From Planctomycetota bacterium (lineage in GTDB: Bacteria; Planctomycetota; Planctomycetia; Planctomycetales; Planctomycetaceae): a stretch of 25,239 nucleotides of DNA. The notes beneath the pieces are model-generated. The model was given only the letters and a program-made list of their open reading frames with translations. It made no database searches and had not been told where the DNA came from. Of the stretch, positions 1 through 25,239 are shown one piece after another. The DNA is taken from positions 1 to 25,239 of the forward strand of contig JBEDAZ010000544.1 of assembly GCA_041177585.1 (NCBI GenBank), written 5' to 3'. The position numbers were made by a program, and so were the translations under genes. Every line of letters begins with the position of its first letter. Position 1 is the stretch's first letter.

Positions 1-186
1 GGTGGCTGGGGTGCGAGGGAGGGGGTTTTCACTCACATCGTGGAAAACCCTTGCGATGCACGGGGAGGGGGTTGTTGCCGAGGTGATCTTTCCAGAAACT
101 GTGTTGTGGGGGATACTTGAGGGTGAACAGAGTTCGTGAGGGACCCGGAAGTACTCATTGATTGAACACAATTTGGGGCGGCGTGC

Positions 187-1425
187 ATGCACAGGGTGGT
201 GGTAGAGGAGGAATACAAGTTTGTTCCGCCGTACCGAGGTCGCTGGTTTTCGTGGCTATTTCGGCTGTGGTTGAAGCCGTTTCTGCGGCGGCGATATGGA
301 TTGGTGCGGTATGAGTACGAGGGATTGGAGCATTTGCGGGGGAGTCTGCGTGCTGGTCATGGGATTTTGTTGTGTCCGAATCACAGCCGGGATTCGGACC
401 CGATGCTGATGGGGATGTTGTGTCGGAAGGTGCCGTGTCACGTGCACAGTCTGGCGAGCTGGCATTTGTTTCGTCAGAGCCGTGTTGAGGCGGCGGTGAT
501 TCGGTTGCTGGGGGGTTTCAGTATTTTTCGGGAGGGGGTTGACAGGGAGGCCTTGGGTGCGGCGGTGGATGTGGTATCGACGGCGGGGCGACCGCTGGTG
601 GTCTTTCCGGAGGGCGTGATATCGCGGTCGAACGATCGGCTGCTGGGATTGATGGATGGTGTTTCATTTATTGCACGTGCGGCAGCGCGTCGACGAGCGG
701 CTCAGAGCCCGGCGGGACAGGTTGTGATCCATCCTGTGGGGATCCGTTATGAGTTGCTTGGGGATATAGCGGAGTCTGTGGGTGGTGTACTGAGTCGACT
801 GGAGGAGCGAACGTTTTGGAAGGCGCATGCGCATTTGCCTTTGCGGGAGCGGATTCGGCGTTTGGCATTGGCGTTGCTGGCGAGTCGGGAGGTGGAGGTT
901 CTGGGGGATTCTCGGAGTGGCGCGATGCGTCCGCGGATCCGGCATTTGATCAGCGAGGTTTTATGTCCATACGAGCGGCGTTGGCTGGGTGGAGCGCGGC
1001 GGGGTGACGCGGTGGGCCGGGTGAAGGATTTGCGTGCAGCGATACTCCCTGAGTTACTCCGGGGTGGATTAACGGCGGAGGAGAAATCTGAGCGCTGGCG
1101 GGTGCTGACGGACTGTTATTACGTGCAGACATTGTCGTTGTATCCGGAGGATTATCTGGACGACGGAGTTCGGGGGCGTCTGACGTCGGAGCGTCTGGCG
1201 GAGACGGTGCATCGTTTGGAGGAGGATTTGACGGATTCGATCAGTTTGCGTCCGGAGTGGGGAGTGCGGTTTCGGATTGGGGAAGCGATTGCAGTGGATG
1301 CGGGTCGCCGTGCTCGGGGTGAGGACCCATTGATGCGGCAGGTGCGGGAGGCGTTGCTGGATTTGCTTGGTGTGGAGGACTGGTGGCCGCCGGAGCCGAT
1401 TGAGGCGGTGGAGTCTGTGGGATGA
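187..1425 (+). CDS. 1-acyl-sn-glycerol-3-phosphate acyltransferase (PlsC/LPLAT superfamily), 412 aa
   Basis: Catalytic NHSRDSD (HxxxxD), FSIFREG block and VFPEG block III motif; long C-terminal extension. Confidence 0.88.
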   Translation: MHRVVVEEEYKFVPPYRGRWFSWLFRLWLKPFLRRRYGLVRYEYEGLEHLRGSLRAGHGILLCPNHSRDSDPMLMGMLCRKVPCHVHSLASWHLFRQSRVEAAVIRLLGGFSIFREGVDREALGAAVDVVSTAGRPLVVFPEGVISRSNDRLLGLMDGVSFIARAAARRRAAQSPAGQVVIHPVGIRYELLGDIAESVGGVLSRLEERTFWKAHAHLPLRERIRRLALALLASREVEVLGDSRSGAMRPRIRHLISEVLCPYERRWLGGARRGDAVGRVKDLRAAILPELLRGGLTAEEKSERWRVLTDCYYVQTLSLYPEDYLDDGVRGRLTSERLAETVHRLEEDLTDSISLRPEWGVRFRIGEAIAVDAGRRARGEDPLMRQVREALLDLLGVEDWWPPEPIEAVESVG

Positions 1426-1468
1426 TTGCCTGAGCCGCAGCCGGAGCAGTAGTGTGCGGCCGAGTGTC

Positions 1469-1490
1469 GAGGTTGAGGTTGAGGTTGAGG
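1469..1490. repeat. Hexanucleotide tandem repeat (GAGGTT)3GAGG
   Basis: Read directly; lies between the convergent stops of the acyltransferase (1425) and the LuxR-family gene (1493). Confidence 0.8.
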
Positions 1491-1492
1491 AC

Positions 1493-2182
1493 TCAGGCTT
1501 CGATGAGTCCTTCGCGAATGGCCCAGCGGCAGAGGTCAACGCGGTCGACGGCGCCGACGGCGCGCATGATGCGGTGTTTGTGGCTTTCGACGGCCTTTTC
1601 CGAGATTTCGAGTGCTCGCGCGACCTCCGCGACGCGGCGTCCGTCGGCGATGCGAAGGAGGACATCCCACTGTCTGTCTGTGAGTTTTTCCATTTGGGAG
1701 CTGGCGAGGCAGCGGAAGCGAGCACCGGAGCTGACTTCGACGCGGTGAGCGAGATGTTCGGAGAGCACGGGTTGACCAGCGGCAACCTGAGTGAGTTGCT
1801 CGCTGAGTCTTCGCATGGTTTCTTCGCGGGAGAGGAGGCCGGTGACGCGATTATGTGTGATGAGGTCGAGTTGGCGGTCGGTGAGTCCATCGGCGAGTAC
1901 GGCGACTTTTGTTTCGCCGAGGCGTACGGCGAGTTCGGTGAAGATTTCTCGAATGGCCCTGACAACGACTCGTTCACCAACCAGGACAGCGGTAGGTCTT
2001 TGTGAGCGGATGGCAGCGAGAAGATCTTCGGGTGAGGAGACGGAGAGGACGTTGCGAAAGCCACCGTAGGATTTGAGGCACCAGGCGATGGATTCGGCGT
2101 TCAGGCGATTGCAGTCAGCGATGACGGCATCGCTGTGATCGCGATTGGAGTGATGTTGAATGGTATCGATGACAGCCTGCAT
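1493..2182 (-). CDS. NarL/FixJ (LuxR-family HTH) response regulator with atypical receiver domain, ~229 aa
   Basis: C-terminal LTDRQWDVLLRIADGRRVAEVARALEISEKAVESHKHRIMRAVG...LCRWAIREGL is a canonical LuxR HTH. Start placed at ATG 2182 because AGGAG lies 7 nt upstream; the ORF-track start at 2236 is the alternative. Confidence 0.9.
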   Translation of the reverse strand: MQAVIDTIQHHSNRDHSDAVIADCNRLNAESIAWCLKSYGGFRNVLSVSSPEDLLAAIRSQRPTAVLVGERVVVRAIREIFTELAVRLGETKVAVLADGLTDRQLDLITHNRVTGLLSREETMRRLSEQLTQVAAGQPVLSEHLAHRVEVSSGARFRCLASSQMEKLTDRQWDVLLRIADGRRVAEVARALEISEKAVESHKHRIMRAVGAVDRVDLCRWAIREGLIEA

Positions 2183-2532
2183 GAGAGTGCTCCTGACAAA
2201 CTTTGATGTGAAACCCCTGGCACTGCGGGAAGGCATTCGCTAATGTCGGCCTGTCTTGCGTCGGGATCAACGAGAGGTGGAGCTTGTATCCGGAGAATCC
2301 AGGTATTCTCGACAGGGATTTCCCGCACTGACGAAGTACTGAGTACTCACAGCCGGGAGTCTCTTCGGGGGTGGCGGGCTGATGCTGCAGCGGAACCTCT
2401 GGAGTTGCGGGGGACCGTGCGTTCAACAGGGGTTTACCCTGGCGATGATTGCAAGCGGGAAGGAGTGAATGCGGGTTTTCGGGTGGATTTGGGTTGGCCG
2501 GGTGTGTTGAGGGAGTTTGGGGTTGGGTTCTT

Positions 2533-2556
2533 GACGGACAGGAATGTCCGTCGTAC
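2533..2556 (-). repeat. REP-like palindromic element (GTAC-GACGGACA-TTCC-TGTCCGTC on the minus strand)
   Basis: Perfect 8-bp inverted repeat (2533-2540 / 2545-2552) with a 4-nt loop, preceded on the minus strand by GTAC, one mismatch from the GTAG tetramer of REP sequences. Only one copy in the window. Confidence 0.5.
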
Positions 2557-2608
2557 CTTTTGGTGGGAAGATGGCAGATGGTGAGTGGCGGTAAGGAGTT
2601 TGGAGCCG

Positions 2609-4012
2609 ATGTCTTACGAGTTGCGTCAGCGGGTGCATTTGTTGATGGGCGTTTGTTTTTGGGTATTGTTGGCGTTGTGGGCGGCGGTGGGTATTAGTGG
2701 ACAGAGTGCCGGGAGTGTTGGTGGTTTGCGGGAGCTTGGAGGATCATTATTGCGCTGGTCTGCGGGGTCGGCGTTGGAGTTGCGGGCGGCGGGAAGTGAG
2801 TACGTATTGCTGGCCGCTGGAGACCCGGTGTTTTTGAAGCTGGCAGATGGTCGAATTGTGCAGGCGGGGAACATTCGCAGTGCATTTGGTCCGGCGATGG
2901 ATCCAGTGTATACGAAGGAGGCGTTGGTTCGCCTGGACCGAGGTTTGCTGGATTCTCTGGGTGGCGGGGAATTTGTGCTGGAGGCTCATTCTGCGGCGAC
3001 ATCTCTGGATGGTGTCGTGGAGACATTATTTTCTGCGGAGCGGCGGCAGGAGATCTCAGCGCTGCTGGCTCGTGACTGGCGGCTTTATGGGGACGAGATT
3101 TCCACTCGTCTGGAGCCATTGCTGCGGGAGGGGGCCGCGAGCGTCGCGTTGACGGTGGAGCAGGAGTTGCCGAAGGTTCTGGAGCAGCATCGGGAGGATC
3201 TTGCGGGTCTGGCGGACCGGTATCAGTCGGAGATTGTGCGGGAGCGGATTGTTCCACTGGTTCGAAAAGAGGTGTTACCGATTATTGAGGAGGAGGTGCG
3301 TCCTGCGGCGCTGGAGCTGGGCCGTGAGCTTTGGGACCGTGTGTCCTTGTGGTCATTTACGTGGCGATATTTGTATGACGTGTCTCCGCTGCCGGAGCGA
3401 AATGCGGTGCGGAGTGAGTTTGAGCGATTTCTGCAGAAGGAGATTCGGCCGGCGATTGAGGCGCGAACGGACGATTTTGTGAATGTGACGGAGCGGATTG
3501 TGGCGCGGATCAGCCGCAATGAGGAGGTGCGTCGGGTGATTCAGGAGAGTTTACGGACAGCAGCGGCTGATCCGCAGTTGCAGCGGGTGATTCTGGATGT
3601 GTTTCGCGAAGCGATCGTGGAGAACGAAGCAGTTCGGGAGTCTGTGCGTCAGTGGGTGCAGAGTGAGGAGGTGCAGGAGGTGTTTCAGTTGGCTGCGGTG
3701 CGATTTGAGCCGACGGTGCGCGAGATTGGCGACTTGATCTTTGGGAGCCGGGAAGCGGGGATTTCTCCGGAGTTTGCTCGAGTGCTGAGGACTCAGATTC
3801 TGCTGAAGGACCGTCGCTGGCTGATGCTGGTGCCTGAGACGTTGGGGGAATCGTCTGCGGGTGGTGGTGCGGGTTTGGTGGTGCCTCTGCGGGCAGCTTC
3901 TGCGAGCATGCCATTTCCGCTCAGCTTTGAGGGCCGTTCTCAGAGTCCGCTTACGCGTCCCGAGTCTGTTGGTGTTCCGGAAGCGGATGGTGGCGGGATT
4001 TCGGGCGGCTGA
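2609..4012 (+). CDS. Hypothetical membrane-anchored, largely alpha-helical protein, ~467 aa
   Basis: Long ORF with an N-terminal hydrophobic helix (HLLMGVCFWVLLALWAAVGI) and an E/R/L-rich helical body. ATG 2609 has AAGGAG at 2593-2598; GTG 2585 is the alternative start. Confidence 0.75.
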   Translation: MSYELRQRVHLLMGVCFWVLLALWAAVGISGQSAGSVGGLRELGGSLLRWSAGSALELRAAGSEYVLLAAGDPVFLKLADGRIVQAGNIRSAFGPAMDPVYTKEALVRLDRGLLDSLGGGEFVLEAHSAATSLDGVVETLFSAERRQEISALLARDWRLYGDEISTRLEPLLREGAASVALTVEQELPKVLEQHREDLAGLADRYQSEIVRERIVPLVRKEVLPIIEEEVRPAALELGRELWDRVSLWSFTWRYLYDVSPLPERNAVRSEFERFLQKEIRPAIEARTDDFVNVTERIVARISRNEEVRRVIQESLRTAAADPQLQRVILDVFREAIVENEAVRESVRQWVQSEEVQEVFQLAAVRFEPTVREIGDLIFGSREAGISPEFARVLRTQILLKDRRWLMLVPETLGESSAGGGAGLVVPLRAASASMPFPLSFEGRSQSPLTRPESVGVPEADGGGISGG

Positions 4013-5136
4013 GAGGTGTATTGGATCAGTTGTTGCAGGATTGTGTGGCAGCGATCGATGCAGTGTTCCCAGCGGCCGGTTTTCTGGAGGGTTTCCTGAG
4101 CGGTGTGGGCGAGTTGCAGTGTGGGGAGCGGGTTTCGCAGCTGATCTTCGATCAGGGAGGCGATGCTGTGGGGGTCATTGGGTGGGAAGAGCCGGCCGGC
4201 ATCGCCGTGTTGCAGTGCATCGATACAGCCGTCGACGGCGGCGGCGGCGGCGGGGAGTCCGACGGCGTGGGCTTCGAGGAGAACGTTTGGAAGTCCTTCC
4301 CAGGCGGAGGGTAGTACGAGCAGATCGGCGGATTTCATGAGACCGGGGAGGTCATTTCTCCAGCCGAGGAACTGGACAGCGGAGGGATCCGGGAGTGAGG
4401 CTGCGAGTTGTTCGAGTTTGCGGCGCAGCGGACCTTCACCGGCAAAGAGGAGGCGGATGCGTTTGGGTAGTTGCTTGCGTTGCAGCAGGCGGAGGGCATC
4501 GAGGAGGAGGTGGGGTGCTTTCTGAGCGGTGAGTCGTCCGGCACTGAGGACGACAAAGTCTGTCTCGAGGAGCGTCAGGGAGCGGCGGGGCACGGCGGGT
4601 ATTTGGAGGAGGGAGTCGACGTCAACGCCATTGCGAATGATGGAGAAGCGTGTTTGGGGAATGCGGCAGAGTCGAGCGTGTTCGAGGGCGACAGTTTCGC
4701 TGCAGGCGATGTAGTGGCTGGTGAGCCGTTGAGTCCAGTATTCCGGGAGTCTGACGCGGAGGCGGTGGTCCGCGACTCGGATCCCGGAGAGGTGGCAGGG
4801 GACATGAGCGAGTGTGGCGGCGATTCGGCTGACGATATTCGCCTGATGGAGGAAGGAGAGTACGGCGATGGGCTGGATTGCTTTGAGGACTTTTGTGAGG
4901 CGGGGCAGCGCGAGGGGAGCCGTGAGGTGGTGTGCGTGCAGGGCGGTGACGGGGATTCCGTGGCGTTGTAGTTGTTCGGCGAGAGGTCCTGGGTTGCGGA
5001 GGCTGACGGCGTGAACATTCCAGGCTTTGGCGTGGAGGCCGTGGGCGATGCGGACGAAGGCTTTTTCAGCACCGCCTTCATCGAGTTCGGTGATGACCAT
5101 AACGAGGGAATTCTCGGGCTGGTCGAGTGGTGGCAC
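3940..5136 (-). CDS. Glycosyltransferase family 4 (GT-B), 398 aa
   Basis: ITELDEGGAEKAF N-terminus, SIIRNGVD, SAGRLTAQKAP, FLGWRNDLPGLMKSADLLVLPSAWEGLPNVLLEA (EX7E motif). GTG start. Confidence 0.93.
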   Translation of the reverse strand: MPPLDQPENSLVMVITELDEGGAEKAFVRIAHGLHAKAWNVHAVSLRNPGPLAEQLQRHGIPVTALHAHHLTAPLALPRLTKVLKAIQPIAVLSFLHQANIVSRIAATLAHVPCHLSGIRVADHRLRVRLPEYWTQRLTSHYIACSETVALEHARLCRIPQTRFSIIRNGVDVDSLLQIPAVPRRSLTLLETDFVVLSAGRLTAQKAPHLLLDALRLLQRKQLPKRIRLLFAGEGPLRRKLEQLAASLPDPSAVQFLGWRNDLPGLMKSADLLVLPSAWEGLPNVLLEAHAVGLPAAAAAVDGCIDALQHGDAGRLFPPNDPHSIASLIEDQLRNPLPTLQLAHTAQETLQKTGRWEHCIDRCHTILQQLIQYTSQPPEIPPPSASGTPTDSGRVSGL

Positions 5137-5161
5137 GTGCAGGGCTCTTCAGCGGCGCGGT

Positions 5162-5189
5162 TTGGCGAACGGGGTCATGGTGATAGAAT
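5162..5189 (+). promoter_or_regulatory. Putative sigma70-type promoter for queA (TTGGCG-N16-TAGAAT, extended -10 TG)
   Basis: TG-A-TAGAAT at 5181-5189 and TTGGCG at 5162-5167, in the divergent GT4/queA intergenic region. Motif match only. Confidence 0.4.
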
Positions 5190-5255
5190 GGAGCAGAGTA
5201 CTGGGACGAATCATAGCAGAATCGCTCCTTTGAGTCCTGTTTTTTGCGGACATTC

Positions 5256-6371
5256 ATGAATCAGCCTGATTTGGATTTGTTGTCAGCGTGGCAGTTTGAG
5301 TTGCCGGCGGAGTTGATTGCCGACCGTCCTGCGGCTCGGCGAGACGATTCTCGGCTATTGGTTGTGGATCGCAGCCGAGGAGAGATACGGCATGCGTGGG
5401 TGCGTGATTTGCCGGAATTGCTGCGGGCTGGCGACTTGTTGGTGTTCAACAACACGAAGGTACTGCCGGCGCGTTTGTTTGGCGTACGGACGGCGACGGG
5501 AGGGCGTTGGGAGGGTTTGTATATTGAGCAGGATACGGAGGGTGTGTGGTCGCTGATGTGTGAGACTCGGGGCCGTCTGCAGCCTGGTGAGACAATTACT
5601 GTGATTCCGGCTTCGCGCTGGGCGCGGCTGCAGCAGGCGCCGGCTGTTTCACCTGGGGAGGCGTGTTGTGGTTTATCGCTGGAGCTGGAGTTATTGTCGC
5701 GGGGTGCAGACGGGACATGGCGTGCGCGGCCTCAGAGCAGCCGTTCGACGGCGGCGTTGCTGGAGGAATTTGGTTCTCTGCCTTTGCCGCCTTATATGAA
5801 GCGGAAGGTGGCTGACGCGCAGGATGTGGAGCGGTATCAGACCGCATTTGCGGCTGAGCCTGGCGCTGTGGCGGCGCCAACTGCCGGTCTGCATTTCAGT
5901 CCGGAGCTTTTGGATCGTTGCGGTGCGGCGGGCATTGGTCGCACTGAGGTGACTCTGCACGTTGGACCGGGGACATTTCGGCCGGTGACAGCGGATCGGC
6001 TATCGGAGCATGAGATGCATGAGGAGTGGTGCCGGTTGTCGGCAGGGGCGGTAGAGGCTATTCGGGGGCGTTCGCGTAGGGGGCGTTTGGTAGCGGTGGG
6101 GACAACATCGGTGCGAACGCTGGAGTCAGCGGCAAGGTGCGGCGTGGAGTTTCCGGCAGCATGGGAGGGGCGGACGAGTTTGTTCATACGGCCGGGGTTT
6201 GAATTTCGGGCGGTGCAGGGGTTGATCACCAATTTTCATCTGCCGGGTTCAACCTTGATCGTGCTGGTGGCGGCTTTTGCGGGTTTTGAATTGATCATGG
6301 AGGCGTATCGGCAGGCGATCGCGGAGCGGTATCGGTTTTACAGTTATGGGGACGCGATGTTGATCGTGTGA
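5256..6371 (+). CDS. queA: tRNA preQ1(34) S-adenosylmethionine ribosyltransferase-isomerase QueA, ~371 aa
   Basis: FELPAELIA..P...RDDSRLL, LVFNNTKVLPARL, LPLPPYM, RYQTAFA, GAVAAPTAGLHF, TLHVGPGTFRPV, VAVGTTSVRTLE, LITNFHLPGSTL, YRFYSYGDAMLI. Start placed at ATG 5256 rather than TTG 5244. Confidence 0.98.
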   Translation: MNQPDLDLLSAWQFELPAELIADRPAARRDDSRLLVVDRSRGEIRHAWVRDLPELLRAGDLLVFNNTKVLPARLFGVRTATGGRWEGLYIEQDTEGVWSLMCETRGRLQPGETITVIPASRWARLQQAPAVSPGEACCGLSLELELLSRGADGTWRARPQSSRSTAALLEEFGSLPLPPYMKRKVADAQDVERYQTAFAAEPGAVAAPTAGLHFSPELLDRCGAAGIGRTEVTLHVGPGTFRPVTADRLSEHEMHEEWCRLSAGAVEAIRGRSRRGRLVAVGTTSVRTLESAARCGVEFPAAWEGRTSLFIRPGFEFRAVQGLITNFHLPGSTLIVLVAAFAGFELIMEAYRQAIAERYRFYSYGDAMLIV

Positions 6372-6396
6372 CGTGTGGGAGCGACGTTTATTTCTG

Positions 6397-7305
6397 CTAT
6401 TTCTGTGGGATACCGGGTTCAGGTTTTCCGTTGGTGGTGAGGATTTGGAAGGAGTGGACGCCGGCAGCGAGTGGGTGATCGCTGGTCCAGACGATTTTGC
6501 GTTCCGGAGTGACTTCGACCATAGAGACACCGGTGTTGGCGGCATGGCTCCCGACGACAGTATTTCCATTGGCCAGTCGCTGGCAGCCACAGGGGTCGCG
6601 GAAGAGGCCATTGACATCGTTGTTGTCGACTTTCCAGACGATATCGCCGTGCTGGTTCAGTTCCACGACTTTGTTGCCGTGAGTGAGGGAGACGAGGGTG
6701 TTGCCGTTATCGAGTCGGATGGCGGTGAAGGGCCAGTTTTCGGCAGGTCTGCCGCCGATGGATTCGAGATCGGTGCGGAGGGTGTGTGTGACCTGGCCAG
6801 CGGGAGTGTATTCCTTGACGGCGAAGGCGAGCAGGTGTGGGACGAGGAAGTTGCCGTTGCGGAGTTGGCGGGCCATACGGGTCTGCATGTGCGCGTTGTC
6901 GGTTTCGGGCTGCAGTGGGACTTCGTGGGCGAGCTCGCCTGAGGGTTTGACTTCGAGAAGCCGGGGTTTGGGGCCCAGTTCTGTGAGGAGGGTATTGCCA
7001 TTGTAGAGCCGCTGGGTGGTGCCGATTTCGCGGTTGGGTTCAGAGAGTTTGCGGCTGAAGACAACCTGGCCGTCGCGGGTGAATTCTTCAACGCGGTTAC
7101 TGAAGGCGACGAGGACGTTGCCATTGGGAAGGACAAAGCCATCGCGGGAGCCGCCGGCGGTTTCCCAGATGGTGCTGCCGTCTTCGCCGATAATTGCGGT
7201 CTTAGCGCCAAGGACGAGCATGGAGTGGCGGATGTCGTCGGCGGCTGTGGAAGCGGGAGCGAGTGCGGTGAAGGCGAGAATGAATGTTGTGATGAGATTT
7301 CGCAT
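6397..7305 (-). CDS. Secreted beta-propeller repeat protein (PQQ-like/arylsulfotransferase-like fold), 302 aa
   Basis: Sec signal peptide MRNLITTFILAFTALAPASTAA; five blade-like repeats (VLPNGNVLV, RLYNGNTLL, QLRNGNFLV, RLDNGNTLV, RLANGNTVV) and W-containing IIWET/IVWKV/IVWTS turns. Confidence 0.8.
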   Translation of the reverse strand: MRNLITTFILAFTALAPASTAADDIRHSMLVLGAKTAIIGEDGSTIWETAGGSRDGFVLPNGNVLVAFSNRVEEFTRDGQVVFSRKLSEPNREIGTTQRLYNGNTLLTELGPKPRLLEVKPSGELAHEVPLQPETDNAHMQTRMARQLRNGNFLVPHLLAFAVKEYTPAGQVTHTLRTDLESIGGRPAENWPFTAIRLDNGNTLVSLTHGNKVVELNQHGDIVWKVDNNDVNGLFRDPCGCQRLANGNTVVGSHAANTGVSMVEVTPERKIVWTSDHPLAAGVHSFQILTTNGKPEPGIPQK

Positions 7306-7352
7306 GTGAAGTGTGACTCCGAGGATTCGCGAGGCTGACGATGGTGCTGGTT

Positions 7353-7967
7353 TTATTGTTTGAGGAATACAAGCAGGCCATCGAGGATCATTTGGACGGC
7401 CATCATGATGAGCAGCATGCCCATAAGCCGCTCGAGTGCTCGGGAGCCGCGGGTACCGAGGAGGGCGTGGATGCGGGGTGAGAGAGCGAGGATGACGGAC
7501 GATAGAGTGCAGGCAATAAGGACGGCAAGGCTGACGAGGAGTTGGTTTTGTTTTTGTGCGAGGAGGAGGATCAGGGAGATGGTGCCTGGTCCGGCGAGCA
7601 GTGGGATGGCGATGGGGACTATGACAGGGTCGGCGACATCTTCTTCATCGAGTATTTTTTTGGCGGGGAACATCATGCCGATGGCGATCATGAAGAGGAC
7701 GATGCCGCCGGCGATACCGAGGGAGGAGGTTTGGAGTCCGAGGGCATTCATGACGGTGTGGCCGGCAAAGACTGCGGCTTCGAGGATACCGAGTGCGATG
7801 AGACTTTCTCGGAGCATGATGCGGCGGCGCGTGGCGGGGGAGCGGTCCTTCAGCAAAGTATTGATGAGCACGAGGTTGCCGAAGGGGTCGAGAACAATGA
7901 ACAGGAGCAGGATCATCTGGAACATGGGTCTTCCGCCGGCGGAATCAGGATCGGCCTGAGAGTTCAT
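7353..7967 (-). CDS. MarC family integral membrane protein, 204 aa
   Basis: LFIVLDPFGN, IAGGIVLFMIAIGM, IVPIAIPLLAGPGTI, LERLMGMLL..MAVQMILDGL; about 6 hydrophobic helices. Confidence 0.93.
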   Translation of the reverse strand: MNSQADPDSAGGRPMFQMILLLFIVLDPFGNLVLINTLLKDRSPATRRRIMLRESLIALGILEAAVFAGHTVMNALGLQTSSLGIAGGIVLFMIAIGMMFPAKKILDEEDVADPVIVPIAIPLLAGPGTISLILLLAQKQNQLLVSLAVLIACTLSSVILALSPRIHALLGTRGSRALERLMGMLLIMMAVQMILDGLLVFLKQ

Positions 7968-8013
7968 CCGGGAGAATGATAGTCAGTCGGGTATGGCGGC
8001 GGGGATGGGAGAT

Positions 8014-9300
8014 TCAGTGGTTTGTGTGATCTGCTGGTTTGTTTGTGGATTTCGGGCGGGGCTCGAGTTTGGCGTCATCGGGGTGCAGGGTAATCCAGCG
8101 GGTCCAGAATTCGGCGGGGCTGGTTTGTCGCCAGAGTGCGAGGGCTTTGCCGACGTGGGAGTAGAAGGTGAAGTTCTGGTCGATATGGTCCTGGGAGGAT
8201 TGGGCGACGTTGCTGATGAGCCAGGTGGCGGCTTTGTGGAGTTGTTCTCGGGGAGGGTGGAGGTGTGTCGGGGCGAGGGCGAGCCATTCGAGGTGGTGCC
8301 CCGTCGCGATGACTCGTTTTGAAGCTTTTTCCTGGGCATCGGCACGTTTGAAACAGTCGGTGCCATCGTACCAGTTGGAGTTCCAGGAGCCGTCGGGCCA
8401 TTGTGAGGCGATGATCAGATCGCGGACATCGGCGAGGTATTGTTCGGCAGCGGCAGCGGTTTCGGGTTGGAGCAGTTTGCCGTTGTGATCCTGATTGAGC
8501 CGAAGCATGAGGATGAGAGTGTAGGCGCGGTGAGTGCCGAGGCAGACTCCGCCGCGTTTATGGCTGCGGAGGATACGGCGAGCGAGGAGATCAAGGGTAA
8601 TCTCGCGGCCCTGAGCATTGTGCCAGGAGGTGATTTCGGGTTGAGCGAGCCAGAGAGCGAAGGTGAGGGCGGACCATTCGGTTTCACGTTCATCGGGTCG
8701 GAAGTCGCGGAGTGCTTCCTGGAGGATATCGCGGAGCTGGAGTGAGCGGGCGGTGGTAAAGACGGGGGAGTTCAGCGGGAGCTGAGCTTCGGTGAGGGCG
8801 GCGAGTGCGTGATCATGGTGTACGGAACCAGCGGCGTCTTCGGAAAACCGCACATGGACTCCGAGGCCGGTATCCACGAGGAGCGGCTGAGCGCGGTGAT
8901 TCCAGGACTGGAGGTGGCGGGCGGAGTCGGTGAGGAAGGCGGCGAGTTCCGGCCCGGGGATGGTGTCTTCGCCCTGAAACTCAATCTGGCTGCCCCAGGT
9001 GCGGAGTGCATGTTCGATGAGGTTGGGTCGGAGTTGAGTTTGGCTGAAGCGGGGGATGAGTTTTTTGAGGACAGCAGCGAGTTGTTCATCGGAGACGAGG
9101 GTTGGGTCGTCGTAGAGTGAGGGCACAGGTTTAGGCGCGGGTATATCGGGGAGTGATTCGAGGGGCCAGGGTTGTTTCAGGAGGGCGGATTTGACGGCAG
9201 TACGGTCTTCGGCGGAGGAGAGGGACCACGAGGCAGCGGCGACGGTGAGGGAGAGGAGTTGGACGCCGCAGAGGAGTTTGGGGGAGATGGGGGAGGACAT
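8014..9300 (-). CDS. Secreted hypothetical protein with a QW-type (prenyltransferase/terpene-cyclase alpha-barrel) motif, 428 aa
   Basis: Signal-like N-terminus; IIASQWPDGSW matches the QW repeat consensus (S-Q-x-x-D-G-S-W); His clusters HHDH, CLGTH, TGHHLEW, FYSH. The ORF is solid, the fold is inferred. Confidence 0.7.
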   Translation of the reverse strand: MSSPISPKLLCGVQLLSLTVAAASWSLSSAEDRTAVKSALLKQPWPLESLPDIPAPKPVPSLYDDPTLVSDEQLAAVLKKLIPRFSQTQLRPNLIEHALRTWGSQIEFQGEDTIPGPELAAFLTDSARHLQSWNHRAQPLLVDTGLGVHVRFSEDAAGSVHHDHALAALTEAQLPLNSPVFTTARSLQLRDILQEALRDFRPDERETEWSALTFALWLAQPEITSWHNAQGREITLDLLARRILRSHKRGGVCLGTHRAYTLILMLRLNQDHNGKLLQPETAAAAEQYLADVRDLIIASQWPDGSWNSNWYDGTDCFKRADAQEKASKRVIATGHHLEWLALAPTHLHPPREQLHKAATWLISNVAQSSQDHIDQNFTFYSHVGKALALWRQTSPAEFWTRWITLHPDDAKLEPRPKSTNKPADHTNH

Positions 9301-9435
9301 AGAGCTCTCTTGGTGGCGTTAGGTGCTTTTGTGGCGTGGGTGTGGGGTGTGGAAGTGAGAAGTGGGTGTTGGCGGTCCTGTAAGGCCGTTTTCGAATAGT
9401 CTGCGCCGATGAGGCTCAGGGGAAGTGGGAAGGCA

Positions 9436-11076
9436 TTAGATGGGTTGTTTGCGGAGGAAGATGACGGCTTGTCGATCTTCCCACGCGGGGGTCCAGTCGG
9501 GGGACTCCTTTATGCGTTTGACGAGTTGTGCGTGGGAGCGGCGGTTAACGAGTGCGAGGTTGATCCCGTATTCGTCGAGGAGTCCGTCCCAGTCTGCGGG
9601 TCCGTGGGTGAGGCGGATGTAGTCATTCCAGGCTTCTTCCGGGATGAGGTGAGCGTGGATGTTGACGAGTGGCCGAATTTGTTGTGGTCCGCGGTGCATC
9701 ACATAGCCGGCCCATTCGGCGGGTACGAAGGCGATGCCAGGGGGGTAGTTGGTTTGGGAGTTGAGCCATTGGACGGCAGCGACTGGGGTCTCAGGGGAGA
9801 CGAGTTTCGCTTCGGCAGGTTCAGTACCTCGGAGTAGCCGAGTGGTGAGGGGCGTGAGAGCGAGGCAGAGCCAGATGATGCCGAGCGAGGCGACGGTCCA
9901 GATCCATGGGGGGGACAGGGGGGATTCTTCGGTATTGGGAGCGAGTGATTCCGCAGTGTCGCTGGGTTGAGCGGTGCGGTGGCGACGATTGCTGATCCGG
10001 TGACGGGCGATTGCGGCGAGGTGAATTCCGGCGATGGCTGCAGCGGTGGGGCTGAACCAGTTGAGCATGCGTGCGGACCATGCGGCCATGAGTGCTGTCG
10101 CTGTGAGAATCAGGAGTTCGGTGGTGCGAATGCGTCTGGGAGTGATACCGAGGACGAGTGTTGTACAGAGTGCGAGTGCTGCGGCGCGTTGTCCGGCGGG
10201 GATACGCAACGTGAGGGGGTTCCATTCGAGCATGTTGGCGAGATTGGGGTGTGCAGCGACACTGAAGACTTCGGCATAGGCCGCTGGTCCGAAGGGGTTG
10301 ATGAAGACGGCGGCGGCGGCGAGTTGCGTGAGGAGCAGGAGTCGGTGGAAGACAGGATCACGGAGTGCGAGAGACAGGGAGTGGGAGGCGCGGAGGACAT
10401 CACCAGCTCGACCGAGCGCTGCGAGGGTCAGGAGCAGGAGCCCGACAATGAAGGAACCGTGGAGGTTTGCCCAGAGGGTGAAAAGCAGAGGAACGGCAAA
10501 CCACGAGGCACGGAAACGCACGGGACGATTGATAATCCAGCCGAGGAGCAGGCAAAAGAGGAGGAGGGCAAAGAGCTGGGGTCTGAGGACGGCGAGTTCG
10601 TGTCGATTGACGTACTGAAAGGCAGCGATGGCAAAGAGGCCGGCAAATGTCGAGCGGGCGTTCCGACATGCTGCAACGGCAACTGTAAGGAGGCTTGATG
10701 CAGCGAGGAGTGCGGAGGTGAATTGGAGGCCAGTGAGTCCGGTCTGTTTTTCGATGGCAGCGAGCGTGATTTCGGCGAGCCATGGCAGGTTGACCATGCG
10801 CACACCTTCGCAGATGGTAAGGAGGGGTTCGGTGCGTGGAATGGATTTCAGGCTGAGAATCTGACGGCCGTAATTGAGGTGATCCCAGACATCGGAATGC
10901 CAGAGCGGGAGTCTCGCGGAATAGAGGAAGATGAGTCCGACTGCAGCGAGGAGCAGTGGTGCGGCGACGGGCCAGCAGAGCCAGCCATGCAGGCCGGCCA
11001 TGGCAGGCTTCCCGACAGGAGCTGCAGGGATGGCGGGTGTTGGAGCGTGATTTGACTGGTCGAGGGCGAGGGACAT
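9436..11076 (-). CDS. Polytopic membrane protein, GT-C-like glycosyltransferase family, 546 aa
   Basis: About 10-12 TM helices plus a soluble C-terminal domain; SDVWDHLNYG after TM1, RPQLF, WANLHGSFIVG, INPFG, LEWNP, WAGY, as I recall from a widespread DxWWHLxxG GT-C-like family. Confidence 0.68.
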   Translation of the reverse strand: MSLALDQSNHAPTPAIPAAPVGKPAMAGLHGWLCWPVAAPLLLAAVGLIFLYSARLPLWHSDVWDHLNYGRQILSLKSIPRTEPLLTICEGVRMVNLPWLAEITLAAIEKQTGLTGLQFTSALLAASSLLTVAVAACRNARSTFAGLFAIAAFQYVNRHELAVLRPQLFALLLFCLLLGWIINRPVRFRASWFAVPLLFTLWANLHGSFIVGLLLLTLAALGRAGDVLRASHSLSLALRDPVFHRLLLLTQLAAAAVFINPFGPAAYAEVFSVAAHPNLANMLEWNPLTLRIPAGQRAAALALCTTLVLGITPRRIRTTELLILTATALMAAWSARMLNWFSPTAAAIAGIHLAAIARHRISNRRHRTAQPSDTAESLAPNTEESPLSPPWIWTVASLGIIWLCLALTPLTTRLLRGTEPAEAKLVSPETPVAAVQWLNSQTNYPPGIAFVPAEWAGYVMHRGPQQIRPLVNIHAHLIPEEAWNDYIRLTHGPADWDGLLDEYGINLALVNRRSHAQLVKRIKESPDWTPAWEDRQAVIFLRKQPI

Positions 11077-11301
11077 TTGGGGATCCGAAACCGGATGGTG
11101 GGGCGTTGGCAGGATGTACGGACAAAATGGACGGGTGTGTGGGCGATAGTGAGGCGTGGGGCGGTGCGCGACTGGGTGTCGCGGTCAGGGGAAGTCTATT
11201 GCGACTTTAAGTCCTGAACGCCTTCGATTCGTGGGAAGGGTCTGGCAAAATGCGGAGTCGCCGGGCAGGCTTGTCGGAATTGGCGAGCTGCGACGGTTGT
11301 G

Positions 11302-11329
11302 TGGCCTTGCGGGGCGTGTTGTTTTTTGG
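11302..11329. repeat. Direct repeat copy A (TGGCCTTGCGGGG-CG-TGTTGTTTTTTGG)
   Basis: Matches copy B at 12794-12817: 13 identical bp followed by TGTTGTTTT; lies just beyond the DUF1501 stop codon. Confidence 0.7.
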
Positions 11330-11340
11330 CAGCGTGGCGG

Positions 11341-12771
11341 TCAGCTGATGATGGGGTGGATGACATTTCCGGCGACATCGGTCAGTCGGAAGTCGCGGCC
11401 GGCGTAGCGGAAGGTGAGTTGTTCGTGATTGAGTCCGAGGAGGTGGAGGAGGGTGGCATGGAGATCATGGATATGGACGCGATTATGGACGGCGCGGAAC
11501 CCGAATTCGTCCGTTTCGCCCCAGGTCATTCCACCGCGAACACCGCCCCCGGCGAGCCATGTGGTGAAGCCATAGTGGTTGTGATCGCGTCCGGAGCCAT
11601 TTTCGGAGGTGGGGGTGCGTCCAAATTCACCTCCCCAGAGGACGAGCGTGTCTTCGAGCAGTCCGCGTTGTTTGAGGTCTGAGAGCAGAGCGGCGATGGG
11701 GCGATCGATGGATTTGCTGAGATTTCGGGCGGCGTTGTTGTGATCGCTGTGAGTATCCCAGGGTTGTCCGTCGCCGTAGTAAACCTGGATGAAGCGGACG
11801 CCGCGTTCGGCGAGTCTGCGAGCGAGGAGGCAGCCGTTGGCGAAGTGTCCTTCTCCGTAGAGTTCGCGTGTGGATCTGGATTCCTGCTGGAGGTCGAAGG
11901 CATCGCTGGCGGTGAACTGCATGCGGAAGGCGGTTTCCATGGCTTCGATGCGGGCCTCGAGTTGGTTATCGCTACCGGTGCGTTCGATTTGGTGGCGATT
12001 GAGGCGAGCCATGAGTTCGAGTTGGGCAGCCTGTGTGGAGCGATTGGCGGAGGCATTGCGGAGGAAGGGGATAAGTCGATCGGGAGTGATATCGGAGTGA
12101 TTGATATAGGTGCCCTGATGGGAGCCAGGCAGGAAGGCGCTGGTCCAGAGAATTGAGAAGCGGACTGGTTTTCCGGGGCAGAGGACGACGTAGGACGGCA
12201 GGTTTTGATTTTCGGAGCCGAGTCCCCAGGAGAGCCATGAGCCCATGCTGGGGCGTGTGGGGAGGATGGTGCCGTTGTTCATGAGCAGCAGAGCGGGCCC
12301 ATGATTGGGGTTATCGGTGAAGGTGGAGCGGAGGACACAGATGTCATCGATGCAGTTTGAAGTGAGTGGGAGGAGTTCGCTGACGGGCACACCGCTTTGG
12401 CCGCAGGGTTTGAAGCGGAAGGGTGAGGGGAGGAGTCCGGCTGTTTTGCGTTCGGTGCGGAGGTCAGCCTGGGGCGGACGTTGTCCGGCGTATTTGAGGA
12501 GCGAGGGTTTAGGATCGAAGAAGTCGCCCTGGAAGGGGCCGCCGTTCATGAAGAGGTGGATAACGCGGCGAGCGCGGGGCGGGAAGTGCGTTGGCGGGTT
12601 GGCGGAGTGAGCATTGGATTCGGCGGCGAGAGCGGCGGCGAGGGCGGCTGAGCCAGCTCCGGCCCCAAGTTGTTTGACGAGGCTTCGGCGGGAGAGTGGG
12701 CAGACGGAGTCGGTTGTGTGGGGTAGGACTGGTTGGGTTCCTGAGAGTGGTACTTGTGGAGCGAGCGACAT
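11341..12771 (-). CDS. DUF1501 domain protein (Tat-exported, sulfatase/alkaline-phosphatase-like), ~476 aa
   Basis: Tat motif SRRSLVKQLG; RVIHLFMNGGP..DFFDPKP, GEFGRTP, GRDH, LAGGG, GETDEFG, HIHDLHATLLHLLG, FRLTDVAG. Start placed at ATG 12771; the 109-aa upstream extension in the ORF track runs through the AT-rich intergenic region. Confidence 0.92.
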   Translation of the reverse strand: MSLAPQVPLSGTQPVLPHTTDSVCPLSRRSLVKQLGAGAGSAALAAALAAESNAHSANPPTHFPPRARRVIHLFMNGGPFQGDFFDPKPSLLKYAGQRPPQADLRTERKTAGLLPSPFRFKPCGQSGVPVSELLPLTSNCIDDICVLRSTFTDNPNHGPALLLMNNGTILPTRPSMGSWLSWGLGSENQNLPSYVVLCPGKPVRFSILWTSAFLPGSHQGTYINHSDITPDRLIPFLRNASANRSTQAAQLELMARLNRHQIERTGSDNQLEARIEAMETAFRMQFTASDAFDLQQESRSTRELYGEGHFANGCLLARRLAERGVRFIQVYYGDGQPWDTHSDHNNAARNLSKSIDRPIAALLSDLKQRGLLEDTLVLWGGEFGRTPTSENGSGRDHNHYGFTTWLAGGGVRGGMTWGETDEFGFRAVHNRVHIHDLHATLLHLLGLNHEQLTFRYAGRDFRLTDVAGNVIHPIIS

Positions 12772-12793
12772 GGCAGCGACCCTGTGGTGCAGT

Positions 12794-12817
12794 TGGCCTT
12801 GCGGGGTGTTGTTTTGG
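12794..12817. repeat. Direct repeat copy B (TGGCCTTGCGGGG-TGTTGTTTTGG)
   Basis: Matches copy A; ends 22 nt upstream of the DUF1501 start codon on the minus strand. Confidence 0.7.
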
Positions 12818-13030
12818 TTGACTGTTAATGTAGTGTGGGAGCGAGGGAGAAAGCGAACTGGAAAAAGCGAGTGTGGCTGATAAAGGAAAAGTCGATGTGA
12901 TTGAGAGTAAATAGCAATGGGGAAGAAAACATGTGCGGAGTGGTGGAGACGTCCGCCATTTTTTTGCAATTTTCGGGAGAAATTTCTGGTGATCTGGTGA
13001 ATTGAGGCGTAGTTGGAGTGAGGATTTGTG

Positions 13031-13059
13031 TTGGTGAATTCGAAGGCCCGCATTACAGT
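13031..13059 (+). promoter_or_regulatory. Putative sigma70-type promoter TTGGTG-N17-TACAGT positioned for a leaderless transcript
   Basis: -10 hexamer at 13054-13059 ends 7 nt before ATG 13067; exact 17-nt spacer; no SD before the ATG. Confidence 0.4.
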
Positions 13060-13066
13060 GTAGCGC

Positions 13067-13465
13067 ATGCGATTTGTCACGTTCATCATGCTGCCCATCT
13101 GGTGTGCTCTGGCTTTGCTGGGGCAGTCGGGGTTGCATGCGCTGGCGGATCAGCTTGGCATGTGCTGCCATGTTGGAACGTCGGATTCGGCGAGTACAGA
13201 TGCGAAGGACGATCATTCTGATTGTGTTTTTTGCCTGCGGGCTCGGGCGTCGGAGAACGCTGATGAGGCTCCGGGTCCGGCGAAGCATGATGCTTCGAAC
13301 TGTCGTCTGTGCGACTGGTTTCTCTGCTGGAATGTCCAGTCTCCGGCGGGTGTCTCAGTCCTGCAATTTTCGCTGTTGACCTTTCAGGACGTATGCATTG
13401 AATTGACGGCTGCATCCGGTCGTCCGATTACGGCAGTTTCTCGTGGGCCTCCCGCTGTGGTTTGA
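13067..13465 (+). CDS. DUF2946-like Cys/His-rich small protein with C-terminal RGPP motif (putative metal-sensing arrest/leader peptide), 132 aa
   Basis: N-terminal hydrophobic segment, CCH, HSDCVFC and HDASNCRLC motifs, and SRGPPAVV at the C-terminus (RGPP = 13442-13453). Confidence 0.8.
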   Translation: MRFVTFIMLPIWCALALLGQSGLHALADQLGMCCHVGTSDSASTDAKDDHSDCVFCLRARASENADEAPGPAKHDASNCRLCDWFLCWNVQSPAGVSVLQFSLLTFQDVCIELTAASGRPITAVSRGPPAVV

Positions 13466-13619
13466 AGGCCTGTTTTTGCGCGAATCGTGTTGACGTGTTG
13501 CAGATTTTTTGGCTGCGCGCGTGAGCAGTGCAATCGCGGTGTTTGAGCTGCCATGGCCTGTGAGAGGTGTGGCGGCTGACTGTCCTGCCTTCAGTATCTG
13601 CGTGGGATTAGGATCAGCG

Positions 13620-14981
13620 ATGTCTGTATCTGTTTCCGGTCAGCGAAGACCGGTTGTGCCCGTTTCGGGTGCTCTGGGGCAATCCGTCATTCTTCGAGCG
13701 ATACGTGCTGCGAACCGCATGGACGGAGTGTTGCGCGCGGATTTCTGTCCCTGGGCGAATCGTTGGGTGTACTGGATAAAGGATCCCTTCTGGTGTTTGT
13801 TGATGGCGGTGGGGTTATCAGCAGCCGTCGGTATTTTTGTGAACCCGATGGTGTTGCTGTTTTCTGTCGTCCTGAGTGTCTTGGGTGTCCTGGCAGCTCT
13901 GCTCCCGTGGCTGACGATGCGGGGTCTGGAGTGTTGTTTGAGTCTGGAGCAGAATCGCGGGCGGGTTGGTGAGGTTCTGGGAATCAGGCTGCGGATCCGA
14001 AATCGCAGACTCTGGCCTGCATGGGGGGTGGCATTGACGGGGGGCATTCCTGTTAGCGGCAGTGTGAGCGAGTGGGGGGGTACAGATGCTGCGGGAATCG
14101 CTTTGGCGAAGATCCCTGGTCGGAGCGAGATGGAGTTTGTCTGGCGGATGCGTCCATCAGTTCATGGAAGCTATCCCTCGGGCAATCCGGCGATAGAGAC
14201 GGGGTTTCCATTTGGAATTTTTCGTGCGCGGCGTTTCGTGGATGTGACGTGTCGGGCGATCGTCTGGCCGGCGACGGTTGCGATGAATGGCCTTCCGGAC
14301 TCGCCGGTTTTGAATGGTCAGGAGGACTCGATGTCGGATCGATCTCCTGGCGAGCTGGGTGACCTGCTGGGGACGCGGTTCTTTCGTTCCGGGGATTCGC
14401 TGCGCCGTGTGCACTGGGCGCAGACGGCGCGTCAGCAGCAGTTGGTGGTGAGTGAGCGGCAGTCAGTGGGTGGGAGTTTGGTGAGTGTGTTTGTGGACAG
14501 CCGGAAGGAGAGTTATGTGGCTTCCGTTGAGGGGGGCATTGGGAGCGGATTCTCATGGGAGCTGGCGATTCGAGTGGCAGCGAGTGTTTGTGAGTCGGTG
14601 TATCAGCAGCATGGGCGAGTGGAGTTGGAATTGTGTGGGCGGCGTTACGAGACAGGGGAATCGATTCAAGGTTTTCGTCAGTTGATGGATGCGTTGTCAA
14701 CAGCATCACCCGGTACCGGGGATGTGGGGTTTGGTGTGGCAGAACGACGCGGAATGAGGGGTGAGGTGTTGCTCACTATCAGTACTCCGGAGGGCATTCG
14801 GCGGGGTTTTGCGGAGACCGCGAGTCGGGGACGTGTAGCGGAACGGCGGATTTGTGTTTCGTCCGGGTCGGAGAATGCTGACAGGGATTTGATTCTGGCG
14901 GGTTGGAGGGTAATCAGGGACGGCAGGGAGTTAGGAGGGCAGTTACCGCGGCTTTGGAAGGAATTGTGCAATGTCCGCTGA
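13620..14981 (+). CDS. DUF58 domain protein (MoxR-associated) with N-terminal TM helices, ~453 aa
   Basis: TGFPFGIF, GDLLGTRFFRSGDSLRRVHWAQTARQQQLVVSERQ (DUF58 core), WELAIRVAASVC. ATG 13620 has AGGA upstream and is preferred to TTG 13509. Confidence 0.9.
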   Translation: MSVSVSGQRRPVVPVSGALGQSVILRAIRAANRMDGVLRADFCPWANRWVYWIKDPFWCLLMAVGLSAAVGIFVNPMVLLFSVVLSVLGVLAALLPWLTMRGLECCLSLEQNRGRVGEVLGIRLRIRNRRLWPAWGVALTGGIPVSGSVSEWGGTDAAGIALAKIPGRSEMEFVWRMRPSVHGSYPSGNPAIETGFPFGIFRARRFVDVTCRAIVWPATVAMNGLPDSPVLNGQEDSMSDRSPGELGDLLGTRFFRSGDSLRRVHWAQTARQQQLVVSERQSVGGSLVSVFVDSRKESYVASVEGGIGSGFSWELAIRVAASVCESVYQQHGRVELELCGRRYETGESIQGFRQLMDALSTASPGTGDVGFGVAERRGMRGEVLLTISTPEGIRRGFAETASRGRVAERRICVSSGSENADRDLILAGWRVIRDGRELGGQLPRLWKELCNVR

Positions 14982-17418
14982 GCAGCGTTTGACGGGGCGA
15001 TTGATTAGGGGGCGTTCCTCTGCAGCGGCTTGGGCGGGGGGGAGTTCGAGCGACCTTATTCCGCAGATCCTGACGGTGTTACTGGGGATACTTGGGGGTT
15101 TGATCTTTCTGCTGACGGACGCGGATGGTAATCGTGGAGAGGCAGAGGTCTGGTTGCAGTGGGGTCTTGAGTCTCTGGTCGTCGTAGGTGCTGCTTATGC
15201 AGTGCATCGGAATCGGGTTTGGTTTGAACAGCATCCGGTGCAAATGCCCGTGGTATTAGGTGTGTTGATTTTGAGTTTGTTGTGGGAGCCGTTGCAGAGG
15301 CTGTTGCTGGGGACGGGACGTCCCTTTGAGATGTTGGTGATGCACAGTCAGAAGAATGTGATGCTGGCGCTGGCTGCGACGGCGATGGCTGTGGGATTCA
15401 GGCGTTTGAGTGTGTTTATCGGTGTGGCGATTTGTATTTTTTGCTGCGCGATGACTCGGGATAATCGCGTGATCTGGTTTTCGGCCATGTATGGGGTTCT
15501 GTCGATCAGCTGGCTGATGGCGTGTTACTGGAGTGGTTTGCAGGGGCGCATGTTGCCTGGGCAGAGGACTCGTTTACCGTTGCGATGGATATTTGCAGCG
15601 CCGGCATTGGGACTCCTGACGGCAGCGGGATCCGCGGGAGGCGGCCGTGAGCTGATTTCTTCGGCGCGAGGATTTCTGCCGGGTTCCGGGGGTGACGGGG
15701 ATTACAGTGAGTTTTCGCGGGGTGGGGTGAATGACGGTGAGAGCCTTGTAGCGGGTGAGAATGACATTCGGAGTTTTGGTCCTCTGGAAGATGCGCCTTT
15801 TGCGGATTCAGAGAAGCCTTCGCTGTATGATGTGGTGAATGATCAGTTTGACGAGCCGGTACGGAGGAACCGTCAGTTTCAGCCGGCGATTGCATTGCCA
15901 CCGGAGATGATGGCGGAGGTGAAGGATCGTCTGAGTCGTGTGCAGCAGGCTGGCCGGGAGTTTTCGCTGGTGCGTCGTCGGTCTTCTGCGGAGCGCCGCC
16001 GTGCAAAGTCCATTTCGAGTGCTGCGATGTTTTACGTTGCCGGCCGGGCACCGCTGCATTTGCGAACGGAGGTTTATGATGTTTTTGATGGAGTGAACTG
16101 GCATCCGGTTGGCAGCCCGACTGATGGATTGCCTTTGCATCTGGTGGAGAGTGGTGGCCGGCCGTGGCTGCGATTGCCACAGGGCCCAAGGGGTCTCGAC
16201 TTGTTTACTCACACGGATCTTCACGTGGTTCGCCCTGTGAACCTGAAGTCACCTGTGATACCTGGTCCACCGGGGCTGCGTCAGTTACACATTGACCGGG
16301 TGGACCGTCCCGACATGTTTATGTGGCATGCACCAGGTGTTGTGCGTTTGACGGGGGATTCCATACCTGAGCTGGTGGCGATTCATTTGCAGTCTGATGT
16401 CATGGATCCTGCGCGATTGCGCGAGGGGCGACTGCCGATGAATTCGCAGGGCCGGGAGATGCTTGAGCAAACGCTGCCTGCAGGGGAAGAGTTGGCTGAG
16501 TTACGTCGATTGGCGGTGGAATGGACAGCGGAGACGCCACGAGGCATGGCCCAGGTTGATGAAATCTGCGATCACCTGCGGAGTGAGTTTGCTCTGATGC
16601 GCGGAATGCCGATTGATGAGCAGAGTGAGTCTCCGATCAGGGATTTTCTCCGCGTGCGGCGCGGTCCGGAGTATTTGTTTGCGTCAACTGCGGCGTTGAT
16701 GTTGCGGAGCCTTGGTTACGCAACGCGTCTGGTTTCTGGGTTTTACGTGCGTCCAGAGCGTTACGAGTCACAGCGTCGGCAAACACCGGTACTTGGCGAG
16801 GATGTGCATTTCTGGTGCGAGGTATTGGCGGGTCCGAGCACATGGGCGACGGTGGAAGCTTGTCCCGGTTACGAGGTGGAGGGACCTCCACCTGGGCTAT
16901 GGCAGCGTTTCTCCGTCGTAATGTGGGGTGTCATGAGTTCTGTGATTCGCAACTGGACATTGTGGAGTGTGATGTGTGTGGTGTTATGGGTGTTATTTTG
17001 GCAGAGGGCCTGGTGGATTGACGGGATTCGGACTGCAGTCTGGCGTCTGTTTCCCGCATCGACGGTTTGGGGCCGAGTGCGGCAAACGGTGCGGCTGTTG
17101 GAGGGAAGGCTGATTCTGGCTGGCTTGAAGCGACCTGCGCATATCACGCTGCGGCGGTGGCTGAATGGGCTGCCATTTCAGGAACAGGAGGCTGTGCGGC
17201 AGTTGGTGGCGCTGGCGGATGCAGCGGCATTTGGTGTGGGCGTCGAAGGGGACTACGTGGTGGCAGCCGGCGTGGGCGATATCCGGGTGAGTTGTGTCGA
17301 GCTGCAGCGTCAGCTGAATCTGAGGCGTTGCCGGGCGGCAGCGCGTGAGCGGCAAACGGCACTTCGATCCGGAGCTGAGAGGTCTTCGGGCGTATGGATT
17401 GGGAGGTCAGCGAAATGA
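14971..17418 (+). CDS. Transglutaminase-like domain membrane protein (TgpA/DUF3488-type architecture), catalytic Cys apparently absent, 815 aa
   Basis: N-terminal multi-TM region; LHLRTEVYDVFDGVNW; GPEYLFASTAALMLRSLGYATRLVSGF and HFWCEV, W..VEA.PG core; C-terminal TM and tail. Overlaps the DUF58 gene by 11 nt. Confidence 0.88.
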   Translation: MSAEQRLTGRLIRGRSSAAAWAGGSSSDLIPQILTVLLGILGGLIFLLTDADGNRGEAEVWLQWGLESLVVVGAAYAVHRNRVWFEQHPVQMPVVLGVLILSLLWEPLQRLLLGTGRPFEMLVMHSQKNVMLALAATAMAVGFRRLSVFIGVAICIFCCAMTRDNRVIWFSAMYGVLSISWLMACYWSGLQGRMLPGQRTRLPLRWIFAAPALGLLTAAGSAGGGRELISSARGFLPGSGGDGDYSEFSRGGVNDGESLVAGENDIRSFGPLEDAPFADSEKPSLYDVVNDQFDEPVRRNRQFQPAIALPPEMMAEVKDRLSRVQQAGREFSLVRRRSSAERRRAKSISSAAMFYVAGRAPLHLRTEVYDVFDGVNWHPVGSPTDGLPLHLVESGGRPWLRLPQGPRGLDLFTHTDLHVVRPVNLKSPVIPGPPGLRQLHIDRVDRPDMFMWHAPGVVRLTGDSIPELVAIHLQSDVMDPARLREGRLPMNSQGREMLEQTLPAGEELAELRRLAVEWTAETPRGMAQVDEICDHLRSEFALMRGMPIDEQSESPIRDFLRVRRGPEYLFASTAALMLRSLGYATRLVSGFYVRPERYESQRRQTPVLGEDVHFWCEVLAGPSTWATVEACPGYEVEGPPPGLWQRFSVVMWGVMSSVIRNWTLWSVMCVVLWVLFWQRAWWIDGIRTAVWRLFPASTVWGRVRQTVRLLEGRLILAGLKRPAHITLRRWLNGLPFQEQEAVRQLVALADAAAFGVGVEGDYVVAAGVGDIRVSCVELQRQLNLRRCRAAARERQTALRSGAERSSGVWIGRSAK

Positions 17419-18374
17419 TTGTGGCGGAGTCAGTGTGCTCTCTGGAGGGTGTGGATATAGCGGCCGTTGAGTGCCTGCGGAAGCGCCTGAATCTGGCGTT
17501 ACGGGGGAAGCCGGAGGTGGTGGAGTTTGTGATTCTTGGTCTTTTGGCAAACGGTCATTTGCTGCTTGAGGACAAGCCGGGGCTGGGCAAGACGACATTA
17601 GCGAAGGCTTTGGCGCACGCGATTGGCGGCCGATTCGCGCGTTGTCAGTGCACGCCGGACTTGCTGCCGGCGGATATCACGGGCTTCAGTTTATTCAATC
17701 AGAAGACTCAGGAGTTTGAGTTCCGGGAGGGTCCGGTCTTTGCGGATGTGTTGCTGGCGGACGAAATCAATCGTGCGACTCCGCGGACGCAGAGTGCTTT
17801 GCTGGAGGCGATGGCGGAGCGGCAGGTGACGGTGGATGCGCGGCGTTATCCGCTCAGTGCGCAGTTTCTGGTGATCGCGACTCAAAATCCCGTTGACCAG
17901 CATGGAACATGGCCTTTGCCAGAGGCGCAGTTGGATCGATTTTCGATGAGGTTGAGCATTGGATATCCGGCGGCGGAGGAGGAGTCGGAGATGCTGTTGC
18001 AGGCGACTCAGGGACAGTGCAGTTCAGTCGACGCGCAATCACTATTTGAGCCTGGGCAGCTTGCTCGGATGCAGTCTTCAGTAACAGGAGTTTCTGCGGC
18101 GGCATCTGTTAGAGATTACATGGTGCGTTTAGCTGGGGCCACGCGTCGCCACCCGGCGGTGCCATTGGGATTAAGTCCACGTGGACTACTCACCTGGCTG
18201 CGAGTTTCTCAGGCGCGGGCATGGGTTCAGGGGCGTAAGTTTGTATCGCCGGACGACATTCAGGACACGGCGGTTGCGGTGCTGAACGTTCGGCTGGGGG
18301 TGGGGTTTCAGGAGTGTCGGGGCGTGGTGGAGGAGATACTGAGTCAAACGCCGGTACCGGAGTATGATCGATGA
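17415..18374 (+). CDS. MoxR-family AAA+ ATPase, ~319 aa
   Basis: Walker A LLEDKPGLGKTT, QCTPDLLPADITG, Walker B LLADEINRATPRTQSALLEAMAE, IATQNP, LPEAQLDRF, GLSPRG. ATG 17415 overlaps the upstream TGA (ATGA) and has GGAGG upstream. Confidence 0.96.
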   Translation: MIVAESVCSLEGVDIAAVECLRKRLNLALRGKPEVVEFVILGLLANGHLLLEDKPGLGKTTLAKALAHAIGGRFARCQCTPDLLPADITGFSLFNQKTQEFEFREGPVFADVLLADEINRATPRTQSALLEAMAERQVTVDARRYPLSAQFLVIATQNPVDQHGTWPLPEAQLDRFSMRLSIGYPAAEEESEMLLQATQGQCSSVDAQSLFEPGQLARMQSSVTGVSAAASVRDYMVRLAGATRRHPAVPLGLSPRGLLTWLRVSQARAWVQGRKFVSPDDIQDTAVAVLNVRLGVGFQECRGVVEEILSQTPVPEYDR

Positions 18375-18916
18375 GTGAATCTGGCTGTCCTGAGCAGTTT
18401 TTCTGGATGCCTCGCGGGAGTGTTCTCAGCTGGGGCATTCTAATGGTTACTCTGGTGTCGGGCTGCGGGAGTGGTGAGCAGTCGATCAACGGAGCATCGG
18501 GACCGTCTGGAGATGGGTCCGTTGCGCAGCGGGTTGTCGACGAGCCAGGGAGTCATGATCACGTGCATGATCACGGGCATCACCGTCCGCGTCATAAGCC
18601 GCGGAGTTTTGATTTGCTTCCGGGTTCTTTGCTGAGGCGGTTACCTGAGGATGGGGACGTTTCGAGACTTAGCCGGCGCCGAATGCGTGAATTGCAGGAG
18701 ATTGTTGGGTGGATACCGGAGTTGGCTGCGGACAGCGAATTAAAGCGGTCGGGCTTTGAGCAGGCAGTGGCTTGTCAGGAGGATTTGCAGGTTGTTTTGT
18801 CGGCGATCGCTTCTGGACGGGATGTAGAGATGCGGTTGTGGTCGGAATCTGTGGAGCGACTGCGGGTACTGGCGGAGTCACTGAAGGGTGTGGAGTCTGG
18901 TGGGCAGCGGGAGTAA
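18371..18916 (+). CDS. His-rich putative lipoprotein, 181 aa (or ~169 aa from Met13)
   Basis: Lipobox LVSGC after a hydrophobic stretch; HDHVHDHGHHRPRHKP tract; helical C-terminal half; ATGA overlap with the MoxR stop. Confidence 0.78.
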   Translation: MSESGCPEQFFWMPRGSVLSWGILMVTLVSGCGSGEQSINGASGPSGDGSVAQRVVDEPGSHDHVHDHGHHRPRHKPRSFDLLPGSLLRRLPEDGDVSRLSRRRMRELQEIVGWIPELAADSELKRSGFEQAVACQEDLQVVLSAIASGRDVEMRLWSESVERLRVLAESLKGVESGGQRE

Positions 18917-18922
18917 GGGGCG

Positions 18923-20458
18923 ATGGTTTCAGAGATGCTGTTTGGGTTTGCGTTTCGGTTTTTGGTGAGTTTGGTGGAGGCTGCGCCATTTCTGTTAGCA
19001 GGATTGATGACGGCAGCCGTTTTGAGACGGTTTTTTGGTTTGGAGGGGACTCGTAGTCTTTTTGGCGAGGGGACTCGTTGGGGGTTACTGCGGGCATGGC
19101 TCATTGGAATGTTATTGCCTGTATGTTCGTTGGGTGTGATTCCTGTGATTTATGAGTTGCGACGGGCTGGTGTTCGTGGCGGGACGATCCTTGCGTTTGC
19201 GATGAGTGGACCACTGTTTAATCCGCTATCGCTGTTGTACGGGTTAACATTATCGGAGCCGGTAGCGATCGTTTCTTTTGCGATGTGTTCACTGTTGATC
19301 GTGACAGTAGCGGGCGTGGTTTGGGACTGGTGGTTTCCTGGAACTTCGTGCGAGTTAGTGAACGAGGAGGGGTATGGTGCTGGTTCACGGCGGATGCTGG
19401 CGGTGGCAATTGCGGCTGCGCGGGAGTCTGTTGGGCGATCACTCTGCTGGGTGGGACTGGGCTTGTTTGGCGTGGGTCTGGCGGGAGCGTTTTTGCCTCC
19501 GAACAGTCTGCAGCACACCTTCAACCATGACAATGCGTGGGCGCCGTTTTGGATGACAGGTCTGGCAATACCGGTGTATGCAACGCCGATGCTGGCAATG
19601 ACTCAACTGGGGATGATGTTTCAGCACGCAAATTCCATTGGAGCGGCATTTGTGCTGCTGATCCTGGGTGCGGGCATGAATCTGGGAGTGATGGGTTGGA
19701 CGATATCGGAGTATGGCTGGAGGCGTGGTGTGAGTTGGATGTTGCTGGTAACCGGGATTTCACTGACTCTGGCGGTTCTGGTGGACAAGCCATTGTTTCC
19801 GAAGGACATTGAGCCCGCCGATCATACTCATGCGTTTGACATTTATTGTCGGCCATTCTCCGGGGAGGCGGATGTTTTTTTGTCATTTCGAAGGCGATTG
19901 GAGCGGGACATTGCGCCGTGGCAATGGCGTCCACTGGGGTTACTGGGACTGATGGTCATCGCGGGCATGACGTTGAATCTGGCGGACCGGCGTGGGCGGC
20001 TGGAATTGTGGTTGCGGCGTCCGCAGGCGGCGGCTGGTCCGGGGCCGTATGACATCGAAATCCCCGGTCGAATTCTTGGGCTGATTTCCCTTGCAGGTCT
20101 GCTGGTGATGAGTTTGGCGGGTTGCTACGCCTGGTACCCGGCTCCGGCGGATTGTCTTGAGGCGATGACCGATGCGAGGATTGGGGCTTTGAGTGCGGCA
20201 TTGGCGCTGGATCATTCTGAGACGAAGTACTGGTCAGAACGATACGACGACTGGACGCGGAAGATGGAAGTAGGGGCGTGGCTGCGGCAGGGTTCACTTA
20301 GCGAGTATCATCGGTGGAAGTCCCGACTGGTGCGGGAGCAGCTGGAGATGCTTGAGCATGAGGTGGATGATGGGGATCGTGAGCGGGTACAGAAGCGAGT
20401 GACGCAGATTTCGACACTGCACCGGCGGATGAGCGAGGCTTATCGTGAGGAGTTATGA
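18923..20458 (+). CDS. DUF318/ArsP-type permease with C-terminal soluble extension, 511 aa
   Basis: EAAPFLLAGL, GMLLPVCSLGVIPV, GPLFNP, AIPVYATP, GAAFVLLILGAGMNL; DHTHAFD loop motif; 6 nt from the upstream stop. Confidence 0.85.
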   Translation: MVSEMLFGFAFRFLVSLVEAAPFLLAGLMTAAVLRRFFGLEGTRSLFGEGTRWGLLRAWLIGMLLPVCSLGVIPVIYELRRAGVRGGTILAFAMSGPLFNPLSLLYGLTLSEPVAIVSFAMCSLLIVTVAGVVWDWWFPGTSCELVNEEGYGAGSRRMLAVAIAAARESVGRSLCWVGLGLFGVGLAGAFLPPNSLQHTFNHDNAWAPFWMTGLAIPVYATPMLAMTQLGMMFQHANSIGAAFVLLILGAGMNLGVMGWTISEYGWRRGVSWMLLVTGISLTLAVLVDKPLFPKDIEPADHTHAFDIYCRPFSGEADVFLSFRRRLERDIAPWQWRPLGLLGLMVIAGMTLNLADRRGRLELWLRRPQAAAGPGPYDIEIPGRILGLISLAGLLVMSLAGCYAWYPAPADCLEAMTDARIGALSAALALDHSETKYWSERYDDWTRKMEVGAWLRQGSLSEYHRWKSRLVREQLEMLEHEVDDGDRERVQKRVTQISTLHRRMSEAYREEL

Positions 20459-20465
20459 GGAGGCC

Positions 20466-22532
20466 TTATTTTGTGGCGATTTCAGCGCGGAGTTGTTCGA
20501 GGTGTTCGGGATTTGAGCCGGGGTTGAAGTTGAACGAGGCTTCGCGGGCGAGGAGGGCAGCGTGGTTTTGCTGCAGTTTGAATCGGAGGGCTGGGTCGTT
20601 GGCGACGATGTAGATGCCGACGACGTGTATGGAATCTTCGATTTGGACGGCGTGATTTTCGAATCGGGCGTTTGTGTCGTGAACACCGTCAGCATCGATG
20701 CGAAAGACTGAGGCGTTGTTTTGGATCCATGCGGGAAGGGGAAAGGTCCAGCTGCTGCTCCGGGGTTCAAACCGAAAGACGTTGGATTGTGGATCTGGCT
20801 GATAGGCGAGGTCGTGTACCGTGAGGATTGCAGCGTGGGGAGCAGCGAGGACGCTGGTTTCCCAATCGGGCTGTCCGGACTGCTGTCGGAGTTGGCTGAA
20901 GGCGAACTGATCTGCTTCGAGGAGCAGGTGATCGAGGAGGCGGATTTCGCGATTGACACGCGTGATAGGGTCAATGAGATCGGGGAATTTGAGGAGTGCG
21001 GGGATGCTGAGGTTGAACCAATAGAGCGAGGTGATTCGGGAGGCGAGTGCGTGCCATGCCTGAGCGCGGAGTTCATCGGGCGTGGGTGATCCGCGGCGGG
21101 GGCTGAGGAAGCCGCCCCAGCCATCATGAGCGCCCTGTGACCAGTAGGCGATCGCTCTGGGGCGATTGAGTTCTCTGAGGCTGCGTGTCATTTCGCTGAT
21201 GGTTTCGAGGGGGGCGCCCCAGCGAATGGATTTGCCATTCCAGCGGTTGTAGCGGGACCACGAATCGGCGGCGGGTGCGATTACGCGATAGGCATCATAG
21301 TGAGGGTGATCGGAGAGTCCGGCGTAAAATCGCCAGGTTCGTTCTTCGCTGAGTGTGACGGAGGTGTGGAGGCGGCTCTTGAAGTAGGGTGCGAGGAGGT
21401 TGCGGACTTCCTGCGGTGGGACAGGGCGGCCGCCGCCATACTGGGGTTCGCCGATGAATTCAACGGCGTGGATCTGAGGGAGAAGTTCGTCGCTGTCGTA
21501 GCGTTTTAGATCTGCGAGTCGGTTGAAGCGTTTGAAAGGGTAGCGATTGAAGAGTTCGGGGTTGTTTGTGTAGCCACCAACCTCTTCGATTTGTCCGGCA
21601 TTGATATGCATGCGGGAGAGCGTTTTCAGGTAGTTTTCGATAGTCAGGCTATTTCGTCCGTTGATATCAGACGCGATCCAGCCACCGCTGATATCAAACT
21701 GTTCGGGGCGGATTTTGAGGCTGGCCCAGAGGGAGTTTTGCGGGGAGTTGCGATCGGTGGTTTTGAGTAGAACTTCGACGGCTGCGTGTGAGCGAGGGAG
21801 GGGCTGGAGTGCAGTGGTGAAGCAGGCGGTGGACTGGGCTTTGATGCGGCGGTCGGCAGGAAAGCAGGTGAGTTGGCTGGCGTCAATCCTGTGCTGGGCG
21901 GAGAGGACGCGGGCATTGCCGCCAGGCTGTGGGAGCCAGAGATTGAGTCCGGCGATTTCGAGATCTGCGGTGCCATTATTGCGGATATGTACGACGACGC
22001 GATTGGCGTTTACGGCGGTGGTTTGGAGGTTACCGGATGGTTCAGCGGCGAGGAATGTTACGGCCGAGAGCCATGCGGAGGGGTTGGGGAGTGTAAAGGG
22101 TATTTGAGGCGCATTCTGGCCGGGCTGAAGGGTATGACTGGTATCGGCGCTCCAGTTACGAGCCTGTCCGTTGAAGGGGATGACGACAAGAGCTTGCGGG
22201 GGTACTTGGGTGGAGTCGTCTTCCCAGAGGACGGGCGTTTCATGCCATGCCCATTCATTTGCCGTGAGGAGTTGTTCCGGAGTTTGGCCATCGAAGAGCC
22301 AGTTATCGCTGCGATTGATGGCGATGTTCTTATTGGAGGGATTGTGGAGGAAGAGTTCGACGCGGGCGGCGAGTTCCGGGGACGGTGGGCGGCGCCACTG
22401 CATAACGGAGGAGACCTGATGAGGAGTGACTGTGACGCCAACGATCTGCTGTGCGCGGGCGTCTGCAGGAGTGGCGATTGAGAGCGAGGCGGTGGTGAGG
22501 AGGAGGAGAAGGCGTCGGGAGGTGTTGGTCAT
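20466..22532 (-). CDS. Large secreted hypothetical protein (Ig-like N-terminal half, possible glycoside-hydrolase-like TIM barrel), ~688 aa
   Basis: Signal peptide MTNTSRRLLLLLTTASLSIATPADARA from ATG 22532, which overlaps the upstream TGA (ATGA). Beta-rich VVVHIRNNGTADLEI; EFIGEPQY, HYDAY, PTPDELRAQAWHALASRITSLYWF. Confidence 0.75.
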   Translation of the reverse strand: MTNTSRRLLLLLTTASLSIATPADARAQQIVGVTVTPHQVSSVMQWRRPPSPELAARVELFLHNPSNKNIAINRSDNWLFDGQTPEQLLTANEWAWHETPVLWEDDSTQVPPQALVVIPFNGQARNWSADTSHTLQPGQNAPQIPFTLPNPSAWLSAVTFLAAEPSGNLQTTAVNANRVVVHIRNNGTADLEIAGLNLWLPQPGGNARVLSAQHRIDASQLTCFPADRRIKAQSTACFTTALQPLPRSHAAVEVLLKTTDRNSPQNSLWASLKIRPEQFDISGGWIASDINGRNSLTIENYLKTLSRMHINAGQIEEVGGYTNNPELFNRYPFKRFNRLADLKRYDSDELLPQIHAVEFIGEPQYGGGRPVPPQEVRNLLAPYFKSRLHTSVTLSEERTWRFYAGLSDHPHYDAYRVIAPAADSWSRYNRWNGKSIRWGAPLETISEMTRSLRELNRPRAIAYWSQGAHDGWGGFLSPRRGSPTPDELRAQAWHALASRITSLYWFNLSIPALLKFPDLIDPITRVNREIRLLDHLLLEADQFAFSQLRQQSGQPDWETSVLAAPHAAILTVHDLAYQPDPQSNVFRFEPRSSSWTFPLPAWIQNNASVFRIDADGVHDTNARFENHAVQIEDSIHVVGIYIVANDPALRFKLQQNHAALLAREASFNFNPGSNPEHLEQLRAEIATK

Positions 22533-24112
22533 GGTTGGGAATTTCTGAGGAGTGGTCGAACGATTTGGCGGATTTCGAGGGGCAGCTGGAAGAGGGGGCG
22601 GGGAGTTGGCCGGGGCGCTTTCAGGACATTGACGGCGGCGACGAGGCATTGCAGGGGGACATGCAGGTCATCGCAGGGTTGCGGGATTTGGTTCCATGCG
22701 CTGAGCCAGGTATTGAGTTGGGAATTTGAAAAGTCGCCCTGATCGAGCACGGCGATGGACTGTGTCAATTCGCGGGCTAATTGTTCGGTTGCATGAGCGT
22801 GGACGCAGGTGATGTGGAGTTCTGCGACACAGTCCCGCCATTCTGCGGGGCCGCGTGCGAGGATGGATGCGATTAAGTTGCGATGGTAGTTGTTGGGAAC
22901 GTATTCGGCTATGCAATCCTGTGGTGGATCCGGCTGATGGGGCATGGTTTGGTGGAACCATGCTTTGAGAAAGCGGGTGGTTTTCCGAAACGGCTGAATG
23001 AATCGGTTTTGCAGGTTAAGGCAGAGCCGCATCAGGGGGTCTGCAAGTTCATAGTAGGATTCCTTCCCGCATTGTTCGCTGCGGACGAGTTGTTTGGATT
23101 TGAGATTTCCGAGTTGTTTGGAGCAATTGCCGACGGGGATAAATGTTTCTTCGGCGACTTCTTTCACGGTGATTGCTCCGGGGGCTCTGCAGAGCGTCTG
23201 GATCAGTTGTCTTTGTTGATTGGGAAGCGAGCGGATTTGTTCCTGATAGCGGGGCAGGATTGATTCTGCGAGCCGTTCGAGGGCAGTGGATGTATCGTCG
23301 AGAAGTTCCGGTGTGAGGAATTCAGCGAGCGTTGTGAGGACACGCGGATTGCCTGCTGCGAGGTGATGGAGGGCGTTAATGCGGTATGTGGCCAACGGGG
23401 AGTCAAGAAACTGGACGAGTTCGTCGTTTTTCTGTGCGGTGGCGATTTTTCGAAGGAGGAGTGCGGTTTCATTTTGGCTGAGTATGGCAAGGTGCTTGAT
23501 ATCGAAGAAACCGAAGAAGGGTTGATTGCGATTTGAGACGTCGTTGAAGAGTTGTGTGGCTGTGGTGAGAGTGGCGATGCGGCGGGTTTCCTGGAGGAAT
23601 GCGCGAAGTTTTTTCTGTCCGGAATCACCGATTCCCTGAAGCGTTTGATCGAGGTTTTCTGTGACGAGCAGCAGGTGTCGATTGTGGAGGTGTTGCAGTG
23701 TGCGGTGGAGGATTGCGAGGGCGGCATCGTCATGAGGCAGGCCGCGGAATTCCGCTTTGAAGTCTCGGGGAAATTCGCTGGGGTATGAGTCGGCGAGATC
23801 CTGAGCGATGGCGATGGCGAGATGTATGAGTCCGGAGAATGCGTCTTCTTCACCGAGCCATGCGATGCGCATGGAATCCGCGAGGTGGGTGTTTTGTTTC
23901 AGCCTTGCGACAGCAAGGGCGGCGAGGTGAGTTTTACCGATCCCTGGGGCACCGACGAGGAGGATGTGGTGCTTGTTATTGGAAGACATGCTGATGGCGA
24001 GGCGGTCGAGGATTTGCTGGAGCAGTCGTTCGCGTTGAACGAAGATCTGATTCAGCAGATCCGGCGGCATATTGGCGGGAGTATTTGGGTGGATACGGGC
24101 GATGTGGTTCAT
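22529..24112 (-). CDS. STAND-like P-loop ATPase with winged helix-turn-helix, ~527 aa
   Basis: Walker A ILLVGAPGIGKT, Walker B LLLVTENLD, LAAGNPRVL (GxP), wHTH ITVKEVAEETFIPVGNCSKQLGNLKSKQLV...YYELADPL. Start ATG 24112 overlaps the upstream TGA (ATGA). Confidence 0.85.
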   Translation of the reverse strand: MNHIARIHPNTPANMPPDLLNQIFVQRERLLQQILDRLAISMSSNNKHHILLVGAPGIGKTHLAALAVARLKQNTHLADSMRIAWLGEEDAFSGLIHLAIAIAQDLADSYPSEFPRDFKAEFRGLPHDDAALAILHRTLQHLHNRHLLLVTENLDQTLQGIGDSGQKKLRAFLQETRRIATLTTATQLFNDVSNRNQPFFGFFDIKHLAILSQNETALLLRKIATAQKNDELVQFLDSPLATYRINALHHLAAGNPRVLTTLAEFLTPELLDDTSTALERLAESILPRYQEQIRSLPNQQRQLIQTLCRAPGAITVKEVAEETFIPVGNCSKQLGNLKSKQLVRSEQCGKESYYELADPLMRLCLNLQNRFIQPFRKTTRFLKAWFHQTMPHQPDPPQDCIAEYVPNNYHRNLIASILARGPAEWRDCVAELHITCVHAHATEQLARELTQSIAVLDQGDFSNSQLNTWLSAWNQIPQPCDDLHVPLQCLVAAVNVLKAPRPTPRPLFQLPLEIRQIVRPLLRNSQP

Positions 24113-25239
24113 GAGGGGAGTCCCTGAGCAAGTTTCCACCAGCGTTTGACGAGTGAGAAGCGAAATGTGTAGCGTTTTTGGAGATCTGCCGTGAGGTAAT
24201 GATCTCTGGCGAGTAATTGCAGGAGGTCGACTGCGGCGGATCGATCAGCGAGCGGGAATTGGGAGGCGAGAAAACAGTGAACCTGTTCGACTGTCTGTGG
24301 GGTGTCATTGAGGGCGAGGAAGTCGAGGATTGCGCGGGCGATGAGATGGCTGGGGATTGGTTTTCCGGATGCATCGGGAATGGGATGGCGATAGTAAATT
24401 GGGAGTCTTTCGCGGAAGTGTTCCATTTCGAGGGGGCTGTTATCGTCAGTGAGGTGCTCCAGGAAGACGCGGTCTATATCGGGGAGTTGGATGGGGTATT
24501 GAAGGAGGGCCAGGGTGCTGACGATGCGTTCCATGTAGAAGGGGATGCAATCAGAGAGGAAAGCAATGCGTTGGGCGATTGGTTCGGGATCATCAGCGCA
24601 GGAGATTTGTTCTGTGGCGATGAGTTGAAGAGCAAGTTGGATTGCGTCGTGTTTCTTGAGGGGCCCGATTTCAACATACGGCATATCGTTGACCGGCTCG
24701 GACGCGAGAGTGGTTTTTCGGAGGTCTCGCAAGACGTGGTGGAGTCCGACAGAGCCGGCGAAGATCATGCGGAGATTTGTGCACCTTTGCCGGAGTGCTC
24801 GGAGCGTATCCAGGAGTGTGAGTGCCTGTTGCGGATGGCTCTTGGATTGACTGACGTGATCAATTTTCTGGAGCATGTAGGGGAGTTCGTCGAACAGGAG
24901 CAACACGATGCGATTGGGGCGGTTCTTACAGAGTTCCTCAATTGCTTTTTCGAGCATTTGTTGCCAGCGAAGTGGTGTGGCGGAGATTGGCAGCTTGATA
25001 ACGCCACCAATTTCAGTGCCGCCGAGGTTGCGTAGCAGGCTGTTGAACCAGTTAAGGGTTGACTGGGCAGTGGAGAGCAGGGACTTAGCGCGATTGAGGA
25101 TGAGTTCGACGAGGGCGTCGCAGGAGTCGATGCCTTCGACTTCGAGAAAGAGTACATCGAAGGGTTCGACGGGTTCGGCATGGAGTTTTGCGAGGACGGT
25201 GGTCTTGCCGATGCGGCGTTCGGCGGTGAAGCGCAGGGA
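24109..25239 (-). CDS. P-loop ATPase (STAND-like/archaeal-ATPase type) with C-terminal winged helix; 5'-truncated by the window edge
   Basis: Manual translation shows the frame is open from 25239 (SLRFTAERRIGKTTVL = Walker A) through ATG 24957, then LLLFDELPYML (Walker B), IFAGSVGL, CIPFYME, and YTFRFSLVKRWW. The ORF track shows only the last 282 aa. Confidence 0.88.
   Translation of the reverse strand, partial: SLRFTAERRIGKTTVLAKLHAEPVEPFDVLFLEVEGIDSCDALVELILNRAKSLLSTAQSTLNWFNSLLRNLGGTEIGGVIKLPISATPLRWQQMLEKAIEELCKNRPNRIVLLLFDELPYMLQKIDHVSQSKSHPQQALTLLDTLRALRQRCTNLRMIFAGSVGLHHVLRDLRKTTLASEPVNDMPYVEIGPLKKHDAIQLALQLIATEQISCADDPEPIAQRIAFLSDCIPFYMERIVSTLALLQYPIQLPDIDRVFLEHLTDDNSPLEMEHFRERLPIYYRHPIPDASGKPIPSHLIARAILDFLALNDTPQTVEQVHCFLASQFPLADRSAAVDLLQLLARDHYLTADLQKRYTFRFSLVKRWWKLAQGLPS

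Follow-up and report, generated by a model that had tools for sequence, protein, structure and literature searches.

We analysed a 25,239-nt stretch of DNA (the window) from the genome of an uncultured Planctomycetaceae bacterium, which turns up in 13 metagenomic studies of freshwater and aquaculture. On the forward strand of the window, a short ORF, hereafter the leader, precedes five genes encoding, in order, a DUF58 protein, a TgpA-like membrane protein with a transglutaminase core, a MoxR ATPase, a lipoprotein and a permease (Table 1). The junctions from DUF58 to the permease are an 11-nt overlap, two ATGA overlaps and a 6-nt gap, and the leader lies 154 nt from DUF58. The leader is the first gene of the operon, followed by a long spacer and then by tightly coupled genes. 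The start codon of DUF58, ATG 13620, is pinned by the sequence ATGTCTG, which is conserved in relatives. On the opposite strand, the longest ORF of a DUF1501 gene runs into the leader. However, the likely start of the DUF1501 protein is Met110, just before the twin-arginine-like sequence SRRSLVKQLG; therefore, the DUF1501 gene and the leader are likely to be neighbours that diverge across about 295 nt.

Table 1 Features of the leader locus and their positions in the window
Feature	Positions	Strand	Basis or remark
DUF1501 gene, divergent; its longest ORF overlaps the leader start	11341..13098	-	Pfam domain from residue 176
Leader ORF, 132 aa	13067..13465	+	Probably a divergent DUF2946/CruR-CutF-like peptide; ends RGPP-AVV-stop
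Putative export signal or N-terminal membrane helix, residues 1-27	13067..13147	+	Sequence inspection; AlphaFold2 helix
Cys33-Cys34-His35, upstream cysteine pair	13163..13171	+	C33 and C34 invariant in the 10-sequence alignment
H74-D-x-x-N-C79-x-L-C82-x-W84, predicted CxxC sensor motif	13286..13318	+	C79 and C82 kept in 100% of 108 sequences
43-residue spacer (candidate "ruler"), residues 83-125	13313..13441	+	Fixed length, free sequence
RGPP (CGT GGG CCT CCC), predicted arrest core	13442..13453	+	Invariant; Pro128 predicted in the P site, Pro129 codon in the A site
Leader stop to DUF58 start, 154-nt spacer	13466..13619	+	A stall would have to be relayed here
DUF58 protein, 453 aa	13620..14981	+	PF01882, 24 bits; synteny
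TgpA-like membrane transglutaminase-core protein, 815 aa	14971..17418	+	PF01841, E 4.5e-11; 11-nt overlap with the DUF58 stop
MoxR AAA+ ATPase	17394..18374	+	PF07726 (AAA_3), E 4.8e-61; start at ATG 17394 or at the ATGA overlap, 17415
Lipoprotein, 181 aa, with lipobox Cys and His-rich stretch	18371..18916	+	ATGA overlap with MoxR
ArsP_1/DUF318-type permease, 511 aa	18923..20458	+	PF03773, E 3e-16

The gene order leader–DUF58–transglutaminase–MoxR–lipoprotein–permease was kept in all seven complete loci of the same genus, and a permease orthologue was present in 16 of the 24 same-genus genomes. A search with the single leader sequence returned a full-length match, at 30–49% identity, in 8 of these 24 genomes. 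In the genomes that this query missed, a family member was nonetheless present upstream, ending in RAPP after a 43-residue spacer. Co-occurrence of leader and operon across genomes, which a first-pass annotation of this DNA had singled out as informative, was thus found wherever the upstream region was assembled. The spacer between the leader and the next gene measured 127–447 nt in the orthologues; one species carries a DUF1559 gene between leader and DUF58, and another carries IS-like ORFs. Leader-family members only about 25% identical likewise precede DUF58–transglutaminase pairs, while three more distant operon-like loci are without an intact leader.

The contents of the operon offer some hints of metal handling. 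The lipoprotein had no match in Pfam or NCBIfam, and its orthologues retain the lipobox Cys, acidic and His-rich stretches and an HxxPxHKPxxF motif. The permease scored 69.7 bits against NF033936, the SO_0444 Cu/Zn efflux family, far under the cut-off of 300. Together with His-rich inserts in two orthologous leaders, the His-rich lipoprotein and this distantly SO_0444-like permease make up the metal hints at the operon. We regard the metal link of the operon as weak, because the permease match to SO_0444 falls so far below the family cut-off.

Conservation of the leader and its motifs

Translation of the leader reproduced the features that the first-pass annotation had listed: an ORF of 132 codons, nine Cys (residues 13, 33, 34, 53, 56, 79, 82, 87 and 110), four His (residues 24, 35, 50 and 74), and the motifs CCH at 33–35, HxxCxxC at 50–56, HxxxxCxxC at 74–82 and RGPP at 126–129. 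Arg126 lies 44 positions after Cys82, and three residues separate RGPP from the stop codon. By inspection, the N-terminus consists of Arg2, a hydrophobic core of 16 residues (3–18) and a conserved G19-x-x-G22-x-H24-A-L-A27 segment. The start codon is supported because the Cys-Cys pair begins at residue 33 in 9 of 10 aligned sequences; the tenth (P0003), in which the pair begins at 34, is cut one residue before the matching Met.

Full-length homologues of the leader, 30–96% identical overall, retain the motifs, and those in a metagenome protein collection are 96% and 59% identical. We worked with two alignments: A1, comprising close homologues (10 sequences), and A2, built from a profile search (108 sequences). 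The invariant positions of A1 were M1, L9, W12, A16, L18, G19, G22, H24, L26, A27, G31, C33 and C34 and, in the C-terminal half, H74, D75, N78, C79, L81, C82, W84 and R126-G-P-P129. The profile search, covering 1.84 billion representatives at E<=0.001, returned 113 relatives. Across the wide family, C79 and C82 were kept in all 108 sequences, G19 in 92%, H24 in 94%, H74 in 81% and D75 in 77%. The HxxCxxC motif at 50–56 fared differently: it is present in the window leader, as the first-pass annotation had noted, but is not conserved as a motif in the orthologues, two of which have His-rich runs in its place, and only Cys56 is semi-conserved.

R(G/A)PP stood at the C-terminus in 110 of the 113 profile matches (106 RGPP and 4 RAPP), followed in 108 of these 110 by a tail of 1–9 residues. 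The first-pass annotation had staked its reading on conservation of RGPP in orthologues; the motif was invariant and, where changed, became RAPP, the other proven arrest core. Such an exchange between RGPP and RAPP occurs between species of the same genus whose leaders head the same operon. The codons for RGPP differ synonymously across species (CGT GGG CCT CCC, CGT GGT CCG CCA and CGG GGT CCA CCG), which argues for selection on the peptide and not on the RNA.

We asked how far these features could reflect a chance ORF in GC-rich DNA. RGPP lies within the last 14 residues of 7 of the 21,904 six-frame ORFs of the genome, so the motif alone would be weak evidence against chance. The combination of CxxC, 41–46 residues, R[AG]PP and a short tail was found in only 3 of the 21,904 six-frame ORFs (>=80 aa) of the same genome. 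The full-length homologues with conserved motifs, the synonymous codon changes and the conserved synteny refute a chance origin, to which we assign a negligible probability. Thus, comparison across relatives indicates that the leader is a real, conserved gene, more than a product of chance.

The spacer between CxxC and RGPP is conserved in length but not in sequence. Exactly 43 residues intervene between CxxC and Arg in all ten sequences of A1, in which the segment from the Cys-Cys pair to CxxC varies from 46 to 62 residues. In two orthologues, a 6-residue insertion right after CxxC is offset by a 6-residue deletion before RGPP. Among the profile-search relatives, the distance from CxxC to Arg was 44 positions in 76 of 110 and 43–47 in 109 of 110. 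For the 102 rows of A2 in which H24, C79, C82 and R126 all align, the spacer had a mean length of 43.2 residues (SD 0.8), being 43 in 74 rows and 42–46 in all 102. By contrast, the upstream segment from His24 to Cys79 averaged 61.1 residues (SD 8.7), the upstream spacer ranging from 45 to 86. Column conservation of the 43-residue segment was the lowest in the leader (0.22 in A2). A fixed length combined with a free sequence is what would be expected of a spacer that threads the ribosome tunnel, and the contrast between SDs of 0.8 and 8.7 gives clean comparative evidence for the spacer as a molecular ruler.

Kinship with DUF2946 and comparison with known arrest peptides

The first-pass annotation had suggested a DUF2946-type upstream ORF. 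Searched directly, the leader matched nothing in Pfam and NCBIfam, and it failed to match PF11162 (DUF2946) even at E<=10 (gathering score 23.7 bits). Its relatives told a different story: 43 of the 108 from the profile search matched PF11162 at E<=0.1, the best at 1.7e-6. The source genome, which is 73% complete, encodes two leader paralogues. The one on contig C690 ends in ARGPPCC and scored 25.3 bits against PF11162, above the cut-off of 23.7, and hhalign aligned it with A1 at 92.6% probability over the region from HDxxNCxxC to RGPP. The other, on contig C198, has RAPP as its terminal motif. Both paralogues sit upstream of DUF1559 genes. In an ESM Atlas feature search, the nearest clusters were Planctomycetota hypothetical proteins (0.97), and 49 of the best 100 matches fell in a row whose cluster has PF11162 in 16% of its members; the structure matches from the same resource all had TM values below 0.32 and are meaningless. 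These comparisons indicate that the leader is a distant relative of DUF2946, on a divergent planctomycete branch, and not a formal member of the Pfam family. Because 43 of the 108 relatives and a paralogue in the same genome match DUF2946, we class the leader as a divergent peptide of the CruR/CutF type.

To our knowledge, metal-sensing arrest peptides (CruR and CutF) have been studied in two proteobacteria only. In Bordetella pertussis, copper control of a TonB-dependent receptor by CruR (Bp2923) requires its RAPP motif, its CXXC motif and the spacing between them, and operates through Rho-dependent termination; the peptide itself has little structure and escaped detection as a protein (Roy et al., mBio 2022, PMC9426467). 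The same study described the DUF2946 family as having an export signal in over 95% of members, being encoded by the first gene of an operon ahead of long intergenic regions, and keeping the spacing from CXXC to the C-terminal motif to within 1–2 residues among more than 2000 proteins, with "a few" members in Planctomycetes. The leader resembles CruR in being small, putatively exported and first in its operon ahead of a long spacer, and in having an invariant CxxC, an R-x-P-P motif 3 residues before the stop codon, a semi-conserved extra Cys and a predicted largely unstructured chain. Their spacers, of 45 intervening residues in CruR and 43 in the leader, match as well, and the fixed length with its unconserved sequence strongly reinforces the exit-tunnel length that the first-pass annotation had proposed. 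The leader differs from CruR in carrying RGPP instead of RAPP, in lying below PF11162 detection, in having an additional, invariant Cys-Cys/His cluster that directly follows the signal region, and in its target, which would be the MoxR/DUF58/TgpA/permease operon instead of a TonB-dependent receptor.

CutF, a DUF2946 protein of Rhodobacter capsulatus, senses periplasmic copper, and its stalled ribosome opens a stem-loop that covers the cutO ribosome-binding site (RBS) (Ozturk et al. 2023; bioRxiv 10.1101/2025.02.05.636593). It is an exported nascent-chain sensor with two upstream Cys, to which C33 and C34 of the leader are analogous, a Cys motif and a stall near the C-terminus, a design that we predict for the leader too. 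Both peptides precede genes that plausibly cope with metal excess, and a metal-prolonged stall that turns the operon on would be possible for the leader as it is for CutF. The motifs are different: CutF has CxxxC and a PPP run relieved by EF-P, whereas the leader has CxxC and RGPP, a class without EF-P relief.

Fujiwara et al. (EMBO J 2025, PMC12992588) found RAPP and RGPP to be versatile arrest cores with no relief by EF-P, RGPP being the most robust; in CruR, toeprinting assigned the third residue of RAPP to the P site and the fourth to the A site. The leader fits the class defined there: it is shorter than 300 aa, has a putative export signal and RGPP near its C-terminus, and is followed by a co-directional gene. 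We consider it very probable that ribosomes stall at the RGPP of the leader. The first-pass annotation knew of no described case with a DUF58 operon as target. This holds in part: the supplementary table of the 2025 study tallies 33 RGPP against 5 AGPP upstream ORFs before "DUF58 domain-containing protein" (adjusted p 1.2e-8), with a signal peptide called by deepTMHMM in 31 of the 33 DUF58-linked RGPP peptides, yet these cases were neither discussed nor tested there, and the main texts of Roy et al. 2022 and Fujiwara et al. 2025 do not mention DUF58, MoxR or transglutaminase. The same data record 116 RGPP against 24 AGPP upstream ORFs before "DUF1559 domain-containing protein", in agreement with the position of both paralogues in the source genome, and the listed Pirellulales examples show an HDxxxCxxC...RGPP pattern (PMC12992588). 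The kind of peptide and its DUF58 context are thus already catalogued; what we work out beyond the tally is the full operon, the 43-residue ruler, the exchange of RGPP and RAPP within a genus and the link to PF11162.

An export signal combined with an R-A/G-P-P-type arrest core near the C-terminus is also found among ApdA, ApdP and SecM, which raises the question of whether the leader is an export monitor whose stall would be freed by translocation force alone, with no ligand. Those peptides precede secDF or secA, sense translocation force and are without a conserved CxxC at a fixed distance. Downstream of the leader we find DUF58, transglutaminase-core, MoxR, lipoprotein and ArsP_1 permease genes and no sec or yidC gene, on which ground we rejected membership in the Sec/YidC-monitor class (SecM, MifM, ApdA and ApdP). 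What points to ligand sensing instead is the DUF2946 homology together with a CxxC that is both invariant and fixed in its distance, and we judge a pure force sensor highly improbable.

A different possibility is that the leader acts mainly as a mature protein, exported or anchored in the membrane, which binds metal or serves in redox chemistry as a partner of MoxR, DUF58 and TgpA, such as a metallochaperone or substrate, its RGPP being incidental or merely slowing translation. The strict co-occurrence of leader and operon would suit such a partner, as would the N-terminal His/Cys cluster: the G-x-x-G-x-H-A-L-A segment is conserved beyond the needs of a signal peptide, and the leader peptide may also have a role of its own. 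The AlphaFold2 model, computed with A2, had a mean pLDDT of 75.5 and showed a helix at 2–30 (pLDDT above 90), disorder at 31–75, a short helix at 76–88 around CxxC and coil thereafter. Confidence was moderate to high over residues 101–130 (pLDDT 85–90), which is hard to square with a purely passive spacer. Even so, the chain is modelled mostly as coil or disordered, which speaks against this possibility; the model suits a mostly unstructured sensor preceded by a signal or anchor, as reported for CruR, itself poorly structured and undetected as a protein. Moreover, the sequence between the motifs is unconserved yet its length is fixed, and RGPP is invariant in the leader even though bacterial proteomes avoid RAPP and RGPP; the two motifs are enriched close to the C-terminal end of small exported proteins that are encoded ahead of diverse genes (PMC12992588). 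Finally, paralogues and other family members precede unrelated DUF1559 genes, so the leader is not a dedicated subunit. We consider a primary role as a mature partner unlikely. Our preferred reading, which we hold to be likely, is that the leader is a regulatory peptide of the same kind as CruR and CutF and represents a divergent branch of DUF2946 in planctomycetes. The computational checks that the first-pass annotation had suggested all favoured this reading.

Search for a read-out and a proposed mechanism

If the leader regulates the operon, a stall at RGPP should be read out across the 154-nt spacer. We looked for an RBS-masking stem like that of cutO. The minimum free energy fold of positions 13430–13660 does pair the RGPP codons with the DUF58 RBS (z -1.64, 14.5 expected pairs). 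However, the duplex, at -18.7 kcal/mol, was equalled or beaten by 65% of background windows, and pairing between stall site and RBS was missing in 6 of 7 orthologues. We rejected this pairing as evidence of masking and, in contrast to cutO, found no significant RBS-shielding stem.

Nor did we find a sign of the Rho-dependent route used by CruR. The spacer, at 36% G and 21% C, contains no rut-like stretch, composition being only a proxy for rut; G still exceeds C in its best 78-nt window, and the spacers of the nearest relatives are likewise G-rich and C-poor. With no C-rich stretch, CruR-like control through Rho and rut is unsupported at this locus, a further difference from CruR. We detected no sigma-70-like promoter and no intrinsic terminator in the 154-nt spacer. 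Three weak terminator-like hairpins all lie within the leader ORF, and their count does not exceed that in shuffled sequences. An Rfam search of the region at E<=1 returned no riboswitch or known RNA, only two noise matches, and aligning the spacers of eight relatives revealed no common regulatory element except the DUF58 start.

We propose the following mechanism. The N-terminal signal or anchor would steer the nascent chain to the Sec translocon. A stall would follow in which the P site holds Arg-Gly-Pro and the A site the second Pro codon (nt 13448–13453). At this point, CxxC would be 46–49 residues from the peptidyl-transferase centre, which would place it in the translocon or just beyond the exit of the tunnel, and the upstream Cys-Cys/His cluster would already be outside. 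A ligand that binds thiols on the leader cysteines would decide how long the stall lasts. The likeliest ligand would be a transition metal, for which we favour Cu or Zn, although we put the chance that the signal is a metal only somewhat above even. Metal on the thiols might alter the pull that the chain experiences, perhaps because it competes with the formation of disulfides, a route put forward for CutF. How long the stall lasts would set the expression of the five translationally coupled genes from DUF58 to the permease, the relay being RBS unmasking, Rho or something else. That the leader controls the downstream operon seems to us quite probable. As for the direction of control, we lean slightly, and as a weak guess, towards CutF-like induction, in which metal prolongs the stall and the operon is turned on, over CruR-like repression, because its His-rich lipoprotein and SO_0444-like permease make the operon look like one for export or sequestration.

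The same cysteines might instead report the thiol–disulfide state of the envelope, with disulfides between Cys33/34 and CxxC, formed during export, pulling on the chain and freeing the stall. The leader has four conserved Cys forming two pairs, the CutF model relies on disulfides between upstream Cys and the Cys motif (bioRxiv 10.1101/2025.02.05.636593), and genes for DsbA and thioredoxin are likewise preceded by an excess of RGPP upstream ORFs (PMC12992588). The operon, by contrast, contains no Dsb or thioredoxin gene and does contain a His-rich lipoprotein and a permease related to metal transporters, and some orthologous leaders carry His-rich inserts. We therefore rate redox sensing as quite unlikely and retain the metal-responsive regulatory peptide as our working model.

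Implications for the MoxR–DUF58–transglutaminase triad

The leader displays a CruR/CutF-like design, comprising a predicted export signal, CxxC, a ruler and R(G/A)PP, in a branch that is invisible to Pfam. This extends the design to a phylum with an unusual cell envelope and documents that RGPP and RAPP interchange within one genus. We know of no organism in which the function of the MoxR–DUF58–transglutaminase triad has been established; in Pseudomonas aeruginosa, the homologue TgpA is essential but has no known role. A putative sensor upstream hints at the signal that the triad answers and would be a first regulatory clue to it. Our literature search found nothing that ties the triad to copper. 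We nevertheless put forward, as a tentative possibility that we would not bet on, that the widespread MoxR–DUF58–TgpA triad is a machine for handling transition metals in Planctomycetes, and perhaps more widely, in which MoxR would drive metal insertion or extraction alongside the His-rich lipoprotein and the SO_0444-like permease, under a nascent-chain metal sensor with a 43-residue ruler. If true, this reading would open a first way into both the function and the regulation of the triad.

The leader start and its divergent neighbour

The DUF1501 gene upstream of the leader, read divergently, is open for 585 codons, and its DUF1501 domain begins only at residue 176. From the sequence, translation of DUF1501 likely starts at Met110 (about nt 12771), just before the twin-arginine-like SRRSLVKQLG, so the 32 nt that its open frame shares with the start of the leader are probably not a true overlap.

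Coordinates of the features discussed
Feature	Position	Strand	Remarks
DUF1501 ORF	window 11341-13098	-	585 codons open
CGTGTTGACGT	window 13486-13496		11-mer
Predicted lipoprotein	window 18371-18916		181 aa; no family match
C690 leader paralogue	L022:410-886		C-terminus ARGPPCC
C690 DUF1559 gene	L022:1008-1928
C198 leader paralogue	L023:832-1227		RAPP
C198 DUF1559 gene	L023:1255-2469
G001 leader	L038:1220-1642		RAPP
G001 DUF1559 gene	L038:1945-2877
G001 DUF58 gene	L038:2970-4361
G003 leader and DUF58 region	L044:5513-8042
G025 leader-like ORF	L046:2279-3220

Elements of the leader-DUF58 spacer and the operon lipoprotein

The 11-mer CGTGTTGACGT lies inside the leader-DUF58 spacer and recurs, at different distances, in the corresponding spacers of two diverged relatives (L026 and L028); its single occurrence in the window is within chance expectation. 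Conceivably it acts as a -35-like element or as a regulator site, and the operon would then have a second promoter. By eye, an alignment of loci L025-L028 places a putative short local hairpin in the 25 nt 5' of the DUF58 ATG, overlapping a Shine-Dalgarno-like GAGGG 8-9 nt 5' of the start, with arms that vary among species (for example, TCTCT/AGAGA and CTTC/GAAG). Further downstream, the predicted lipoprotein of the operon contains a His-rich stretch, HDHVHDHGHH, and its motif HxxPxHKPxxF is kept in all seven orthologues.

Leaders of related loci and of paralogues

The C-terminal RGPP of the DUF58-operon leader is replaced by RAPP in some same-genus species. The leader and DUF58 are separated by a DUF1559 gene in one of these species (G001) and by IS transposase-like ORFs in another (G003). 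In G025, from another genus of the class, a long ORF precedes a related DUF58-TGase-MoxR locus. Its N-terminal part is leader-like, with a hydrophobic start, a Cys/His-rich run and HDPSTC; it has neither CxxC nor RGPP and continues into lipoprotein-like sequence. Decay or fusion of a leader may account for this ORF.

The window's own genome encodes two leader paralogues (contigs C690 and C198), each immediately 5' of a DUF1559 gene whose product has a prepilin-type N-terminus. In planctomycetes, DUF1559 genes form a very large, functionally uncharacterised family. This direct juxtaposition indicates, at the sequence level, that the sensor design of the DUF58-operon leader is used again for a second family, DUF1559.

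Follow-up and report, generated by a model that had tools for sequence, protein, structure and literature searches.

Why should a MoxR–DUF58–transglutaminase trio be encoded in one operon with genes for metal handling? Many bacteria and archaea encode a MoxR–DUF58–TgpA trio, which is essential in Pseudomonas aeruginosa and whose purpose is poorly understood. The window analysed here (a 25,239-nucleotide stretch of contig JBEDAZ010000544.1 from a Planctomycetota bacterium) contains, on its + strand, a run of five genes in the order DUF58, transglutaminase-like (TGL), MoxR, His-rich lipoprotein and DUF318/ArsP permease. No paper describing this five-gene unit was found in the literature searched.

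Organization of the operon and its leader

The preliminary description gave this gene order with an 11-nt overlap, two ATGA junctions and a 6-nt gap; on re-reading of the ORFs all four junctions were confirmed, and the order and family assignments agreed with the ORF coordinates and profile matches. The DUF58 protein (453 aa; 13620..14981, +) starts at an ATG preceded by AGGA, a TTG at 13509 being a less likely alternative. The TGL gene starts at 14971, 11 nt inside the end of the DUF58 gene, and encodes a TgpA-like polytopic membrane protein (815 aa; 14971..17418, +). The MoxR-type AAA+ ATPase (319 aa; 17415..18374, +) starts at an ATGA junction with GGAGG 9 nt upstream (alternative ATG at 17394), and the lipoprotein (181 aa; 18371..18916, +) at an ATGA junction with GGAG upstream. 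An extended DUF318/ArsP-type permease (511 aa; 18923..20458, +) completes the run. A promoter scan of the window detected no promoter-like sites, and a terminator scan gave 10 sites against 9.4 expected, which is chance level.

Upstream of the five genes lies a leader ORF (132 aa; 13067..13465, +), whose stop is separated from the DUF58 start by 154 nt. Its product has a signal-like N-terminus, a CCH motif, two CxxC motifs and the C-terminus SRGPPAVV. All ten leader homologues end in [S/T]RGPP plus 2–6 residues and contain an invariant HD..NC[RH]LC, and many have His-rich middles; thus an export signal, Cys metal motifs and a terminal RGPP at the head of the operon are conserved in the ten homologues. 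The preliminary description placed the operon under the control of this leader. The leader was found in the window's genus and, elsewhere, at only one other locus (L070).

Two known metal-sensing arrest leaders, CruR of Bordetella pertussis (Bp2923, DUF2946) and CutF of Rhodobacter capsulatus, likewise combine an export signal, CxxC and a terminal RAPP or RGPP near the stop, and a long spacer separates them from their operons (PMC9426467). CruR, which uses CXXC and RAPP, stands at the head of copper operons, and a few homologues in Planctomycetes have been reported (PMC9426467). Unlike these proteins, the window leader had no Pfam match at E ≤ 10, DUF2946 included, and carries two CxxC, CCH and His tracts; its operon encodes neither a TonB-dependent transporter nor a multicopper oxidase.

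Co-inheritance in the class Planctomycetia

Of 75 permease loci, 63, representing at least nine families of Planctomycetia, showed this gene order on one strand, the lipoprotein slot within the DUF58–TGL–MoxR–permease order being optional. Among these 63 ordered loci, the 11-nt DUF58/TGL overlap was kept in 29, and TGL and MoxR overlapped by 4 nt or 1 nt in 18. Cultured carriers of the module include Gimesia, Maioricimonas and Thalassoglobus. A search of about 283 genomes from the phylum's other classes did not find the extended permease form.

In a survey of 201 genomes, which are related to one another so that the counts overstate independence, the permease and the TGL clade were both present in 80 and both absent from 120; one genome had the TGL protein only and none the permease only. 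Anchoring the survey on the permease and re-anchoring it on the TGL protein gave the same genome set. At four loci where DUF58 and TGL had moved or decayed (L060, L063, L078 and L081), MoxR remained beside the permease. This one-to-one phyletic match, together with the retention of MoxR after rearrangements, argues for a dedicated partnership. The linkage of the operon is far beyond chance. Co-occurrence with the trio, on which the original proposal depended, was found for the permease, which was near-perfectly co-inherited with the trio and usually adjacent to it.

For the lipoprotein, the proposal stood in part: it was present in about 44/75 loci, was replaced by a different, non-homologous His-rich lipoprotein in 4/75, and was missing in about 20/75. 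Since the latter loci had no lipoprotein at all, it is not essential to the core mechanism. An SPFH/Band 7 gene 3′ of the permease was considered as a further core part and rejected, as it was found at only five loci. Taken as part of the overall explanation given below, and at the same strength, the five-gene operon probably represents one co-inherited functional unit of the class.

Properties of the encoded proteins

The TgpA-like protein matched Transglut_core (PF01841) at residues 514–629 (E = 4.5e-11). Single-sequence phmmer against the PDB found nothing, and TgpA (structure 6g49) was reached by the family profile only (E = 6.7e-16). The AF2 model (pLDDT 81) comprised seven N-terminal helices, a beta domain (354–478), the TGL core (480–630), a membrane helical hairpin (643–677) and a helical C-terminal domain. 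The catalytic triad is replaced (16669..16857, +). Of 48 orthologues, 41 had Asp and 4 had Glu at the catalytic Cys position, the remaining 3 having other residues and none Cys (Glu567 in the window, 16669–16671); the catalytic His was kept in 48/48 (His613, 16807–16809), and at the third position 44 orthologues had Glu and 4 had Asp (Glu629, 16855–16857). An intact Cys-His-Asp triad was thus absent from the 48 orthologues of the clade. Twelve paralogous TGL domains in four carrier genomes retained the Cys, and a peptidase role for the clade is therefore unlikely. Judged by these residues, the protein is a conserved pseudoenzyme with an acid-His-acid set and not a transglutaminase, so that of the earlier designation the family homology and the word “scaffold” fit and “enzyme” does not.

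The MoxR–vWA/DUF58–YebA/TgpA trio was described by Zhang and Aravind 2012 (PMC3495828). In P. aeruginosa the PA2875–PA2874–tgpA (PA2873) trio is co-transcribed, and TgpA, whose triad is intact, acts as a transglutaminase in vitro (PMC3507681). The window operon resembles it in having the same three families in one operon and a polytopic TGL protein whose membrane segments flank a large domain. It differs in gene order (DUF58, TGL, MoxR, whereas MoxR comes first in Pseudomonas), in having Asp or Glu in place of the Cys, and in its link with permease and lipoprotein genes, neither of which occurs in the tgpA operon.

MoxR matched the full AAA_3 profile (PF07726, positions 1–131 of 131, E = 4.6e-61) and AAA_lid_2 (PF17863, E = 8.9e-17), and weakly matched cobaltochelatase models and those of BchD/ChlD. 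All 70 of the 70 cluster MoxR proteins, that of the window among them, had intact Walker A (GxGKT) and Walker B (DEINR) motifs. The window DUF58 protein, which has an N-terminal membrane helix pair, was borderline for PF01882 (24.2 bits vs cut-off 23.4); the profile was matched by 38/39 orthologues (best E = 1e-13), and the signature R..GD..R..HW..TAR was conserved among them. No vWA Pfam match was found for the window protein, and a DxSxS MIDAS was not conserved in the 39–64 orthologues aligned, a single Asp being present there. MoxR-clade ATPases also act with vWA-like partners in a metal context in the AAA+/vWA metal-insertion pairs Mg-chelatase BchI/BchD, CobST, NorQ/NorD and CoxD/CoxE. 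Unlike in those pairs, the window DUF58 lacks a conserved MIDAS, and the partner is a transporter with a membrane scaffold rather than a soluble metalloenzyme or tetrapyrrole. MoxR may remodel or load the scaffold.

The permease matched ArsP_1 (PF03773; E = 3e-16, 59.9 bits vs cut-off 32.3) over a core of residues 15–287, corresponding to profile positions 11–291 of 294. It shares with the DUF318/ArsP_1 family (ArsP, SO_0444, SaoE, YraQ/UPF0718) this ~290-residue core and the P-x-C-S-x-G-x-x-P of the first re-entrant loop, and differs in ~220 additional aa, comprising an HTHAFD loop (residues 301–306, 19823–19840, +), two membrane helices and a C-terminal four-helix bundle (residues 405–511, 20135..20455, +). 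The His/Cys positions conserved in the permease family were Cys68 (19124–19126, +), H235 and HTHAFD. The second Cys motif is lost: P.YATP stands at the site of the second Cys-bearing repeat, where a DUF318 permease would presumably carry it. The permease fell short of the equivalog cut-offs of the SO_0444 Cu/Zn efflux model (69.7 vs 300) and the SaoE model (44.2 vs 325), each match covering residues 15–135 only.

The AF2 model of the permease (pLDDT 88.9, pTM 0.87) placed the bundle helices at residues 408–427, 431–456, 461–483 and 486–510. As read from the sequence, the loop before the last membrane helix (355–381) is net positive, and would therefore be cytoplasmic by the positive-inside rule; the bundle would be periplasmic. 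Fold relatives in the AlphaFold DB were DUF318 permeases, among them fusions with HMA or DUF1980 domains, and Foldseek against the PDB gave nothing at E ≤ 0.001. The DUF318 plus DUF1980/TIGR03943 proteins are alike in outline: a DUF318 core is followed by two membrane helices and then by a soluble domain. Residues 290–511 had no Pfam match at E ≤ 10, the whole permease had no match to NCBIfam TIGR03943, and the DUF1980-fused permease, ranked 7 among the fold matches, was matched over core residues 7–317 only. The DUF1980 likeness is therefore one of outline and not of shown homology.

The lipoprotein belongs to no Pfam family. In an alignment of 40 orthologues its lipobox Cys (Cys32, 18464–18466) was invariant, and two motifs stood out, H-x-x-P-x-H-K-P (residues 70–77, 18578–18601, +) and W-I-P-E-L-A-A-D-S-E-L (residues 114–124, 18710–18742, +); H70, P73, H75, P77, W114, P116, E117 and A119 were at least 90% conserved. 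The preliminary description had suggested complex prediction among the products, and a model of the lipoprotein with the permease reached an ipSAE of 0.67, the best control giving 0.00. Three runs had at least 33% of contacts in common, with a partner pLDDT of at least 67. The ipSAE mark was reached by 58/80 solved complexes and 2/110 mismatched pairs, counts that are rough because self-made alignments were used. The predicted interface (lipoprotein residues 116–133; permease residues 460–469 and 499–510) coincides with the most conserved motif of the lipoprotein, and the WLPELAADS motif is thus predicted by modelling to dock on the four-helix bundle. A common origin of lipoprotein and permease bundle, considered for a similar W-x-P and a lipobox-like LAGC, was rejected (hhalign probability 1.5%).

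Metal context and proposed function

COG0523 neighbours of the operon were equivalogs of the zinc chaperone ZigA (605.2, 604.4 and 592.3 bits vs cut-off 600). The permease was present in 46/53 ZigA-positive vs 34/148 ZigA-negative genomes. In 15 of the 46 genomes with both, from six families, ZigA lay <10 kb from the permease, at varying positions relative to the cluster; about 0.2 genomes would be expected by chance, as a rough estimate. No ZigA was adjacent to the operon in the window and its nearest relatives, and none was found in genome G000, which is only 73% complete. One rearranged locus (L083) contained a ZIP transporter and two Fur-family genes, and a Fur-family gene lay directly 3′ of the permease at three others (L060, L066 and L067); the Fur-family neighbours had weak, about equal scores to Fur, PerR and Zur models. 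MerC genes occurred near two loci. The annotated flanks contained a weak ZrgA-like match and none of the classic copper genes (CopA, multicopper oxidase, PCuAC, Sco).

No shared operator was detected in 64 regions upstream of DUF58 by searching for AT-rich palindromes and enriched 7-mers. A palindrome, TATACTnAAGTATA, occurred just upstream of DUF58 at two loci only (L050 and L097) and gave no evidence of a regulon, as it was unique in one genome (G029) and at control level in another (G163).

The link to metal made in the preliminary description is thus upheld by the ZigA, ZIP and Fur-family neighbours, the conserved His motifs and the permease relatives with HMA fusions. From gene content and sequence motifs, the operon is most likely for the handling of zinc, or possibly copper, and zinc is more likely than an unspecified metal. 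Characterized DUF318 relatives, such as the product of a Shewanella zinc-resistance gene (10.1101/072470) and ArsP, are exporters, so that a member of this family would not by default be expected to import. No paper joining MoxR or DUF58 with Zur, ZigA, zinc or DUF318, and nothing on zinc acquisition by planctomycetes, was found in the literature searched.

The explanation that we favour, as a whole somewhat better than an even chance, is that the operon encodes a zinc transport unit served by a MoxR module. One half would be metal transport, by a secondary permease of the DUF318/ArsP type to which two helices and, on the periplasmic side, a four-helix bundle were added; the lipoprotein, in the many lineages that have it, would dock on this bundle via WLPELAADS and use its His tracts and H-x-x-P-x-H-K-P site to present metal. 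The other half would be the MoxR AAA+ ATPase, a DUF58 adaptor and the TgpA-like protein as a non-catalytic transmembrane scaffold. Acting via DUF58 and the scaffold, the cytoplasmic ATPase might assemble, gate or reset the transfer to the permease in the periplasm. The unit would most likely serve zinc acquisition or trafficking under metal scarcity, and in the window's genus the upstream Cys/His arrest-type leader would set its expression. Metal identity, transport direction and MoxR action are all inferred here. A bolder version, which we regard as doubtful, is that the trio works as a force transducer across the membrane, driven by ATP: hydrolysis in the cytoplasm would act via DUF58 and the polytopic scaffold on the periplasmic domain of the latter, where the conserved acid-His-acid site and an invariant Gly/Asp loop would strip zinc or hand it over between the lipoprotein and the permease bundle.

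The same architecture could handle copper instead, for supply or protection in the periplasm, with a CruR/CutF-like leader sensing copper via CxxC and stalling at RGPP. With its signal-like N-terminus, two CxxC and terminal RGPP, the leader does look more like CruR/CutF than like a zinc sensor, two loci have MerC genes nearby, and SO_0444, the NCBIfam model nearest the permease, bears the name of a Cu/Zn efflux transporter. The leader is limited, however, to the window's genus and L070 and has no DUF2946 match at E ≤ 10, the long His tracts in leader middles suit zinc or nickel equally, and the flanks yielded ZigA, ZIP and the weak ZrgA-like match rather than CopA, multicopper oxidase, PCuAC or Sco. 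Copper is thus unlikely. We give still less credence to efflux or detoxification, in which the permease would export excess metal and the lipoprotein receive or buffer it in the periplasm. His-rich periplasmic proteins can serve as metal sinks, and the closest NCBIfam models, SO_0444 and SaoE, are efflux transporters. Under zinc stress, Shewanella requires a DUF318 gene (10.1101/072470). Against efflux, the two equivalog scores are far under their cut-offs and come from the N-terminal third only, P.YATP replaces the second Cys-bearing repeat, and the neighbours are scarcity genes (ZigA, ZIP, Fur family) and not efflux regulators or RND/CDF pumps.

It is also conceivable, though very improbable, that MoxR, DUF58 and the TGL protein form a general machine for membrane-protein quality control or degradation, the permease being a mere co-regulated neighbour or substrate. 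The MoxR–vWA–YebA/TgpA trio is widespread and was predicted to degrade membrane-proximal proteins (PMC3495828), and TgpA is essential in P. aeruginosa without a linked permease (PMC3507681). This reading is opposed by the loss of the catalytic Cys in all 48 clade members and its retention in same-genome paralogues, by the one-to-one occurrence of clade and permease across genomes (both in 80, a single one in 1), and by the persistence of MoxR beside the permease after rearrangements.

On the favoured reading, a zinc transport unit served by the MoxR module, the operon would point to a planctomycete route of zinc acquisition, and the extended permease is a new architecture among the poorly characterized DUF318 transporters. 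If the force-transducer reading were true, the operon would represent a new kind of energy-coupled metal uptake and would give this trio of bacteria and archaea its first defined client. A trio with a catalytically dead TGL member, bound by strict co-inheritance to one transporter and a putative docking lipoprotein, offers a testable working partner for the trio.

Operon layout and linkage across Planctomycetia

The preliminary description had reported five genes (13620–20458), in the order DUF58, transglutaminase-like (TGL), MoxR, His-rich lipoprotein and DUF318 permease, as a coupled operon joining a MoxR–DUF58–transglutaminase module to metal-handling genes. ORF reading located all five as described, on the plus strand, and their junctions were checked base by base. 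The TGL gene (14971–17418) starts with an ATG at 14971 inside DUF58, whose stop codon lies at 14979–14981, giving an 11-nt overlap. GGAGG stands 9 nt before the ATGA junction in which MoxR starts (17415), a second ATGA, preceded by GGAG, begins the lipoprotein (18371), and the permease ATG (18923) follows the lipoprotein TAA after 6 nt. The observed layout was thus confirmed. Pfam and NCBIfam confirmed the MoxR, Transglut_core and ArsP_1/DUF318 assignments and gave no family match for the lipoprotein; the DUF58 match was borderline for the window protein, while 38 of 39 orthologues matched. Pfam also identified DUF1501 neighbours in the window. The best relatives of the permease were named as Planctomycetaceae, and the source genome is 73% complete in 747 contigs.

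Relatives were found by a permease search, 74 neighbourhoods were fetched, and the window proteins were mapped on them by tblastn. DUF58, TGL, MoxR and permease occurred in one order on one strand in 63 of 75 loci (the window counted), spanning at least nine families of the class Planctomycetia; the surveyed genomes are related, so these counts are not independent events. The 11-nt DUF58/TGL overlap recurred in 29 of the 63 loci, and a TGL/MoxR overlap of 4 nt or 1 nt in 18. Because this survey was anchored on the permease, a reverse survey was run with a TGL profile. It matched 81 of 201 genomes, which included all 80 permease genomes, and 120 genomes had neither gene. About 283 genomes of other classes yielded a single weak match, to the core only, and the long permease was not found in them. 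In Thalassoglobus the TGL gene is a remnant, and MoxR, lipoprotein and permease are still together; MoxR still adjoins the permease in three loci (L063, L078 and L081), and other genes are inserted in the cluster at L083, L089 and L094. The operon is co-inherited, and the synteny proposed for the lipoprotein, the permease and the MoxR–DUF58–TGL trio held. Its spread over families and its survival through rearrangements argue for functional coupling, and we are highly confident that the cluster is one functional unit.

Several other features were noted around the cluster. Genes with a prepilin-peptidase N-terminal domain (A24_N_bact) lie beside or inside it in several genera (L059:8051–9118, L063:6482–8113, L089:6885–7982, L094 and L079). 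In the window, a convergent gene (20466–22649, minus strand) ends 7 nt past the permease stop; its 727-aa product starts like a signal peptide and matches no Pfam family, and only in the nearest relative (L039, 67% identity) is it conserved downstream of the permease. Two distant lineages share a palindrome, TATACTnAAGTATA, placed 26–52 nt ahead of the start of DUF58 (L050 at 5804 and L097 at 4970); the fetched loci, ~1.06 Mb in all, contain no further copy, and within the 7.6-Mb genome G029 it is unique. The window (1–25239) shows extreme strand asymmetry, with a GC skew of +0.325 overall and of +0.22 to +0.42 in all 1-kb windows, independent of coding strand. In its nearest relatives the skew was 0.18, 0.24 and, on the reversed strand, −0.13, and other class members were near zero.

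The transglutaminase-like protein, MoxR and DUF58

The TGL family profile matched the solved domain of Pseudomonas aeruginosa TgpA (6g49, E = 6.7e-16), in agreement with the transglutaminase-like identity first proposed. The alignment set a family Asp (Glu567 in the window) opposite the Cys that is catalytic in TgpA and human TG2. Of 48 orthologues, 41 have Asp here, 4 have Glu and none has Cys; the triad His was invariant, and at the third position 44 have Glu and the other 4 Asp. Cys was kept in all 12 other transglutaminase-like domains of four of the same genomes. Since the orthologues never keep Cys, the His is invariant and the paralogous domains keep theirs, the dead site is a conserved replacement, an acid-His-acid set under selection, and not decay. 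By its triad the protein is a pseudoenzyme. Zhang and Aravind proposed a protease model for the MoxR/DUF58/TGL trio (PMC3495828), which cannot apply to this TGL clade because the clade is Cys-less.

In the AF2 model (pLDDT 81), seven N-terminal helices and a Gly/Asp-rich loop lead into a beta domain and the TGL core, after which come a helical hairpin in the membrane and a C-terminal domain of helices. The loop, of low AF2 confidence, lies just past the N-terminal membrane helices (residues 239–256, ~15685–15738) and is invariant as SGG...G..DG (S239, G240, G241, G252, D255 and G256). The TgpA domain has been described as periplasmic (PMC3507681). In the window protein, a positively charged N-terminus followed by seven helices suggests that the large domain faces the periplasm, and the C-terminal domain would then be cytoplasmic.

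MoxR is an active-looking ATPase, with Walker A and B intact in 70 of 70 orthologues. DUF58 retained its family signature, and no MIDAS motif was conserved among its orthologues. The closest known system is the PA2875–PA2874–tgpA operon, from which the cluster differs in its gene order, its dead triad and its obligatory permease.

The permease and its lipoprotein

The permease core is DUF318, the kind to which the exporter ArsP belongs. Its conserved features are the motif G-M-L-L-P-x-C-S-L-G-x-x-P (Cys68, 97%), a Cys-less second repeat (His235) and a nearly invariant HTHAFD loop. In a confident AF2 model (pLDDT 88.9, pTM 0.87), the core is followed by two further helices and a four-helix bundle (residues 405–511), which no Pfam model covers. 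Fold relatives of the permease were DUF318 permeases, some with HMA or DUF1980 fusions, and no solved structure resembled it.

A homologue of the lipoprotein was present between MoxR and the permease in ~44 of 75 loci, and a different His-rich lipoprotein filled the same slot in four; in ~20 loci there was none and MoxR adjoined the permease. The lipoprotein is therefore an operon member as claimed, but an optional one. The lipobox Cys is invariant, H-x-x-P-x-H-K-P and W-[LI]-P-E-L-A-A-D-S-[DE]-L are its motifs, and its His/Asp tracts vary greatly in length. The cluster carries conserved periplasm-facing His motifs.

When the permease and the mature lipoprotein were modelled as a complex, ipSAE was 0.67 in three of three runs (best control, 0.00), with at least 33% shared contacts and a partner pLDDT of at least 67. 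In calibration, the ipSAE mark was reached by 58 of 80 solved complexes, compared with 2 of 110 mismatched pairs; both figures are approximate here because custom alignments were used. The predicted interface sets the lipoprotein W-I-P-E-L-A-A-D-S-E-L helix (residues 116–133) against bundle residues 460–469 and 499–510. This model supports binding of the lipoprotein to the bundle and implies a periplasmic bundle, a predicted topology consistent with the net positive loop (residues 355–381) ahead of the last membrane helix.

In L107–L110 (e.g. L109:8889–9494), where the permease is a more distant paralogue, an unrelated His-rich replacement lipoprotein of 200–228 aa (motifs HGG..IGH and HY.AE, no Pfam family) lies between it and MoxR. 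In some lipoprotein-less lineages, the next gene after the permease, in the same orientation, encodes a ~600-aa membrane protein that has an SPFH/Band 7 domain (L050:11960–13789, L052:242–2041, L109:12791–14629, L116 and L117).

Metal, direction and a proposed mechanism

Metal insertion repeatedly employs a MoxR-clade ATPase paired with a vWA-like partner (chelatases, NorQD and CoxDE), and by this analogy a metal role would be natural for the trio. Zinc genes are found in the neighbourhood of the clusters. COG0523 genes near them were ZigA equivalogs, with scores of 605.2, 604.4 and 592.3 bits (cut-off, 600). ZigA was present in 53 of 201 genomes; 46 of these had the permease, versus 34 of the 148 ZigA-less genomes. 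In 15 of the 46, from six families, ZigA and the permease were at most 10 kb apart; ZigA then stood upstream of the cluster, immediately downstream, or between TGL and MoxR. The rough chance expectation was ~0.2 such cases, at ~1.3 ZigA genes per 6.5-Mb genome. The rearranged locus L083 has one ZIP transporter and two Fur-family genes, a Fur-family gene directly follows the permease in three loci, and L076 has a weak ZrgA-like match next to ZigA, of which L060 carries a homologue. ZigA is a gene of zinc scarcity in other bacteria, and we therefore favour zinc, and a role in scarcity. The metal-handling claim was in this way supported and refined to zinc as the likeliest metal. Against this reading, model scores did not type the Fur-family neighbours to subfamily, no shared operator was found upstream of the cluster, the window has no ZigA near the cluster, and export of metals or metalloids is what characterised DUF318 members do, ArsP and a zinc-resistance gene of Shewanella (10.1101/072470) among them.

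Copper is a live rival, because a leader ORF in the window (13067–13465, 132 aa) resembles in design CruR, a copper-sensing protein with a CXXC motif and RAPP-type arrest at the head of an operon (PMC9426467). The leader likewise heads the operon. It begins like a signal peptide, contains a CCH motif and a pair of CxxC motifs, and ends in SRGPPAVV; the [S/T]RGPP ending was found in 10 of 10 homologues. However, it has no DUF2946 profile match, and many of its copies are His-rich. It was also limited to the window's genus and one other locus (L070, genome G083). That locus has two copies of the leader family, one upstream of the cluster and one ~7 kb further along, beyond the start of DUF58.

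The interpretation first offered is thus supported with corrections: a pseudoenzyme TGL, an optional lipoprotein, a genus-limited leader and zinc as the likeliest metal. The component families are established ones. Not known before are the dedicated clade of pseudo-TGL proteins, the permease in its extended form, this family of lipoproteins and the partnership among them, and a literature search returned no paper in which MoxR or DUF58 is linked to zinc, Zur, ZigA or DUF318. We lean slightly towards a model of zinc transport serviced by MoxR. The lipoprotein would gather metal and hand it to the permease, and a MoxR hexamer, acting via DUF58 and the transmembrane scaffold, would assemble, gate or reset the lipoprotein–permease unit. 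In the window's genus, the leader may adjust expression to periplasmic metal.
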